This document shows, in pieces, positions 1 through 64,000 of a stretch of 64,000 nt of DNA (positions within the stretch are counted from its first letter, which is position 1; every line of letters starts with the position of its first letter). The notes under the pieces are model-generated. The model saw nothing but the letters and a program-made list of their open reading frames with translations. It did not search any database and had not been told where the DNA came from. The position numbers and the translations under genes are program-made. This DNA comes from a virus. Lineage: Duplodnaviria > Caudoviricetes. Location: the IMG/VR virus record IMGVR_UViG_645948442_000001, positions 1 through 64,000 of that record. One strand, 5' to 3'.

Positions 1-5
1 ATGAA

Positions 6-33
6 AGCCCTCGGTCTCAAGCCGAGGGCTTTT
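6..33 (+). terminator. Rho-independent terminator of the upstream gene
   Basis: AAGCCCTCGG-tctcaag-CCGAGGGCTT followed by a T run. Confidence 0.7.
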
Positions 34-72
34 GTGTTTATCCACACCCACAACAAACTGGAGTATTTTGGC

Positions 73-2901
73 ATGATCGTCGAAGAGAATCAAGAGCGTT
101 CCGTCATCCTGGCCACCAACAATGTCGAGCACATGGCCATCAAGCAGAATTCCAAGGCCGTCATGGTCATGGTGGATCGCTTGTACAGCAAAAAGCGGGA
201 GGCTGTGGTGCGTGAACTGGGCGCCAATGCGATGGACGCCCACAAGATCATCGGCAATCCCAACCCGTTCACCATCATCATGCCTTCTGGCCTGGACCCC
301 AACATCACCTTCATCGACGAAGGCCCCGGTCTCAGCTGGGATGATTGCAGGCGTTATCTGGGCACCCTGTTCGAGTCCTCGAAGGATGGCGAGAACCTGT
401 CCGTGGGTCACTACGGCCTGGGCTCCAAGTCTCCCCACACCGTAGCAGGCTCCTATGTGATCGAGAGCCGTCACGGCGGCAAGCTGATCAAGTCGGCCTG
501 GTTCCGCGACGGCGAAGATACACCCAAGTTCATGAAGGTGTCCGAAGAGGACTGGGACGGCCCGACGGGCATCACCTTCCGTATCCCATGCCCCGTGGAA
601 GACCATTCCATGTGGATCCGCGCGATCAAGACACAGACAGCAGGCATGAAGCCTCGTCCCAAGGTGTTTGACCTTGGCGTTGAAGTCGAGGGCTTATACG
701 ACGACAAGTTGCTGTTCAGCCACGGCCCCATCGATGTGGTGGAATCCCCGAACCTGAAGAATTTCTTTGGTCGGGACATCGTTAACATGGGCGGCATTCT
801 GTATCCCATGTCCAACATCGATGAACTTGTGTCCATCGCCGTCACAGTCAAGGACAACTTCGTCCGCATCATCAACGTCCCCATCGGCGCTTGCCTCCCG
901 CCTCCCCACCGCGAGGCTCTGGAAGACTGCAAGACCACCCAGGATGGTATCAACAAGGCCATCCTGGAAGGCAACGAAGCCTGGCATGCATTCATCAAAG
1001 GCAAGTTGAAGCTGTCGCCCATCCCCAAGGAACTCAAGACCAAGGACATCATCCCAACCATCAACAAGATGTACGAGGAACAGCATGAGGCGGTCAAACA
1101 AGAGCACATATTCGTGCAGGTCGCGATCCATGAACATCTGTCTGAGCACGTGTCCGCCCTGCGTACCTGGTTGCGCCACCGCTGTGCCACTCTCAAGTTC
1201 TTCGATTTGTCGATCAAGCGGGCCTGGCGCGGTCGAGACGATGATGCAGCAGTGCAACACTACATCGACCTGGACGTGAACTGCATCATGCGTCACGGCA
1301 TAAACGACACTTTCTATCTCGATGAAGAGCATGCTGAAGTGGCCAAGGAACGCGGCCCCCGTGTGGCTATCCTGGCCCAGCACGGAATGGTGGTCGATGC
1401 GGATTCGCAACGGGACGGGTCTCAACCCACATGGGACGAGCAATTCGCCACCAATCACAAGGGCGAGACGAACTACCAGACGATCAAGTTGCGCACCAAC
1501 GGTCGCAGGGAAGCCTGCACCTTGCTCCGCACCCGCATCAATACTGTGAGCAAGCACGAAGACCACGAACGGACCTCAGACTTCTCCCTACATTACGCAG
1601 AACCAGGTTCCTTGTTGGTCTTCACCGACATGAAGAACAACGTCCACACCCCCAACCAAAGGCGTTGGTTGCACTCGCTGGTGGTCAAGGGCGTCGAACC
1701 CACCAGCGAATCGATGTCCGATCTGGACATCAAGTTGATCGACAGGCAGCTGTCCGACCACCCCAAGGCAGTGGTCCACCGCATAGGTCAAATGGTGTTC
1801 GAGAACGTGGAAGCGGACGAGGCCTTGAACAAGGAAATCCGTGAAGAGTTCTTCATGATTCTGGATGAGCTCGGCTACAAAGTTCGTCATGTGCCTGAAG
1901 TGGTGACCATCGAACGCAAGCGCGGTGATCGGGTGAATCTGTCCGGTCTGCGGGTTCTGCGCCGCGAAGACCTGCATCGCCAGAAGCATGATGAAGTTTG
2001 CGGCGACTTCACCATGACCCCGGCCTGGGTTCCGGTGCCCTCTCTCAAGCCGTTTGAGAAGGATGAGGACTACAACGCCAACCGTCAATACAACCACATC
2101 TTCGTGTACTCGGCGGAAAGCGAGAAAGAGGTGTACCTGGACGCCAATCGCAAGGTCAAGGTGAGCAAGGCGTGGTTGATCGAAGTGCTGAAATGCTTCA
2201 GCCGTGGTGAGGTCACTGGTCATCGCACCAGCAACCTGGAACTCATCAGACTGGGCAAGGACGGAAGCCTGCGCTACAAGATCGGCAAGATCAAGGAAGG
2301 TTGGTCGGTGGAGTTAGACCTGCTGAGGGCATACAACATACACAACGACCCCAAGTTGATGGAAGCCAATCCCATCATCTACCAGTGGGAAATGTTGCTG
2401 GCTGGCGTCGGTATGGAGAATATCGTTCGGGGCACCTATGGGCGTAATGGTATCATCTCGTTGTATGATCGCAAGGGGGCCAAGGCCCGCAAGATCATCA
2501 GGCATCTGTGCACCTTCATGACCGAGTCCGGAATGCCCGTGATGGGATACAAGCCTCAAGTGCTCCTGGAGGCATACGTCCAGCTGCAATACGCACATGA
2601 ATTCATACATGTGCTGCGTCGCAGCCACTGCTCGGACATCAACCGCATCCGCCAAGGGCGACCCCCTGAATCGGCTGACTGGTACATGCCCATGTCCGTG
2701 CGTTCCTATTGGTCCAGCCGTTGGTCCAAAGCCGTCAACAATGTGGTGAAGAATCGTCTGCTGGACGCTATCAGCATTTCGGACAATTATTGCCTTTGGG
2801 GGTTGAAGGATACCGTTGACTTGGTGTCCCGAGACCTCAGGAGCAATCCCCTCTACCGCGATATGGTATCGGCGGTGTGCGATTCCAAGGCTCAGGTATA
2901 A
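73..2901 (+). CDS. rIIA: rIIA-like protein (N-terminal GHKL/HSP90-like ATPase)
   Basis: LYSKKREAVVRELGANAMDAH, DEGPGLS and GHYGLGSKSP are GHKL motifs; directly followed by rIIB. ATG at 73 has GGAG upstream and lies after the terminator. Confidence 0.9.
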   Translation: MIVEENQERSVILATNNVEHMAIKQNSKAVMVMVDRLYSKKREAVVRELGANAMDAHKIIGNPNPFTIIMPSGLDPNITFIDEGPGLSWDDCRRYLGTLFESSKDGENLSVGHYGLGSKSPHTVAGSYVIESRHGGKLIKSAWFRDGEDTPKFMKVSEEDWDGPTGITFRIPCPVEDHSMWIRAIKTQTAGMKPRPKVFDLGVEVEGLYDDKLLFSHGPIDVVESPNLKNFFGRDIVNMGGILYPMSNIDELVSIAVTVKDNFVRIINVPIGACLPPPHREALEDCKTTQDGINKAILEGNEAWHAFIKGKLKLSPIPKELKTKDIIPTINKMYEEQHEAVKQEHIFVQVAIHEHLSEHVSALRTWLRHRCATLKFFDLSIKRAWRGRDDDAAVQHYIDLDVNCIMRHGINDTFYLDEEHAEVAKERGPRVAILAQHGMVVDADSQRDGSQPTWDEQFATNHKGETNYQTIKLRTNGRREACTLLRTRINTVSKHEDHERTSDFSLHYAEPGSLLVFTDMKNNVHTPNQRRWLHSLVVKGVEPTSESMSDLDIKLIDRQLSDHPKAVVHRIGQMVFENVEADEALNKEIREEFFMILDELGYKVRHVPEVVTIERKRGDRVNLSGLRVLRREDLHRQKHDEVCGDFTMTPAWVPVPSLKPFEKDEDYNANRQYNHIFVYSAESEKEVYLDANRKVKVSKAWLIEVLKCFSRGEVTGHRTSNLELIRLGKDGSLRYKIGKIKEGWSVELDLLRAYNIHNDPKLMEANPIIYQWEMLLAGVGMENIVRGTYGRNGIISLYDRKGAKARKIIRHLCTFMTESGMPVMGYKPQVLLEAYVQLQYAHEFIHVLRRSHCSDINRIRQGRPPESADWYMPMSVRSYWSSRWSKAVNNVVKNRLLDAISISDNYCLWGLKDTVDLVSRDLRSNPLYRDMVSAVCDSKAQV

Positions 2902-2902
2902 T
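2897..2902 (+). promoter_or_regulatory. TATAAT -10 box for rIIB, followed by a leader hairpin
   Basis: CAGGTATAAT, a member of the recurrent (A/G)G(C/G)TATAAT motif; hairpin TTGGGGAG..CTCCCCAA at about 2913-2935. Confidence 0.55.
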
Positions 2903-2963
2903 TTGAGCACCGTTGGGGAGGCGGTTCCTCCCCAAATGTCATTCCACATACAAGGAACACTCA

Positions 2964-4331
2964 ATGAGCAAGCAAGTGAAGAAGTCTTTCGGTGCAGTAT
3001 TGATGGGCACGTGCCTGTTGGTCTTCTGGGGCAGCGACACCCACCAGATCGCAAACACCCACGACCAGTACGACAAGGTCAAGGGTCTGATCGACCAATA
3101 CGCCGCCAACAAGCCGAAGACCGGCGACTGGCTGCTGTCCAAGGCCGAGTGGGACGAGATCAACCGTCTGCTGGACTACAAGGTGCAGGTCCAGGAATCC
3201 AACATCAAGGGTCTGGTCCTGGGCAACAACGGGCAGGTGCTGGTCGACAACGTTCCGGTGCAGGGCAAGCTCGGCGCCGTGCTCCAGTCCTTCCTGATGG
3301 GCAAGCGCGACGACGGCCACAAGTTCGTGAAGTTCCACCGCAACCTCCAGAACGCCAGCAAGTCGGCCAAGGACAACCTGTTCAACTTCATCGAGCACCA
3401 AGGCATCTCGATGGATGACGAAGGCAACATCCTGGCCCTGAAGATCGTCGACGACAACTTCAAGGACCTGTACACCCACAGCCTGGACAACACACCGGGC
3501 CGCACGGTCAAGATGGACCGCAACAAGGTGGTCGAGGACCCCGAAACCCACTGCGCAGCTGGCCTCCACGTCTGCTCCCCGGGCTACCTGCATGCCTATG
3601 GCGCGGGGCACAATCCCACCCTGCTGGTTAGCATCAAGCCCGAACACTTCGTGTCCGTGCCCAGCGACTACAGCTTCAACAAGGCCCGGGTGTGCGAGTA
3701 TGTGGTGCTCCAGAACCTCGGCCCGCGCAGCAAGGTCCAGGACATGGGCAACACCATCGAGCAAATCCTCGAGAAGGTGGACAAGAACAAGCACGCAGCC
3801 AAGCTGGAACAGGTGGCCGTCGAGGGCAAGGGCCTGGTGTACGAAGACACCCCCAAGCCCGCCCCCAAGAAGCGTCGCCCGTCGGTCAAGAAGGTGGCCA
3901 CCAAGGTGACCGACGCAACTCCCAAGACCCACGTCACTGAAGTCTTGCGCGACATCAAGGCCGGGCGCGTGAGCAAGAGCGACGCAGCCGGCAAGCTGAT
4001 CAACTACGGCGTCACCGCATCTGCGGCCGCCATGCATCTGGGGGTGTCCGCCTCGACTGTCCGCCGCTGGGCTGCGCAAACGAACGTGGCCGCCGCGAAG
4101 CCCGCAGGCAAGACTGTCGCAAAGGCCAAACCAACGGTCGAAGACCAGAAATCGGCCATCCTGCTGAAGCTCTCCAAGGCCCGCAACACCTTCGGCGCCA
4201 CTGCCAGCGACATCGCAGTGGCGAAGAAGACGGCAGCCAAGTCCCTGTCCAAGTTGGGCTTGGGCCTCATCGACATCGCTGACTACATCGACGCCTCGGT
4301 CTCCTCGGTCCGCAAGTACCTCAAAGACTGA
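2964..4331 (+). CDS. rIIB: rIIB-like protein with C-terminal tandem HTH extension
   Basis: rIIB core motifs LALKIVDDNFKD, VKMDRNKV, CAAGLHVCS, VSVPSDY, KARVCEYVV; SD AAGGA before ATG 2964. Confidence 0.9.
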   Translation: MSKQVKKSFGAVLMGTCLLVFWGSDTHQIANTHDQYDKVKGLIDQYAANKPKTGDWLLSKAEWDEINRLLDYKVQVQESNIKGLVLGNNGQVLVDNVPVQGKLGAVLQSFLMGKRDDGHKFVKFHRNLQNASKSAKDNLFNFIEHQGISMDDEGNILALKIVDDNFKDLYTHSLDNTPGRTVKMDRNKVVEDPETHCAAGLHVCSPGYLHAYGAGHNPTLLVSIKPEHFVSVPSDYSFNKARVCEYVVLQNLGPRSKVQDMGNTIEQILEKVDKNKHAAKLEQVAVEGKGLVYEDTPKPAPKKRRPSVKKVATKVTDATPKTHVTEVLRDIKAGRVSKSDAAGKLINYGVTASAAAMHLGVSASTVRRWAAQTNVAAAKPAGKTVAKAKPTVEDQKSAILLKLSKARNTFGATASDIAVAKKTAAKSLSKLGLGLIDIADYIDASVSSVRKYLKD

Positions 4332-4411
4332 AGTCGTACCGGCGCAGATGGTTATCGGTTGGCCTGGAGCAATCCAGGCTATAATTGAGCCATCTGAACA
4401 GGAGCGTCATC

Positions 4412-4543
4412 ATGGAAGCGTACATCAACACGAACAGCCCCAACACTCTGGATGATATCATCGCCCAGCAGAGGGGATTGGGTTACACCAAGTTCAGGTT
4501 CAAGATGTCGTCCGATGAGCTCTGGTTGGTCTGCTCCCTTTGA
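4412..4543 (+). CDS. Small 43-aa hypothetical protein (MEAYINTNSPNTLDD...)
   Basis: Has its own TATAAT (4380-4385), SD AGGAG and a downstream terminator; below the ORF-track size cutoff. Confidence 0.65.
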   Translation: MEAYINTNSPNTLDDIIAQQRGLGYTKFRFKMSSDELWLVCSL

Positions 4544-4548
4544 CCCAA

Positions 4549-4583
4549 CAAAAATGCCCCTGGTTCTCACCAGGGGCATTTTT
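4549..4583. terminator. Bidirectional terminator
   Basis: AAAAATGCCCCTGG-ttctca-CCAGGGGCATTTTT between convergent genes. Confidence 0.85.
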
Positions 4584-6955
4584 CATTGCAGACCCCGACG
4601 GTGGGAGTCATCCGGGTTGCGGGTCGTCAACGGGGTGTTGGTGTAGCTATTGTTGTTCACCACACTCTTGCGGTTATCAACCGCAGTCACCACGTTCTGA
4701 GCGGCAGCCTTGTCCTCAACCTTGTCCATGAACTTGTCGTGCTCGGCAGTCTTCCCAGCCAGGTCGTTGGACGGCCTGTCGATGGCTGCGAGCATTTCCA
4801 ACTTCTGCTCCCGGGTGGGGCCGCTGTCCACGGGCTTGTTCAGGTTCTCTGGTGTGGGGATTTCCTTGTCGATGTCTCCACGCCGCACGGGCTTGGGTTC
4901 ATCGGACTTGAAGAGTCCACCCACCTTGTCCAACAGCCACTTGCCCCCAGGCACGTTCTCGGCGATGGCCTTCGCTGCGCCTTCCATCAGGTTGCTGACC
5001 CACTCGGAGACAGTATCCTTCATAGAGGTGAACAACTCACCAGCATCGCTTGCCCACTTGGAGACCGTCTCTGGTAGATCAGCCAGGTTCTTGGCCACGA
5101 ACCCGGTCACTGTCTCCTCAATCTTCCAATCGAAGCCAAACAGGCTGCCGATGGAGTCGATGATGCCAGTCACAGAGCCGATGGCCTTGCCGATACCAGC
5201 AGACACCTTGTCCCAGGTGGTGAGCTCGGCTGCGTCCTTCCCGAGGATGTCCGCTGCCTTGCTGTACCCATCGAAGAAGTCATAGACCGCCAGACCGGCT
5301 GCCAGGATTTGGCCCACCACAGGCACCGTCTTGGCCGACTGAAGAAGCGTCTTGCCTGCCTTGAGGATACCCTTGCCGGACTCACCCAACTTGGATATTG
5401 CCTTGCCAGCAGTCGACAGACCTTCCTTCACTCCGCCTGCGATGTCTTTGGCCTTGCCCAACACATTGGTTGTAGCGCTGGTGAACAGGCCCTTGACAGC
5501 TGCACCGGCCTTGGAGGCGGCGCCCATGATGTTGGAGGGCTTCAAGGCTTCGAACACAGCCTGAGCTCCTCTCACCCAGTTCATGGGGTTGAGTAGCTTC
5601 AGGGCTGTCTTACCAACACTGGTCACTGCCTTGCCGATAAAGCCGAGGATCATAGGGATGGCACCGCCCAGGATACCCGACAGTGCTCCTTGAATCGCGC
5701 CACCTATCATGCTCAGACCCTTGGCCTCGGGCTTCGCCGCGCCACCCAGGAGGGATGGCTTATCCTTCTTGACTCGCAGACGGTCCTTCGACCCCTGGAG
5801 AGACTGTTGCTTGGCCATCGCCAGGGTTTGCTCTTGCAATCCCTTGATGTCGACCAACTCCTTGTCGATGGATTCCAGCAGCTTCTTCTCTTGCTCATGG
5901 GAATCATCAGTCTTCGGAGCATCGCTGAAACGGCTCTCAATAGCAGCAGTCAGGTTCTCAATGGCGCGAGAGGTCGCTTCATCCGTCTTGGTCAGACCCT
6001 GCTCGGCAGTCATCTTGGGCTTCTGAACGCCATCCTTCGGCTTGAACTTGCCTGTCTGATCCCTCTCGGGCATGGCGCGTTCAACCTTGGGCTTGTCCAG
6101 TTGACCCTTGTCCTTCTCCAGAGTCTTCTGCCACTCATCCCAGGTCTCCATCCTGGGCGTCGGATTCTGCTTTTCGACGTCAGGAACCACCTTCTGAATA
6201 GAGGGGGCTGGCGGCTGGGTTACGGGCACAACCGTGGGTGGCGGAGACAGGGTTCCCTGCTCCTTGGCTGGCTCAACTGACTCTTCCTTCTTTGGGGTTG
6301 CTGCTGTCTTCGCAGCCTGCTCCAATTTCTTGGAGGCATCCTTGATGGACTCGGCAGCGGCTTCCAGGTCTTCCTCAGTCGCTGAAGACTCCTTGGACCG
6401 GGCGATAATCTCCTTGGTCCTGTCCTTCGCTGCAGTAGCAACGTTGGCAGCCAGCTTCAGGAAAGGCGAGGCCTCGCTCCAGAAACCCTCCTTGAACTTG
6501 CTGAACACATCCCTCTTGGGACTCATGCGTTCAACCAGAGACTTGAAAAGGCCGACCTGCTTCTCCCCGTTCTCGATCATAGCGTCGAGTGAGTTGAGCA
6601 TGTCTGTCGAGTCGATGCCTGTCTCATGAGACAGGTTGATCAGCTCGGAACGGACTTCGCGCAAACCTTGTACGGCAGCCTTGCGGTCATCCAGATTGCC
6701 ACTCTTGATGGCACTCATGGACCTGTTGAGAGACTCAACAACATCCTTGCGCATGCTATCGATTCTCTCGCCGTCAGACTTCCCGGCATTCATCTTCTGG
6801 AGCAGCTTCTGCATGTCCCCAGATTTGTCCGGCTGGGCGGGGTTGTCTGGAGCCTTGGCAGGCGCCCGGCTCGTCCCGGCCTGATCACTCGGCTGCGATT
6901 TCTGGCTTGGTGTCTGAGGGCTTTGAGACGGCTTGTTCTGCTCTGGACTTGTCAT
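4583..6955 (-). CDS. Tape measure / baseplate hub tail-length determinator (gp29-like)
   Basis: 790 aa, helical and Ala/Gly/Lys-rich with hydrophobic stretches; downstream of gp48-gp53-gp27-like genes. Confidence 0.7.
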   Translation of the reverse strand: MTSPEQNKPSQSPQTPSQKSQPSDQAGTSRAPAKAPDNPAQPDKSGDMQKLLQKMNAGKSDGERIDSMRKDVVESLNRSMSAIKSGNLDDRKAAVQGLREVRSELINLSHETGIDSTDMLNSLDAMIENGEKQVGLFKSLVERMSPKRDVFSKFKEGFWSEASPFLKLAANVATAAKDRTKEIIARSKESSATEEDLEAAAESIKDASKKLEQAAKTAATPKKEESVEPAKEQGTLSPPPTVVPVTQPPAPSIQKVVPDVEKQNPTPRMETWDEWQKTLEKDKGQLDKPKVERAMPERDQTGKFKPKDGVQKPKMTAEQGLTKTDEATSRAIENLTAAIESRFSDAPKTDDSHEQEKKLLESIDKELVDIKGLQEQTLAMAKQQSLQGSKDRLRVKKDKPSLLGGAAKPEAKGLSMIGGAIQGALSGILGGAIPMILGFIGKAVTSVGKTALKLLNPMNWVRGAQAVFEALKPSNIMGAASKAGAAVKGLFTSATTNVLGKAKDIAGGVKEGLSTAGKAISKLGESGKGILKAGKTLLQSAKTVPVVGQILAAGLAVYDFFDGYSKAADILGKDAAELTTWDKVSAGIGKAIGSVTGIIDSIGSLFGFDWKIEETVTGFVAKNLADLPETVSKWASDAGELFTSMKDTVSEWVSNLMEGAAKAIAENVPGGKWLLDKVGGLFKSDEPKPVRRGDIDKEIPTPENLNKPVDSGPTREQKLEMLAAIDRPSNDLAGKTAEHDKFMDKVEDKAAAQNVVTAVDNRKSVVNNNSYTNTPLTTRNPDDSHRRGLQ

Positions 6956-8240
6956 ACACAGGCTCCTTGTTCATTTTCTCGTTGATGTCAACAGCATAGC
7001 CATTCTTGACCAGTTCAAGCACTGTGGTGAAGGATTCCCGGGTGATGACTTGCTTCAAAGAGCACACCAACCATCGACCGGAAGACACTTGTTCAGTGCG
7101 GTATCCGGAGATGGATCGATCTGGTATCTCAAGCTCCACCACCACGCCAGCCCGCAAGGAGCTGTTGCCTGGGACTGCGATGATCACCCTCTGGTCGTCG
7201 ATCAAAGAAGCGTTCATCTGACGATAGTAGTGCCCCTCGTGGGACTTATCCTCCCTCACCATCAGAACGTCGCCATACACATCACGCCCATACACGTATG
7301 GGTCCACCAATGGGTATTCCTCAACCTTGAAGAACTGCTTGTTCGATGCCATGGTCCTGTAGTCCGCCGATTGGCTCAGCTTGAACCGCTGGGTTGTCGG
7401 GTCCAAGAACACATAGCGAGATCCATACCCATGCTCAGCGAACTGTCGCATGCGGTCATGGTATGGCTTGATTTCGTACTTCAGCACCCGATTGAACTTG
7501 CGGTTGAAGTCACCGGCGTCCTGGGACACGCCACCCGGCTCAATTCTGTAGCTGGCCACAGACTCGCCATGGAGCATGTTCTTGATGCTGAAGAAGTTGA
7601 ACCCATCCAAAGTCTCAAAGAAGTAGAATGGCTCGTGATCCTCACCCATGGTACGGCGTGAGATTTCGAGCACACACTTGATTGGCGACCAGTTGGGTGC
7701 GATGAATTTCTGCACATACAGAGTCTCATCCATCACAAATGGCTTGGGATTGGGCAGGTCCGGGCGGTCAGGGTCAGTGAAGTTGTCCAGAATCTTTGCC
7801 ACGATCTCGCCATATGTGCCCTTGTAAGACTTGCTCAGGGTCATGTTGGCGTCCACCCAACGCTCAGGAGTCACCAGGTCCAACACCAACACAGACAAAT
7901 TCTGACCGTCCTGGGACAGCTCCTTGCTGGTGATCTTGGCGATGATGTACTTGGCCGAACGTTCCTGGTCCAGTGTCGGGGTCTTGTACCTGATGTCCAG
8001 GCGCTCACCGCCCACCACAGGGAAGTTGTCGGTGATGTTGGCATAGTCCATGAGCACAATCTTGGCAGACATGATGTCATGGATGTCTTCGTAGAAGTCA
8101 AGCTCGTACATCATTTCCTTGATGTCGAACTTCTCCTCGTTGGTCCAACCCTCACGGTACAGCAGGATGGAGTTGATCTCCATCTGCTCCAAAGGGTTGT
8201 ACAACGATTCATCAGCGGGTGCTTGTTCGACGGAACTCAT
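6885..8240 (-). CDS. Baseplate hub protein (gp27-like)
   Basis: FYEDI, FPVVGGE, FYFFET..GFNFFSI, VPGNSSLRAG, SGRWLV motifs; synteny. Confidence 0.7.
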   Translation of the reverse strand: MSSVEQAPADESLYNPLEQMEINSILLYREGWTNEEKFDIKEMMYELDFYEDIHDIMSAKIVLMDYANITDNFPVVGGERLDIRYKTPTLDQERSAKYIIAKITSKELSQDGQNLSVLVLDLVTPERWVDANMTLSKSYKGTYGEIVAKILDNFTDPDRPDLPNPKPFVMDETLYVQKFIAPNWSPIKCVLEISRRTMGEDHEPFYFFETLDGFNFFSIKNMLHGESVASYRIEPGGVSQDAGDFNRKFNRVLKYEIKPYHDRMRQFAEHGYGSRYVFLDPTTQRFKLSQSADYRTMASNKQFFKVEEYPLVDPYVYGRDVYGDVLMVREDKSHEGHYYRQMNASLIDDQRVIIAVPGNSSLRAGVVVELEIPDRSISGYRTEQVSSGRWLVCSLKQVITRESFTTVLELVKNGYAVDINEKMNKEPVYDKSRAEQAVSKPSDTKPEIAAE

Positions 8241-8754
8241 CCCTCAACTCCCTGTCGACTGGCCCAACCCAGTCTGGGTCAAGCAATACAATGTTTCGAC
8301 GAGCCTCATTCAAGCCGCGCTCGTAGTCCTCGATTGAGATGGGCGTGAGACCCTCCAGGGCGATGGCACTCTCAACCGTGATGCCTCGCAGGATGGAAAT
8401 GGCCAATGGACTTTGCACCACACCCAGTTCATCCACATAGTGATGGGTCTCGCCCGGCTCGTTGTCCGGCCACTTCTTGCTGATGTGCTCTCTGAGCTCC
8501 ATCTCGGTCATGGGCCAGTCGTTCATGATGTCATCCATACCGTTGTACAGATAAATCAAGTACCACAGGCTTTCCGAACCATACAGGCGCAAGGCAATCT
8601 GCTCTGGCCGCTCACCCTCTCGGATGGTGTACTTGAGCCAATACTTCGCGTTCTTGTACTTGGCGGCGATGGAAGCGAATTTGGTCGTGTCGGGTATTGC
8701 GATGTTGCCCATGCCGGGCACGTTGAACATCGTCAAGCCATAGTAGCGCAGCAT
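8212..8754 (-). CDS. gp53: Baseplate wedge protein gp53 (LysM-like)
   Basis: YTIREGERPEQIALRLYGS..LWYLI...N...MNDWP and NEARRNIVLL. Confidence 0.88.
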   Translation of the reverse strand: MLRYYGLTMFNVPGMGNIAIPDTTKFASIAAKYKNAKYWLKYTIREGERPEQIALRLYGSESLWYLIYLYNGMDDIMNDWPMTEMELREHISKKWPDNEPGETHHYVDELGVVQSPLAISILRGITVESAIALEGLTPISIEDYERGLNEARRNIVLLDPDWVGPVDRELRDEFRRTSTR

Positions 8755-8763
8755 CGCAACTCC

Positions 8764-9766
8764 TCAATAGCTGTTGTTGGGGTCTTCCATGTTCTCCTTG
8801 GACAGGACGAACAGCTCCGTGAACTGCAGGTCAATGACCGTGGAGGATGGCACTTCGGCGGTGCCGTCGCCAGATCGAATCACACTGAACTCACCATTGG
8901 GGGTTCGATTCACCGAGACGGCAGTCAGGGCGCAGGTACCGATCTTGGGCCACCACTTGCTCTCCTTGCCGGTGGTGATGTCGACAAAGTGAATATCAAA
9001 CGTCCAGGGCGCCCGGTAGAACGACCCATTCTTCTCACCAAACAGCATGTCAGGCATCTGGGCGTAACGGAATCGGTGGACGATCTGTCGAATGGTCTCT
9101 GCCTCCTCGGCATTGCGCGGTGTCAATGTCCACTGGAATGGGAAGAAGCGGTTGTTGACCGAACCGAAGATCACTTCAGCGAAGGCATTCTGCTTGGCCC
9201 CAGTGGCCAACTCAGTGAAAGAACGGATGTTGGGGCCACCGGCAGCCTCAACGCCACCAGCCACCATACGGGGCACCGACTGGAGCACCTGGCTGAAGGC
9301 GTGATCAGTGTCAGAGCCGAACAGGTTGGCCGCCGCGCCAATGGAACCCATCTCAACTGTGTTCCAATTGGCCACCAGGTTGTCGATAACTTGCTGGGGC
9401 GGGGGGCAGAATGATGGTGTATGGGGTCTTCACATAGGTGCCGCCACCAAATTCCGAGGCCTTGTTGGGGTCACGCATGGACTTGTTGCCTGCGTCGCGC
9501 TGCATGGACACTTCAGTGTTGTCTTCACCATAGAAATTCTTGGTGATGCCCATGGAGTTCATGCCAGTGATCAGCTGCTCGTAGGCACGCTTGTCCTTCT
9601 CCTTGGCCGCACTGGTTGTCTTGTTCAGCTCGAACACCATGGCGATGCCGGGGTGGTCAGGTTTCGGGGACTTCAGATCAGACGGCCACATCAGCTGTTG
9701 GTTGATCTGGGATGTTGGGTTGTTGCTGGAATTGAGCTTATCCAGCTTGCTCTTGACAGATGACAT
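8764..9766 (-). CDS. gp48: Baseplate tail-tube cap gp48-like, interrupted by one extra base (ORFs 9353-9766 and 8764-9375)
   Basis: C-terminal part has R.FPFQWTLTPRNAEEA..I..I..RF, CALTAVSVNRTPNG and LQFTEL; removing one G of the run at 9401-9406 gives a single 333-aa ORF. Confidence 0.8.
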
Positions 9767-9781
9767 ATCGGGCCTCCGTTG

Positions 9782-9788
9782 TATTTAT
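9782..9788 (-). promoter_or_regulatory. T4-type late promoter ATAAATA
   Basis: 16 nt upstream of the gp48 start; resembles the T4 gp55 box TATAAATA. Confidence 0.7.
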
Positions 9789-9794
9789 CAAAAC

Positions 9795-9820
9795 AAAAGG
9801 GAGCCCTGTTGGGCTCCCTT
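9795..9820 (-). terminator. Terminator after gp4
   Basis: AAGGGAGCCC-tgtt-GGGCTCCCTT with an A run on the left. Confidence 0.75.
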
Positions 9821-9822
9821 GA

Positions 9823-10359
9823 TCATTTCGCCCTTGGCTTGGGCTTTGGTTTCGCTGCGGGTTTAGCAGCCTTCGGCGACTTGTGTCGGTACGGCTTGAT
9901 CGAGTGGTTCTGCGGGAATATCTCACGCTCCGTCAGGATGATGAAATCGCCATTGTTGCGCTTGGCGTAGGCCCTGGCGGCTTCCCACTTGGACTGGTTC
10001 ACCAACCATGTCCTCACTCTCTCGGCAAACGCTTGATCCTGCTCCTTGGGGGTCTTGCGGGGCTCAATCGTCTGGTCGTATGGCTTGATCTCGATGTACT
10101 TCTTGGCTGGTTTGCCGTCAGGCCCCCTGACTATGGCAGTGAGGTCAAGGAAATATCTGTGGGCCCGTCCATCAACAGAGCTGATGTAGGGAATCACAGT
10201 TTCCTCAGAATTCCATTTCAGGATGGCATCCTCATCATCCATGAACCTGAAGGCGGCCAATTCGTAGCTTGATCTGTAGGTGATGTTGTTCACATCACCA
10301 TGGTACTTGTCAGGCCGATTGGGCCTGAACTTTCCAGTCAGAAACTTGCCGAACGTCAT
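9823..10359 (-). CDS. gp4: Head completion nuclease gp4 (TnsA-like)
   Basis: GKFRP..PDKYHGD...ITYRSSYE, WNSEETVIPY, HRYFLD, IEIKP..QT, NQSKWEAA, ILTE. Confidence 0.92.
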   Translation of the reverse strand: MTFGKFLTGKFRPNRPDKYHGDVNNITYRSSYELAAFRFMDDEDAILKWNSEETVIPYISSVDGRAHRYFLDLTAIVRGPDGKPAKKYIEIKPYDQTIEPRKTPKEQDQAFAERVRTWLVNQSKWEAARAYAKRNNGDFIILTEREIFPQNHSIKPYRHKSPKAAKPAAKPKPKPRAK

Positions 10360-10739
10360 CAGTGCAGAGTGTCGTTGGCCAGGTGTGACAGGTCATAGAT
10401 GGGTGTCACTTCCTTCAGCGCCTTGTCAATGACATCCGGCTCATCTTCATCAGGGCCGACAACGGAACCCAGACCAGTCAGCATCGCAAACTGAACATGG
10501 CTGGCCAGTTTGTAGAGGGCATCTTCCTTCGCGCACAGCTTCTCTGTCTCGACGTCGTAGGCTTCGCCGTACTCAGTCGAGATGCCGGTGACCACAAAGC
10601 CACCTTTCAGACGCAGCATACAGATGGTGACCCCGCCGAAAGGGCTGTCGAGGCCGGGCTGCACATAGCCCTCATTCTCGACCAGCGATTCCAGTTCCAT
10701 CAGTTGCTCATCGTTCATGTCGTTGTCATTGCCGCTCAT
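10359..10739 (-). CDS. N4 gp49 / Sf6 gp66-like protein
   Basis: VTICMLRLKGGFVVTGIS...YD.E....A.EDA pattern. Confidence 0.65.
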   Translation of the reverse strand: MSGNDNDMNDEQLMELESLVENEGYVQPGLDSPFGGVTICMLRLKGGFVVTGISTEYGEAYDVETEKLCAKEDALYKLASHVQFAMLTGLGSVVGPDEDEPDVIDKALKEVTPIYDLSHLANDTLH

Positions 10740-10748
10740 TGCTTGTCC

Positions 10749-11339
10749 TCACAGGGTTTTCAGAGCCAGGTTCAGAACCTTGGTGCGATCGTCCAGACCA
10801 TTCAGGCCGCCATTCACAGCCCGGGTCACGGCTGCGATGTCTTGCTTTTTGGCGATTGACTTGATGCCTCGGTTATTCCAGAACCAACCAGCAGACTCAA
10901 TCGCCTTGGGCATGGTGGCTACGCTGTCAGGGGTGTTCACGGCACCGAAGTTGGTGTAGTTGGTCTTGCCTGTCAGCTGGATGGCCCCACGCCCACGGTA
11001 CTTCCAGCCATCGCCAGACTTCTCATCGCCATTGCCCATACGACTTGCGTACACTCGGTTGGCAATCTTCTCAGGTTGGCGGTTGTAGGCCTGGGCCTCG
11101 GCCGGGGTCTTGAAATACTTGGGAAACACGACCAGCAGTCTGTCGGCGCTGTAGTTGAGACTTTCAACAAAGAAGCGCAGACCGCCAGACTCATGCACGA
11201 TGTTGGCCAGAAAGGCGCACACCTCCCACTTGTCTGTGATCTGGTACTTGACCAGGGTGCCATTCACCGCATCACAGACATCTTGCCCCAGGGCGCTGTT
11301 ACTGGCTATGGTCCGCAGTTGGGTCAGCGTCAGTTGCAT
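10749..11339 (-). CDS. Glycoside hydrolase family 19 endolysin
   Basis: FLANIVHESGG, ESLNYS, IANRVYASRMGNG, GDGWKYRGRGAIQLTGKTNY, VNGGLNGLDDR. Confidence 0.93.
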   Translation of the reverse strand: MQLTLTQLRTIASNSALGQDVCDAVNGTLVKYQITDKWEVCAFLANIVHESGGLRFFVESLNYSADRLLVVFPKYFKTPAEAQAYNRQPEKIANRVYASRMGNGDEKSGDGWKYRGRGAIQLTGKTNYTNFGAVNTPDSVATMPKAIESAGWFWNNRGIKSIAKKQDIAAVTRAVNGGLNGLDDRTKVLNLALKTL

Positions 11340-11850
11340 TCAATTCTCCCTTGTTCACTGTCTTCCTGATCTCGTTGTAGAAGTCGATCAGCCCATTGTT
11401 ATTTATGCGGCAGGCTTGGTAGAGTTGGTGTTGCTCCCGGAGGATGGCGAGGGCTTCAGCACGGGTAATGCTTCCGGGAAACGTTGATCGAGCGACGCAG
11501 GTATCGACGGCAGGATCACATGCGAGCGCACTGGCGTTGAAGTTGAGCAGCCAGACATCGTCAACGCCAAAAGGCAGGCTAGCAGCAGGGGTTTGAACAT
11601 ACTTGATCACCTCACGGTCTTGGTACTTGATGACGTCCTTGTAGACGGTCTTGACTTTCTCGACTTCCTTCACCACCTCATTCGTCACGTAGACGATCTC
11701 ACGCTCGGTCTTGACTGTCTCGGTCACAGCCGCAACCTGGGCTCGGGAGGCCTCTAGGGCCACTCGGGAGGCTTTCAGATTCCAACCTGCGCCTATCCCC
11801 AGCAAACCGATCAGGATGGCGAGAGCCACCGTTCTGATAATGTCACTCAT
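11299..11850 (-). CDS. i-spanin (Rz-like)
   Basis: N-terminal TM segment, coiled periplasmic region, adjacent to the endolysin, contains an embedded lipoprotein ORF. Confidence 0.8.
   Translation of the reverse strand: MSDIIRTVALAILIGLLGIGAGWNLKASRVALEASRAQVAAVTETVKTEREIVYVTNEVVKEVEKVKTVYKDVIKYQDREVIKYVQTPAASLPFGVDDVWLLNFNASALACDPAVDTCVARSTFPGSITRAEALAILREQHQLYQACRINNNGLIDFYNEIRKTVNKGELNATDADPTADHSQ
11403..11600 (-). CDS. o-spanin (Rz1-like lipoprotein) embedded in the i-spanin gene in another frame
   Basis: MFKPLLLACLLALTMSG-C lipobox; Pro-rich mature part; GAGGTG SD upstream. Confidence 0.8.
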   Translation of the reverse strand: MFKPLLLACLLALTMSGCSTSTPVRSHVILPSIPASLDQRFPEALPVLKPSPSSGSNTNSTKPAA

Positions 11851-12797
11851 CTTCCCTCCAGCGAATAGATCATGTCATCGACGTAGTTGATCAGGTTGTC
11901 CACATCGGGGTTGGGGGTGAAGTTCACTCCAACGTCAGCCCCCATGCTCCTGAGCATCTTGCTCCCCAGATTGGGGTCCAGGGTTCCATCCTCGATGCGC
12001 ACCTTCACCCGCTCAATCGAGGTGTACACATCCATGAGATACAGGGGCCTCGTCTGGTTTCGAGGGGGCGCGGGCAGTGCCAGCTGAGGGTACTCAGTCA
12101 CCCGGTTGGGTGCCCTGGCGAGGCCGTCTGCTGTGATCTGGAGGCCATCCGTTCGGGGCGCATACTCGCCGCTGAACTTGGGCGGCTGGACGTTGCGCTT
12201 CTCACCATAGTCCTCATCCGTGTTGAATAGCTTGCGGTATGTGAATGACACGGAAATGGTGGCGAAAGCATCCCTTTCATCCCGATTCAGTGTCATCTCG
12301 GTCACTGTCAGCGGATATGCCTCAGACATGCTTGTCTCGTATGTGACGTTGTCGTTCTGATCGGTCGTCATCACCTTGATGGTGCCGATGTACGAGTCGT
12401 AGAACCCCAGAGAATGATCAGACCCCACCACCACCTTACGCCATGCGTCGAAAATCTTCTTCTCGAACATCTCACCAGTGCACCTGAACACTGCTGTGAA
12501 TTCGCCGTAGTTGACCCCATTGGCGATCTTGCGGGTGTGTCCCACCTTCATGTCAGTGGTGGACACATTGTAGCCGGGCACCATGATGTTGGTGGCCATC
12601 AGGCTGAGCACCTTCTCCTGAGAGTTGCCGATGGCCAGCAGTTTCGTGCTCTGGGTGCCTGTCTCGGCAAACTCGATCACCTGCTTGTCCAGCATGTCCG
12701 TGACAGCCTGTGGGATGGTGATCAGAATCTGGTAGCGGTTGGTGCGTTGCAGGCCATGCTTTCGAACCAAGCCGAAGAAGTCATTCATGGACAGCAT
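11847..12797 (-). CDS. gp54: Baseplate tail-tube initiator gp54-like (gp19 paralogue)
   Basis: GLQRTNRY, FDAW, FYDSY, EAYPLTV, VSFTYR; divergent from gp2 as in ViI-like phages. Confidence 0.75.
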   Translation of the reverse strand: MLSMNDFFGLVRKHGLQRTNRYQILITIPQAVTDMLDKQVIEFAETGTQSTKLLAIGNSQEKVLSLMATNIMVPGYNVSTTDMKVGHTRKIANGVNYGEFTAVFRCTGEMFEKKIFDAWRKVVVGSDHSLGFYDSYIGTIKVMTTDQNDNVTYETSMSEAYPLTVTEMTLNRDERDAFATISVSFTYRKLFNTDEDYGEKRNVQPPKFSGEYAPRTDGLQITADGLARAPNRVTEYPQLALPAPPRNQTRPLYLMDVYTSIERVKVRIEDGTLDPNLGSKMLRSMGADVGVNFTPNPDVDNLINYVDDMIYSLEGR

Positions 12798-12807
12798 CGC
12801 CCACCTC

Positions 12808-12839
12808 CTCCATAAATAATCAGTGATGTACTTATGGAG
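12808..12839. promoter_or_regulatory. Pair of overlapping opposed late promoters
   Basis: ATAAATA (+, 12812-12818) and ATAAGTA (-, 12829-12835) within the inverted repeat CTCCATAAATA..TACTTATGGAG. Confidence 0.7.
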
Positions 12840-12847
12840 GACAGGTC

Positions 12848-13519
12848 ATGGCTGACCAACCAAGCAGAATACCAGAACGCCCTGAACTAGTCGACCGCTA
12901 CTGGCAGAAGTTCATTGATGCAAACGGCACCCAGGCGGACCGCCACAGCTTCGAAGCACTGCAGTGGTTCCAGCGGCGTGTGTCCAAGGACATGAAGGTC
13001 CAGGCCAAGAGCATCATCAAGGCCCAGACCATGTACAAGCGGGCCACTCGGGCCCAGCGGAACTTCATCGGGAAGATGTTTCTGTTCGAGTATGAGGCCC
13101 AGGAGGCGGGTCACGCCGAGACAGGGATGTATGACCGATTCCCCATGGTCTTCTTCTTCAATGTGGTCCAGACCCAGCAAGGTCACACTCTGCTGTATGG
13201 TCTGAACATACACTACCTGACCCCCAAAGAACGCATGCTGTTCTTCAGGGCGCTCATGAAGTTGAAAGTCACCAAGAAGTGGACACCCGACGCAAAGCTC
13301 AGGCTGACTTGGGAACTGATCAAACAGGTGGCCAACACCAAAATGGCCGAGAAAGCCGTCCACGCCTACCGGGTTGACCGGCTAAAGTCATGGTTCACCC
13401 AAATCCCATCCGAGGACTGGCAAATCGCTGCCTTTCTGCGGGTCGAGCGTTGGGTTGCCGCCCCGAACAGGGAGAGCCTGTCTCTGTCTGATGCTCGCCG
13501 TATGGTGACGAGAAACTGA
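12848..13519 (+). CDS. gp2: DNA end protector protein gp2
   Basis: GKMFLFEY.A, YDRFPMVF, GLNIHYL.PKER, VHAYRVD. Confidence 0.9.
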   Translation: MADQPSRIPERPELVDRYWQKFIDANGTQADRHSFEALQWFQRRVSKDMKVQAKSIIKAQTMYKRATRAQRNFIGKMFLFEYEAQEAGHAETGMYDRFPMVFFFNVVQTQQGHTLLYGLNIHYLTPKERMLFFRALMKLKVTKKWTPDAKLRLTWELIKQVANTKMAEKAVHAYRVDRLKSWFTQIPSEDWQIAAFLRVERWVAAPNRESLSLSDARRMVTRN

Positions 13520-13550
13520 AAAGGGAGCCCAAGCGGGCTCCCTTTTGTTT
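13519..13550. terminator. Bidirectional terminator
   Basis: AAAAGGGAGCCC-aagc-GGGCTCCCTTTT between convergent genes. Confidence 0.85.
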
Positions 13551-13566
13551 GTGTGCTGTTCGATGC

Positions 13567-14079
13567 TCAGTCGAACGTTTTGAGGAGCGGGATGAGTTTG
13601 GCGATGGCGGTTTCCATGAACCACTGCACCTCTTCGTCCGGGACAGAGAACATGACCATCTGGCCGTAGCCGTTGCCATATTCTTGCTCGTACATCTTGT
13701 ACCGATCGAAGAACATCAGAGAGATGACCTTCTTGAATTGCTCGAGATTGTCATCGCCGATGGCGGTTGGGACCTTGAAGCGGAAGGTGACCTTGGGGGC
13801 TGTTGTGCTGATCGCCGTGTAGAAGCGCGTCGCGCAGCCACGGAAATCGATGTTGATCTGCGAAACATTGAGGAACGCAGTGGGTGAACCGAAATCACAG
13901 CCCATGGTCGCCCGGATGCCGCTGGCGTCCTCGATGATCATAGCCTGCACCTTGGGGATGTCCAGCACTCGGCTGGCTTTCCATTCATCCCTGTCTTGTT
14001 GCCTCTTGGACCGCCAACCTGCACCCTGTGCATTGCGGGCATGATATTTTGCGAATGCTGTGTAATCAGCAAATGACAT
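13567..14079 (-). CDS. Hypothetical protein (MSFADYTAF...)
   Basis: Phage-like codon usage; start overlaps the end of the upstream ORF. Confidence 0.7.
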   Translation of the reverse strand: MSFADYTAFAKYHARNAQGAGWRSKRQQDRDEWKASRVLDIPKVQAMIIEDASGIRATMGCDFGSPTAFLNVSQINIDFRGCATRFYTAISTTAPKVTFRFKVPTAIGDDNLEQFKKVISLMFFDRYKMYEQEYGNGYGQMVMFSVPDEEVQWFMETAIAKLIPLLKTFD

Positions 14080-14272
14080 CGACGTGTGCTCCCAGTGCCT
14101 TGCGCAATTGCTCGGCATCCTTGTTGAAAGGGGTCAGTCGTTCGACGCGAGCCGGGGGCTTCACAGCCCGTTCCGGTATCACAGGCATGGGCGTCAGACG
14201 GCCCACCTTGTTGCTGGGGTGAAGGAGCCACTTGGTCCCCATGATTGCGATGATGCGTTGAAAACTGGTCAT
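14066..14272 (-). CDS. Hypothetical 68-aa protein
   Basis: SD AGGAG and a GGCTATAAT promoter at 14302-14310. Confidence 0.7.
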   Translation of the reverse strand: MTSFQRIIAIMGTKWLLHPSNKVGRLTPMPVIPERAVKPPARVERLTPFNKDAEQLRKALGAHVDVIC

Positions 14273-14328
14273 ATTGAACTCCTGTAATTGGCGTATGGCC
14301 TATTATAGCCCGGTTTTGCCCAAAGCAG

Positions 14329-14354
14329 AAAATCCCCTCCGGTTGGAGGGGATT
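14329..14354 (-). terminator. Terminator
   Basis: AATCCCCTCC-ggtt-GGAGGGGATT with an A run. Confidence 0.75.
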
Positions 14355-14358
14355 CAGA

Positions 14359-14868
14359 TCATTTGATCATCTTGATGCCGAAAGAGATGTCGAACTTGTT
14401 GTCGCTCAGATGCTTCACCGAACTGAACACCTCAATGCCATGATAGTTCAAGTGAGCCTTCGGGTCGAGTTCCGGGTGACGGAACTTCATGCCATCCACA
14501 TAATACTTCCAAACGGCAGCATTGATGGGCACCTTGAAACTGAAGTTGAGGTCAGACTGGTTGCGGTACGGGGCATTGTATGGCGCCCCATACTCTTGCC
14601 GCAGGTACTCCAGCACAGCGATCAGCTTGTTGAAGTCTTGGCCACCTCCGCCGACATCCATGGCCAGAGTGCCCTCCATCTTTGCGATGTTAGCATTGGC
14701 TGTGCTCTTCAGCCCGGTCAGTTTGGACTTCGCATACTTCACAATGCTGTTGTCCCAGTTCGCGACAGCGCCCTTGGCGTTCAGATCGTGGAGGGGAGCA
14801 CTGATGCCCTCATTCAATGGCTTTTGCGAGTTGTAGGTTTCGATCACAGATTCGATCAATGGGGTCAT
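14359..14868 (-). CDS. Late-expressed hypothetical protein, possible internal head protein
   Basis: Late box CTAAGTA at 14891-14897, SD GGAGG, N-terminal LIE/LNE motifs resembling gp21 cleavage sites. Confidence 0.65.
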   Translation of the reverse strand: MTPLIESVIETYNSQKPLNEGISAPLHDLNAKGAVANWDNSIVKYAKSKLTGLKSTANANIAKMEGTLAMDVGGGGQDFNKLIAVLEYLRQEYGAPYNAPYRNQSDLNFSFKVPINAAVWKYYVDGMKFRHPELDPKAHLNYHGIEVFSSVKHLSDNKFDISFGIKMIK

Positions 14869-14893
14869 TTTACCTCCGTTGTAGACTATCTAC

Positions 14894-15499
14894 TTAGTTG
14901 ATCAACTGCTCCACTTCCACCCAATTGTCGGCAAGGAACAGCTTCGGGTGGCCTTCCTCGATGTCTCCTCGGTATCCATGTCCATTGAACTGGTTCATCA
15001 GGATGTGGACCGATTCGGGGCGCCGAGACAGCCCGTGCTTGATCGAGACGTTGCTGTCGTCGATCAACACATCGTAGTCCACGAAGCACTTCACGTTGGA
15101 GTCGGCCGCTATGAAGGCATGCTCTGTGCCACCAAACAGTCGCTCCAGCATCCTGCGTTTGGACGCCGTGTGCTCAGGGAAGCAGTGGGACACGAATACA
15201 ATGTCTTTGTCGCTCATCCACCATTTGTGTATCAAGCTAGGCAGCATGGGGTCCAACGGCACCATCGAGTCGTACAACGAAGGCTGCTGCCAGTACTTGT
15301 ACATGCTGATAGGCAGATGATGTTGCTTGGCCCACTCGATCATCTCATGACCCACATCAAAGCAGGGGCCGGACTTGAGTTGGAAACGCTCTTGGATGCC
15401 CGCCTTGTGGGCCTCGCTGTTGAGCCATTCGATCCATGGGGTGAGGGAGTCGACCACAGTCAGGTCAACGTCAATCGCAATCGTTTGCTTACGCTTCAT
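14894..15499 (-). CDS. HAD-family 5'(3')-deoxyribonucleotidase
   Basis: IAIDVDLTVVD motif I, FVSH, DVLIDD motif IV, NW near the C-terminus. Confidence 0.8.
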   Translation of the reverse strand: MKRKQTIAIDVDLTVVDSLTPWIEWLNSEAHKAGIQERFQLKSGPCFDVGHEMIEWAKQHHLPISMYKYWQQPSLYDSMVPLDPMLPSLIHKWWMSDKDIVFVSHCFPEHTASKRRMLERLFGGTEHAFIAADSNVKCFVDYDVLIDDSNVSIKHGLSRRPESVHILMNQFNGHGYRGDIEEGHPKLFLADNWVEVEQLIN

Positions 15500-15554
15500 G
15501 TGTGAATATCCTGGTAAAACAAAGAGGAGGCGGGTTGCCCCGCCTCCTCATTCA

Positions 15555-16625
15555 TCAACCGCCGTTTTGCAATTGACGCAGGCGCGCCAACACGGGGTCT
15601 TCCTCGCCGACCGGCTGAGCCTGGGCAGCAGGGGCTGCGGCCGGGGCAGGGGCTGCCTGAGCTTGAGCTTGCATCTGACCCAGGTGGGCCGGGGCTTGTT
15701 GAGCCGGGGCCGATTGGGCTTGAGGTGCAGGCGCCGAGCCGTAGTCACCGACGCTGCGACCGACTGCCGAGGAACCACCGACGATGTCGTTCAGGTTCTC
15801 GTCCAGCTGCATCACCTTCATCAGCTTCTCCTTGGAAGCCTCATACGTCAGGAACTTGTCTGCCTGCAGGAACTCCTGGAGGGAGTGCTGCTGTTCCCAG
15901 ATGCCGGCGATGAACTCATCGTCTCCCATCGGGGCCGGGGCAGCCCAACGCACTTGCTCCCACTTGGGCACAAACGCTTTGCGTTGGCCGAAGGCACGTT
16001 CCTCGAAGGACAGGTCCAGGTGTAGGTTCGCGCCAGTCCATGGGTCGAACGGGTCGAACTTGGGCTGGTTGGGGAACTTGGGGTTCTCCGCCAGGTCCAG
16101 GAACTTGCGAACGGCCTCGCCGAACTTGAACAGAAACACCTTGCCGTTGTTCTCGGGCACTTGCATGTCCGAAATCACCAGAATGCCTGCGTAGTACTCG
16201 GTGTCGGGGATGAACCGCTTGAGGTACTCGCGCTGAGCCTTCACGGTCGGCTCTTCCTTGTCCTTGCCCTTCAGGGCGCCCCACTTGGGGCCAGTCCACT
16301 CACGCACGGGGCAGTTTTCGCCGAAGGTCGCACGGGTGTAGCCCACAAACCAGCCGTTTTTGCCTTCAAAGCGGAGGCGCAGCAGCTTGATCATCGGCGA
16401 CAGGTCTTCTTCCTTCACCTTGCCGTCGGCCACCGACTGGTAGTCGACCTTCGGGATGGACAGGAATCGGATCACCGAGGACGAAATGTTGGACTTCTCG
16501 TCGCGGGTGTACTTCCAAATGCGGGGATCTTCCTTGAAACCGCCGCCTTCGGTCTTGCTCATGGCGCGCTTGAGAGCATCGCCTTGGGTACCACGGGCTG
16601 CGCGCAGGGTGCTGAAATCAACCAT
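15555..16625 (-). CDS. gp32: Single-stranded DNA-binding protein gp32
   Basis: DPRIWK, VIRFL, CPV, PENNGKVFLFKFG, PFDPWTGANL; Ala/Pro linker and tail. Confidence 0.93.
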   Translation of the reverse strand: MVDFSTLRAARGTQGDALKRAMSKTEGGGFKEDPRIWKYTRDEKSNISSSVIRFLSIPKVDYQSVADGKVKEEDLSPMIKLLRLRFEGKNGWFVGYTRATFGENCPVREWTGPKWGALKGKDKEEPTVKAQREYLKRFIPDTEYYAGILVISDMQVPENNGKVFLFKFGEAVRKFLDLAENPKFPNQPKFDPFDPWTGANLHLDLSFEERAFGQRKAFVPKWEQVRWAAPAPMGDDEFIAGIWEQQHSLQEFLQADKFLTYEASKEKLMKVMQLDENLNDIVGGSSAVGRSVGDYGSAPAPQAQSAPAQQAPAHLGQMQAQAQAAPAPAAAPAAQAQPVGEEDPVLARLRQLQNGG

Positions 16626-16709
16626 TGTATCAATCTTCCATAGTCTTAAATGCCGTTCGCCGTAGCTGGTTCGGCTCATACCTCCTGGTTTGTTGAGAGT
16701 GAATGGGTT

Positions 16710-16727
16710 ATTATACCCTGTATTTAG
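16710..16727 (-). promoter_or_regulatory. Tandem late (CTAAATA) and TATAAT promoters for gp32
   Basis: Minus strand reads CCTAAATACAGGGTATAATAA. Confidence 0.65.
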
Positions 16728-16978
16728 GTGGCCGCAAAACCACCCAGGGAAGTCGTGTTGTTACGGGCCTTGAGCAGCCTGCGATTCAGGGCCTCTGCTT
16801 CCATCTTGCCCACCAGAGTCTTGGAAATCAGGTGAACTGCATCCTCCGGTTCCATATCCATCTCTTCGAGCACATGGGACACAGCGCTGATGTAGTTGTC
16901 TTCGATGCCCGACTCCACGATCTCCTCCACACGCAAGGCGAAGGAAATCTGGTCATGGGTCTTGAACTCTGTGGTCAT
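16724..16978 (-). CDS. gp33: Late-transcription coactivator gp33
   Basis: F...VEEIV....YISAV....EE...E......LISKTL..KMEAEA..R.LLK; lies upstream of gp32. Confidence 0.85.
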   Translation of the reverse strand: MTTEFKTHDQISFALRVEEIVESGIEDNYISAVSHVLEEMDMEPEDAVHLISKTLVGKMEAEALNRRLLKARNNTTSLGGFAAT

Positions 16979-17223
16979 ACGTCGATGGTATTCCGGGGGT
17001 TGTGGTCTTTGATGCGCTTGATGATGCTTTTGAAGCCATCAGGCAGGACAAAGTTGGTCTTGCCATCGCTATACGACATGGATCCACCTGATGGGCGGAT
17101 GTTGTATTTGGATTCGCCGCAGTTTTCGCAGTCGAGCTGTTCAAGCTCTTTGCGTTTTGCGATGGAAGACACCTTGTCCACTGTGTGGTTGCATTTCTCG
17201 CAACCGAGGACATATACAGGCAT
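16975..17223 (-). CDS. FmdB-family zinc-ribbon protein
   Basis: MPVYVLGCEKC...CENCG, then PDGFKSII.RIK. Confidence 0.85.
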   Translation of the reverse strand: MPVYVLGCEKCNHTVDKVSSIAKRKELEQLDCENCGESKYNIRPSGGSMSYSDGKTNFVLPDGFKSIIKRIKDHNPRNTIDV

Positions 17224-17266
17224 TCGGTCTTCCAGTGTATCAGAGGAACCTATTATAGCCTACAAA

Positions 17267-17725
17267 TCACCTGAAAAAGTGATGGGGGCCAATGATTTTT
17301 TGCCGCTTGAGCTTACCTGTCCAAGCCAGGTTTGCGGCGATTGCCGGATTCAAGAAGTACAGTGACCCCTTGGTGTTATCCAACAGCCTTCCAGAAAGGG
17401 CCTCCAATGCCACCTCAGCTGACTCAGCAATGTTGTCACCCTGCTGTTTGGTGACGAACTTGTTCTTGCCGGGCCGCTGAAAGGAGAATTGCCCCTTTTG
17501 GTAAGTGATTGAGCAGATGTCCCCAGGGAATTTAGAGGATCGCCATCGATTCATGATGACGTTGGCGACTGCCTGTTTCTCGTGCTTCGGGCGGTCTGCG
17601 GTCTCAAAGAACACAGCCTCCGTCATACACGACAACTCCCTGGTCGAGAAATCCTCAGATGGGGGGTGTCCCAAGTTGAGGATGGCCGCGATGGCGGCCG
17701 ATACGATGGCGCTTGAAATTCCCAT
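17267..17725 (-). CDS. SleB-like cell wall hydrolase (Hydrolase_2)
   Basis: CMTEAVFFET, AVANVIMNR, FPGDIC, QFSF, TKGSLYFLNP, IGPHHFF; N-terminal hydrophobic segment. Confidence 0.9.
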   Translation of the reverse strand: MGISSAIVSAAIAAILNLGHPPSEDFSTRELSCMTEAVFFETADRPKHEKQAVANVIMNRWRSSKFPGDICSITYQKGQFSFQRPGKNKFVTKQQGDNIAESAEVALEALSGRLLDNTKGSLYFLNPAIAANLAWTGKLKRQKIIGPHHFFR

Positions 17726-17779
17726 CCACGTTCACTCCTATGTTATGTGACCACATAGTTTAAACGCTCCAGCAGCTGC

Positions 17780-18322
17780 TCAGCCAAATGCCCTGGTAGA
17801 GAACAGGGGAATGATGTTGCTTGGCAGCTCGTAATCACCTCGGATCACTCGTTGGATCACCTTGACTTCCTCCGTCCAGGTCTCCTCCAACTGACGAACC
17901 AACTGGCTACGCTTGTTGTCCGTAGCGTTGGCGAATCCACTGGGATCATATATGTGCTCCCAGAACTCCATACTGGGGGTTGAACCCCAGCGATGCTCAT
18001 TGGGACGGCGGACTATCAAGCCCTCGTAGCCCTTCAAGTGAGCACCCTTGGTAGAGATGTACTTGTGGAAGTTGGCGAACCCAGGGCTGGAGGCCAGGGC
18101 TCGCTGCATGCGCTCAACGCGCAGTGCCAGGTTTTCAGGTGCAGCAACCCAATCGATGATCTCACCGATGCTCTCATATCCATCGAACACCATCTTGTCT
18201 TGTTCTGGCGTCATACCGCTCCTGCTTTTCAATCTTGTGTACAGCGCGTCGAAGCGCCTCTTGTAGCTCTTGCTGTCAATAGTCAGCAGAGCGACCACGA
18301 ATCCAACAAATGCCCATCTCAT
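17780..18322 (-). CDS. Hypothetical protein with N-terminal hydrophobic segment
   Basis: ATGA overlap with the upstream gene. Confidence 0.7.
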   Translation of the reverse strand: MRWAFVGFVVALLTIDSKSYKRRFDALYTRLKSRSGMTPEQDKMVFDGYESIGEIIDWVAAPENLALRVERMQRALASSPGFANFHKYISTKGAHLKGYEGLIVRRPNEHRWGSTPSMEFWEHIYDPSGFANATDNKRSQLVRQLEETWTEEVKVIQRVIRGDYELPSNIIPLFSTRAFG

Positions 18323-18885
18323 TGCAGCCCCGTCAAAAGGTTGGCGTGTGAGTCAGCTATGTCATTCTCTGGGGCATCCCCCCGCTTGCACCCACACTCG
18401 TCACTCACACGAACACCGAGCAGGGCCTCGAAACGGTCGCACATCATGGGCTTCTTCGCTGCCCCATTGCCTGTGTAGAACTTCTTCACTTGACTAGGAG
18501 TCGGGGTCTCGAACTTGATCCCAGCCTGCCACATCTTCAACTTCAGCAGCGCTGTGTTCTCGGCGATGTTGAACACCAGTCCAGTAGTTGACCCGAGGGC
18601 GTACCCTTCCAGATAGACCTGTTCCACCCCGTGTTGCTTCAGCTTGGACATCGCCCAGTCAGACAGTATCGTGTACCGCTCCATCGTGTGGGCCCAACCC
18701 TTCGGGGCCGGTTCGATGTGTATCCGCCCCTTACACCAAACTCCTTGGTTCCGCTTGACATCGTGCAAGCAATAGAATGTGTACGAGTTGATGTCATCCC
18801 TGGGCAGCGTCGTGTCGTATATGCAGATGGCCGGGGACGACATCGAATAATCAATGCCAGCAACAATCATTGGTAACTCCTTCAA
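18319..18885 (-). CDS. RuvC-like Holliday junction resolvase
   Basis: AGIDYSMSSPAICI, LEGYA, IAEN.ALLK, PSQVKKFYTGNGAAKK, DIADS. Confidence 0.88.
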   Translation of the reverse strand: MKELPMIVAGIDYSMSSPAICIYDTTLPRDDINSYTFYCLHDVKRNQGVWCKGRIHIEPAPKGWAHTMERYTILSDWAMSKLKQHGVEQVYLEGYALGSTTGLVFNIAENTALLKLKMWQAGIKFETPTPSQVKKFYTGNGAAKKPMMCDRFEALLGVRVSDECGCKRGDAPENDIADSHANLLTGLQ

Positions 18886-18961
18886 GGGTACTTACCAACG
18901 GAGGTTGAGGCAAAAGAAAGCCCCTCACGGGGAGGGGCTCTACTGCCGGGGAGGCGGTTGG

Positions 18962-19555
18962 TCAGGCCGGGGCAGCTTCAGCCGCCTCGGGCTGCTTGGC
19001 TTCTTCGGTCTCGGACACGTGCTTCACGTCCTGGCCCTTGACACGCTCACGCATCTCACGGAACAGGGCCGGCAGGGTGTCTGCTGTTTTCACCAGCTCG
19101 TCCAGGATCTCGTGGTAGTCCTGCGTGAAACGCACGGATTCCATGCCGTTGCCCAGGTCTTCGAAGACGGCGGCGATCGGTCCACCACATTGCAGCTGCA
19201 CGGGGTTGCCGGGGATCGAGGCCAGGGCGTCGGCCGCGATGCTCACGAGAGCGGCCACCAGGGTCGCATCGGTCAGCGGGGAGGTATGGAACACAGCGTC
19301 GCCGGTGCTCACCTCGGGGATGTAGGTCAGCTGACAGATGGGGGCACGGCCGATCATCGTCACGCCGGTCACCTTGCCGTCTTCACCCTTGACATCTTGA
19401 ATGACCAGGCGGTGGGTCTTGCCCAGGGTGCCCAGAGCCAGTTCGAGACTGGCTCGCACGCGGCGGATCAGCTCGTCATGAGGAACCGAATGGGCCGCAC
19501 GAGCGATGGCGGCGGAGGCGGCAGCAACGCCGAGGGATACAGGAGTCTTCTTCAT
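18962..19555 (-). CDS. Hypothetical protein
   Basis: Own AGCTATAAT promoter (19606-19614), SD AAGGA and a terminator at about 18912-18940. Confidence 0.75.
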   Translation of the reverse strand: MKKTPVSLGVAAASAAIARAAHSVPHDELIRRVRASLELALGTLGKTHRLVIQDVKGEDGKVTGVTMIGRAPICQLTYIPEVSTGDAVFHTSPLTDATLVAALVSIAADALASIPGNPVQLQCGGPIAAVFEDLGNGMESVRFTQDYHEILDELVKTADTLPALFREMRERVKGQDVKHVSETEEAKQPEAAEAAPA

Positions 19556-19658
19556 GGTTTCCTTGGTTTGAAGATGGTTGGACTACCCCTGGTAGGGTAG
19601 CCGCTATTATAGCTGGAAATAAGCTAATAGTTACTGTTCGGTGAATATTTTTACGGTG

Positions 19659-20699
19659 TCACGCCCGAGTGGCTACCAGCTGGTTCACTTTGGACCAATC
19701 AAGCTCTCCGACCAGGGCACCGCTGGCTTGATAGTTGTCCACCCGAGTCTCGAAGAAGTTGGAATCTCGCTTGCCTCCGGCGCCACCGAGAATCTCTTCG
19801 ATCCAGGGGCAGGGTATACCCTGAACCTCGAAGATCGCCTTGTGCCCCAGTTGAAGCAGACGACGATTCATCATGTACCGGACGTATGCCTTGGACTCAT
19901 CCTTGGTCATCGTCAACTGGTACTTCTTGAAAGCCAGGTCCAGGAACAGGTCTTCAGCAGCCACCACAGCACGGGCCAGGTCATACACCTGCTTCTTGTG
20001 CTCGTCCGTCATCAGCCATGGGTGCTCACCCATCACCTTGCGGTACAGCAGCGAAGAGCCTTCAACGTGGATGCCTTCGTCCCGCAGAGACCACTTGTTG
20101 ATCTTGGTCAAGCCCTTGTAGCGACCGCGATAGCCGTTGAAGCCAGGCACGTCGAAACGATTGAACTGCAGCAGGTTCGCGAAGGCGCCCATCAGGCACA
20201 CACCCTCGTTGAAGGTGGTGTGCACCAGACCCATGGCCAGACCCTCGACCATGCTGGGGTCGTATTGGGTTGCCATCAGGTCGTTGCGCTCCCGCATCTC
20301 CTGGTACTCGCGGAACCGCCCGAACATGGAGTCAGGCAGGCCGAAGGTCTCGTTCGCCATGGCATAGGCGTCCTGGTGGATCACCTCACGGGCCGCTACG
20401 CCGACCAGCCAATTGCTCACCTCGTTGTTCTTGAACGCCGGGATGAAGATAGACTTGTAGTTGTCTGCCACCACGACGTCACCCTGGGTGAACACCGTGA
20501 GGATTTCCTTGATGAAAGAACGCTCATCGTCGCTGGAGCGATTGCGCCAGTCGTTGACGTCGTCCCCCAGCTCGGCCTCCTGTTTGACCCAGTGGGCGTC
20601 CTCGTGTTTGGTCATGAGGTCATAGAACTCTTGGTACAGGAAGGGTTTGTAGGTAGAGCTGACCTGAAACAGCTTGGATTCTGAATCTGCTACGCGCAT
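19659..20699 (-). CDS. nrdB: Ribonucleotide reductase class Ia beta subunit
   Basis: YKPF.Y, FTQGDVVV, REVIHQDAY, EGVCL, WSLRDEGIH, NFFETRVDNY. Confidence 0.95.
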   Translation of the reverse strand: MRVADSESKLFQVSSTYKPFLYQEFYDLMTKHEDAHWVKQEAELGDDVNDWRNRSSDDERSFIKEILTVFTQGDVVVADNYKSIFIPAFKNNEVSNWLVGVAAREVIHQDAYAMANETFGLPDSMFGRFREYQEMRERNDLMATQYDPSMVEGLAMGLVHTTFNEGVCLMGAFANLLQFNRFDVPGFNGYRGRYKGLTKINKWSLRDEGIHVEGSSLLYRKVMGEHPWLMTDEHKKQVYDLARAVVAAEDLFLDLAFKKYQLTMTKDESKAYVRYMMNRRLLQLGHKAIFEVQGIPCPWIEEILGGAGGKRDSNFFETRVDNYQASGALVGELDWSKVNQLVATRA

Positions 20700-20741
20700 T
20701 GTTGTCCTTGGGTTGTGGGGGCCGAAGCCCCCGTTGGTTGA

Positions 20742-22877
20742 TCAGGCCTCGCAGGCGACACAGCGATCGTCCACAGCACCTTGACCATCGTGAATCTGGT
20801 CAGCTGGCTCGTACTGCGGGATCGGCTCGACAGGCTTGTTCAGATGCGCAACCAGCTCGGTGAACCCGCCCACATAGTGCCCCTTCAAGTAGATTTGAGG
20901 TACAGTGCGGACCGGACGGCCAGTCACCTCAGCAGCAGTCTTGCCCAGCTCCTGGAGATCAATGTACTCGAACTCGATCCCCTTCGCCTTCAGCAGAGCC
21001 TTGGCGTTGTTGCAGTGTGGGCAGACCTTGGTGCCGTACACGATGGTGCGTTCATCCTGAGTCAGCTTCTCGCGTTCCGTCTTGTCCGAGGGCTTCTCGA
21101 TCTTGACTTCGGACTCTGTCTTGTAGTAGTACAGAGACTTGACACCCACCTTCCAGGCCAGGATGTGGACTGCCATCACGAAGTTGATGTCCGAGCCAGG
21201 CGGGAAGAACAGGTTGAGCGACTGGGCCTGGCAGATGTACACTTGGCGTTCGCCAGCGCGCACCACCACGTCCATCATGTTCATCTCTTCCGGCACCGCA
21301 TACACGCGCTTCTGGTGTTCAGTCAAGAAGTCCAGACCCTTGACGGAGCCGGAGTCAGCCTTGATCTGGTTCCACACTTCTTCGGTGTTGCGACCTTGCG
21401 ACTCCAGCAGCTTTTCCAGATAGCGGTTGCGGACCTCGAATGTACCAGTGCGCATCTCACGAGAGTACACATTGCTGTACATGAACTCGATCGAGGCCGA
21501 GGTGTTCAGGATCACGCTGGAGTTGGCGTTGGGAGCAATGGCCAGCAGGTGCAGGTTGCGGCGGTTGACCCAGTACGGATCAGGCTCGATGCCCAGTTCC
21601 TTGCACTTCTCAAGGTAGGCCTGGATGTCAGGCGGCACCCCACGTTCAATGCCCAGGCGGCAGCTGGCGGCGTGCGAGAAGTCCTTCAGTTGACGGAAGA
21701 ATTCCAGCTCGTATTCACGGCTGTCTTCACCAGCAAACACCATGTCAGCGCGCTGCAGCATGTAGGCCAGGCCCATCACGCCCAGACCAACAGAACGCTC
21801 GCACTCGGCGGACTTCTTGACTTTCTGGACCAGCAGTCGGATCAAGTCACGATCCAGCTGATCAGCGTAGCCTTCGGCAACCTTCTCGACATTCTGTACA
21901 AAGAACTCGATGATGTTGTCCAACATCTCGATCAGATCGCTGACCATCTCCTGGTAGTACGGCTTGAAGTCCTCGTACCGCTCAGCATTGATGGAGCACA
22001 GGCAGCAAACCGGGGTACGATCCTTCGTGGCGGCCAGGGTGATCTCAGTGCAGATATTGGTGGCCTTGCAGGCCATGCCGATCAGCTTCTGGGGCAGGCT
22101 CAGGTATTCCTGAGCCCGATCGATGAAGTACATGAACGGCTCGCCGGTGCGGCTGCGGACAGTCACCATCTCACGGAAGTGCTCGCGGGGGTTCATCGAG
22201 CCGACTTGCTTGCCAGTGGGGTCGATCAGTGGCAGAGTCTCGATGCCATCCACCACGGCCTGCATGTATTCGTCAGTGACGTTGAAGCCATGGTGGATAT
22301 TCAGGGACTTGCGTTCGATGTCACCAGTCGGGACGCGGATACGCATGAATTCCATGGTGTCCGGGTGGGTGACTCCCAGGTTCGCAGACAGGGCGCCGCG
22401 ACGGATCTTGCCTTGCTTCCAGGCCAGGATGGCCGAGTCGTTCTCAGCGATGAACGGGATGGGACCAGGGGCCTTGTCGCTCACAGAACGGATGCCACCA
22501 AAATTCTGCCCCACGCCGCCGCCGAGCACAGACAACAGGCTCAGTTCAGCTTTCTGGTACAACAGACCGGGGACCGAGTCAGGCACGTCAGGCAGGAAGC
22601 AGCTGATGGGCATGGCCCGAATCTTCTCGCCGGGCAGAGTAGCATTGCTGAATGCCGGGCTTGCCCAGATGAAGTCATCCTTGGATGCATAGTCGTACAG
22701 GCGCTGCGCATGGGCGAGGTTGGATGACCAGGCAACGGCAGCGCGCGCAATGGTCTGTTGAATGGTCTCGCCGGGGCGACTGTAGTGTTGGGTGATGAGG
22801 TAATTGCTTGCTGTTCTCCCCTTGGAGGTGTCCGTGCGGGTCTCATCAATGATGATTCCCAAGTATTCTGTCGTCAT
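20742..22877 (-). CDS. nrdA: Ribonucleotide reductase class Ia alpha subunit with an inserted glutaredoxin domain
   Basis: PISCF, GGGVG, TNICTEI, VCCL, AIAPNANSS, QAQSLNLF, KSLYY; Grx CPHC/TVPQI/GG; terminal CVACEA. Confidence 0.95.
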   Translation of the reverse strand: MTTEYLGIIIDETRTDTSKGRTASNYLITQHYSRPGETIQQTIARAAVAWSSNLAHAQRLYDYASKDDFIWASPAFSNATLPGEKIRAMPISCFLPDVPDSVPGLLYQKAELSLLSVLGGGVGQNFGGIRSVSDKAPGPIPFIAENDSAILAWKQGKIRRGALSANLGVTHPDTMEFMRIRVPTGDIERKSLNIHHGFNVTDEYMQAVVDGIETLPLIDPTGKQVGSMNPREHFREMVTVRSRTGEPFMYFIDRAQEYLSLPQKLIGMACKATNICTEITLAATKDRTPVCCLCSINAERYEDFKPYYQEMVSDLIEMLDNIIEFFVQNVEKVAEGYADQLDRDLIRLLVQKVKKSAECERSVGLGVMGLAYMLQRADMVFAGEDSREYELEFFRQLKDFSHAASCRLGIERGVPPDIQAYLEKCKELGIEPDPYWVNRRNLHLLAIAPNANSSVILNTSASIEFMYSNVYSREMRTGTFEVRNRYLEKLLESQGRNTEEVWNQIKADSGSVKGLDFLTEHQKRVYAVPEEMNMMDVVVRAGERQVYICQAQSLNLFFPPGSDINFVMAVHILAWKVGVKSLYYYKTESEVKIEKPSDKTEREKLTQDERTIVYGTKVCPHCNNAKALLKAKGIEFEYIDLQELGKTAAEVTGRPVRTVPQIYLKGHYVGGFTELVAHLNKPVEPIPQYEPADQIHDGQGAVDDRCVACEA

Positions 22878-22978
22878 CTCACATCCTATAAAATGATCAG
22901 CGGCTGTTAAATAGTGATGTGAGAAGGAAAGGCCGCTGCGCCAATCCGTTTATTATAGCCTGAATTTTGGAGCCTAGA

Positions 22979-23749
22979 ATGGTTGCACCACTCCCGATTA
23001 TCCCACTGCCCACATTCACTGTGGAAGACCCCGACCTGCCAGGCGGCAGCGCACGCTTCAAGCCCTTCACCCTGGGACTTGAGTCCATCCTGCTCCAAGC
23101 CAAGGGCATGAATGACAAAGAGATCAACATCAAGGACGCCATCGAGGCCGTCCATCAGGTGATCGACGCCTGCGCAGTCGATCCCGACTTTGACTCCCGC
23201 AAACTGCCCACTTGGGTGGTGGAGTTGGTATTTACTCGCCTCCGTCAACACAGCATCGGTGAAATCATCCCACTGAACTACATCTGCAAAACGGATGTAG
23301 AAGTCAAGGAGGAAGGTTCCGAGGAAGCAACCCAGAAGCCCTGCAACACCAAGATGTCCTTCGCGCTGGACCTGCGGGAACTGAGCGTGGAGCGCGGCGA
23401 GTACACCAACAAGTTTGTTGTGCACGATGACCCGGAAGCCCCTATCGCTGTCTCGTTCAAGCACATGGGTCTGTCTGTGGCCAGCACAGAGCATCTGTCC
23501 AGCGCGCACCTGCTGGCTTCTCTGGTGGACACCATCAGTCATGGAGACGAGGTGTTCAAGGCTTCGGATTATACCCCTGAACAGCTGTTGGCCTTCACCA
23601 AGTCCATCACATCGCTGAAGAAGGAAGAGATTCACAAGAAGTACCTGGGCGGCATCCCCACCATCCGCAAGAAGATCAGCATGAAGTGCCCCAACTGCGG
23701 AACGGAACACACCCTGGAACTGGAAGGCATCAAGGATTTTTTCGGTTGA
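22979..23749 (+). CDS. gp26: Baseplate hub assembly protein gp26-like
   Basis: RFKPFT...E.ILL.A, LPTWVVELVF.RLR..SIGE, CPNCG...LEGIKDFF. Confidence 0.85.
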   Translation: MVAPLPIIPLPTFTVEDPDLPGGSARFKPFTLGLESILLQAKGMNDKEINIKDAIEAVHQVIDACAVDPDFDSRKLPTWVVELVFTRLRQHSIGEIIPLNYICKTDVEVKEEGSEEATQKPCNTKMSFALDLRELSVERGEYTNKFVVHDDPEAPIAVSFKHMGLSVASTEHLSSAHLLASLVDTISHGDEVFKASDYTPEQLLAFTKSITSLKKEEIHKKYLGGIPTIRKKISMKCPNCGTEHTLELEGIKDFFG

Positions 23750-23928
23750 TGGTCGAGAGCAATCTGCTGGAGCGCATGCAACAGACGCACGTGCTACAGC
23801 AGCGGTTCAGGTTCAACATCACTGAACTGTATGCTCTGCCACCCTGGGAATACCATGTCAGGGTGGACATGATTCTCATCGACCAACAGGAAGAAAGGGA
23901 TCGGGCCGTCGCCCGGGGGAACAAATGA
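23749..23928 (+). CDS. Small baseplate hub assembly protein (gp51-like)
   Basis: TGATG coupling to gp26; F.ITEL..LPPWE...V..I motif. Confidence 0.75.
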   Translation: MVESNLLERMQQTHVLQQRFRFNITELYALPPWEYHVRVDMILIDQQEERDRAVARGNK

Positions 23929-23962
23929 AAAGGCCGAGGGTGTGAACCCTCGGCCTTTGTTT
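23929..23962. terminator. Bidirectional terminator
   Basis: AAAGGCCGAGGG-tgtgaa-CCCTCGGCCTTT. Confidence 0.85.
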
Positions 23963-24033
23963 TACCCACTTGCTGACCAGTGGTATGGCGGGCCAAAAAT
24001 CACCAACGTAAGTTCATGATTTTATGGACCTTT

Positions 24034-25551
24034 TCAGACCAATTTTGTCGTAACTGACCTCAAACCGGAGACATTGAATACATGGGTCTCAACAGGGTGC
24101 TGCTCTTCATCATAGATAGCCAGACGTTCTGACGCATGCCGCAGGGCGTGATTGATCCAACCGGCATAGCTGAGATCATCAACCAGGTCATAGATGGTGG
24201 CCACCTCCTTGCTGTCGTGTAGACGGATGGTCCGGCCAATCGACTGGATCACCTTCACGGACGACTTGGATGGGTGAGTGAACACCAGGTTGTGCAGGTT
24301 CTTGATGGACACCCCGGTGGATACGCAACCACTGGTCGCCAACAGCACCACAGGCTTACCAGCTGCCACACCTTCCATCTCCGCCTTTATCACATCGCGA
24401 TCAGCATTCGCCACATCCCCGTCGATCACCCTGACGAGCACTGAGTCGTTGCCCTCCAGCATCTTCTTCACCAACTCCAGGTGGGTGTCAATGCGGTCGA
24501 ACAGCACCAGGGTGTTGCCCTTGGCAGACAGACAGATGTTCTTGATGATGCGGTTGCGGTACTCGTTGCTGATGATGAACTCAATTTCCTTCTGGTAGTC
24601 ACGATCCTGGGCAAGAGCAACCCGGTCCTCAGACTTGTGGTTGATCTGGATCATGATCACCCTGGTCTTGGCCGCCCGACCGCTGTCCTGAAGTTGCTTG
24701 GCGGTCACCAGCCTGCGCACAGGCCCGAAATGCTGTTGGACCTGGAGCGGATGATTGCGACCCTTCTTCAGCGTGCCGGTCAGCCCGTATCTGTTCCTGG
24801 CGTTGATGCAGTTCTTGCCGATGTACGTCAGACACTCAGCAGAGAATGTGTGACATTCATCACCAATCATCATGTCCCACTGGTGGAACCACTCTTCGGG
24901 CAAATTCTTGAGAGACTGCCATGTGGCCACAACGACAGGCTTGGATGTCCATGGGGTCGCACCCTCACAGATCATGTGGACGTTGCCCTCAGCATCCCAG
25001 CCGTTCGCGCTGCTGTAGTTCTTGAAGTCCGAGACCATCTGAGAAACCAGATTGATCGAAGGGACAATCAGCAGGATGCGCATACCAGCGTTTAGGTAGA
25101 ATCGCACCATCATGTACTGCAGCAGAGACTTGCCAGCAGCTGTGGCGGCCAGCAAGGTGATCCGGTTGTTGTTGGCGGCCAGGTGTAGTCCCTCTAGCTG
25201 GTAGTCGTACGGCTCAATGGGCTTGCCCTTGTCATGGAGCAACAGGGTCTTGGCCCATTCGTCAGTCTCCTGCTTGGGTATGGCCCTGAAGTCTTTCAGC
25301 AATTCTGGGTCGAGGTTGTAAGACCAACGGCGTTGGGTGGTGAGTTCCAACAATACATGCAGCAGCCCATACGGAAACTTGCCTGTGCGCTTGTCGAACA
25401 GCCTGATCTTCCCGTCGTATCTGCTGTACTTGTTTGGTCTGAAGTCCGGGTCCTCCAACTTGAAGTACTCGTACACATCCTCCATCACGCCGGAATCTCC
25501 AGAAACCGACAGCCAGGAGGCATTGATTATTCCAATCCCGATGTCTGGCAT
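24034..25551 (-). CDS. uvsW: UvsW SF2 RNA-DNA/DNA helicase
   Basis: YDGKIRLF, PYDYQ, ATAAGKS, TWQSL, GDECH, GLTGT, STGVSIKNLH, IQSIGRTIR. Confidence 0.95.
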   Translation of the reverse strand: MPDIGIGIINASWLSVSGDSGVMEDVYEYFKLEDPDFRPNKYSRYDGKIRLFDKRTGKFPYGLLHVLLELTTQRRWSYNLDPELLKDFRAIPKQETDEWAKTLLLHDKGKPIEPYDYQLEGLHLAANNNRITLLAATAAGKSLLQYMMVRFYLNAGMRILLIVPSINLVSQMVSDFKNYSSANGWDAEGNVHMICEGATPWTSKPVVVATWQSLKNLPEEWFHQWDMMIGDECHTFSAECLTYIGKNCINARNRYGLTGTLKKGRNHPLQVQQHFGPVRRLVTAKQLQDSGRAAKTRVIMIQINHKSEDRVALAQDRDYQKEIEFIISNEYRNRIIKNICLSAKGNTLVLFDRIDTHLELVKKMLEGNDSVLVRVIDGDVANADRDVIKAEMEGVAAGKPVVLLATSGCVSTGVSIKNLHNLVFTHPSKSSVKVIQSIGRTIRLHDSKEVATIYDLVDDLSYAGWINHALRHASERLAIYDEEQHPVETHVFNVSGLRSVTTKLV

Positions 25552-25603
25552 CCTGGGCTCCCCAAATTGATCATGGTATTGTATTTAGGAGTCACCAATT
25601 CGC

Positions 25604-26011
25604 AGCTATAATAAGTACCTGACGTGATGGGTTCAGCTGTACACTTGCTCCCCATCGACACCTATACTGGCCAAGAAATTTGGCTCCCGAGTGCTTAGAA
25701 TGCACTCACGATCCATTAGGACTCACGACCGATCGCAATCTGACGTTTAAGTGGCGGCTGCATGGTGAAACAACCAAGGACATGCAGTTTAGCTCCTGTG
25801 TTGGCGTCTCAAATCTAGACACAGGGGAGGGACAGGCTATTTCACTGCCTGTCGGGGGAGACCCCAAGTGCCCGAGTACCTGGCTGTTGAAGCCTTGCAG
25901 TGAACCTTGCTGCACCACATGATCCTGAGGACGACCCATTCACCATGAGTTGTGGATGTCTCATCACCCAGGTATGTGGAGGGAAAGTGGTGAATTGTGT
26001 CCGAAATTCAC
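25604..26011 (+). ncRNA. Candidate structured ncRNA or RNA-primed origin, copy 1
   Basis: Intergenic gap densely filled with hairpins, starting at a TATAAT/ATAAGTA composite promoter; six ordered blocks shared with 60117-60642. Confidence 0.6.
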
Positions 26012-26025
26012 AACCAGAAGGAAAC

Positions 26026-26496
26026 ATGAGCAAACTTGAAGACAACAGCACAGTCCTCGATGTCATACCAGTGACATTCGATGAGATTGAAGCCAAGGTG
26101 AACAGCGCACTGGAGTGCTCCGAGAATTTCGACTGGGAAGCCCGTCGCAACAATCGCATATTCTCCATGTTGCAGCGCCTGTACCACTTCCACACCGTCA
26201 AGCTGATGGCCCTGCAAGAGGACCGTGAGATGGTGAAGTTCAAGCGCAACCGCTACTACAACGGCAAGGCCCCGGCCGAGGAGTACAAAAAGGAGCCGCT
26301 CCGGGAGTCCATCCTGAAGTCTGACCTGGACCAGTGGATGAAAGTCGACCATTACATGGTCGCCATCAACAAGCTGGTGGCCGAGCAAGACCGCATCGTC
26401 AAGTATCTGGAGGAAGCCAAGAAGTTGGTTTCTGAGCGCGGATACCTGCTGAACACAGCCCTGAGCCACCAGAAGTTGCAGATGGGATTGAGCTGA
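26026..26496 (+). CDS. uvsY: Recombination mediator UvsY
   Basis: YYNGKAPAEEYKKEP....LKSDL....D motif; next to uvsW; SD AAGGA. Confidence 0.85.
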   Translation: MSKLEDNSTVLDVIPVTFDEIEAKVNSALECSENFDWEARRNNRIFSMLQRLYHFHTVKLMALQEDREMVKFKRNRYYNGKAPAEEYKKEPLRESILKSDLDQWMKVDHYMVAINKLVAEQDRIVKYLEEAKKLVSERGYLLNTALSHQKLQMGLS

Positions 26497-27356
26497 TGGA
26501 TCTTGAGGTACTGAAGCGCAGGAGAGTTTCGCGCAAGCACTACCCCATCCAACCAATACCCGGTTTGGTGCCGGAATCTGTCTGGGGGCCAACCACATAC
26601 GATGAGATTGGCCGTTGGTACACCACACCCACAGGCAAGAAATATAAGTCAGTCACCACATTCCTCGGACTGTTCGAGGACCCACATGCCCTTGACGACT
26701 GGCGCAAGCGAGTCGGAGAGGCAGAGGCCGAGCGCATCAGCCAGGAAGCATGTGACCGCGGTGAGATGATCCACGCAAAGATGGAAGCATACGTGCTGGA
26801 CAAACCGGGCTGGGAAGACATGCCCGTTGGCCAGTGGGGAGCCATGTTTCAGCAGATTCGCAGGCGCTGCGAGGATCATCTGGACAGGGTATGCTACACA
26901 GAACACGCATTGTGGTCCGACGAGCTGGAAATAGCTGGCCGGGTGGACATGTGCGGAGTGTGGAAGGGCGAGCTGGCGATCATCGACTTCAAGAACAAGA
27001 GCCGCTTTGTGAAGCGTGAGTACATTGAGTCGTATTTCGTGCAGACAGCCACCTATGCCCTGATGCACAAGGAGCGTTACGGTGTGCTGCCCACCAAGCT
27101 GGTGATTATCGCAGCCGTTGACGACGGGGGCTTCTACAAGGCCATGGTGTTCGAAGAGGATACAGTGGACTTCCTCGGACGCATCCGTCACATGGCGGCA
27201 ATCCACAAGGTCGAGGGCATCAACATCGACCCCAAGCACTACGAGCTCATGGAATACAAGCCCGGGCAAACCACTTCGGCGAAACCCAAGCCGACCACAA
27301 CTGCACCCAAGCAGTTGGTGACCACGACCCAGGGCCTGGGTGGATTCTTTGCCTGA
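26496..27356 (+). CDS. PD-(D/E)XK exonuclease (RecB/Cas4-like fold)
   Basis: YKSVTTFLG, WRKRVGEAEA, RGEMIH, AGRVD, IIDFK, YFVQ...YA. Confidence 0.9.
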   Translation: MDLEVLKRRRVSRKHYPIQPIPGLVPESVWGPTTYDEIGRWYTTPTGKKYKSVTTFLGLFEDPHALDDWRKRVGEAEAERISQEACDRGEMIHAKMEAYVLDKPGWEDMPVGQWGAMFQQIRRRCEDHLDRVCYTEHALWSDELEIAGRVDMCGVWKGELAIIDFKNKSRFVKREYIESYFVQTATYALMHKERYGVLPTKLVIIAAVDDGGFYKAMVFEEDTVDFLGRIRHMAAIHKVEGINIDPKHYELMEYKPGQTTSAKPKPTTTAPKQLVTTTQGLGGFFA

Positions 27357-27361
27357 AAAAC

Positions 27362-27395
27362 AAAAATCCCCTGGGCTTGCGTCCAGGGGATTTTT
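27362..27395. terminator. Bidirectional terminator
   Basis: AAAATCCCCTGG..CCAGGGGATTTT. Confidence 0.8.
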
Positions 27396-27485
27396 GCTGT
27401 GGGGTGTGACGGCCATGGTTACACTTAATCAATGCTGGCTCCTTACCCCTCACATATACTTAGCACTCAGTTTCAGGTTATAATC

Positions 27486-27983
27486 TCAGCGATCTATGCC
27501 GAACATTTCGAACAGGTCAGCATTGATACCCGATTGGAATTCCACGTCGGTACACTTGAATGACACGTTCGCATTCACATCATTCGCAGCCCCCTGCGCA
27601 TCCAGCAGGCCTGGCCCAATCATGAATGGGAAGCAATCCTTGTAGATGACCCGAGTGCCAGTGAACTGGTTCTGGTTATCCAACAGATTGATCTCGATGT
27701 CCTTGACTATCGGGACATCCTTCCCCACATTAGCCTTCAACCATAGCGAGCAGAGCAAGTAGTTGCGCCAGAGCGCGTCCACTTGGAAATTCAGGATCAG
27801 GTCATCCACGGACAGCCGTGTGCCTGGTTGATACAGTGCTATGGGCCCAGAGAATGGGATTTCGGTCACACCGTTGCTCAGATTGGGCATGGTGAAGTCC
27901 AACAGCTTGTACTCAATTTCCTTTAGGCCGCCAATAACCGCATGCCAGCGGTTGCTTTGCGCATTGCTTGGGATCAAATCCAT
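27486..27983 (-). CDS. gp3: Tail completion / tube terminator gp3-like
   Basis: PG..L..DDL..NFQVD..W.NY, LLDNQN, YKDCFP; tail-tube-fold family. Confidence 0.8.
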   Translation of the reverse strand: MDLIPSNAQSNRWHAVIGGLKEIEYKLLDFTMPNLSNGVTEIPFSGPIALYQPGTRLSVDDLILNFQVDALWRNYLLCSLWLKANVGKDVPIVKDIEINLLDNQNQFTGTRVIYKDCFPFMIGPGLLDAQGAANDVNANVSFKCTDVEFQSGINADLFEMFGIDR

Positions 27984-28000
27984 ATCAACTCCGGAGAAAC

Positions 28001-30739
28001 ATGATTCAAGGTAACACCAAATTTTACACATCGGCATTCAAGCGAGGCCAACACATCTATGTGCGCCTGGTGGATGCCGTCACGGGCGAGAGGACGATGC
28101 AGAAGATTGACTGCAAGCCCTATTTGTTCATGATCGCCTCGCCGGGCGCCCAGGTGGATGCCCGTGGCCAGCGCAACGAGCCGCTGACGCGAGTTGACTT
28201 CGACAACGTCTATGAGTTCGAGCAGTTCATGGACCGCTACACAGGAGTCGAGGGCATGAAACTGTACGGTTGCCGGGATGTGCTGGTGCAGTTTCTCGCC
28301 AACGAGTACAAGGCTGAAGTCAACTACAACTTCCTCAAGATTCGCGGGGGCATGCTGGACATCGAAGTCAACTCCAACGACTTCGAATTGGACGAAGAGG
28401 GGAAGATCAGCAAGGTGATCAAGGGGCCTTTCCCAGAGCCAGCAGAGGCTCTGTACCCCATCAACTCCATCGACTACTACGACACCCAGTCCAAGACGCA
28501 CGTGGCTCTGGGCCTGGAGTGGGCCGAGAACAGCAAGGGGCAGAAGGTCCACCTGGGCACATACGTCCAGGACAAGAGTTGCGCCAAGACGGGCAAGCTG
28601 AGCATTCTGTACAAGGGGTTCGAAACCGAGGCAGACCTGCTCAAGTTCTTCCTGGACCTGATCGGGGCCATGGGGCCTGAGTACCTGTCCGGCTGGAACA
28701 GCAACACGTTTGACATGACCTACATGGTCAACCGCATCAAGAAGGTGCTGGGCCCGAAGGAAGCCAATCGTCTGAGCCCTTGGGGTATGATACGAGAACG
28801 CAAGTTCGTGGGCAAGTTTGGCCGGGAGGAAAGCGAGTACACCATATACGGCGTGTCCCTGCTGGACTACAAGGATCTGGTGGACAAGCACGCATACGTG
28901 GAGTTGGCCAACAAGAAGCTCAATACCGCTGGCGAGCACTTCTTGGGTGAGACGAAGATGGACTATGACCAGCAGCAGGGTCTGGCCGGTCTGTATTTCC
29001 TCAAGTACCAGGACCACATCACGTACAACATCCAAGACGTTGAGCTCATCGTCCGCTTGGAGGCCAAGCTGAAGTTCCTGGAGCTCACATACACCCTGGC
29101 CTACATGTTCCACTGCGATCCGGGCGAGACTCTGGGCACCGTGTCTCCTTGGTCCTGCATGTCTTACTGGAAGTTGAACGGTCGCAACGAGCAGCCTGAA
29201 TTGCGGCCAGTTTTCGATGGCGACATCGAATATCTGGGGGGTTACGTGGAAGAGCCGGTTCCTGGCCGCTATCGCTGGATCGCGTCCATCGACGCCCAGT
29301 CTCTCTATCCACACAACATCATGCAGTTCAACCTGGGTGTCGAAACCCTGGTCGATGAGGACACCAGCTGGACCATACGCATGGAACTGGTGGAAGAGCT
29401 CAAGCGTGCTGAGCAGACCCCTTACATCGTCAGGCTGACCCGGGCTATCGCCAATCGGGAACTCATCAACGACTTCTACTGGGAGGAGATTTTTGAGTTC
29501 GAGACACTCAAGCGTCACAAGGTGCTGATGGCGCCGAACTGTACCTTCTATACTTACGAACGCCAGTCCCTGTTCAGTGAATTCTGCGAGGAAATCTACA
29601 CGGGCCGCTCCAAGGTCAAGAAGCTCATGCTTCAGAAGGAGCAGGAGCTTGAGAACATCAAGCACACCCTGTCCCCCCAGGAGATTTTCGCACGTGAGAG
29701 TGAGATCACCGCACTGCACAACAAGCAGCAGGCGTTCAAAATTGCGATGAACTCGCTTTATGGCGCCCTGGCCAACAAGTGGTTCCGCGAATACTTCAAC
29801 ATCAACATCGCCGAGGCCATCACCTCTGCTGGGCAGAATGGCGTGCGGTTCATCAGCCACCGCCTGAACATGTGGCTGGACGAGAAGTGCGGCACCAAGG
29901 GCTACAAGTATGCCTTCTACAACGACACTGACTCGGTGTACGTCACATTCGACAAGCTGGTGAACATGCACTTCACTGATGAACAGCAGGAGAAGGAACC
30001 CACCAAGGTCATCGAATGGATGGACAACCTGATCAAGACCGAGCTGGATGACAAGCTGATCAGCTGGGCCGAGGAGCTGGCTAAGTCGTTGAACTGCCAG
30101 TGGAACAAGCTGATCTTCAAGCGCGAAGCCCTGGCGTCTGACGGTGTGTGGTGCGCCAAGAAGCGTTACGCCATGATGGTGTACGACAATGAGGGTGTGA
30201 AGTTCAAGGAACCCATCCTCAAGTTCACCGGCCTGGAAGCCAAGAAGTCCAACTATCCTGCGTTCTGCCGGGGCTGGATGAAGGAGTGCTACAAGCTGGC
30301 CATGACGAAGGGCGAGGAGGCTGTCCAGAAGCGCATCGCTGAGGTTCGCAAGCTGTACTATGCCATGGCACCCCACCAGATTGCCTCGCCGTCTGGCGTG
30401 AGTGAAGTGGAGAAGTACATGGATGGGCATGGGGGATTTGTGAAAGGCACCCCGATCAACTCCAAGGCCGCCATCAACCACAACGCCATCGTCCAGCGCA
30501 AGGGGCTCAATGTGCCTCTGGTGGGTCAGTCAGACAAAATCCTGATGTTGCCTCTCAAGGGCACCACCATCGATGTGATCGGCTTCCAGGAGTTTCTGCC
30601 ACCTGAATTCCAGCTGGACAAGTTCATCGACCACAAGAGTGCCTTCGAGAAGGCTTTCTTGAGCCCCATCCAAAACTTCATCACGCCTCTGGGATGGACG
30701 ACCACTCCGGTGGCCAAGCTGGGTGCATTCTTCGTGTAA
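28001..30739 (+). CDS. gp43: B-family DNA polymerase gp43
   Basis: LDIEV, GWNSNTFD, YNIQDV exonuclease motifs; DAQSLYP, KIAMNSLYG, YNDTDS, KKRY. Confidence 0.97.
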   Translation: MIQGNTKFYTSAFKRGQHIYVRLVDAVTGERTMQKIDCKPYLFMIASPGAQVDARGQRNEPLTRVDFDNVYEFEQFMDRYTGVEGMKLYGCRDVLVQFLANEYKAEVNYNFLKIRGGMLDIEVNSNDFELDEEGKISKVIKGPFPEPAEALYPINSIDYYDTQSKTHVALGLEWAENSKGQKVHLGTYVQDKSCAKTGKLSILYKGFETEADLLKFFLDLIGAMGPEYLSGWNSNTFDMTYMVNRIKKVLGPKEANRLSPWGMIRERKFVGKFGREESEYTIYGVSLLDYKDLVDKHAYVELANKKLNTAGEHFLGETKMDYDQQQGLAGLYFLKYQDHITYNIQDVELIVRLEAKLKFLELTYTLAYMFHCDPGETLGTVSPWSCMSYWKLNGRNEQPELRPVFDGDIEYLGGYVEEPVPGRYRWIASIDAQSLYPHNIMQFNLGVETLVDEDTSWTIRMELVEELKRAEQTPYIVRLTRAIANRELINDFYWEEIFEFETLKRHKVLMAPNCTFYTYERQSLFSEFCEEIYTGRSKVKKLMLQKEQELENIKHTLSPQEIFARESEITALHNKQQAFKIAMNSLYGALANKWFREYFNINIAEAITSAGQNGVRFISHRLNMWLDEKCGTKGYKYAFYNDTDSVYVTFDKLVNMHFTDEQQEKEPTKVIEWMDNLIKTELDDKLISWAEELAKSLNCQWNKLIFKREALASDGVWCAKKRYAMMVYDNEGVKFKEPILKFTGLEAKKSNYPAFCRGWMKECYKLAMTKGEEAVQKRIAEVRKLYYAMAPHQIASPSGVSEVEKYMDGHGGFVKGTPINSKAAINHNAIVQRKGLNVPLVGQSDKILMLPLKGTTIDVIGFQEFLPPEFQLDKFIDHKSAFEKAFLSPIQNFITPLGWTTTPVAKLGAFFV

Positions 30740-30778
30740 ATACAAGGTGGGGGCGCAGCCCCCACTTCAAGGAGCAAA

Positions 30779-31321
30779 ATGAGCGATTCAAACAGATTCG
30801 ACCTGTCCGTCGAGATCGGCCAGAGGGTGAACTTCATGGGTTCGGCCAAGATGGTCACAGCATTCGAGGAAATCCTAAACAGGAATGAGATTCCTCCCGA
30901 GAGTGGCCTGATGCTGCTGTTGGACAAGACCCACTACACAGGCGGTGATGTGCCTGAGGACAAGGCCATCGTCAAGGAGTTCATCAGGCTGTTGACCGAG
31001 GAGCCCGGCTCCTTTCACACCTTCGATGAAGCCTGCCACGCGATCAAGCTGGGTCTCACCCTGATCCAAGCATACTGGCAGCAGCGGCGTGAGGAGAAGC
31101 GATCCAAAATCAAGACAGTAGAAGGTTGCGCTGCCGGGGTCGTGGCCACAGCACTGATCAGCGTCATGGCCCCCTGGTGCGTGCTGGCCATCATCCCGTT
31201 CTGCGCCGCTGGCGGTCTGGCTCTCTTCAAGGAGTCCACTGCTTCCCAACTGGCGCCCCCTGTCTACGAGCGCATCAAGCTCATGCTCCAGGCCGGGAGA
31301 GAGCAGAGTCGGGTTTTGTAG
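30779..31321 (+). CDS. Hypothetical membrane protein
   Basis: SD AAGGAG; C-terminal hydrophobic hairpin. Confidence 0.7.
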   Translation: MSDSNRFDLSVEIGQRVNFMGSAKMVTAFEEILNRNEIPPESGLMLLLDKTHYTGGDVPEDKAIVKEFIRLLTEEPGSFHTFDEACHAIKLGLTLIQAYWQQRREEKRSKIKTVEGCAAGVVATALISVMAPWCVLAIIPFCAAGGLALFKESTASQLAPPVYERIKLMLQAGREQSRVL

Positions 31322-31346
31322 GCTATAATACCAGGAAGGAGTTCAC

Positions 31347-32132
31347 ATGAGCAACACACTGCACGAAGGGTTCAAGTTTGGTGACCCTGGGCTGATCAAC
31401 ATCCGTGGCACAAACGGATCAGGCAAGTCCACAATCGTCAAGCGTTACATCCCCAAGGGTGCCGTCCAGAAGCGGTTTGACGACATCGGCACCACCTATT
31501 ACGACTGCGGCACCCACTTTGTGGTCGGTCGCTATGAGACAGACTGTGGAGGCCTGGATGCTGTCCGGGGCACCTACGACCCCAAGACTGGACAGGGCAT
31601 TCGCCCATTCGAGGCTGGGCAGATCGCTATCGGGCGCTTGGCTCCACTGAAGACCACATTCGCTGAGGGCGTGATCTACGGCACCACGTTCAAGGGGTCC
31701 AAGGAGGTCCACGACGAACTGGCCAAGACCAACACGCCATACTTCTGGTTCAGCATCGACATGCCGTTCCAGGAGGTGTTCGATTCGGTGCTGCTGCGCC
31801 GTGTGAAATCGGGCAATGCTGACCCCCTGTCCACGGAGAACATAGCCAAGAAGTTTCGGCCTGTACTCGCCAGCCTCGACAAGGCAGTCGACGCGGGATT
31901 GTGGACCATCTACGGCCACCGAGACGTCATCGCTCAGAACGTGGACGATCTGGTCAACAATCGGCCGCTGACCAATGCTGATCTGATTGGTCGCAAGCCC
32001 GACCTCACCAAATTCAACAAGGAGGCGCAGGTGTGGTTCGACAAGGGCACCGTCTCCCCAACCCAGGAAATGATCGACGAGCATTTCCCAAAACCGACGA
32101 CCCATGGGCTGGGCGGATTTTTCAAAGGATGA
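31347..32132 (+). CDS. P-loop nucleotide kinase, probable 5-hmdU DNA kinase component
   Basis: INIRGTNGSGKST Walker A, VVGRY...CGGLD, EGV; own GGCTATAAT promoter at 31321-31329. Confidence 0.72.
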   Translation: MSNTLHEGFKFGDPGLINIRGTNGSGKSTIVKRYIPKGAVQKRFDDIGTTYYDCGTHFVVGRYETDCGGLDAVRGTYDPKTGQGIRPFEAGQIAIGRLAPLKTTFAEGVIYGTTFKGSKEVHDELAKTNTPYFWFSIDMPFQEVFDSVLLRRVKSGNADPLSTENIAKKFRPVLASLDKAVDAGLWTIYGHRDVIAQNVDDLVNNRPLTNADLIGRKPDLTKFNKEAQVWFDKGTVSPTQEMIDEHFPKPTTHGLGGFFKG

Positions 32133-32136
32133 AACC

Positions 32137-32454
32137 ATGTTCCAAGGCAAAGAATACAGTGGCTTGACGGAAGCCGAGGCCGACAAGGCAATCGCAGAAC
32201 TGACCCCGCTGGAGAAGATGATCGCAGAGAAGTTGGCCAATGCCTTCCATGCTTCTCTGGTCAAGTTCTCTGGTCAAGGCGTGGACCTGAAAACGCTCAC
32301 TCCCCTTCACAGCTTCGATGTGGGCCTGACGGTCAATCTGGAAGCAACCCAAGACCTGGTGTCTCTGGTTGGTGAGAAAGCGGCCTTCAACGCAGTGGCC
32401 GAACATCTCGGCAAGCAGATTCTGACGAAGGTCATGGAGCAGCAGCCGCGCTGA
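32137..32454 (+). CDS. Hypothetical protein
   Basis: SD AGGA, phage codon usage, followed by a terminator. Confidence 0.7.
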   Translation: MFQGKEYSGLTEAEADKAIAELTPLEKMIAEKLANAFHASLVKFSGQGVDLKTLTPLHSFDVGLTVNLEATQDLVSLVGEKAAFNAVAEHLGKQILTKVMEQQPR

Positions 32455-32472
32455 TCAGAGTTGGTCAAAAGA

Positions 32473-32505
32473 AATCCCCCTGAGCGTGAGCCCAGGGGGA
32501 TTTTT
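32473..32505. terminator. Bidirectional terminator
   Basis: AAATCCCCCTG..CAGGGGGATTTTT between convergent genes. Confidence 0.8.
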
Positions 32506-32535
32506 GTTGCTGAAGGAGGGTCGCCCCTCCTTTCA

Positions 32536-33855
32536 TCAGGCGGTGATGCCCTTGATCAGCAGCTTGCGGCCATAGCCGTTTTCGCCTTGACCCAGACCCA
32601 GACCCGTGGGCTTGGTGCCGTCGGCCTTTTGGGCGTAGAACGGGTTGGCGACCACGCCGTAACGGGTCTTGAAGGCCAGGCGGGGGTTCATGGAGTCTTC
32701 ACCCAGACCACGGTACATTTCCAGAGGAGTGTACGGTGCGTAGAAGATACCAGCGTCCAGTTCGCTCTCGCCCTTGTAGACGATGTTGATGTAGTCCAGC
32801 ACAGCATACGGGTCGATGAAGACCTTCATGCCGTTGGCCAGCACACCAGCGAACGTTTGGCCAGTGGCGTCCACGTCCAGACCAGCGTTGGCTGCCATCG
32901 CGGGGGTGAAGTCCAGCATGCCGGCCATCGCCAGGGCCGAGGCCACGTTGGCGGAGCACAGCAGGCGGTTGCCCTTGCCACGACGAGTGTCGATGGCAAT
33001 CGCGTTGGCTTCCAGTTCGATGCGGAACATCAGGCCCTTCAGGCGCTCCACCAGCCAGCGGCCATCGGTGTCAGTCATCAGGTCGAAGATGCCGGCGCCG
33101 CCGAAGCCGAGCTTGGACGAAACGTTCAGGGTGCGGATGAACTCACGGTTCATTTCAGCCTGGATTTCGTTCACCAGCATGTCAGACAGGATCGCATCCA
33201 CGTCTTCGCCATGCACGGCGGCCATGTCCTGACGCAGCTCATGGCTGTAGTCAGCGTACAGGCCACGGCCCTTGGCAGACACGGACTGCTTCTCAACAGT
33301 CACAGCCATCTTGCCCCAGACCTTGCCACCCGTGGTGCCGAGAGTTTCCATCTCAGCGGTCGTCATGCCCTTGCCGTATGCAGGGTCAGCGCCGGAAGTG
33401 CCGCCAGTGAACTGATCCACCAGAGCCTTCGTGAAGCCGGAAGGGTCACCAGCGTCCACGGTGCCGTCACCGGAGTGGCCGGACTTGATGTCTTGGTAGA
33501 ACGCTTCATCACCAGTCTGGTTGTTGTAGCGAGCACGCATTGCGAAGATCAGGCCGTCAGGAGTGCCCAGAGGTTGGGTGCCCATGAAGTCCAGAGCGAT
33601 CAGGTTCGGCGTGGAACGCTTCACCATCGAGATCAGCACGGGAGACCAAGTGGCCACTGCACCAGTGGAGTTGCCAGGAGCGGCAGCTTCACCCAGGAAA
33701 CGGCGGTTTTCGTTGCACCACTGGGATTGGTTCTCCAGCAGGCGGGTCATGATGTCACGGCGAGACAGAGCCTTGCTCTTGTACTCATCCTTGTTATCCA
33801 GGACCGGCGCCCAGTCCTGGCGCATCTTTTCGGTAACCAGTTGACGTTGCGTCAT
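32536..33855 (-). CDS. gp23: Major capsid protein gp23
   Basis: PVLISMVKR..PNLIA, GTQPL..P.GLIFAMR, ELRQDM.AVHG, FYAPYTPL, FKTRYGVVANPF. Confidence 0.97.
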   Translation of the reverse strand: MTQRQLVTEKMRQDWAPVLDNKDEYKSKALSRRDIMTRLLENQSQWCNENRRFLGEAAAPGNSTGAVATWSPVLISMVKRSTPNLIALDFMGTQPLGTPDGLIFAMRARYNNQTGDEAFYQDIKSGHSGDGTVDAGDPSGFTKALVDQFTGGTSGADPAYGKGMTTAEMETLGTTGGKVWGKMAVTVEKQSVSAKGRGLYADYSHELRQDMAAVHGEDVDAILSDMLVNEIQAEMNREFIRTLNVSSKLGFGGAGIFDLMTDTDGRWLVERLKGLMFRIELEANAIAIDTRRGKGNRLLCSANVASALAMAGMLDFTPAMAANAGLDVDATGQTFAGVLANGMKVFIDPYAVLDYINIVYKGESELDAGIFYAPYTPLEMYRGLGEDSMNPRLAFKTRYGVVANPFYAQKADGTKPTGLGLGQGENGYGRKLLIKGITA

Positions 33856-33901
33856 CTTAAACTCACTTTCAAAGTTGAGGGGAGAAACCCCTGTTGCTTC
33901 C

Positions 33902-33987
33902 TACTTAGGGAGCCTTAATCGATGGGTCAACCCAAGGGCCGACCTCATTCGTATCAGGACTTTCTCCCAACCTACACAACTACTTAG
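33902..33987 (-). promoter_or_regulatory. Two late promoter boxes (CTAAGTA) upstream of gp23
   Basis: TACTTAG on the + strand at 33902-33908 and 33981-33987. Confidence 0.7.
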
Positions 33988-34002
33988 TCGCGTTGGTATT
34001 GA

Positions 34003-34788
34003 TTAGGCCGAGGGGGTTTCCAGACGGCCAGAGGACAGATAACGGGCTGCTTGGGCGGCCAGGCTTTCCGTGCCTTCGGTCAGTTGCTTCTGCTCGGGAG
34101 CACCAGCTGCGTTGTCTACGCCAGCACCGGCACCTTCGGTCAGGGTCTGCTTGTTCGGGGCGCCAGGGGCGACCGACTCGGTCAGAGCCTTGAACGTTTC
34201 CTTCAAGTCGCTCAGGCGCGTGGTGAACTGGTCCACGGTGCATGCGCCCATGGATTCCACCAGGCGGGTGAAGCGGTCAGCGGACACGTCCGTCATGCCT
34301 TGAGTGGCCTCTGCCAGCAGGGCGCCCTTGGCGCGCTTGTCTTCGGCTTCGTTGATGGCGGCCAGCTCTGTGCGCAGAGTCTTGATCTCAGATTCCTTCA
34401 GGTCCACGGCCTGGCGCATCTTCTCGACCGACTCAGCCAGTTGGGCGTCACCAGTCAGATTGAGGATAGCGAAGGACTCATGCAGCTGAGCGATGGCAGC
34501 GATGGCCATCTCGTTGCGTGCGCTTTCCACCAGAGCCTCGCCATTCTCAGCGAAGAACTGGTTGGTGGCTTCCTGCAGGGCAGCTGCCAGGGTGGCCACG
34601 GCGCCTGCGACGGCTTCGTCCACGCGAGCTTCGAAGCGTTGTTCAGCCGATTCCTGGATTTGGGCCACAGCCTCATCCAGCTTCACCTGCACAGCGGCTT
34701 TCACTTGCGATTCATGAATCTGGGAGACACGAGCAGTCACATCGCTGCTGATGCCTGCGCTCTCCAGAAGTTGCTTCAGTTCATCCAT
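34003..34788 (-). CDS. gp22: Prohead core scaffold gp22
   Basis: Acidic coiled coil with many L-x-E sites, between gp21 and gp23; SD AAGGAG. Confidence 0.85.
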   Translation of the reverse strand: MDELKQLLESAGISSDVTARVSQIHESQVKAAVQVKLDEAVAQIQESAEQRFEARVDEAVAGAVATLAAALQEATNQFFAENGEALVESARNEMAIAAIAQLHESFAILNLTGDAQLAESVEKMRQAVDLKESEIKTLRTELAAINEAEDKRAKGALLAEATQGMTDVSADRFTRLVESMGACTVDQFTTRLSDLKETFKALTESVAPGAPNKQTLTEGAGAGVDNAAGAPEQKQLTEGTESLAAQAARYLSSGRLETPSA

Positions 34789-34799
34789 ATCAAACTCCT

Positions 34800-35492
34800 T
34801 CAAACAAACATCGACACGTGCGAAGTGCCCGCGCCCTTTTGCCTCTCAATGTACTTATCCAGCGCATTGAGAAGCGCGGTTTCGTCAATCCGCTTGGCCT
34901 CTGGCGTGGCCGGGGCGGCGGTCTCGACGATCTCCTTGATGGTCGTTTTGGACCAGATGCCTGTCGGCGCCTGGACCCAGGACTCATTCAAGGCTCCCAC
35001 GTAGCAGACTTGGCCGGATGGCCGGTCTACTGCGTCGATTGCGTTGAGCTCATACTCGGTGACGTCGTCGATCCCGTCATACCCAGTGGACACATCACCA
35101 AGGCCCCGCGTGGACACGCCCAGGTTGAAACCTGCGTCCAGGAGACACTTGATGATACGGCCATCCTCCATCTCTTCAAGCACGAGGGCCTTGCCTGCGA
35201 CGTTGTCACCTTGCCAAGTCAAGGACTTGGTCAGCAGGGCCGCCCGCTTGATGTCAGGGAACGGGTATTCAGGGTGATTGAGTTCACCAATTGCTCGACG
35301 ATCCTGGACATAATCCTGGACATACCGATCAACCACACCTTCCATCAGCGACTTGCGATAGCGCCGACGGTTGCGGTTTGGCTTCTCGGTCATGATGAAG
35401 TTGCCCTCAAGGAACAACTTCCGCCCTTGCTTGGTCTGTTCGTTGAGAACCTCAACTCGCTCGACCGATTCGACCAGCAGTTTATTGCTCAC
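34800..35492 (-). CDS. gp21: Prohead protease gp21
   Basis: LEGNF..E..NRNRRRY, AIGELNHP, GVSTRGLG, DAVDRPS. Confidence 0.95.
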   Translation of the reverse strand: MSNKLLVESVERVEVLNEQTKQGRKLFLEGNFIMTEKPNRNRRRYRKSLMEGVVDRYVQDYVQDRRAIGELNHPEYPFPDIKRAALLTKSLTWQGDNVAGKALVLEEMEDGRIIKCLLDAGFNLGVSTRGLGDVSTGYDGIDDVTEYELNAIDAVDRPSGQVCYVGALNESWVQAPTGIWSKTTIKEIVETAAPATPEAKRIDETALLNALDKYIERQKGAGTSHVSMFV

Positions 35493-35761
35493 AACCCATA
35501 CCTCGCTCGGAATTTGAATGCCTTCTTGACCTTCCTGGCCGTCTTCGTCTGAAGAGAAGCACCCTGTGCAGCCTTGTTCTTGACCATCTTGCGAGACGCA
35601 ACCCGCATGGTCTGCTTCTCAGATGCACCGATGGGAACGCAGGCCGTACCAGTGTCGTTCAGCTTGTAGCCAGGAGGGCACTTCAGACGCTTGTTCTTCG
35701 CACCCCTGGAATCCACTTGGACCCAGAAGCGTTCAGCAATCATCTTCAGCAGATCGCTCAT
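35489..35761 (-). CDS. Prohead core protein (gp68-like)
   Basis: Small basic protein directly upstream of gp21; late box at 35783-35789. Confidence 0.65.
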   Translation of the reverse strand: MSDLLKMIAERFWVQVDSRGAKNKRLKCPPGYKLNDTGTACVPIGASEKQTMRVASRKMVKNKAAQGASLQTKTARKVKKAFKFRARYGL

Positions 35762-35794
35762 GTTGATTACCCTCCATGGAGATACTTAGTCAAG

Positions 35795-37522
35795 TCATTC
35801 TTCGCTTGATTCGGGCTTAGGAGCTGGCTTATCCTTCTTCGGTGGGGGAGCGTCACCCCCATCGTCGCCGGAGCCGCCGAACGGGTCTCCCCCAGGCTCT
35901 ATTCCCATTGCCGCACCGAACTCAGACATGTCCTTTTTGATCAGGGTGTCCTCCTTGGCGCGCTCATCGTCCGTCAGCTTGAGAATCTTCTCCTGGATGA
36001 AGCTCCGAGACACCAGGGTGTTCAGCCCGGCTGCGGAAGCAGCGGCTTCCATCCTATCACGCATCTGGCTTGCTTCCTTCTGGTCTTCCACATAGGAATC
36101 GCCAGCGAATTCGAAAGAGATGTATGGGCCGATGTCCTTCTCGTACTCCTCCTCGGTGCAGATGCCCTTGAGCACCAGCTGAGTCTTGAGGAGCTGACTG
36201 AAGATCATGGCGTACCGACGACGCAGGCGCTGGATGAACTTGTTGAACTTCCATTCGTCCCGCGTGATCTCACCACCGTTGCCCCCGAACAGAGCACTGG
36301 CGCCGTCTGTCTCCAGACGACCCACAGGCACGTTCAGAGCACGGAACATGACTTTCTGGAAGTACAGAATGTCTTCGATCTGGCCCAGGTTCTGGCCAGC
36401 CTGGAGGGTGGTGATCTCAGAACCACGCTGACCCTCGCGACGAGCCATGAACATGTCCTGGATGACAGACTCTTGAGTCGTGGCGCCAGACACCTTGCCT
36501 GTGACCGAGTCATAGTAGAACTGGGTGCGCGCATTGCGAGCGTACTCAGCCACCATCTCGCGAGATGCTTTGGGTGGCAGGGAGCCAACGTCCACATAGT
36601 GAACACGGCGCTCAGGCGCTCGCGTCATGCGATAGATGACCATCGCGTCGCGCATCATCTTCAAGTTGTTCAGCGGCTTGCGGGCTTTCTCCAGATGGCT
36701 GAAGATCAGACCGCCGTCAGGCGACAGCAGACCACTGTGGCAGAAAGCAATCATCTTGGTGTCAATCCTGAGCACCTCCTTGATCGCAGTCACACGCAGA
36801 CCGTTGCTGATGGGGGATGGGGTCGTCAGGCTGCCACCATACGTGGCGTCAATGGCCCAGCTGGGGTTGTACAGGAAATATTCAGCCTCATTGGTGATGA
36901 CCTCCCGACGCTCCTTGTTGTCCACCTTGCGTTCGATGTGCTGTACCTTCTTGAGTGCCCGAGGGTCCAGCTGGATCAGCATCTGGATGCCCTCTCCGGG
37001 TTTCTCATTGTTCACGATGATCTGGAAATACTGACGACCATCAGTGTACCACTGGCGCACCTTCTCGTACCCCGTCTGGCGGAAGTCCATCAGATGAAGC
37101 AGATAGTCAAACTCAGTGGCAATCTTCTTGAGAGTGGACTTGCTCACAGCATCAGAGCCGTCCGGCTTCTGTCGCATCTTCACGTTGACAGGGGACACAT
37201 CTTCGTCAGTGGTGACCATAGCGTTGATGACGTCATCCACCGCGATGTCCACATCTGGGTCTTGGGTCATCGAGCGATACTCGTTCACCAACATCGCCCC
37301 AGTCTGGAACGATGCCTCAATGGCTGTGCCCGGGTTGGAGAACAGAGACTGGTCGATCATGTGACCGCCCGAGTCGTCCGGCATCTGCAACATCTGGGAA
37401 AGCAGTGCCTTCTTGTCTTCTTCCTTCTTGTCCTTGAGCCGGTCATTGTTGGCCCAACCGTCCCGGTTGAACACTTGGGCAAACCGGCCTGCCGCCCCGA
37501 AGTTGAAATTGAATGCTGGCAC
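35795..37522 (-). CDS. gp20: Portal vertex protein gp20
   Basis: WYTDGR, LEKARKPLNNLKMMRDAMVIYRMTRAPERR, YFQK..FRALNVP, EITRDE.KF.KFI.RLR. Confidence 0.97.
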   Translation of the reverse strand: MPAFNFNFGAAGRFAQVFNRDGWANNDRLKDKKEEDKKALLSQMLQMPDDSGGHMIDQSLFSNPGTAIEASFQTGAMLVNEYRSMTQDPDVDIAVDDVINAMVTTDEDVSPVNVKMRQKPDGSDAVSKSTLKKIATEFDYLLHLMDFRQTGYEKVRQWYTDGRQYFQIIVNNEKPGEGIQMLIQLDPRALKKVQHIERKVDNKERREVITNEAEYFLYNPSWAIDATYGGSLTTPSPISNGLRVTAIKEVLRIDTKMIAFCHSGLLSPDGGLIFSHLEKARKPLNNLKMMRDAMVIYRMTRAPERRVHYVDVGSLPPKASREMVAEYARNARTQFYYDSVTGKVSGATTQESVIQDMFMARREGQRGSEITTLQAGQNLGQIEDILYFQKVMFRALNVPVGRLETDGASALFGGNGGEITRDEWKFNKFIQRLRRRYAMIFSQLLKTQLVLKGICTEEEYEKDIGPYISFEFAGDSYVEDQKEASQMRDRMEAAASAAGLNTLVSRSFIQEKILKLTDDERAKEDTLIKKDMSEFGAAMGIEPGGDPFGGSGDDGGDAPPPKKDKPAPKPESSEE

Positions 37523-37550
37523 TGTCAGCCTCCCCTATGGTATAACACCT

Positions 37551-37591
37551 GTATTTAGCAAAAGAAAAGCCCCTCCAGTTGAGGAGGGGCT
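37551..37591 (-). repeat. Terminator plus late-promoter cassette, copy 1
   Basis: Identical to 51673-51712 except for one loop base. Confidence 0.8.
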
Positions 37592-37600
37592 TGAGTCAGA

Positions 37601-38305
37601 TCAGTCGATCTTGAACTTTCCGGTCATGGACCGCACCTTGGTCTCCAGGGGCTTCAGCTTGGCGACCAGAGCCTTGTGGTCGGTCTTCAGCTTTTGCATT
37701 TCCGCGTTGCTGGCGGATACAGCAGCCCGGTCACCAGACAGTTCCGTGTCGCCATGCTTGCGGGAGTTGGCCTGCATCTTGTCATTGATGACGTCCATTT
37801 GCTGGTTGATCTTTTTGATCTCAGCCTTGAGCTTCTTCACCTCAGGGGTGTCAGCCGCTTCATGGAGTCCAACGCGAAAGGCATTGAGAATCGACTCAGC
37901 CAGAGTTTCCTTCAGGGCCTCGTTGACCTTGCCCTTCTTGTCAGCAAACTCGCAGTTGTCGTTTTCCTTCTTGGCGTCAGGCTGACCATTGCTAGCAGGC
38001 GCTCCGTCAATCTTCGGGCCACCCTTCGTGCCGTTCGGGGTACCATTGGGGCTACCCTTGCCGTTAGCATCCTTGGGATCAGGAGCGCGCTTGTCGGGCA
38101 GACCTTCACCCTTGTTGGGGTTGGGGCTGCCGGCGCCCAGCGGGTTGGCTTCAGACTTCTTGGTCTTGTCACCAATGCCAGCCGTGTCAGCCACTCCATT
38201 CGGGGTGCCGTTGGGGTTGCCCTTGCCGACCAGATCCTTGTTGGCGCTTTCGGTCAGCTTCTTGGCGAACAGGGCACCGAAACCCTCAGTCTTGAACATA
38301 TTCAT
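37601..38305 (-). CDS. Hypothetical virion protein with Gly/Pro/Asn repeats and C-terminal coiled coil
   Basis: Between gp19 and gp20; GKG(N/S)PNGTPNG twice; L-x-E motifs. Confidence 0.7.
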   Translation of the reverse strand: MNMFKTEGFGALFAKKLTESANKDLVGKGNPNGTPNGVADTAGIGDKTKKSEANPLGAGSPNPNKGEGLPDKRAPDPKDANGKGSPNGTPNGTKGGPKIDGAPASNGQPDAKKENDNCEFADKKGKVNEALKETLAESILNAFRVGLHEAADTPEVKKLKAEIKKINQQMDVINDKMQANSRKHGDTELSGDRAAVSASNAEMQKLKTDHKALVAKLKPLETKVRSMTGKFKID

Positions 38306-38346
38306 ATGAATCTCCTATGAGGGGCTGTCAGCCCCATTGCCTTTGC

Positions 38347-38874
38347 TTATCGCGTCGTGTTCGACTCAAGGTACATGTAACGGAAGGTCACAGTGAACTC
38401 CGAGAACGAGTCCATGGAGCCAGAGTCCATTTCCATGCCAGAAACCAGAGTGGGGAAGGCATCCTTCAGCACATAGGTCTTGGTGGGGTTGTCGTTGCTG
38501 TCCAGCAGGTCCAGTTGGATGTCTCGGACGATGTCGATCAGCGCAGACAGACCAGTGTTGGAGTTGGAGCCGTTGATGGCTTCAGACCAACGCTCGAAAG
38601 CATTGCGGGTCTCCATGTCGTTCACACCAATGAACGTCACGCTGAATTCCTCGTATGTGCGGTCACCCGGCACAGGGAGGATACGACCGCCCCAACCCAC
38701 TTCCATCACACCCAGGGTGGAGGGAGGAGTCGTGGTAGTGCGAGCCAGCAGAGTCGTCTGGCGGATGGTCTCGTTGGTGGCGGCGTAGGTGGGGAAGTTC
38801 ACCATCACCGACCACTTGTTCTGGCGGACCAGGCCAGAGCGGATAGCACCGCGGAATTCGGTCAAATTGGCCAT
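38347..38874 (-). CDS. gp19: Tail tube protein gp19
   Basis: GRILPVPGDRTYE, R.AFERW...IN, AFPT.V, EFTVTF.Y. Confidence 0.95.
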   Translation of the reverse strand: MANLTEFRGAIRSGLVRQNKWSVMVNFPTYAATNETIRQTTLLARTTTTPPSTLGVMEVGWGGRILPVPGDRTYEEFSVTFIGVNDMETRNAFERWSEAINGSNSNTGLSALIDIVRDIQLDLLDSNDNPTKTYVLKDAFPTLVSGMEMDSGSMDSFSEFTVTFRYMYLESNTTR

Positions 38875-38934
38875 TCTATGCTCCTATGATCAATTGGGCT
38901 CAGAAACGGAGGCCCCTGCGGGCCTCCAGTTTCA

Positions 38935-41418
38935 TCAGGTCAGCTCAACCTCATCGAAGTTGATGCCAGGGCGCACTGCGTCGAAGTGGAGGTCAATCCA
39001 GTTGATGCTGTACAGCGGACGGATGCGGATGTGACCGACCATTCGGTTCTCAGCACGCACGTCAGGGCCGTTGTTGCGGTCGTCGCAGATCAGCTGGAAG
39101 TCCTCAAACGCCCGACCAGCCACCATGTTGCGGAGGAACGGGCGAGCCGCGTTCAACCACTGGTTGCGGGTGTAAGGGTCGTTGATTTCGAACAGGTACT
39201 GGCGGCTGAAGTTGGCCAGAGACTTCTGAGCAACGATGAACGCCATGCGCGTATTCACTCGGCTGAACGAGCTGGGACGCTGAGTGGACATCTTGTCACC
39301 GTACAGCACCATGCCTTCGCCGGGGAACGTCACAGCCGAGTTGACCCCGACCTTGTACAGCGTGTCACGGGAACCCTTGTTCGCCGACCAGGCCATGCGC
39401 TTGTAATTCTTGTACAGACCGCGCTGGTGGCCGGAGAAGTTGGTCCACGGATAGCCGTTGAGGGCAGCGCGTGCCTGCAGCCCAGCGGTGCCACCGCAGA
39501 TAGGGATCCAACGATCCTTGTCGTTGTACTTGTCGTAGATCAGGCCCCAGTTGTCGTTGTTGAACAGGTACGTGCTGTCACGGTTCACCTGGTTCACACG
39601 CCAATCGTGCACGGCCTCGGTCTCGCGACCCTTGTTGTTCACCACGTTGCGGAATTGGGGGCTCAGGTGACCCACAACGTCGCGACGGGTTTCAACCACA
39701 TCCACCAGCGCCTTTTGCTCACTGATGTTGCCAGCGATCCAGACATAGTTCACGTCCAGCGCTTCCGCGTTGTCCAGGAGCTTGATGCCCGTTTCCTTGG
39801 AAACAGTGTAGTCGTCCACGCCACCAGACAGTTCGATCGTGCCAGCCGCGAAGGGCTGAGCGCGGTCTGCCCAGTAGACGTAGCGGCTGGACTGGCGCAG
39901 GCTGTCGAAGATGTTCTTCAGCGTGCCATCAGCAAATTTGTCACCTGGCTTGGTCGTCTGGATTTCGTAACGCTCCAGCAGAGTGCCCAGTTGACCCTGG
40001 ACGCTCACGCCATACGTGAATTCCAGACCGGCTTGGGTCTCGGGGGTCACCAGCACAGGCTTCAGCCCAGCTTCCTTGTGGGCGAAGTGGATCGTGGTCC
40101 GCTCAACTCGGATGTCCTCGAACTCTTCGCTGAAGTCAGCATTGGCTGCCAGGGCAGTTGCAATCGCACTCGCCACCTGGGCCGTGGTCATCTGAGCAGT
40201 CACCAGGACGTTGGCACCGAAAACGGTGATCACGTCGTTACCGGGCGAACCGTTGGACACAACGGTCTCGACCATCGTGATGCCTTGGCGCTCAGCGGGC
40301 ACGGGGATAGCAGCCTGCGGACCCTTGGCCACCAGGTGGTAGGTCACGATGTCGTTCGTGCTGTCATACGCCACGTTGGTGATCACTTGGCTGGTGGCCG
40401 AAGCAGTCACGAACTTCTGGGACACGGCAGCGGAGGTGTCAGCCTCGGCAATCGTGAAAGTGAAGTCAGCGAAGATCACAGAGGAGCTCACTTGACCGTC
40501 ACCAGCGCGAGTCTGCTTGTTCAGTGCGTTTGCGCTGCCAGAACCACTGATCAAGACACTCTCGCCAACCAGGTCTTCGTAGTCGTACTTGATCGCGAAT
40601 GCGCCCATGTAGTTGTAGCCCACGCTGCTCGGCATGAACAGAGCAGGTTGCTTCATCATGGCTGCCACGATGCGGGGATACACGTCAGTGTCACTCTCAC
40701 CGGGCATGAACGGGACCATCAGGTCGCCGATAGGGACTTCGCCACCCTTGGCGTGATCGGTGATGGACAGCTTGAAGTCAGTGATCGCGTAGGTCTTGGT
40801 GGCAGGGCCGCCAGCAAACTTCAGAGAACGCACTTCTCTGGTCGGGGAGGCGTCAACCTCGCCATACACCGACAGGCTCTCGCGTTGCTTGCTGCGCCCT
40901 TGACCGGAGAAGCGGCCGGAGCCGTCAACGACAGCCACAGCATATTCACCAGCACCGGGCACATACTCGAAAGCCTGGGCGAATTCCCAGGTGGGGAAGC
41001 GAGCGGCGTCGGCGATATCCAGAGTCAGGCCGTTGCCCAGAGAGCCGGGATAGCGAGCAATCACGGTCTGACCGGGATGGATAGAGCCATCGAAGTCGTC
41101 TTCGTTGTTGATCAGAACAGCTTCGCCCACTGCGGTTGCGTTCTTGGCGTTCTTGCCCACCACACGAGTGAACCACATCTTGGCCGAGTAGGTCAAGAAG
41201 TCGATGGACGTCAGCATGTCCAGATACGTGGACTCGTCTGGCTTGTGGAACTTGGTCACCAGCTCAGCCTCGCCGCCAGTGATCAAAACGGGAGTGCCGG
41301 CAGGCCCCCAAGGTGTGTAACCGGCGGAACCGCCGATGTAGTCAGCTTGCTGGACAACCGCGAGGGACTGGAAGTCCGACTCGAAGATGTTCACAGACGG
41401 AGAGATGTAAAAAGCCAC
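38935..41418 (-). CDS. gp18: Tail sheath protein gp18 (enlarged, 827 aa)
   Basis: SPSVNIFE, WGP, ARYPGSLGN, YDKYNDKDRWIP, LYGDK, LFEIND, CDDRNN. Confidence 0.95.
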   Translation of the reverse strand: MAFYISPSVNIFESDFQSLAVVQQADYIGGSAGYTPWGPAGTPVLITGGEAELVTKFHKPDESTYLDMLTSIDFLTYSAKMWFTRVVGKNAKNATAVGEAVLINNEDDFDGSIHPGQTVIARYPGSLGNGLTLDIADAARFPTWEFAQAFEYVPGAGEYAVAVVDGSGRFSGQGRSKQRESLSVYGEVDASPTREVRSLKFAGGPATKTYAITDFKLSITDHAKGGEVPIGDLMVPFMPGESDTDVYPRIVAAMMKQPALFMPSSVGYNYMGAFAIKYDYEDLVGESVLISGSGSANALNKQTRAGDGQVSSSVIFADFTFTIAEADTSAAVSQKFVTASATSQVITNVAYDSTNDIVTYHLVAKGPQAAIPVPAERQGITMVETVVSNGSPGNDVITVFGANVLVTAQMTTAQVASAIATALAANADFSEEFEDIRVERTTIHFAHKEAGLKPVLVTPETQAGLEFTYGVSVQGQLGTLLERYEIQTTKPGDKFADGTLKNIFDSLRQSSRYVYWADRAQPFAAGTIELSGGVDDYTVSKETGIKLLDNAEALDVNYVWIAGNISEQKALVDVVETRRDVVGHLSPQFRNVVNNKGRETEAVHDWRVNQVNRDSTYLFNNDNWGLIYDKYNDKDRWIPICGGTAGLQARAALNGYPWTNFSGHQRGLYKNYKRMAWSANKGSRDTLYKVGVNSAVTFPGEGMVLYGDKMSTQRPSSFSRVNTRMAFIVAQKSLANFSRQYLFEINDPYTRNQWLNAARPFLRNMVAGRAFEDFQLICDDRNNGPDVRAENRMVGHIRIRPLYSINWIDLHFDAVRPGINFDEVELT

Positions 41419-41464
41419 GAAATGCTCCTTTCGATTCAGTACCTGTATTTAGTCAAGTGGAAAC

Positions 41465-43222
41465 TCAAGACCATCCAAATGGGTTGCGAGCAAAGGGGTT
41501 GCCTGAATGCATGGATCGCAATCCCAGTTCGGCATCCTCATCGTCGATCTCCTGGTCAAGGTGGAAACCGTGTATTGGGAGCATCGTCTTGGCATCATCC
41601 ATGCTTGCGGCTGCAGAGTGCATCGCACGCTGGATGTCTGTTGATGTGTACTCCTTGAACCACTCCTGCTTGACCAGCCAGGAGAACAGGAACATGGTGG
41701 CCACAGTGTCGTCGTGACAGCCTTCATCAGCTTCGAAACTCGAACCCTTCGCGATGAAGGTGCCCAGTTCAGCAATGATGTCGGAGTCCTCGATGATCAG
41801 GGTGTCTGCCTCGATCATTGCCTTCAAGTTGGCGCAACCGATGCCCTTCACAGGCTTGGTTGTCTTCAGGCCGGGTGCCCCGGCGCCCACTTGCAGGCTC
41901 AGGCCCTTCTTGGGGTCTGATTTGGAGCAGATCACACCCTCATACTCAAGCTCATAGAACGTGATGTAGGAGACTTGGCCGCCCACATCATTGTTGTTCT
42001 CGATCAGCACGGGGCAATCGTTGTACAGACCGCACAGGCTGACGATCTGATACGGGAACACGATGGGGGCGATCTCGTTGTTGCGGTACTTGGCCACAAC
42101 ACGGTACGGGATTTCAGTCACGTCAATGATGGTGCACACTGAATAGTCTGCCCCAACGCCACCGCCAGAGTCAGCGATTCCAATATATTTATGGTCATCA
42201 ACTGGCTCAACGAAAATCTTCAGGTGCTCATCCTCGCGCAGCGGGTTGATGAATCCCATGCGCTCCAGGGTCATGGGTGGGATCAAGCACCCAGATGAGC
42301 CCAGGAACGACAGCTCATGCTCCTGCTTGAACTTGGTCGGGCCGATCTTGCGGATGGACAGCTCCTTCCAGGCCTCATCTCGGCGTGGGTGCCGGTACCA
42401 TGGGACGGCCAGGCGGGCGAAGCCGTTGTACACATCAGAGTTGGGGTCCTCGGACTCCTTCCAGATTTTGTAGAACACACCACGGGCACCGTTGGGTGTG
42501 CTAGTCAGAATGGCCTTGGATGTATCGCCAGAGGACAGCACAGGGAATGTGGATGTCCAGAACTCTTCATCGCGCGCCGTGAAGGCTGATTCGTCCCAGT
42601 AGATGCCGTTCAGCGCTTTACCGCGAACAGTGTCTGGGTCACTGGTACCCGAGAACACCTTGGACATGTTCTCCAGTTCAACTTCAGCCAGGTTGAATCG
42701 CACAGCACCGATCTGCATGAAGTACGGCAGTTCCTGGAACATCACACGGTAGCGGTCCATCACTTCCAACGCGGCAGAAGACTTGTTGGCCAGCACAGCC
42801 CAGTTCTTCTCTTTGTTGAACAGAGTTTCCCACAGCAGGAAGGCCGCGACAGTGGTCGTATTGTGGGATGCAACGCCGTTGGTGTAGTAGATTTTGTCTT
42901 CACCAACCAGCTCTAGATCAAACATGTGCTCGGCATGACCTCTGAAACCAACGGAGACAACAGGAGACGGCCCGACACGAGTCGCCACCAATACGCCCAC
43001 AGTCAGCTCCTTCATGTACTTCTCGCTGCCGTCGGCCATCACGACGATGTGGTCGTCGGCACCTTCCAGCATCAGGCCGTTCGCCATCGCAATGTGATAG
43101 ATGCGATATGGCTCTGTCTTGTGGATGGCCTTGACGGGCTTCCAACCACCAGGCCCCTCGACTTCCCAGCCATCAGCCTCCAAGTCGAACGACCCCACAA
43201 ACTTGCGACTGGGTTTGTCCAT
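41465..43222 (-). CDS. gp17: Terminase large subunit, C-terminal part, fused behind a split-intein C fragment
   Basis: After ..VASHN|TTTVAAF come LANK, WDESAF, TSTPNG, DYSV, HDDTV. Confidence 0.93.
   Translation of the reverse strand: MDKPSRKFVGSFDLEADGWEVEGPGGWKPVKAIHKTEPYRIYHIAMANGLMLEGADDHIVVMADGSEKYMKELTVGVLVATRVGPSPVVSVGFRGHAEHMFDLELVGEDKIYYTNGVASHNTTTVAAFLLWETLFNKEKNWAVLANKSSAALEVMDRYRVMFQELPYFMQIGAVRFNLAEVELENMSKVFSGTSDPDTVRGKALNGIYWDESAFTARDEEFWTSTFPVLSSGDTSKAILTSTPNGARGVFYKIWKESEDPNSDVYNGFARLAVPWYRHPRRDEAWKELSIRKIGPTKFKQEHELSFLGSSGCLIPPMTLERMGFINPLREDEHLKIFVEPVDDHKYIGIADSGGGVGADYSVCTIIDVTEIPYRVVAKYRNNEIAPIVFPYQIVSLCGLYNDCPVLIENNNDVGGQVSYITFYELEYEGVICSKSDPKKGLSLQVGAGAPGLKTTKPVKGIGCANLKAMIEADTLIIEDSDIIAELGTFIAKGSSFEADEGCHDDTVATMFLFSWLVKQEWFKEYTSTDIQRAMHSAAASMDDAKTMLPIHGFHLDQEIDDEDAELGLRSMHSGNPFARNPFGWS
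42860..43222 (-). mobile_element. Split intein C fragment (121 aa)
   Basis: Block B-like EGADDH, block F MFDL, terminal YYTNGVASHN followed by Thr. Confidence 0.9.
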
Positions 43223-43270
43223 GTGTACTCCAAATGAAAAGGGCGGACCTTGCGGCCCGCCCCTTACTTA

Positions 43271-43402
43271 TCAACCCCGGCCATCAAGCTGCTGAACAGC
43301 CCACTCCCGGAATTCACTCCAGGTGTAGAAATCAGCAATCCTCATGGTGATGGGGTCTCCTCCCGCCTTGCGCAGCTTGATCTCAGTATCGCCCTGCACA
43401 CA
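43271..43402 (-). mobile_element. Split intein N fragment (43 aa)
   Basis: Block A CVQGDTEI beginning right after the Walker A Lys. Confidence 0.9.
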
Positions 43403-43738
43403 CTTGCCCATCTGCCGGGCTGTGCATGCTACTGAGAATCGGTTGTTCACATACATGTTGATCAGGTCGGCCTGATAGTCAAACAGCTCGAATGGCTGTA
43501 AACCATGGTCCACCGTCATGATGCGGCAGTATGTCTCGACGAAGTAGATGGGATCGAACAGACACTTGGCCAACTCCAGTGTCTGTTCATCGGTCAAGGC
43601 GATTTCAACCCCTGCCCGTTTCACCATCGGCTTGTCGGGCAGGACGTGGGCCTGGTACAGCTGCACGTCCTGCACTGGCCACTTTTTCTTGCCTCCATCC
43701 TTCATGCGAATGGGGCGACCCAGATCAGCCTTGGCCAT
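43271..43738 (-). CDS. gp17: Terminase large subunit, N-terminal part, fused to a split-intein N fragment
   Basis: KC..DPIYFVETYC.I, LFDYQ, ARQMGK then CVQGDTEI. Confidence 0.93.
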   Translation of the reverse strand: MAKADLGRPIRMKDGGKKKWPVQDVQLYQAHVLPDKPMVKRAGVEIALTDEQTLELAKCLFDPIYFVETYCRIMTVDHGLQPFELFDYQADLINMYVNNRFSVACTARQMGKCVQGDTEIKLRKAGGDPITMRIADFYTWSEFREWAVQQLDGRG

Positions 43739-44339
43739 CTGCCTTCACCTCTACATGCTGTGCCACAGGCAGCGGCTTGGGCTGGAACTTGGTGCCCGTG
43801 GAGCTCAAAGCCTGGAGCGTCCCGGCATTGTCCCTGAGCAGTTCCAGGATGGATGCCGTGGTGTGAGAACCCATGGTCCCGGACCCTGGTACAGCCCCAG
43901 CGTTAACGTTGACATTCACCCCACCCGAGACAGGGTTCTGAATCTCACTCAGCTTTTTCTGAATGTTCAGGACGTCCATTGCGATCGCCCTGGTGGTGTT
44001 GGCCAGAGCATTGAGAGAGTCGAAAGCGCGAGGGTGTTCAGTCTGCAGAGCAACCTGACTAGCCGTGCTCACAGCCTGCATCATGATGCCCAACAGGGCA
44101 GACATGTTGTCTCGAGACTTGTGATAGTCGTCGGCCACATCATCAGTGTCATTCGACTTGATATTGGACTTCAGCTGTTCGATGATCAGAGTCTGGCGTT
44201 CAGGAGGCAGTTCCTTGAACTCATCCAGGCTCATGCCCATCTCTCCAGCGGTCTGCCCCAACAGACCGTCAATCAAGGCTCGGTCATCAGAGGGTGGTCC
44301 GCCGATGCCCAATGCATCTTTGAGTGCGTCACGAGACAT
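43725..44339 (-). CDS. gp16: Terminase small subunit gp16
   Basis: DDY..SRDN, EHPRAFD, HTTASILELL; directly upstream of gp17. Confidence 0.82.
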   Translation of the reverse strand: MSRDALKDALGIGGPPSDDRALIDGLLGQTAGEMGMSLDEFKELPPERQTLIIEQLKSNIKSNDTDDVADDYHKSRDNMSALLGIMMQAVSTASQVALQTEHPRAFDSLNALANTTRAIAMDVLNIQKKLSEIQNPVSGGVNVNVNAGAVPGSGTMGSHTTASILELLRDNAGTLQALSSTGTKFQPKPLPVAQHVEVKADGQG

Positions 44340-45103
44340 TATTTCTTCACTTTCTTCTGGGAGTTGGACAGGCGTTTGTCTTGGGTGACGGCCGATCCAG
44401 AGTTGATGTGTTCAGTCTTCTGCTTGTCTGTGGCCGTCTCAACGAACTCCATGTCCGCGAAGGCAATGGCGGTCTCGGTCACAACACCCATGCTGACTGC
44501 TGGTTTATACAGGAAACCTTTGACTGTGAAACTCAGGATGATGTCCACATATCGGTTTTCCTCATACGATTGCTCGTAGTTATCCTGGAACACAGGGTTG
44601 CCTTCCAGGGTGAAGTTGATGTCCCTTTCGATGCCCGCCTCTCGTTGGTCGGTCACCGGGATGGAGATGGTTGGCTCAAACTGCACGACAATCGTCTCAC
44701 AGATCAAGCTGGCCTCCTCGATGGTGTGGGCCCGGATGTGCAACTCATATGTGAAGTTGTAGGGCCGGGGAGTCATGGTGACGTTGCGGCTGTAGGGGGC
44801 CTGGTCACTGATCTTCCCCGGATAGCTGCGCATCTGGGTCACACGGGCGTCGTCCAACATGAGGCCAGTCAACTCGAAGCTCATGGCAGGCAGATTCATG
44901 CCATGCTTGATCTCAGAGTCGTCCAGCTGCTGGTTGCGGATGTTGGCCCCGCCATACTTGATGGGGATGTCCACAATCGATACGACACCACGCTTGTCTT
45001 TGCGGGCGATCTTCACCCCAGACAGAAGGGCGCCGAGCAGGCCGGTGTACTTCTTGATCTGGCTCTCGCCCACTATCGTCTTCTCGCCAAACAGAATAGA
45101 CAT
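44339..45103 (-). CDS. gp15: Tail sheath stabiliser gp15
   Basis: IPIKYG, LPAMSFE, PYNFTYEL, QFEP, LSFTVKGFLY. Confidence 0.9.
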   Translation of the reverse strand: MSILFGEKTIVGESQIKKYTGLLGALLSGVKIARKDKRGVVSIVDIPIKYGGANIRNQQLDDSEIKHGMNLPAMSFELTGLMLDDARVTQMRSYPGKISDQAPYSRNVTMTPRPYNFTYELHIRAHTIEEASLICETIVVQFEPTISIPVTDQREAGIERDINFTLEGNPVFQDNYEQSYEENRYVDIILSFTVKGFLYKPAVSMGVVTETAIAFADMEFVETATDKQKTEHINSGSAVTQDKRLSNSQKKVKK

Positions 45104-45780
45104 CAGCAGCCCTCGAATGGGTTATTCTGGTCAAACTTGGGAGCGATGGCGTCGTGTCCGGCATCCTCAAGGTCAGAGCCCTGGTTTTGCTGGTCGCTGG
45201 GCTTCAGACCCAAAGCCTTGCTCATACCGTCGACAGCCTTATCGGACAGCATTTCACCGAAATCCTCACGACCCAGCTCATCGCCCACGAAGTCCTCATT
45301 GGATGGGTCGTAGGTCACGCATTCCAACCGCCAGACGTAGTTCTTACCATGCCGGTAATACTTGGGGTCCTCCTTGACCTTGCGGATACGCCACAGGGTC
45401 TTGGACATGGGCATGTAGATGACGTCATCCTCCAATGGTGCTGGGTTGGGGTCATTATTGGCTCGGGCCTCAACCTCAAACCGGGTCTTGGCCACTTGCA
45501 GGGTGCACTGGTCGGTGCTGATGAGACCAAACTTGCTGAACAGGTCACCGTCACCGTTGAAGTTGACCACATCGTACTGGTACATCTCAATCTCCCAGCC
45601 CTTCTGGTACTGGTTAGAGACAGACTCACGGTACAGGGGGTCCAGGGCCAGCTGTTCTTTGCGCATGAACAACACATCCTGCCCAGAAGCCTGGATGGAC
45701 TCAATGATCAAGGACTCAAGCAGGTCTTGCCCCTGGACTTGCCCCGCCGATGGGGAGTTGAGATAAGCATTCACTGCCAT
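45103..45780 (-). CDS. gp14: Neck protein gp14
   Basis: LIIESIQ..G, IEMY, GDGDLFSKFG, DVIYMP, NPF. Confidence 0.92.
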   Translation of the reverse strand: MAVNAYLNSPSAGQVQGQDLLESLIIESIQASGQDVLFMRKEQLALDPLYRESVSNQYQKGWEIEMYQYDVVNFNGDGDLFSKFGLISTDQCTLQVAKTRFEVEARANNDPNPAPLEDDVIYMPMSKTLWRIRKVKEDPKYYRHGKNYVWRLECVTYDPSNEDFVGDELGREDFGEMLSDKAVDGMSKALGLKPSDQQNQGSDLEDAGHDAIAPKFDQNNPFEGC

Positions 45781-45790
45781 GGTCGGTTCC

Positions 45791-46552
45791 TCAGAAGATG
45801 TAGATCATGTCCACTGCCTCGTCTTTGAGGCGTTGGAGACAAGTTGCTTCCTCCTCCTTCCCCTCACGGTACAAGGAGTCGCCGTCGACCGTGATGTCTC
45901 CTGGGAGAGTCATACCCTGAAACTTGCGCAGGTTCATGCCCCAGGTCTGTTTCACCAGAGCCGTCGACAGCTCTTTCAGCGTTTCGTTGTCGAAGAACAG
46001 AGAACTGTCCACTCGATTGGGCTCTGTGAGTTCGGGGTCCACTCGCTCTATGGTGCGCAAAGCATATGGTCGATCCGTTTGCACCTTGAACTTGAAGATC
46101 AGGCGGCGCTGGGCATGCACATAGTGGAAGTGGGGGTTGCCGCGCAGCACCTGCTTCGTGTTCAGGATACGTTGTTGAGCCCCCACGTAGTCCACCAGGC
46201 TGATGGGCAGGAAGCGGTTGGAGCTCATAGTCACAGATGCCATCATCTGCCACTCGGCTGAGGCGAAGTTGCCGTTGCCGAAAATCTCAGTGCCGTGGAT
46301 GACTTCGATAACACTCTCCACCTGGTCAGGCAGGATGATGTAGCCGTTCTTGACGTCTTCTTCAGTCGGGCGGAAGGTGTATGCCGACTCGAAGGTAGCA
46401 TCGTAGTGCCAACGCCACACTTGCTTCATAGCGGTGTCGATGCAGTTTTGAATCTGGGCATCGGTCACGTTGACCTGGTTGATGGGGTGTCCCAAGTTCA
46501 TCAGGATGATGTTCTTGAGGTCTTCGCGGGAACGGGAACGGTTCAGCATCAC
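45791..46552 (-). CDS. gp13: Neck protein gp13
   Basis: LGHPINQVNVTDAQI, HYD, ALVKQTWGMNLRKF.GMTLPG. Confidence 0.93.
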   Translation of the reverse strand: MMLNRSRSREDLKNIILMNLGHPINQVNVTDAQIQNCIDTAMKQVWRWHYDATFESAYTFRPTEEDVKNGYIILPDQVESVIEVIHGTEIFGNGNFASAEWQMMASVTMSSNRFLPISLVDYVGAQQRILNTKQVLRGNPHFHYVHAQRRLIFKFKVQTDRPYALRTIERVDPELTEPNRVDSSLFFDNETLKELSTALVKQTWGMNLRKFQGMTLPGDITVDGDSLYREGKEEEATCLQRLKDEAVDMIYIF

Positions 46553-46752
46553 TTGCTCCTGAGGATTTTCAAAATTTCACCGATGTCTCTTTTCAGCCCC
46601 GCAACTTCTTGCTCTAGGGCTTCCATCCTGGATTCCTTCTCAGCAAACTTGCGACGCTGCTCAACGAAAGCCAGGTAGGATTCTCTGTCTGTGTTCACAA
46701 TGGCTGAACCGCGACGGCGCAGCTCCGGGTGCCCTTCTACCTTCACATCCAT
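46549..46752 (-). CDS. Small coiled-coil protein of the type found upstream of gp13 in T4-like phages
   Basis: KVEGH.EL.R...AIVNTD..Y; late box at 46799-46805. Confidence 0.75.
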   Translation of the reverse strand: MDVKVEGHPELRRRGSAIVNTDRESYLAFVEQRRKFAEKESRMEALEQEVAGLKRDIGEILKILRSK

Positions 46753-46804
46753 ATCACACTCCAAAAGGACAAAGGGCGGACCCTACGGCCCGCCCTCGTA
46801 TTTA

Positions 46805-49800
46805 TCAAGCCAGCGCCACGCTCCGGAAGTCTTCAATTTCCGGGGTGTCTGTGCTATCCGAACCGAAGAACACGATTCGTTGCTTCACGCCCACGAATGG
46901 GACTGTGGTGGTGTAGTTGTACTCAATCTCTTGGAACGACTTGCTGTCGTTGACGACAGGCTTGGTCGGGTTGATGGTCGTCCATGGGATATCGTTCAGG
47001 TTTTGGTCACCAGTCGTCATGGGCTTGATCTGCACCACAATGCGGTTGGAACCCGGCAGTCGAACGTTGGCCCAGCAGCGGAATGCTGTGTTGGGGTTGT
47101 CATACTTGAGGGAGTTCGACACATACGAGAAGTAAGGGATGGAGTCGTGGATCCGACGGTGGCGGAAGCTAATGGCACCACCGTTCAGGTCGAACAGAGG
47201 AGTCATGTAGCCATCCGTGGTGTTCATCGTGCACCTGATCTCGAAGTCGCCCTCGTTGATCAGCACCCCCTCTTCAGGGAGAGACACGAATTGATCCGTG
47301 TAGTCGAACTTGACCCAACCGCTCTTCGCCCGGCTGGCCTGTCGCGTGTATTGGTATTCCCACACCAGTGATGTGCCCTGCCTGTTGATCGCGCCCGCCT
47401 CGACCCGGAACTCGCTGATAGGCATGTTGGTCTGAACGATGATCGTCTCTCCGCCGAACACGCCATCGGAGGTCGCATTCTTGGGCATTGTGACAGTCAC
47501 TTGGTCCAGATCAACCACGGTGATCACCGTGTGCTCCTTGTTCAACTCGTTGGCCAGGTATCCATTGCCGGCAGCCGCGCCAGACACAACGAACTTGTCA
47601 CCAGGCCGCAGACCGTGGGAACGGATGTTCATCGTGACAGTAGCGTTGCCATTGGTGGACAGGAACGCATTGATCGCAGCACGCACAGCATCCGGCTTAC
47701 CAGACTTCACCAGAGTGATCGCAGGGGTGTTGGTGGTGAAGTTGGCAGCGTAGACCTGGAGCTTCAAGTCCTCAAACTGGTGAGGAGTCCAAGTCATGGC
47801 GTTGGCGGAAGTCAGGAACACGCCCATGTCAGGCTGCTTGGTGACTTGCTCCCTCGTGCCGATCTTGAAGTTGCCCATCACAGCCTTGTACACCTCGTAC
47901 TCTTGGGTGTCAGCCACAAGCACGATGGAATACTCGGTGTTAGCCTCCAGGAATGGAGGATCATCGAATTCAAACGCCGTGGGTACGGAGCCGTCGGCCG
48001 ATGTGGTGATCTGGGATGGGTAGATCGTCTTGGCGCCGAAAACCAGAACCTGATTGGTCGGGAGACCCACCAGGTTGGTGCGGATTTCCATCGTCACGGG
48101 AATGGTCTGCGCCTTGTGAGCGAAATACACATTCACCTTGGACAGATACATGCCGCCAGGAGGGGTTACAAAGAAGGTCTGGGCGATAGGGTCATACGGC
48201 TCCTGGATGTACGTCAGGTTCTGGCGAATCTTCATGTCATGGTAGTTGTCGACTCGCTTCACCTGTCGGATGCCGCCGGATTCGAACACGATCTTCCCGG
48301 ATGTCACGCTGGTGGGCAGGTTCTCGCCAGTCGGGATGTCGCTGAATTTCAGCTCAGTCTCGCCAGTACGGAAACGTTGAGCTGCCGAGTTGGGGACATT
48401 GAAGGTCACCTTGGCCTTGCCCTCGCTGGACACCATGATGGGGTCGCCAGGGTTCGCGGGGCCGAAGCCGTTCCAGGGGCGCATGTATTGACTGACAGGC
48501 ACGCCACCGAAGAACCCGTACAGACGGCCTTGCGGTCGGAAATTCTCCAGCTCGCACACGATCTCAATAGGACGCATGTACTCAATAGGAGCAGATTCCA
48601 GCAGCAAGGTCTCAGAACGCACGTTGTCAGATGTGATCTGGTCAGTGAGGAAAGTGCGTGTCTGCGTCTGGCTCCAGAAAGTGTGGGAAATCAGCTTGTT
48701 GACGAGAGTGGGCGCCTTGTTGTAGGTCTGGTAACGCACCGAAACGCCAGCGACGTCGGTGTAAACCACATCGTAGGTGTTGGTGGGCGGCTGCCAGATG
48801 GTATCGACCCAGAAGTCATTGTTGGGGGTGGCCTTGATGCGTCCAGTCCAGGTGAACACAGCATACGGGTTGATGTTGGTGGTGTCCGTAGCGTAGGGCT
48901 GTTCACTGATCAGACGGTGGTCATACGCGATGGTCGCCAGGTCGCCTACATGCCGAACGTTGCTGCCACTCACATAGATCAAGCTGGTCACCGTCTCCCG
49001 GATAGGAGCTTGGATGCGATTTGTGTCAACGTCCAGAACGCCACCCCACTGGGAGTCCAGGAAGTCGCAACGGGAGCTGTCATCGAAACCGTCAGCGAAG
49101 AACCCATTCTTGTAGCGGTCATTGCCTGTCACAGGATCCTTGACCTGGGTGGTCTTGGTCTTCTGTTCCAGCATAGTCAGCGAGGTGTAGTACTCCAGGT
49201 TGCCGATACGGCGCTCGAGACCACCAATGTCACGCATGGTGTACCGACGGTTGTCGATCTTGCTGACCATGATATCTTTGATGTTCTCGGTGTACGCAGG
49301 CACGAACAGATTGAACAGCAGCATCGTGTTGGCAGGAGCCCTCGGCAGAATCTGCTCCAGGCTGGAAGTGCCGCGCAACCAAAGGTAGCGTCCGTCGGCA
49401 TCCAGATAGACGCCATCCACACGAGACATGTAGTATGTCAAGTCATACCGCACACTGGCCGAAGGGTCAACCATGTCACCGTTGAAGGTGCTGGAAGTGA
49501 AGTTGCCGCTGGCGTCCTTCACCTGGCGGAAATCGAGGCAGTCGGCAAGAGACACTTCCTTGCGGGCAGCGGTCTCCTTCGTCTTGGGGATGTCTTCCCG
49601 CGCCATACCACCGTAGGAGTCCACAGTGAAGTAGTCGCCCATGGAGTGCTCAAAATACTGGTACGTGACCGAGTACGTTTGGCGCAGGTTGGCTCCAGAC
49701 TTGGTGTAGATTTCCCCCACCTCGTACCAGTTGGGGCGCTGGCCAGTGAAGTGGCTGAATGCCGCGACCTCGTCCAGCTGGTTGGTGGTGTTCACCACGG

Positions 49801-51652
49801 AGACCAGTCGAATCACGTCAGCATGAGGCAGTTTCTTGCGATTCTCCACATCGAACACGATGGTTGCAGTGGCGGTCTTCAAGGTCTTCACCTTGGGGGC
49901 CGGGTTCATTTTCAGAACCGACGTCTGTACACGGACGGTCTTGCCGGCCTGACTAGCGCCGAGATTGACATTCAGTGTCCGGCCGACAGGAGAACCACCG
50001 ACGCTCAGAGACGTCATCGGGTCAAACTGCGTGCCGGGGGTAGAAGCGCCAGTCAGAGCCACTGCATAGTTGTAGGGGTCTACAGGGTTGAAAGACTCGC
50101 TCGCCACCAGCGAAATGGAACCCACGCCCTGAGCATCCAGAACAATGTCTACTGCCCGCACAACAGAATAGGAAGTGTCCTGTCCACCGGCTCCTGCCAT
50201 CGTCTTGACAGCGGGGTACGCAAGCGGGAACACGGAGGAGTCCAGGGTGCTGTCGAAGATGGAGTCGCCAGACATATCAGCTTCGAAGTAATTGGAAATG
50301 TCGCTGTACTTCACCTTCTTCGCATCGTAGAACGTCTTGCCAGCCAGGAACTTGACGTCAAAGATGAACATCCGGAGGGTGGAGTTGTCTCGCTTGGTCG
50401 CGCGGCAACGGAAAGTGCCAACCTTGGTCGTACCGTCTGCGGCCAAGAAGTCGAACACTTGCTTGATGTCGATCTTGGGCAGGCTCTTCACGTTCTTCAC
50501 GACGATGAAAGAGCCATAGTTGGGGTACATCACATCGTTGTTGGCAATAGCGGTATCCCGGGCCTTCTCACCAATGATGTCTTCGAAACCATTGATTTCG
50601 CTGCGTCGGCCCAGAACGTAGGACACGCCCTGCCCCAGACGGGCGACATACTTGGAGTTGTCGCCTGCCGGTGCGGGGAACACACCATCCGGGTGCTTGG
50701 CGTCCCGCAGATGGTCCAGCATGGTGATCGGGTAGTCATAGACTGTGTAATCACCGTTGGTCTCGTACGTGCGCTGCTCAATAGCACGCATGATGATGGA
50801 ATAGGCAGTGCCTTCGACCTTTCGCTGTACCTTACCATCAGAGAACCGAACGAGCTCCACGAAGGTGGGGTCCGCCACGTCCTCGGTGTTGGAACTCAGC
50901 GTCAGATCGAACTTCAGACGGGCCGCGCCAGGCGCCTTGTAGTTGGGGAAACCGGATGCGTTGGAGAACAGGCTCGGGTCTTGCTCTTCGGTAACCAGGG
51001 TTTCGGTGACAGTGAAACCAGCGCGACGGAAAGCAGTGACGTCTTCCGTTTCAGCCAGGATGGTTTGACCTTCGCAGCGGACCAGGTGTCCGCGAACGAA
51101 GTACACACCAGGAGCGACGGACACCAGGATGCCCTTGTCTGGCCGAATCACAGTCAGCGTAGCCAGCAAAGTGTCCTGGCCGTCAACCCGACGCACGAGG
51201 AACACACTTTCATCAACGATGAAACGTGGGCGGCCTGTGCCCGTCTCTGCGCTCTGGTATTCCACAGCCAGAGCGTTGGCCAGCAGGCCTTGTTGCTTGC
51301 GGATAGCCAGTACCTTGGCTTCAATGCCAGCACCGGTGCCACCAGACTTGACATACAGGTCGGCGAGATCAGACTGGAACTGGGTCAGGTCCAGATCACC
51401 GTAGATGTTGCAGGTGATGAAGTCCTGCTCGGTGGTCGCGTTCACCCCGCCAGGGATCACGATAGCGCCTTCCTCGAACAGATGACGCCCAGTGCGATTG
51501 ATCTGGTCTTGGAGAATGGTTTGGAGTTGGGTCAGTTCGCGGGCCTGCACAGTGCGGCCCGGTCGGAACAGAATCCTGTGGAAATTCTTGGCCGCTTCAT
51601 AGTCATCGAAGAACGGCGGCACGTTCAAGTCGGTCTGCTGCAGATCGCTCAT
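46805..51652 (-). CDS. VrlC-like (DUF4815-type) large baseplate structural protein
   Basis: PPFFDDY...KNFHRILFRPGR.VQARELTQLQ, APGAARL, RRYTMRDIG.LE.RI.NLEYY, DPIAQTF. Confidence 0.9.
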   Translation of the reverse strand: MSDLQQTDLNVPPFFDDYEAAKNFHRILFRPGRTVQARELTQLQTILQDQINRTGRHLFEEGAIVIPGGVNATTEQDFITCNIYGDLDLTQFQSDLADLYVKSGGTGAGIEAKVLAIRKQQGLLANALAVEYQSAETGTGRPRFIVDESVFLVRRVDGQDTLLATLTVIRPDKGILVSVAPGVYFVRGHLVRCEGQTILAETEDVTAFRRAGFTVTETLVTEEQDPSLFSNASGFPNYKAPGAARLKFDLTLSSNTEDVADPTFVELVRFSDGKVQRKVEGTAYSIIMRAIEQRTYETNGDYTVYDYPITMLDHLRDAKHPDGVFPAPAGDNSKYVARLGQGVSYVLGRRSEINGFEDIIGEKARDTAIANNDVMYPNYGSFIVVKNVKSLPKIDIKQVFDFLAADGTTKVGTFRCRATKRDNSTLRMFIFDVKFLAGKTFYDAKKVKYSDISNYFEADMSGDSIFDSTLDSSVFPLAYPAVKTMAGAGGQDTSYSVVRAVDIVLDAQGVGSISLVASESFNPVDPYNYAVALTGASTPGTQFDPMTSLSVGGSPVGRTLNVNLGASQAGKTVRVQTSVLKMNPAPKVKTLKTATATIVFDVENRKKLPHADVIRLVSVVNTTNQLDEVAAFSHFTGQRPNWYEVGEIYTKSGANLRQTYSVTYQYFEHSMGDYFTVDSYGGMAREDIPKTKETAARKEVSLADCLDFRQVKDASGNFTSSTFNGDMVDPSASVRYDLTYYMSRVDGVYLDADGRYLWLRGTSSLEQILPRAPANTMLLFNLFVPAYTENIKDIMVSKIDNRRYTMRDIGGLERRIGNLEYYTSLTMLEQKTKTTQVKDPVTGNDRYKNGFFADGFDDSSRCDFLDSQWGGVLDVDTNRIQAPIRETVTSLIYVSGSNVRHVGDLATIAYDHRLISEQPYATDTTNINPYAVFTWTGRIKATPNNDFWVDTIWQPPTNTYDVVYTDVAGVSVRYQTYNKAPTLVNKLISHTFWSQTQTRTFLTDQITSDNVRSETLLLESAPIEYMRPIEIVCELENFRPQGRLYGFFGGVPVSQYMRPWNGFGPANPGDPIMVSSEGKAKVTFNVPNSAAQRFRTGETELKFSDIPTGENLPTSVTSGKIVFESGGIRQVKRVDNYHDMKIRQNLTYIQEPYDPIAQTFFVTPPGGMYLSKVNVYFAHKAQTIPVTMEIRTNLVGLPTNQVLVFGAKTIYPSQITTSADGSVPTAFEFDDPPFLEANTEYSIVLVADTQEYEVYKAVMGNFKIGTREQVTKQPDMGVFLTSANAMTWTPHQFEDLKLQVYAANFTTNTPAITLVKSGKPDAVRAAINAFLSTNGNATVTMNIRSHGLRPGDKFVVSGAAAGNGYLANELNKEHTVITVVDLDQVTVTMPKNATSDGVFGGETIIVQTNMPISEFRVEAGAINRQGTSLVWEYQYTRQASRAKSGWVKFDYTDQFVSLPEEGVLINEGDFEIRCTMNTTDGYMTPLFDLNGGAISFRHRRIHDSIPYFSYVSNSLKYDNPNTAFRCWANVRLPGSNRIVVQIKPMTTGDQNLNDIPWTTINPTKPVVNDSKSFQEIEYNYTTTVPFVGVKQRIVFFGSDSTDTPEIEDFRSVALA

Positions 51653-51672
51653 CTAACTCTCCTTGTTACCAT

Positions 51673-51712
51673 GTATTTAGCAAAAGAAAAGCCCCTCCAT
51701 TGAGGAGGGGCT
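51673..51712 (-). repeat. Terminator plus late-promoter cassette, copy 2
   Basis: GTATTTAGCAAAAGAAAAGCCCCTCCATTGAGGAGGGGCT. Confidence 0.8.
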
Positions 51713-51715
51713 CTT

Positions 51716-52420
51716 TCATTTCAGGGTCTCGTGTATATCAGCAGTCAGCAGATTGTAATATGTTGGGTTGCTCCCTGGGGTGGTGTTACGCAAACAAATT
51801 TGCAACTGATCGCCGGGGTACATGAAGGCACTTTGCTCAAGCAAAGGGCCATCGGCGTTAGAAAGGTTGTAGCCTCCACAATTGCCCAAACCGACGATTG
51901 ATCCATCAGATCGCAAAATTTGGAATCTGCAATAATCGGTGGTTGCAATTTCTCTGGTTCGAGGGTTGACTATAGCATATTCTACATCGCTCGGGCATGT
52001 GTATATGGTCTCAAACACTAATGTGGCAGTGGTGGTGCTCGTGCCTTTGCCAGCTCTAGTGAATCTGTATTTAGATCCATCTATTTTTTGGTATTCAACG
52101 CCAGCTATAGTGATGAACCCGGAACCATTATTGGAAGAGGTGAGAGGCAACAAACCAACAGTGGTCCCCGAAGGAACCCGAAAAGTCTGGGTGGAGTAAC
52201 TGTAGATGGTGGTAGCTGCAGTGCTTAGCAGAACCGGATCATTCCTGTTGATCAAAACAGGAGTACCAGCGGCGTACACCAAACTCTGCGCAGGTCCCAA
52301 TCTCAAAGACAGTTGGACGTCCGCGTATGCCGCCTCTAGGGGTACGGTGTACACATTGATCATGCTGGTGTCCCCAGCATTATAGGCAACCTGTGCCAAA
52401 AGCCCTTGTCTGTAGATCAT
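51716..52420 (-). CDS. Putative tail-fibre-associated beta protein (YTxP family, paralogue 3)
   Basis: R.GLL start, VYTVP and IYTCP repeats; AT-richer than the genome. Confidence 0.65.
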   Translation of the reverse strand: MIYRQGLLAQVAYNAGDTSMINVYTVPLEAAYADVQLSLRLGPAQSLVYAAGTPVLINRNDPVLLSTAATTIYSYSTQTFRVPSGTTVGLLPLTSSNNGSGFITIAGVEYQKIDGSKYRFTRAGKGTSTTTATLVFETIYTCPSDVEYAIVNPRTREIATTDYCRFQILRSDGSIVGLGNCGGYNLSNADGPLLEQSAFMYPGDQLQICLRNTTPGSNPTYYNLLTADIHETLK

Positions 52421-53013
52421 GGCAACTGAATCCCTTGTATTCTCATAACGCCGCTACCCCCGGTAGAACCGTTGTATCTGGCATACACGCTGCCCCCGGG
52501 TGGCACAAATATCTTGTTATCGAATGCAGTGCCGCTTTGAGTTCTGTCTGCGGATTTGAAAAATTGCTTTCCGGTGCTATCGATTACGTACATCCCCAAA
52601 GTGACGTTGACCACAGGGTATATCACGTGAGACCACGTGTTCGGATTGGTGTAGATTAGGGACCAAGTCGTGGGATCAGCAGAGGAATTCAGGGCGATGT
52701 ATGGGTTATCTGTGGATTCCAATACAAACTCTTGCCCGGCCAACATGATGTTGAAAAAGTTGGAACTGGAGCCGCCTTTGCTCCATGTGACTACATCACC
52801 AGCCTTCAAATACAGGTTGCGACGAAAATTGGACAACGCCGGCACCCAAGACCCGTTCACGGCAAAACGCAATTGAGCGTCTTCATGCATTATTTTGACG
52901 ATGGCTATGTCAATGCCTGCTGGAACAGTATATAAATCTCTGTAATTGGCGTCTGGCACTAAGGAAATGGCGGCGTGCCAAGAACCAAGAATACCGCTCT
53001 TCTTCATTTTCAT
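52417..53013 (-). CDS. Putative tail-fibre-associated beta protein (YTxP family, paralogue 2)
   Basis: KSGILG start, LYTVP and IYTNP repeats. Confidence 0.65.
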   Translation of the reverse strand: MKMKKSGILGSWHAAISLVPDANYRDLYTVPAGIDIAIVKIMHEDAQLRFAVNGSWVPALSNFRRNLYLKAGDVVTWSKGGSSSNFFNIMLAGQEFVLESTDNPYIALNSSADPTTWSLIYTNPNTWSHVIYPVVNVTLGMYVIDSTGKQFFKSADRTQSGTAFDNKIFVPPGGSVYARYNGSTGGSGVMRIQGIQLP

Positions 53014-53801
53014 GTGTATCTCCCCTTCATACCAATGATTATGTTAGCAGCCGCACTCATTGGTATTTTTGAGTTCATCATAGGAAATTGCACTGTGTCG
53101 TTATAGTTGGCCTTCTCCAAATTGAAAAGCGTAGGTTCCCCTTTGAGGCCATAGTACGTTCCCAAAGCAGTGTATTGATCTGTCGCCACCTTACGTTTTA
53201 CCACATAACACCTACGCGGGTATGTTGGCGAGACAATCGGGTATCTCAATTCCATATAATCGAAATCCCCCATGTCAGACATCCAATCCCAATTAATGGT
53301 GTAATCGGTTTCCGATCTGATTGTCTTCCAGAATGGGACAAAATTGTCGTCACTGGCATCCGTCCGGTTGTATTCAAACCCATTAACCCTGGTGTTGAAA
53401 ACAGCAGTGGTATTTGAGGTCAGGGATTCCACGCTGATGTACACTTGGTCCCCCGGGAACACGGGCAGCAACATGGTGGGTTTGCAGCCCCTATCGTATC
53501 CGGAGGGGGTGGCGTAAGAGGTGTTCCACAGCAAAGACCTGTATTTGTTATCCAATACGCTGAGTATCGGTATGAACATCCGAGAAGAAGCCGGTTGACC
53601 CGACTTCTGCAACTCATATCGGTAAAAGACGCCGAGAGAGTAATTGGTGACCTCCAGAGAAATCTCTGCACGCAAACAGTCCGCAGGGCAGGTATACACC
53701 AACTGACGCGGACTGTAGACATTGTTGGAAATGGCGGAGGATCCGGTGGTGAACGTGGAAGTGTTGACGCCCAACACCCCCGCCTTGCGAACGATAGCCA
53801 T
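53010..53801 (-). CDS. Putative tail-fibre-associated beta protein (YTxP family, paralogue 1)
   Basis: KAGVLG start, VYTCP. Confidence 0.65.
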   Translation of the reverse strand: MAIVRKAGVLGVNTSTFTTGSSAISNNVYSPRQLVYTCPADCLRAEISLEVTNYSLGVFYRYELQKSGQPASSRMFIPILSVLDNKYRSLLWNTSYATPSGYDRGCKPTMLLPVFPGDQVYISVESLTSNTTAVFNTRVNGFEYNRTDASDDNFVPFWKTIRSETDYTINWDWMSDMGDFDYMELRYPIVSPTYPRRCYVVKRKVATDQYTALGTYYGLKGEPTLFNLEKANYNDTVQFPMMNSKIPMSAAANIIIGMKGRYT

Positions 53802-54220
53802 CAGAAATACCTCGCCCAGATGTAGGCCGCTTGGGATGTTCGCACATCCACTTGAGCCTTGGTGTAATAGTTGGTCATGTAGGAGTTGAAAGTTGCGGAG
53901 TCCATCTTAGAAGACACCATGGCATCCATCTGGGACCGCGTGTAAGTGTGGTCAAACCGCATTTCACTCAAGTTGGCCAGTGTGATTTTGTCCCCAATGG
54001 TCAGTGTAGTGGTGGGCTTGATCAACAGATAGCCGGTGGCCGCGTCTCGGGTGAATTGCTCCGGCGACAGGTTGATGCCATTCTTGAACACCAGGGACTG
54101 GAAGGAAGCCACCACCTGGACAATCTTGTTGCCCTGACCGTCTGTGATCTCAGAGCCGTTGACTGTGTACACCTTGTCTTGGTACACCAGCCACGACGGG
54201 TTTACGCCAGCGTATGCCAT
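53801..54220 (-). CDS. Putative tail fibre adaptor
   Basis: VFKNGINL, YTRSQMD/YTKAQVD fibre-type repeats, hydrophobic C-terminus. Confidence 0.6.
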   Translation of the reverse strand: MAYAGVNPSWLVYQDKVYTVNGSEITDGQGNKIVQVVASFQSLVFKNGINLSPEQFTRDAATGYLLIKPTTTLTIGDKITLANLSEMRFDHTYTRSQMDAMVSSKMDSATFNSYMTNYYTKAQVDVRTSQAAYIWARYF

Positions 54221-54231
54221 GATTCAATCCC

Positions 54232-54728
54232 TCATTGTTTGCTGGCGTACTCGAACAGCTCGTCCAAGTCCCAACCATTCACTTGAGAGAAGGCAACCAC
54301 CAGTGGGTTGCTCTTCTCAACCGTGGCTCGAGTCTTCAACTCTAGCCGACCCCGCTCCCGCATTTCCTCCGGAAGAAGGTCGGCCAAGGCCAGGAATTCC
54401 TCTTCAGTCTTGATGCCCTTGAGGTCATACAAAGCCAGCCGACACTGACTCATGGTGACTATGGACGCTTTGGGCTTCTCCACTTGGAAGTCATTGAAGG
54501 TGCGCCAAGGCGTCTCCGGGTTGGTGGAATATTGGTCAAACTCTTCAGGCAGGTATTCCGCAAGGACGTTCACTGCCAACCTGGTAGGGCCACCACAATC
54601 TCTTTGTCGCCATCCTTCTGGGACACATATTGAATACCGATGACGTCCAGAGTGGAGCCCTTGGGTATGAGAGGGAGCATCCCATCCCAAATGTCCTTGA
54701 TGGGGAAAGTCAAATAGAAAACTTTCAT
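54232..54728 (-). pseudogene. Tail-fibre accessory protein gene with a 1-nt deletion (or a sequencing error)
   Basis: MKVFYL..LDVIG..ALPGW stops at 54570; another frame continues VNVLAEYLPEE..PETPWRTF; adding one base restores GWHVNV and 165 aa. Confidence 0.65.
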
Positions 54729-56029
54729 TTTGTGAGGGCCTCCAATTGGGCTGTGGTGAATTCGCCCTGATACACACGAACAGACTTGATGACCTGAGAA
54801 CCTACCGTCACCACACCAAAAGGATCCATCGCCCCGGCAGGGCTGAAGTAGTTGATCTGGGCGCCCCATCTGGTGCTACCCCCTGAAGTACCGGCCTTGG
54901 GTCCGACAGAAGAACCGTTGATCGCAACCGCCGGATTGACGCCCATATTGACGCCCAAAGTGAACCCAGCACCTTGAGGTATCACACCATTGAGTTCATT
55001 GGTGGTGACCGTGCCGGACTGGTTCAAGGATATGGCGTTGCCGGAGCGAGCAACCTGGTTGTATGGGGAACCATTCTCGTTCATTGCCGAGAACAGAGGC
55101 CCGTCGTACCCAAATCGGCTGGCGTATTCGATCACCGCAGACAATCCGTTGCCATGGTAGTGGGAGTAGAACAACTGCAGTTGGTCAGCCGCTCTCGTGA
55201 CCGCTCCGCTGGTGGAAGTTGTGAGAATCGGGCTGGTGGGATGGCGCAACGCTTCTGCCTGCACATGAGCCAGGCAGAAGGAACGGTTGGCCAGAGAACC
55301 AGTCAAGGTCCCATCATCCATCATCGGATACACCGCCGGATTCATGGTGCCACCGATGACGGAGTTGAAAGTCATTGACACCCGCCAAACGTTCTTGCCT
55401 TCGGACACAACGTACAGAGGTTGCACAACAACGGAATCAGGAGCGCCACCCCAATTGGCCCAGTTGCCGTTGCGCATATCGAATCTGACGTTGGCGGAAT
55501 TACCACCAGGCAGAACATTACGCAACTGCAGCAATACCCAATTGATGGGACCACCGGAAGAGGCCACGGTGTCCCGCTCAACAATGAAACTCACCGTACA
55601 GGCGGAGCCGGCAGCCATCGTAAACCCCCAGGTCATTACGCATATGGGCCCTCCTTCGTTCTGGTTACCGGGGGAGGGAATCACAGCGCCATGACGGTAA
55701 ATGCCGTCGAATACAGAGTTCGCCGGTGCGATTCGATTACACCCGTAGAATGTCCAACCATTGGAGTCACTGGAATAGGGCACCAGATTAGTAGATGCGC
55801 ACTCCAGCATAATACCAACATTCTCGCCGGTCCAAGGGTTGGAAGAGAACCGGGCACCGTTCACTGGCCAAACGCCACCCCCATAGGAGGTGTTGTCAAG
55901 CCTGCCCTTCATCAGCCCATAAGCCGAAGTGGACCGGAAGAACATGCTAGTGTTGGGCAGCTGGCGGGCGGTGAAATCCCAAGTCGCCATTGGGGAGACA
56001 TTGGGGATATAGCTAAGTCGTTGGTCCAT
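54725..56029 (-). CDS. Putative tail fibre / receptor-binding protein with lectin-like beta-sandwich
   Basis: FFRSTSA, G.MLE..STNL, QAEA..HPTSPI.T...VTRAAD motifs seen in phage fibre proteins. Confidence 0.65.
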   Translation of the reverse strand: MDQRLSYIPNVSPMATWDFTARQLPNTSMFFRSTSAYGLMKGRLDNTSYGGGVWPVNGARFSSNPWTGENVGIMLECASTNLVPYSSDSNGWTFYGCNRIAPANSVFDGIYRHGAVIPSPGNQNEGGPICVMTWGFTMAAGSACTVSFIVERDTVASSGGPINWVLLQLRNVLPGGNSANVRFDMRNGNWANWGGAPDSVVVQPLYVVSEGKNVWRVSMTFNSVIGGTMNPAVYPMMDDGTLTGSLANRSFCLAHVQAEALRHPTSPILTTSTSGAVTRAADQLQLFYSHYHGNGLSAVIEYASRFGYDGPLFSAMNENGSPYNQVARSGNAISLNQSGTVTTNELNGVIPQGAGFTLGVNMGVNPAVAINGSSVGPKAGTSGGSTRWGAQINYFSPAGAMDPFGVVTVGSQVIKSVRVYQGEFTTAQLEALTK

Positions 56030-56037
56030 CTTTCACC

Positions 56038-56304
56038 TCAAGAGATTGTCCAGTTGATGCCCCGTGTCAGACCGTCGTACCCACGAAAACGGATACCAAG
56101 CACCGTGTCGGACACCCGTTCAAAGTAGACGTGGAATCTATCCACGTTAGCGCCCTCTCCGGCGGAGACCACAGACAAACGGTTGGGTACATCCAAGAAA
56201 GCGAGACGGCCAAGGGTGCCGTTCAATGGCACCTGATTGGGATTGGTGCCCACATCTGGGGCACGCACCGGGGTAGCCCCGATAAAGCCTGCAAGAGCCA
56301 TCAC
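56038..56304 (-). CDS. Small tail-fibre-associated protein
   Basis: GTNPNQVPLNG.LG.LAF motif; coupled to neighbouring genes. Confidence 0.65.
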   Translation of the reverse strand: MMALAGFIGATPVRAPDVGTNPNQVPLNGTLGRLAFLDVPNRLSVVSAGEGANVDRFHVYFERVSDTVLGIRFRGYDGLTRGINWTIS

Positions 56305-56630
56305 GGCACCTCACTTACGGAAACATGAACATCCAGGGAAGCAGCCGTGTCCGACTTGATCATCAGACTGTCCCCCGCGTTGATACAAAACTTCTGTTCA
56401 CCGCCGGAGGCGATGTAAGCGGCGCCGGGCGGGATCATGAAGTTTCTGGCGATGTAGGTCTCGACCGCTGCCGCGCTGCGGTAGATCATGTCGAACTTGA
56501 CCACCGAGTTGGTCATATTACAAACGTTGAACCCGACTGCGACGGAAGTGCGCCCGGCCGGAGCGGTGTAGACGGCCACTGCCGTCGTGCCAACAGAACG
56601 AGCCGTGGCGGCTCTCAGCAAATCACTCAT
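56301..56630 (-). CDS. Single-domain YTxP structural protein
   Basis: VYTAPAG..SV...NVCN, IPPG, AGDSL, SLDVHVS. Confidence 0.7.
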   Translation of the reverse strand: MSDLLRAATARSVGTTAVAVYTAPAGRTSVAVGFNVCNMTNSVVKFDMIYRSAAAVETYIARNFMIPPGAAYIASGGEQKFCINAGDSLMIKSDTAASLDVHVSVSEVP

Positions 56631-56634
56631 TTGG

Positions 56635-57513
56635 TCATCCCATCACAATTGCCCAGATAAGCGCCTGGGAACTCGCAGCATCGTAAATCTCTTGGGTGTT
56701 TTTGCGGGTGTACACCATGTTCCAAGCCGTCCAGGAGGTGCCACCATTGACAGATAGCCGGAACCATGGATTGTCATCCGCGCCAACCCACATCTGTTGG
56801 ACCAAATCTGAACCGGTGCCCCTCATCACGAGACACACCCCGTTAGCAGAGGATTCTGCCGGGAAGGTGCCCGGCGAGGCGGGGTTGGCCACGGTACAGG
56901 ATATGGAGCCCGGCACGTTCTCGGCGTTCAGATTGTATGTGCCCCCCGCGACCGCCGAACGAGAGGGTCGATTGTAGGACACGTCGCGCAGGTCGAATTT
57001 CTGGAGCAGAGGATGCTGGATGTTCTGGGTGAATTCCGAAGCATTCAACGAACCAATGGGAAAATCAATATTGGTCCCTGTGGCCCCCACATTGACGTCA
57101 AAGGCCAAAACGCTGTTGAATTTGAACACCCCGACCACAGCCACCCTCTGGTCCGAACTATTCTGGTGCAACTCAAAAGTCACCAGATTCATGTTGACGT
57201 TGTCTGTGCTGCTGAAACCCAGGATTTCAATGCTAGTGCGCATGAAATTGCCTGTGTTGCGTTTGGCTTGCACTGAGAGTGTGATGGAAACCTCACTGGC
57301 GCCAGACGTCATGTTGATGTGTAACATGCCGTTGAACCTGTCCGCCGTGGCGAATACCACACGCTGCTCCCCAATACTCGGAGGAGTATAGACAGTTGGC
57401 GCAGCAGTGCCCTTGATTGTGAACCCGTTGTTGAAGTCAAGTGACTCCAGCTTGCCGACGTGCTTAACGTCCAGGTCCTGCGGCAAGAACATCCGTTGTG
57501 GAAAATCCGCCAT
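56635..57513 (-). CDS. Tail fibre protein with pyocin-knob-like C-terminal domain
   Basis: QQMW....WFR....WTAW..VY, ending SQALIWAIVMG; late box at 57529-57535. Confidence 0.65.
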   Translation of the reverse strand: MADFPQRMFLPQDLDVKHVGKLESLDFNNGFTIKGTAAPTVYTPPSIGEQRVVFATADRFNGMLHINMTSGASEVSITLSVQAKRNTGNFMRTSIEILGFSSTDNVNMNLVTFELHQNSSDQRVAVVGVFKFNSVLAFDVNVGATGTNIDFPIGSLNASEFTQNIQHPLLQKFDLRDVSYNRPSRSAVAGGTYNLNAENVPGSISCTVANPASPGTFPAESSANGVCLVMRGTGSDLVQQMWVGADDNPWFRLSVNGGTSWTAWNMVYTRKNTQEIYDAASSQALIWAIVMG

Positions 57514-57537
57514 TTCATACCTCCTGAATACTTATGC

Positions 57538-58278
57538 TCACTCTTTGATGAGCGTCAACTTGAAGCCGCCTGGGTGGAAATTGGGGTAGTAGATCCGATC
57601 AAGGATCTCCTGGTAATGAATGGGGTCCCTAGTCACCTTGATTACCATGCTGTACTCCTGGTACACTTCATCGTCCCGGATCAGAGTGGTGTCCCCGTCT
57701 ATCACCATGTCGTCATCAATCCGAGCCAACACCAACTTCGGGTTGAAGAACTGGATGTCCTCGCCGAAGAATATGTTGAACAGCAGCCTCAACACGAAGT
57801 TGGTGCCCTTGGAGGCATACAGATGCTTCAGCAAACGGAGGTATCGCACCTCATCGATTTGCTCCAGCGTAGACAGATTGTTCGAAGGGGTGTGATTCAT
57901 CCGCTTCGACCACATCTCAATACCAGCGTTGATGTCCGTGACTGTGTCCCAGATCAACCCATCAGATTCCGTGAAGGTCTCAGCATCAGCAGTCTCGAAC
58001 CCGTCAAAGGCCCGGTACAGAGTCATGTTGTCATGAAAATTCTGATGCCAGATGCCAGGCTGGACCCAATTCTCATGTTTGTTGACCAGGTCAGAGTTAG
58101 TCAGCGGATCATACCGACCTTCTGACTCCTTCTCACGGTAGAACCTGACCTCGCCACGTGTCAAACCATTGCGATACTGCCAGTCATAGTACTGGTCAAG
58201 GAGGGCAATAACCCTGGGGGAATCCGTCAGCATCCGACGTGGGAGCTGGGCGCTGACGAAGTCGGTATCAGTTCTCAT
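57538..58278 (-). CDS. Baseplate wedge subunit (gp7-like)
   Basis: LYASKGT....LF..FFGE, YQEYS, HPGGFKL; directly after gp6. Confidence 0.7.
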   Translation of the reverse strand: MRTDTDFVSAQLPRRMLTDSPRVIALLDQYYDWQYRNGLTRGEVRFYREKESEGRYDPLTNSDLVNKHENWVQPGIWHQNFHDNMTLYRAFDGFETADAETFTESDGLIWDTVTDINAGIEMWSKRMNHTPSNNLSTLEQIDEVRYLRLLKHLYASKGTNFVLRLLFNIFFGEDIQFFNPKLVLARIDDDMVIDGDTTLIRDDEVYQEYSMVIKVTRDPIHYQEILDRIYYPNFHPGGFKLTLIKE

Positions 58279-60070
58279 AGATCAACTCGCGGGAGCGAAC
58301 CTCAAGGTCAACGTTGGTGATACTCAGGATGGACCGCTTGGATCCAAACAGAGAGGGGTCTTGACTGTCAGGAGTGATAGCCACATGCACCCCTTCTGCT
58401 GTGTCAGTTGACAGGGCCAGGAACTTCACCAACTGAATGGTGCCCTTCGCGTAGTCAACCGTGCCGGCAGGGGCGGGAGAGATGCGTTCGCCGCCCGCCT
58501 CCTTGTCTCGGTTGCGCCAACGCAGGTACAACAATCCATCCTTGTCAAAGATGTCCTGGGCCCAACCGGCAATGTCGACTGGAGAAGGCGTGCTGAACTG
58601 GGTGATGCGCACAGACCCTGGCTTGATCGGGGAAGTGAAGCTGAATGTGTAGTTGTTGGCTGCACCAATCGCCGGGGCCATCATCTTCACATAGTCAACG
58701 TACAAGGTGAGCCCACGGATGGACTGATCGACGCCATTGACAAATCCGACCAGGTTGGAGTACACGAAGTCAGAACCGAAGAACTCCAGATGCTCCTTGC
58801 TCCACTGCTGGATGGCCCGGGTCACCTTGATCTTCATGGACTGCTCACTCAGCACAGTGCTGTTGTGGCTGTACAGAACTTGACCACGGATGTTGATGTG
58901 GGTGAATATAGGGTCCACAATCATGGGAGTCACAGAGGAAACGCACCGGCTGGTGAGCATGCCCTTCAGCTCAGCCTTCTGGACATCATCAAGCAGGTCA
59001 CCACTCTTGGGTTTGACCGCAACAAACTGGTAGCCATACATGGGCGGGTCGTTCTCCTCACCGCCCCAGCTGATGGCCGATTCAGCTTCTGGGAAGTTGG
59101 CCAGGGTCAGAGCCACGAAGTCATTGGTGGTGACAGCGTTGCCTTGTGCAGAGAAAGCCAGCGGCGCGATGCGTCGCACTGTGTCAATGGCGTCCTCATC
59201 AGAACCGCCATAGCTGTACATCTGGATGGGGAACACAGACACGCCATAGTGACCACCCACAGAGCTCACCGACTCAACGGCCTTGGCTCCGTTGCCATCT
59301 GCGCCTTCAGTGGTGAGGGCTTCAATCACCACGACTGATCCGAAGGCCGGGCGACGGCTGATCTTGTCGTCCCCGAACTCAATGCTGTAACGACCGTTCT
59401 TGTCTGAGTCCAGGAAGAACACACATTGATCTTTGCCCAGATCATAGATGTTCTCAAACTTCTTGTAATTGGTCAAGTCGGTGGACTTGTTGTTGGGGAG
59501 CACACCAACCTTGACGAAATCTGTGTCAACCGAATCGAACGGGATGGTGTATGCTTCCGTGGTGTGATCAGCCTGCACCACATAAGAATGGTTCACCCAT
59601 CGTCCCTGCACCAACTCAACGTTCTTGAAGGTGTACGCCCCGTCAATCAGCTCCGCCTCATGCTCTGTGGATGCGCTGAAGAAGAGGCTCACGCCATCCT
59701 TGTTGGTGAAGAATTTCGCCTTGCGATCCAGAACCAGTGTGGGGGTGGTGGTTGCCCCGGTGACTGGGCGCACCACGATATCGGCATGGTACCTGGCCGC
59801 GCGCTTTCCTCGTGGCACATACCCCAGCACAGATGAGATTGCGTTCACGTTCCTTGGGATTGTGGCCGACTGGAGGTCCATCTCATTGAACAGGAAGTTG
59901 TTGCCCGCCTGCTGCATCTGAGAGTTGTACGCAAGGACGCGTAGAATAGCCTTGGCCACGGAGCCGTCCCAGTTCACGTCTCGGAACCCGGCCTGTGTAC
60001 TCATGTACGTCTTCAACGACTCCATGATGTCGTTGAACTCGAAACTCTGGGTCATCCGATTGATAGTCAT
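58268..60070 (-). CDS. gp6: Baseplate wedge protein gp6
   Basis: FRDVNWDGS, LAYN, LGYVPR, IEFGD, AQGNAVT..DF, WGGEENDPP. Confidence 0.93.
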   Translation of the reverse strand: MTINRMTQSFEFNDIMESLKTYMSTQAGFRDVNWDGSVAKAILRVLAYNSQMQQAGNNFLFNEMDLQSATIPRNVNAISSVLGYVPRGKRAARYHADIVVRPVTGATTTPTLVLDRKAKFFTNKDGVSLFFSASTEHEAELIDGAYTFKNVELVQGRWVNHSYVVQADHTTEAYTIPFDSVDTDFVKVGVLPNNKSTDLTNYKKFENIYDLGKDQCVFFLDSDKNGRYSIEFGDDKISRRPAFGSVVVIEALTTEGADGNGAKAVESVSSVGGHYGVSVFPIQMYSYGGSDEDAIDTVRRIAPLAFSAQGNAVTTNDFVALTLANFPEAESAISWGGEENDPPMYGYQFVAVKPKSGDLLDDVQKAELKGMLTSRCVSSVTPMIVDPIFTHINIRGQVLYSHNSTVLSEQSMKIKVTRAIQQWSKEHLEFFGSDFVYSNLVGFVNGVDQSIRGLTLYVDYVKMMAPAIGAANNYTFSFTSPIKPGSVRITQFSTPSPVDIAGWAQDIFDKDGLLYLRWRNRDKEAGGERISPAPAGTVDYAKGTIQLVKFLALSTDTAEGVHVAITPDSQDPSLFGSKRSILSITNVDLEVRSRELIYEN

Positions 60071-60116
60071 CACGATCTCCAATAATAGTGCTCAATGTAT
60101 TTACTCATCAAAATTC

Positions 60117-60642
60117 AGCTATAATAAGTATGATGTGCGTGAAACCCTTACCCTTTGGGACACGTGACCGCTATACTGATCATCCAGGCATGGGTGAGCC
60201 TTTACCCCATTCACCGAATGGCCGTGTGAGCAACGGCAACTGTCCGATCGAGAAATCGCGGGCGCCTCGAACCTGTGAAGAGAGCAGGCGTGTGGCATAG
60301 AGACAAGACCAATTCCGGTTTTCCTGCTGGGTCTTGTCTCCATCATTCTATTGATGTTTGGACTCATGTCCATGATGTGCCTTCTGACGACGCGCGAGGT
60401 GAAACAAAGAACAAGGAAGGCGATGGACGCCTGCTGTCTGACCGGACAGTGGCGGGAGGGAGTGTTCCCTCAAAGTCTGAGTACATGCTGGTCGGTTCCC
60501 GATCAGTCCACCGTGCAGGGGTGGCCCACTACCTTGTTCAGATGTCTGACGACTGAGAGTCTCGTTTCTCTCTTTCGTTTATGGCATCTGAGCACTCAGG
60601 TAGTGGGATGGAAAAGGGATGAATTGCGTCTGTGCCATTCAC
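60117..60642 (+). ncRNA. Candidate structured ncRNA or RNA-primed origin, copy 2
   Basis: Intergenic gap with long helices (GAGACAAGACC/GGTCTTGTCTC, CCCACTACCT/AGGTAGTGGG) and blocks shared with 25604-26011. Confidence 0.6.
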
Positions 60643-60741
60643 GCGCCGTAGGCGCATGATTTGCACAATGGTATATCGCGCGAGAAGCGCAGCCAGACAG
60701 CCTGTTAAATACAGACAGATAAACCAATTTGAGAACCCAAC

Positions 60742-61047
60742 ATGTTTGCTCCTATCGCTGAATATCAAACTCCCTATTTCTCCATGACTGCTGTCGGTCT
60801 GGTGGGCCAAGACCAGAAGTTCTACCCAGGGGCCATCTTCCGTGGTTCGGACAAGGCGCTGGCTGAGATATTCGAAGGCCACACCATAACACTGAGTCAG
60901 AATGGAGTGGTCACTCTGGATGGTGAGGAGCTGGGAGCTTCGATCAGGCTGTTCAACTGCCCCAAGCGTGAGGTGATCGGTCGCTGGGTCAAGAGCATGA
61001 TCGGTACTGGAGCACTGGTTCTCGTCATCGACTATGCTGCTCAATGA
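60742..61047 (+). CDS. Hypothetical protein
   Basis: First gene of a tightly packed + strand operon; TTAAATA box at 60705-60711. Confidence 0.7.
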   Translation: MFAPIAEYQTPYFSMTAVGLVGQDQKFYPGAIFRGSDKALAEIFEGHTITLSQNGVVTLDGEELGASIRLFNCPKREVIGRWVKSMIGTGALVLVIDYAAQ

Positions 61048-61300
61048 TCTGGAAGCCATCAGCTGGTTCAAGGACCCAAAATTCGATCCCCTGGAGCACC
61101 GTTTCGGGGGTATAATTGGTGATCACGTGCTGTTTGCCAAGTCGGGCAAAGACAAGACTATCATGAGAGGCACCCTAGTTGGATGGCGTCACGGAGGCAC
61201 AGGCCCCAACATGATGATCGAGGCTGACGACCCTGAAGTTGGCACAGTGTTCACCCGTCCGGCTCTCGTCTGGACCATCAACAAGGAAACAATCAAGTGA
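61034..61300 (+). CDS. Hypothetical protein
   Basis: Overlaps its neighbours in operon fashion. Confidence 0.65.
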   Translation: MLLNDLEAISWFKDPKFDPLEHRFGGIIGDHVLFAKSGKDKTIMRGTLVGWRHGGTGPNMMIEADDPEVGTVFTRPALVWTINKETIK

Positions 61301-61653
61301 CTACTCTCATCGCCAAGCCGGGCCTCATCGCCGTGCCTGAAAGTGTGATCCAAGACATCGGGCGCCGTGAAGAATGCCTGCTGCTCCCGAAGATCACCAA
61401 CGGCTCTGGCCAAATGCGCCGCCTGGCCATAGGCGAGGTGACTTCGGCAGTTCGTGCTGCCAATGGTGACATCATCTTTGAAGTGGACATCCGAGAAGGA
61501 CAACTGGCTGTCTTGCCCGGCACTGAGGTGACCTATGACCTGATGCTGCAGCCTGCCGACCTCAACTGGTTCAAGCGCCTGGTCAACTGGATCAAGCCTG
61601 GCCACTTCCCCGAGCATGAAGTCGTTTCGATCAACTTCATCAACCTGAAGTGA
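61297..61653 (+). CDS. Hypothetical protein
   Basis: GTGA coupling, SD AAGGA, hairpin downstream at about 61659-61684. Confidence 0.7.
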   Translation: MTTLIAKPGLIAVPESVIQDIGRREECLLLPKITNGSGQMRRLAIGEVTSAVRAANGDIIFEVDIREGQLAVLPGTEVTYDLMLQPADLNWFKRLVNWIKPGHFPEHEVVSINFINLK

Positions 61654-61701
61654 ATCCCTGCCCCGAGCCAGTCTCGGGGCATTTGTCTTATCTGGAGTCT
61701 C

Positions 61702-63312
61702 ATGGACGCTCAAACCGAACATATCCTGGCCATCGCGCGTAAACACTTCCCATACCCCACACCCAATCCAGGACAACTGGAAACCATTGTAGAAACCGTC
61801 AAGGCATTCAAGTCCGGCAAGAAGCATGTGGTGGTTCAAGCGCCCACAGGCATCGGCAAGTCTGCTATCGCCAAGACAGTTCACTCAGTGATGGCTGAAC
61901 TGAGTCCCGACAGGTTCAGAACCACCATAACGACGGCCTCTAAGGCCCTGCAGGACCAATACACGGAGGAATACAAGCAGATCTATGACCTGCGTGGTCG
62001 GACCAACTACGACTGCCCTCATAGCCTCGGCCCGTACAACAGCGGATCATGCCGGGGCGCCCGCCGCAGGAAGGAATGCAATGCCAAGGCTGAGTGCCCC
62101 TACCTGCAGACCCGCAACCACTGGTGCAACATCGCCGATCTACGTGTGACCAACAACAGCTTCAGCATCGAAGCCTGCGCCATGCTGGTGATGAGGCCCG
62201 AGAACCGAGCGAACCTGATCATCATCGATGAGTGCCATGAAATTGATGACAGCCTTTTGGAGCACACGAAGATCATGCTCAGGCCGTCTGACTTCTGGGG
62301 CATTGACGATCTGAGTGAGCAGATCAAGAAGGTCATCTCCCTGTTCACCATGATCCCTCTCGGGGTGCCTGTCGTGACTACAGACAACATGAAGCAGGCT
62401 TTCGCTGAATTCGCTGAACGGGCCAGCGCCGTCTACGACAGGCTGGTCGAGGACTTCGAGAAGCGCAACGGCGACTTGGACGCACTGGGCGACAAGATTG
62501 ACACCATGGAAACCATCATGGACAAGCTGGGTATGTTCATCGGCCCTGAAGTGTCCACATGGATCGTCGAGGAGGTCAACCCTGATCTGTCCTACCTGTC
62601 CCTGAAGCCCATCAAGGCCAGCCAGGTGGCGTACTACGGCCTGTTCCGCAAGGCTGACTACTTCCTGCACATGTCTGCTACGATCTGCGGCTTCGGAGAG
62701 TACGCTGAGTCACTGGGCATCAAAGATGATGAGGTGGAGTACCTCGATGCACCGAACCCCATCCCCGTGGCCTCTCGCATGGTGTATGTGCCAGCCAAAC
62801 AGAAGGTGTCTGGCACAATCGACTACGACCAGTTGACCGAGAACATCGACAACCTCATCAGCCTGCACCCTGAAGAGAATGGTCTGATCCACACGGTATC
62901 CTACATGCTGGCCAACGAGGTGTTCAAGCGCAGCAAACACCGGGATCGCATGTTCATGTCCAAGGACAGGGCTGAGATGGTGTCTGAGCTCCGCACCCGC
63001 AAGAATGTGGTCGTGTTGAGCCCTTCCATCGAGAAGGGGTTCGACGCCAAGGGTGACATGGCCAGGTTCCAAATCGTGGCCAAGGTTCCATTCCCATATC
63101 TCGGGGACAGTCTGGTTAAGTACAACAGCACGAACACGGCTGGGTGGTATGAGCGCAAGACGGCATTGAGGGTGGTACAGGCTTGCGGCCGCGTGACTCG
63201 GGGAGTCAGCGACTTCGGGGTGACGTACATCATCGATACCAACTTCAGGCGCCTGTACGAGCAGAATCCACACCTGTTCCCTGAATGGTACAAGCAATCT
63301 GTGAGGATGTGA
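61702..63312 (+). CDS. DinG/Rad3(XPD)-family SF2 helicase
   Basis: QAPTGIGKS, LQDQY, GRTNYDC..CPY four-Cys cluster, IIDECH, MSAT, KVPFPYLGD, QACGRVTR. Confidence 0.9.
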   Translation: MDAQTEHILAIARKHFPYPTPNPGQLETIVETVKAFKSGKKHVVVQAPTGIGKSAIAKTVHSVMAELSPDRFRTTITTASKALQDQYTEEYKQIYDLRGRTNYDCPHSLGPYNSGSCRGARRRKECNAKAECPYLQTRNHWCNIADLRVTNNSFSIEACAMLVMRPENRANLIIIDECHEIDDSLLEHTKIMLRPSDFWGIDDLSEQIKKVISLFTMIPLGVPVVTTDNMKQAFAEFAERASAVYDRLVEDFEKRNGDLDALGDKIDTMETIMDKLGMFIGPEVSTWIVEEVNPDLSYLSLKPIKASQVAYYGLFRKADYFLHMSATICGFGEYAESLGIKDDEVEYLDAPNPIPVASRMVYVPAKQKVSGTIDYDQLTENIDNLISLHPEENGLIHTVSYMLANEVFKRSKHRDRMFMSKDRAEMVSELRTRKNVVVLSPSIEKGFDAKGDMARFQIVAKVPFPYLGDSLVKYNSTNTAGWYERKTALRVVQACGRVTRGVSDFGVTYIIDTNFRRLYEQNPHLFPEWYKQSVRM

Positions 63313-63674
63313 TGGGAGATTTGATCCACTACCTGGTGTTCACCCAGGTGAAATACAAGCTGGCCCACTGGTACGCCAGCGACTACCAGGTCCACCTGGC
63401 CACCGACAAGTTCAACGACTCGGCCGGTGGTCTGTTCGATGAGATTGTTGAGACTGTCCGGTCGGTGGACAAGACGCCGCTGGATGCGTTCCAGGCTGAC
63501 GTGCCCACATTCGATCACAAGTCTCTGGAGGCCCTCAAGGCTGATGTGGGTCGCGACATCGAGGTGTGTAAGAACCATGAAGCTCGGTCGATGCCCATCA
63601 TCGCCAGCCAACTGGACCAACTGGGCGCCTACCTGTCTGTGCTGTTCAACAACCTGTCCATGATCAAGGAGTGA
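63312..63674 (+). CDS. Ferritin/Dps-like four-helix protein (DUF5856-like)
   Basis: HW......H.A.D.F.D....FDEIVE pattern; TGATG coupling. Confidence 0.6.
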   Translation: MGDLIHYLVFTQVKYKLAHWYASDYQVHLATDKFNDSAGGLFDEIVETVRSVDKTPLDAFQADVPTFDHKSLEALKADVGRDIEVCKNHEARSMPIIASQLDQLGAYLSVLFNNLSMIKE

Positions 63675-63675
63675 A

Positions 63676-64000
63676 ATGGCCTTCGACTTCAACCCTCAGC
63701 ACCGGGACATCAAGACAGTCCCCACTGACGAACTGAAATCCTGGATGATTGACCAGACCATCCGCTGGGCGTACCATCGCGAATGGGCTCGTCGCAACAA
63801 GGTCATGAACCAGCCCAAGCCCTGGTCTGTGGATACCATCATCCAGAGCTACCGATTCTGCAACGTCAATCGCCAGGACGACAAGGAGACCATGCTGCTG
63901 AATCATGGTTTCTTCGACCCCAATCGCGACCGTCATGACCTGTGGTTCAACATCGCAGTGGCGCGCTGGATCAACTGGGCTCCAACAGTGCTGGCCATCG
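63676..64000 (+). CDS. aGPT-PPlase1 / 5-hmdU DNA kinase helical-domain family protein (partial, runs off the window)
   Basis: Manual translation MAFDFNPQ...PKPWSVDTIIQSYRFCNVNRQDD...VARWINW fits the PW..D.I...YRF.NV.R..D signature; absent from the ORF track because it has no stop. Confidence 0.8.
   Translation, partial: MAFDFNPQHRDIKTVPTDELKSWMIDQTIRWAYHREWARRNKVMNQPKPWSVDTIIQSYRFCNVNRQDDKETMLLNHGFFDPNRDRHDLWFNIAVARWINWAPTVLAI

Follow-up and report, generated by a model that had tools for sequence, protein, structure and literature searches.

In plasmid ColE1, RNA II is a transcript of several hundred nucleotides, and its fold determines if the 3' end remains hybridised to act as a primer of DNA synthesis. 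The put sites of phage HK022 and the nut sites of λ are paralogous, promoter-proximal structured RNAs, of which each phage has more than one, at the start of early transcription units. The large RNAs GOLLD and ROOL often lie beside tRNAs, and, to our knowledge, neither has been described as occurring in three copies with fixed positions. We also know of no description of replication origins, or of early-to-middle gene control, in Ackermannviridae-like phages. For phage T4, the review PMC3016281 describes oriF and oriG as a promoter with an A+T-rich unwinding element, the transcript serving as the primer in an R-loop; places oriE, oriF, and oriG near regions of transcriptional divergence; and presents UvsW, a late-promoter product, as the enzyme that unwinds R-loops. 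In the same review, T4 origins have no common sequence or structure, ~100 bp suffices, and the priming role of a transcript is noted (PMC3016281). Finally, a survey from 2023 lists candidate structured RNAs upstream of GP32 genes (PMC10690425).

We analyzed the 64-kb window (64,000 nucleotides) of a 157-kb Ackermannviridae-like phage genome and found that it belongs to a phage with three paralogous modules, each consisting of an early-type promoter and then a predicted non-coding RNA of 310-470 nt. The original prediction had recognized two of them. Copy 1 lies at 25552-26025 on the plus strand, between uvsW (24034-25551, minus strand) and uvsY-exonuclease; copy 2 (60117-60642) occupies the gap 60083-60741, bounded by a gp6-like gene (58268-60070, minus strand) and an ORF at 60742-61047; and the additional copy 3, outside the window at 136.8-136.5 kb on the minus strand, heads the clamp/clamp-loader operon. 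Copy 1 detects copy 3 by nhmmer (E = 2e-15), with a column identity of 73%. The similarity of copies 1 and 2 is weak (E = 0.0022 from copy 2 to copy 1 and 0.0067 from copy 1 to copy 2; global alignment z = 3.5, equaled by 1 of 300 shuffles), and a search with copy 2 alone as query missed copy 3, a case that illustrates how weak two-copy similarity can conceal a family. Counted from the presumed RNA start through the shared 3' block, the lengths are ~394 nt for copy 1 and ~511 nt for copy 2; the difference of 117 nt, initially put at ~120 nt, comes from extra hairpins, with 131 additional nt between the CTATACTG and GGACTCA blocks of copy 2. Other candidates were discarded: three gaps considered for copy 1 (27357-27970, 42.1-43.0 kb, and 44.5-45.1 kb) bear no relation and are apparently artefacts of crude ORF calling, and a fourth weak match (131464-131590, E = 0.0073) falls within a coding frame.

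The stretch 60117-60642 is non-coding. The codon-usage score is positive in no frame across the gap 60083-60741 and does not exceed 0.02 in any frame over 60060-60700, as compared to 0.2-0.35 in the flanking genes, and none of 12 ORFs matches Pfam or PHROGs at E < 0.01. The copies share no ORF, each having different ones, and tblastx between them yields short matches with stops and no protein-level similarity. Mismatches are distributed over the codon phases as 55/57/55, and gap lengths (1, 1, 2, 1, 7, 3, 18, 3, and 4) are mostly not multiples of three. Folding was compared with shuffled sequence, a check raised when the element was first noticed: copy 2 has z = -5.61, with none of 100 shuffles equally stable, and a repeat of the test gave -5.72 for the plus strand and -4.82 for the minus strand (folding energies of -224.9 vs. 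-197.2 kcal/mol). Among 25 other 530-nt windows of the same genome, the mean z is -1.34 (sd 1.38), with one window at -5.32. Copies 1 and 3 (z = -2.32 and -0.88) are not unusually stable. The RNA body contains 52-54% G+C; judged by eye, the stretches 3' of copies 2 and 3 look more A+T-rich than the genome, which has 56% G+C. None of the listed RNA sequencing runs contains the phage. Three DNA runs each contain ~6% of the sampled words at a depth of ~2; their coverage is limited to portions of the helicase gene and to 59916-60209, where run X3 is at least 99% alike. The phage occurs in samples of the riverine or wastewater type.

These stability values leave room for an improbable reading in which the family has no RNA-level function and consists of duplicated promoter regions, DNA-level sites (e.g., for protein binding), or small proteins, with incidental helices. 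Copies 1 and 3 are thermodynamically unexceptional, one of the 25 background windows is as stable as copy 2, and copy 2 has ORFs of 93 and 102 codons. Along the same lines, the general promoter consensus CAGCTATAAT accounts for some of the 5' similarity, and copies 1 and 2 have AAATTCAC tails that are similar to what precedes CAGCTATAAT and are perhaps remnants of second promoters. Against it stand the better folding of the plus strand, the lack of a common ORF, frame, codon-phase signal, or protein-family match, and the pattern of change in the stems described below.

All family features can be located in copy 2 with coordinates, namely the promoter, hairpin H1, the closing helix GAC.C/G.GUC, a hairpin displaying GGACUCAYGNCC, the hpE-AAAG..GAGUA junction, hairpins a-c, and the GRAAAG joint. 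Promoter P1 (CAGCTATAAT, 60116-60125, plus strand like all parts below) has its -10 element TATAAT at 60120-60125, and its 15-mer CAGCTATAATAAGTA is also found before copy 1; judging from this sequence, the RNA is presumed to start near 60132. The 5' hairpin H1 (60137-60165, GCGUG/CACGU) has a stem that covaries across copies, since GAUGGG/CCCAUC holds the equivalent position in copy 1, as does GAAGG/CCUUC in copy 3. Next, at 60166-60186, comes the 5' strand of a long-range closing helix (GACCGC, the conserved CUAUACUG, and UCAUCC), where GAC(C)GC pairs with GCGUC at 60626-60630; copy 1 has A-U as the middle pair, whereas copies 2 and 3 both have G-C. The 3' strand of this helix is provided by the 3' block AUGGAAAAG-GGAUGA-AUUGCGUC (60608-60630), the best conserved block of the element (blastn E = 1.2e-4 against copy 1).

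Between the two strands lies first the expansion specific to copy 2 (60187-60340), the segment that is 131 nt longer than in copy 1. Its helices, taken from the minimum free energy (MFE) fold, comprise hairpins at 60192-60207, 60208-60220, 60221-60237, and 60300-60340 and long-range stems at 60239-46/60443-50 and 60283-91/60427-35. The individual helices named in the original prediction are all present: GAGACAAGACC (60300-60310) pairs with GGTCTTGTCTC (60330-60340) over 11 perfect pairs, GTCCAT (60368-73) and ATGGAC (60423-28) enclose GCCTTC (60379-84) and GAAGGC (60416-21), and TGTTCAGATGTC (60535-46) faces GGCATCTGAGCA (60583-94). Downstream of the expansion, a hairpin at 60341-60377 with the stem CAUCAU/AUGAUG displays the conserved block GGACUCAUGUCC (60360-60371); this stem covaries, reading CGAUC/GAUCG in copy 1 and CUGCAU/AUGCAG in copy 3. 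The next hairpin (60379-60421, GCCUUC/GAAGGC) carries in its loop the 10-mer GGUGAAACAA (60398-60407), which in the whole genome occurs exactly only in copies 1 and 2 and is missing from copy 3.

In the 3' domain of the predicted RNA, conserved purine-rich joints separate four hairpins. The first of these, hpE (GAGGGA/UCCCUC), spans 60456-60487 together with the junction AAAGUCUGAGUACAUG behind it, and its stem differs in all copies, with GGGG/CCCC and GAGC/GCUC in the other two and CCGG/CCGG and CUGC/GCAG in Ralstonia phage RSP15 (see below). Hairpins a (60487-60507), b (60508-60524), and c (60525-60607) keep the order seen in copies 1 and 3 and in RSP15, and are enclosed in a 3-bp bracket helix (CAU 60484-86/AUG 60608-10) that covaries as CCU/AGG, UCU/AGA, and, in RSP15, AUCC/GGAU. 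Beyond the closing helix, the sequence and the MFE fold place a hairpin GCGCC-GUA-GGCGC at 60643-60655, followed by AUGAUUUG; it is at best a weak terminator and was not called by the terminator scan, which found no convincing terminator after copy 2. No antisense partner is evident except one promoter-like site on the minus strand. The corresponding parts of copy 1 (25603-26025, plus strand) are P1 at 25603-25612, H1 at 25626-56, the closing helix at 25657-61/25997-26001 and 25665-68/25989-92, the block hairpin at 25709-35, hpE at 25854-65, and hairpins a, b, and c within 25882-25979.

Using RNAalifold, copies 1 and 3 yield 71 consensus pairs, of which 23 are compensatory. The consensus energy of -61.9 compares with -42.9 ± 5.5 in column shuffles and is reached by none of 100, and the number of compensatory pairs compares with 15.1 ± 3.3 and is reached by one of 100. 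The covarying stems were verified by a letter-by-letter check. These compensatory changes above column-shuffled controls, together with fixed-position stems built from unrelated sequences in different copies, argue against a family without RNA-level function. The description of the element as a folded, non-coding RNA-type element with a conserved core and variable arms is supported by a third copy, covarying stems, and the lack of a common ORF. In further support of the fold, the family-constrained structures come within 5.8, 10.7, and 6.4 kcal/mol of the MFE. With three sequences there are competing pairings: CAGGUA, e.g., has two potential partners, GAGUACCUG and the 5' strand of hairpin c. 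For the GGACUCA block, a long-range pairing to GKGRUGA...GUCY seemed convincing in copies 1 and 2 and was rejected in favor of the closing helix because a pair is lost in copy 3. Since MAFFT alignments that included copy 2 misplaced its hairpins, no covariance model was built from the copies of this phage; a hand alignment of copies 1 and 2 has a low structure conservation index (0.36).

The promoters around the copies fall into two types. The 8-mer TAAATACA, predicted from its sequence to be a genuine late promoter, occurs 10 times in the 157-kb genome, always between genes and in nine cases 14-40 nt ahead of a same-strand gene start. One occurrence (60096-60103, minus strand), 14 nt before the ORF, serves the gp6-like baseplate gene; another (25580-87) belongs to uvsW; and a third (60706-60713, plus strand) serves the ORF 60742-61047 and the operon with the DinG-type helicase (61702-63312). 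The box at 60705-60711, read at the outset as the downstream operon's own promoter, belongs to this last motif. The CAGCTATAAT-type sites number seven in the genome, six of them intergenic. By motif match, CAGCTATAAT or CAGGTATACT precedes each copy and is followed by non-coding sequence; the other CAGCTATAAT promoters have short leaders of ~35-45 nt. The genome has three major strand-block divergences, at 25.55/25.9, 60.08/60.74, and 136.4/136.96 kb, and each contains one copy, only on the side that leads into replication or recombination genes, i.e., uvsY-exonuclease, small ORFs with the DinG-type helicase, and the clamp/clamp-loader operon. The proximity to helicase and recombination genes claimed at first holds for replication/recombination operons and divergence points generally, and not for helicases specifically. 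Across the copy-3 divergence, an early promoter (136971) has no element.

This layout invites a reading in cis, which we regard as possible if doubtful: the nascent fold of a promoter-proximal RNA would act on its own transcription complex or transcript, either by put/nut-like processive antitermination or as a long regulatory leader, so that early transcription is carried into, or timed for, replication and recombination operons. Counting the three RSP15 elements, each of the six copies immediately follows a promoter and has the same orientation as the operon, the downstream genes all have replication or recombination functions, and a terminator is called at no 3' end. Paralogous, covarying copies are also familiar from putL/putR of HK022 and nutL/nutR of λ. 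All three copies of this phage have the promoter-proximal hairpin H1 with its covarying stem, but the conserved element extends over 300-470 nt. Copy 1 runs directly into the uvsY ribosome-binding site, with no promoter between the two and the uvsY start at 26026; because of this continuity, copy 1 is at least also a leader of uvsY. The same fact limits the original proposal that the element is more than a mere 5'UTR, which is otherwise consistent with the second promoter found between element and gene in four of the five other members (copy 3 and the three RSP15 copies), as expected of a module of its own. Control of the leader type would be bypassed by such second promoters, present in four of the six copies, and by the late promoter after copy 2. 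Moreover, known antiterminator RNAs are exceeded 4-6-fold in size, the promoter at 136971 and the other CAGCTATAAT promoters do without one, and the genes that follow the gp6-side copy differ between the two phages (the DinG-type helicase here vs. ORF052 and UvsW in RSP15).

The same arrangement recurs in a distant phage. RSP15 has three paralogous non-coding elements (E = 4e-18 and 1.3e-11), situated before uvsY-exonuclease, before clamp/clamp loader, and divergent from gp6, i.e., at the three major divergences of that genome. Contexts, copy number, and the order of motifs and hairpins in the 3' domain are common to the two phages, whose proteins are only 38-46% identical. Column identity is 68-70% within the RSP15 copies, with no detectable similarity between phages; nhmmer between the two sets of elements finds nothing in either direction, and a covariance model of the RSP15 3' domains (R1) recovers the RSP15 copies (E = 4e-28 to 4e-21) and nothing at the copies of this phage. 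Two RSP15-derived patterns, AAAG-N0-4-CTGAGTA and GGAWGAAAAG (up to one edit)-N5-9-TTGTATC (up to two changes), each have copy 2 as their sole match in this genome, the first at the hpE junction and the second at the 3' block, in the correct order; the motifs were picked by eye and the tolerances set after copy 2 had been seen, and in RSP15 the same patterns match the three copies plus two and five other places.

Wider searches returned no further member. Model R1 matches neither Cygsa01 (114 nt before gp6) nor LIMEstone1 (332 nt); blastn of 58200-62000 against phage records gave no match; and relatives identified through gp6 and UvsW (28-40% identical) are A+T-rich and without the element. 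Pattern scans of viral contigs returned at least 116, 20, 15, 0, 15, and 0 stretches with no real homologue, and an nhmmer screen found that none of 116 and none of 35 of these loci resembles the copies; of the 15 stretches from the fifth of these scans, two were RSP15 itself, and the best remaining one (L318) lies within a coding frame. The metagenome scan returned no stretch, and the scan of genome contigs at least 120 chance stretches, with none of 122 screened loci under E = 0.38. Similarly, cmscan with Rfam 15 (4227 models, including group I/II introns, RNase P, tmRNA, 6S, riboswitches, GOLLD, ROOL, and HEARO) gave no match at the gathering score in the 64-kb window, snoRNA/sRNA noise only at E ≤ 10 for copies 1 and 2 (E = 0.71 to 5.9, far under the cut-offs), and nothing inside the elements at E ≤ 1 for copy 3 and the RSP15 loci. 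We found nothing on such elements in the literature, and the supplementary tables of PMC10690425, with structured-RNA candidates from viral contigs, might list this record. The elements look like an apparently new RNA family.

Within each genome, copies are far more alike than same-position copies are between phages, as in multi-copy RNA genes that undergo concerted evolution. This pattern would suit a stable RNA acting in trans as a ribonucleoprotein scaffold, decoy, or ribozyme, made early from three copies for dosage, excised at the closing helix, and active elsewhere, an explanation we consider rather unlikely. The closing helix, which joins the 5' and 3' ends, does define a discrete body, and the multi-helix architecture has invariant, single-stranded, purine-rich joints. 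Nonetheless, a trans-acting RNA has no need for the same three positions in two phages with such diverged proteins, no terminator or match to a known Rfam family accompanies it, and the 131-nt expansion of copy 2 is odd for interchangeable subunits.

Taken together, we tentatively favor, at well below even odds, the reading that the modules are phage replication origins with origin-type pre-primer transcripts. An early promoter would give rise to an untranslated transcript, comparable to those of T4 oriF (uvsY) and oriG and to the structured RNA II of ColE1, and UvsW, as a late-promoter product, would later clear the RNA-DNA hybrids; copy 2 would then be an origin lying where the late structural block adjoins the 55-kb rightward block. 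The position of copy 1 at the uvsY promoter and the late motif of uvsW support this reading, as do the restriction of the element to one side of each divergence and the short leaders behind the other CAGCTATAAT promoters. Against it, the T4 precedent (~100 bp, no common fold) does not predict a conserved 300-470-nt fold, a tightly folded RNA is a poor R-loop former, the elements have no G-rich skew (GC skew +0.01 and +0.08), and the cumulative GC skew of the genome has no turn at the copies. Position alone cannot separate an origin from a regulator because the heads of early operons abutting late modules diverge anyway. It is also conceivable, with slightly greater reserve, that a conserved, folded pre-primer RNA of ~300-470 nt, one per divergence point, represents a new kind of phage origin, in a triad that would predate the split from RSP15 and be homogenised by gene conversion. 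Just as conceivably, the RNA is a new large ribozyme or ribonucleoprotein devoted to the replication or recombination of phage DNA. An RNA at every major strand-switch point in two distant phages offers a testable handle on origins and early-to-middle control; if it has an activity of its own, it would constitute a new class of large structured RNA, present in viruses only. More generally, long 'empty' intergenic regions in such phages deserve annotation.

Comparison with known systems reveals partial likeness to each. Like GOLLD and ROOL, the elements are predicted to be large, intricately folded phage-borne RNAs; unlike them, they match neither family in cmscan and reside in a genome with no tRNA genes. 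Like the gene 32 pseudoknot and RegA sites of T4, they are RNA elements in the leaders of replication and recombination genes, whereas those translational operators are short and overlap the ribosome-binding site, and a second promoter usually separates the present element from the gene. Like put and nut, they are paralogous, promoter-proximal, and located at the heads of early transcription units, but put and nut span ~70 nt with one or two stem-loops, while the present elements have many helices and a closing helix and occupy one side of a divergence; no boxA/boxB-like match was found in them. Like ColE1 RNA II, each is a predicted RNA that is several hundred nucleotides long and starts at a sigma-70-type promoter; RNA II is a plasmid element controlled by the antisense RNA I, and the elements have no sequence or Rfam similarity to it. 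The likeness to T4 oriF (uvsY) and oriG (34), as the review cited above portrays those origins, extends to a predicted promoter-driven untranslated transcript where uvsY has its promoter, several such sites in one genome, a location in divergence regions, and a nearby UvsW gene with a late promoter (PMC3016281). Where the T4 origins have ~100 bp, MotA-dependent promoters, and an A+T-rich unwinding element, the modules described here have a conserved predicted fold of 300-470 nt.

Copy 2, the element under study (60117-60642), lies in a 659-nt gap (60083-60741) between a minus-strand gp6-like baseplate wedge gene (58268-60070; phrog_219, E 1.8e-157) and a plus-strand series of three small ORFs followed by a DinG/Rad3-type helicase gene (61702-63312; Helicase_C_2; phrog_2488, E 3.3e-173). 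The virus record, of which the window is the first 64 kb, is 157,486 bp long, rated complete by CheckV, has a G+C content of 56% and contains no tRNA genes. Its proteins place the phage as a distant relative of Ackermannviridae/T4-like phages; the best matches in the phage collection are to Ralstonia phage RSP15 (NC_030948; UvsW 45.6% identity, gp6 38.1%), and searches of viral contigs, of metagenome contigs and of species genomes found no close relative. In one riverine metagenome run, two 151-nt contigs match the gp6 start and the 5' end of copy 2 (59916-60209) at 99% or more, and in two wastewater runs 151-nt contigs match the helicase gene start (61618-61942) at 95-99%; thus, the phage or close kin occurs in such waters at very low depth.

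By computation, copy 2 and its paralogues are non-coding. A positive codon-usage score was absent from all frames between 60060 and 60700 (best 0.02, versus 0.2-0.35 in the flanking genes), none of the 12 ORFs scanned in copies 1 and 2 (37-102 codons) had a Pfam or PHROGs match at E<0.01, and tblastx between copies returned nothing more than short matches with stops. ORF place, frame and length vary among the three copies. Between copies 1 and 3, mismatches are spread evenly over codon phases (55/57/55), and the gaps measure 1, 1, 2, 1, 7, 3, 18, 3 and 4 nt.

Copy 2 is predicted to fold stably. Stability that did not exceed dinucleotide shuffles would have refuted the original prediction; the RNA strand (60131-60660) folds at -224.9 kcal/mol against -186.0 +/- 6.9 for shuffled sequence (z -5.61; none of 100 equal). 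The plus strand (-224.9 kcal/mol, z -5.72) is more stable than the minus (-197.2 kcal/mol, z -4.82). Across 25 genomic windows of 530 nt, z averaged -1.34 (sd 1.38, minimum -5.32), which puts copy 2 about 3 sd out, although one ordinary window equals it. That window, at 66001-66530 of the whole record (z -5.32, 20 shuffles), has a leader of ~110 nt behind a GGCTATAAT promoter, as well as a strong terminator hairpin (~66430-66455). All helices initially listed for copy 2 are present in the sequence, and its expansion, as proposed, is mainly a 131-nt hairpin block between CUAUACUG and the hairpin displaying the conserved GGACUCAYGNCC.

Searching the genome with copy 2 (nhmmer) gave copy 1 as the sole match, a weak one (E 0.0022). 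Copy 1 (25552-26025) lies between uvsW, on the minus strand, and the uvsY-exonuclease genes. Exact matches to CTATACTG and GGTGAAACAA are confined, genome-wide, to these two copies, whose global alignment without the promoter scores 3.5 sd over dinucleotide shuffles (1 of 300 equal) and 3.2 sd over 293 random genomic segments, of which a single one exceeded it. Because one of the RSP15 copies precedes the clamp gene, the corresponding gap in this phage (clamp gene 134498-135172, minus) was examined, and copy 3 was found there on the minus strand (136483-136846 of the whole record, within a 554-nt gap at 136404-136957). With copy 1 as the nhmmer query, the E value is 2e-15 for copy 3 and 0.0067 for copy 2; TAGGACTCACGACC is identical in copies 3 and 1, and CCAGGTATGCGGAGAGAAAGTGGTTAACTGCGTCC in copy 3 stands against CCAGGTATGTGGAGGGAAAGTGGTGAATTGTGTCC in copy 1. 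The copy 3 operon encodes a phosphoesterase, the sliding clamp (phrog_223, E 2.9e-52) and the clamp loader (phrog_168, E 3.9e-91).

When copies 1 and 3 were aligned with MAFFT (73% column identity), RNAalifold predicted 71 pairs, 23 of them preserved via changes on both sides. Among 100 shuffles of alignment columns inside conservation classes, none reached the observed consensus energy (-61.9 versus -42.9 +/- 5.5) and one reached the number of compensatory pairs (23 versus 15.1 +/- 3.3). Helices common to copies 1, 3 and 2 (in that order below) were verified letter by letter. A 5' hairpin (GAUGGG/CCCAUC, GAAGG/CCUUC, GCGUG/CACGU) is followed by bases that pair with the 3' end in a long-range closing helix (GACAC/GUGUC, GACGC/GCGUC, GAC(C)GC/GCGUC); this helix accounts for the conservation of the 5' and 3' blocks. 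The GGACUCAYGNCC loop is carried on unrelated-looking stems (CGAUC/GAUCG, CUGCAU/AUGCAG, CAUCAU/AUGAUG), and the 3' domain has hairpin hpE (GGGG/CCCC, GAGC/GCUC, GAGGGA/UCCCUC), then AAGU/AAAG..YGAGUA, and a 3-bp bracket (CCU/AGG, UCU/AGA, CAU/AUG) enclosing three hairpins, a, b and c. All three copies also share the joint GRAAAG. When a fold is forced to include these helices, its energy is 5.8, 10.7 and 6.4 kcal/mol above the unconstrained minimum. The elements may act in trans as stable RNAs, a reading suited by the closing helix and by the likeness of copies within a genome and weakened by their fixed genomic positions.

Several observations count against the fold. The stability of copies 1 and 3 is unremarkable against shuffles (z -2.32, 2/100; z -0.88, 16/100), some pairings compete (CAGGUA has two possible partners, GAGUACCUG and the 5' strand of hairpin c), GGUGAAACAA is absent from copy 3, and no copy matched an Rfam family. 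The elements may also have no function at the RNA level. A long-range pairing favoured earlier was dropped, one of its pairs being lost in copy 3. The fold is based on three sequences from each of the two phages, and its details will shift with further members.

The TTAAATA box originally noted before ORF 60742 proved to be part of TAAATACA, which is intergenic at all ten of its genome occurrences (9780, 16719, 25580, 30737, 37550, 41444, 51672, 52066, 60096 and 60706) and lies 14-40 nt ahead of a same-strand gene start at nine. Evidently it is this phage's late promoter and can be compared with the T4-type TATAAATA; ORF 60742 has its own, and so does uvsW (25580-87), as in T4. An identical 28-nt repeat ahead of two structural genes (37550-37577, 51672-51699) reads on the minus strand as a terminator-like GGGGCTTTTCTTTT and then the late promoter CTAAATACA. 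Directly after the exonuclease gene stands a perfect terminator-like hairpin, AAAAATCCCCTGG...CCAGGGGATTTTT (27357-27395); the 611-nt "gap" there (27357-27967) probably contains a minus-strand ORF overlooked by the gene caller.

Copies 1 and 2 begin behind an identical 15-mer, CAGCTATAATAAGTA. A general promoter consensus, CAGCTATAAT, occurs at seven sites (25603 and 60116 in the window; 101592, 102343, 127409 on the minus strand, 136971 and 154780 in the whole record), with an A/T-rich run upstream and no clear -35 element; the promoters at 101592 and 102343 have near-identical leaders of ~35-45 nt (AAATCCAYCTCAACCAARAC). The copy 3 locus runs from an early-type promoter (CAGGTATACT) through a ~350-nt RNA to a second promoter (CAGCTATAAT, ~136466-136475) and the ATG at 136403. 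The promoter motif at each copy, the lack of coding, the conserved helices, the number of copies and their contexts follow from the analysis; we infer that the elements are transcribed, and every function proposed for them. They may be promoter-proximal cis-acting RNAs, put/nut-like or leaders, a reading that suits where the elements lie and the way copy 1 is fused to uvsY; the second promoters and the size of the elements weaken this reading.

RSP15 has its own triad, none of it annotated in NC_030948: a 532-nt gap (48448-48979) divergent from gp6 and before ORF052-UvsW, which begins with a sigma-70 promoter of consensus sequence; ~8009-8314, in an 838-nt gap before UvsY-exonuclease; and ~106489-106784, in a 470-nt gap before the clamp and clamp loader. 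The gp6-side gap matches the other two loci (E 4e-18, 70% identity; E 1.3e-11, 68%), hairpins covary in the three-element alignment, and each element runs from a promoter through a ~300-390-nt RNA to a second consensus promoter, a short leader and a gene. By eye, the RSP15 3' domain is ordered like that of this phage: hpE (CCGG/CCGG, CUGC/GCAG), AAAG..CUGAGUA, bracket AUCC/GGAU, hairpins, GGAUGAAAAG, 6-7 variable bases and AUUGUAUCU. A covariance model of the RSP15 3' domains recovered exactly the three RSP15 copies (E 4e-28 to 4e-21) and had no match in Cygsa01, LIMEstone1 or at the copies of this phage; nhmmer profiles gave no link between the two phages in either direction. Two RSP15-derived patterns, AAAG-N0-4-CTGAGTA and GGAWGAAAAG (1 edit) followed after 5-9 bases by TTGTATC (2 changes), each match this genome exactly once, both times within copy 2 and correctly ordered (60472-83, 60606-30); within RSP15 they match the three copies plus two and five other places. 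The tolerances were chosen after copy 2 had been seen, and the matches are therefore supportive rather than independent evidence. We consider common descent of the two sets somewhat more probable than not. In Acinetobacter phage nACB2 (OQ032512; L341:107-1332), a 1.2-kb divergent non-coding gap before the UvsW-helicase operon has a hairpin immediately followed by an exact GAGAGAAAGTGGT (as in copy 3), and it also contains CACCTATAC, present in copy 1, together with a stretch of the form GAGAAAG-N9-CTTGTATAT; another one-mismatch match falls within a gene. This gap may be a reduced or divergent relative, a lead only. The family comprises six members in two genomes, plus this possible relative, and no comparable element was found in Rfam, in the literature listed or in the passage of PMC10690425 consulted.

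Whatever the descent, the parallel in copy number and context stands. Crude gene calling by codon usage places the major minus-to-plus strand switches of this genome at three points (25.55/25.9, 60.08/60.74 and 136.4/136.96 kb). In RSP15 the major switches also number three (~7.6/8.4, 48.5/48.9 and 106.4/106.9 kb). One copy lies in each switch of either phage; the copies here are always on the side leading to replication/recombination genes. Minor single-gene inversions appear in both lists, and some may be gene-caller artefacts.

According to the parts of PMC3016281 consulted, T4 oriF and oriG consist of a promoter and an A+T-rich unwinding element, and transcription from them leaves persistent R-loops, from which leading-strand synthesis is primed; oriE, oriF and oriG lie close to regions of transcriptional divergence, and UvsW, a late-promoter product, unwinds the R-loops. 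Here, copy 1 sits at the uvsY promoter adjoining the late-promoter uvsW, the elements number exactly one at each divergence and not one for every early promoter, and the genes downstream of the gp6-side copy differ between the two phages. An origin therefore fits somewhat better than a gene-specific regulator, and for this reason we tentatively place first, while still doubting it, the reading that the elements are origin-type pre-primer transcripts, ahead of the three rivals given above (a cis-acting RNA, a trans-acting RNA, no function at the RNA level). Counting against an origin, the elements lack G skew, the cumulative GC skew shows no turning point at any copy, a compact RNA resists hybrid formation, and T4 origins need no conserved fold. 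In ColE1, the fold of RNA II has a role in origin function, and the fold of these elements, were they origin-type pre-primers, would take an analogous role.
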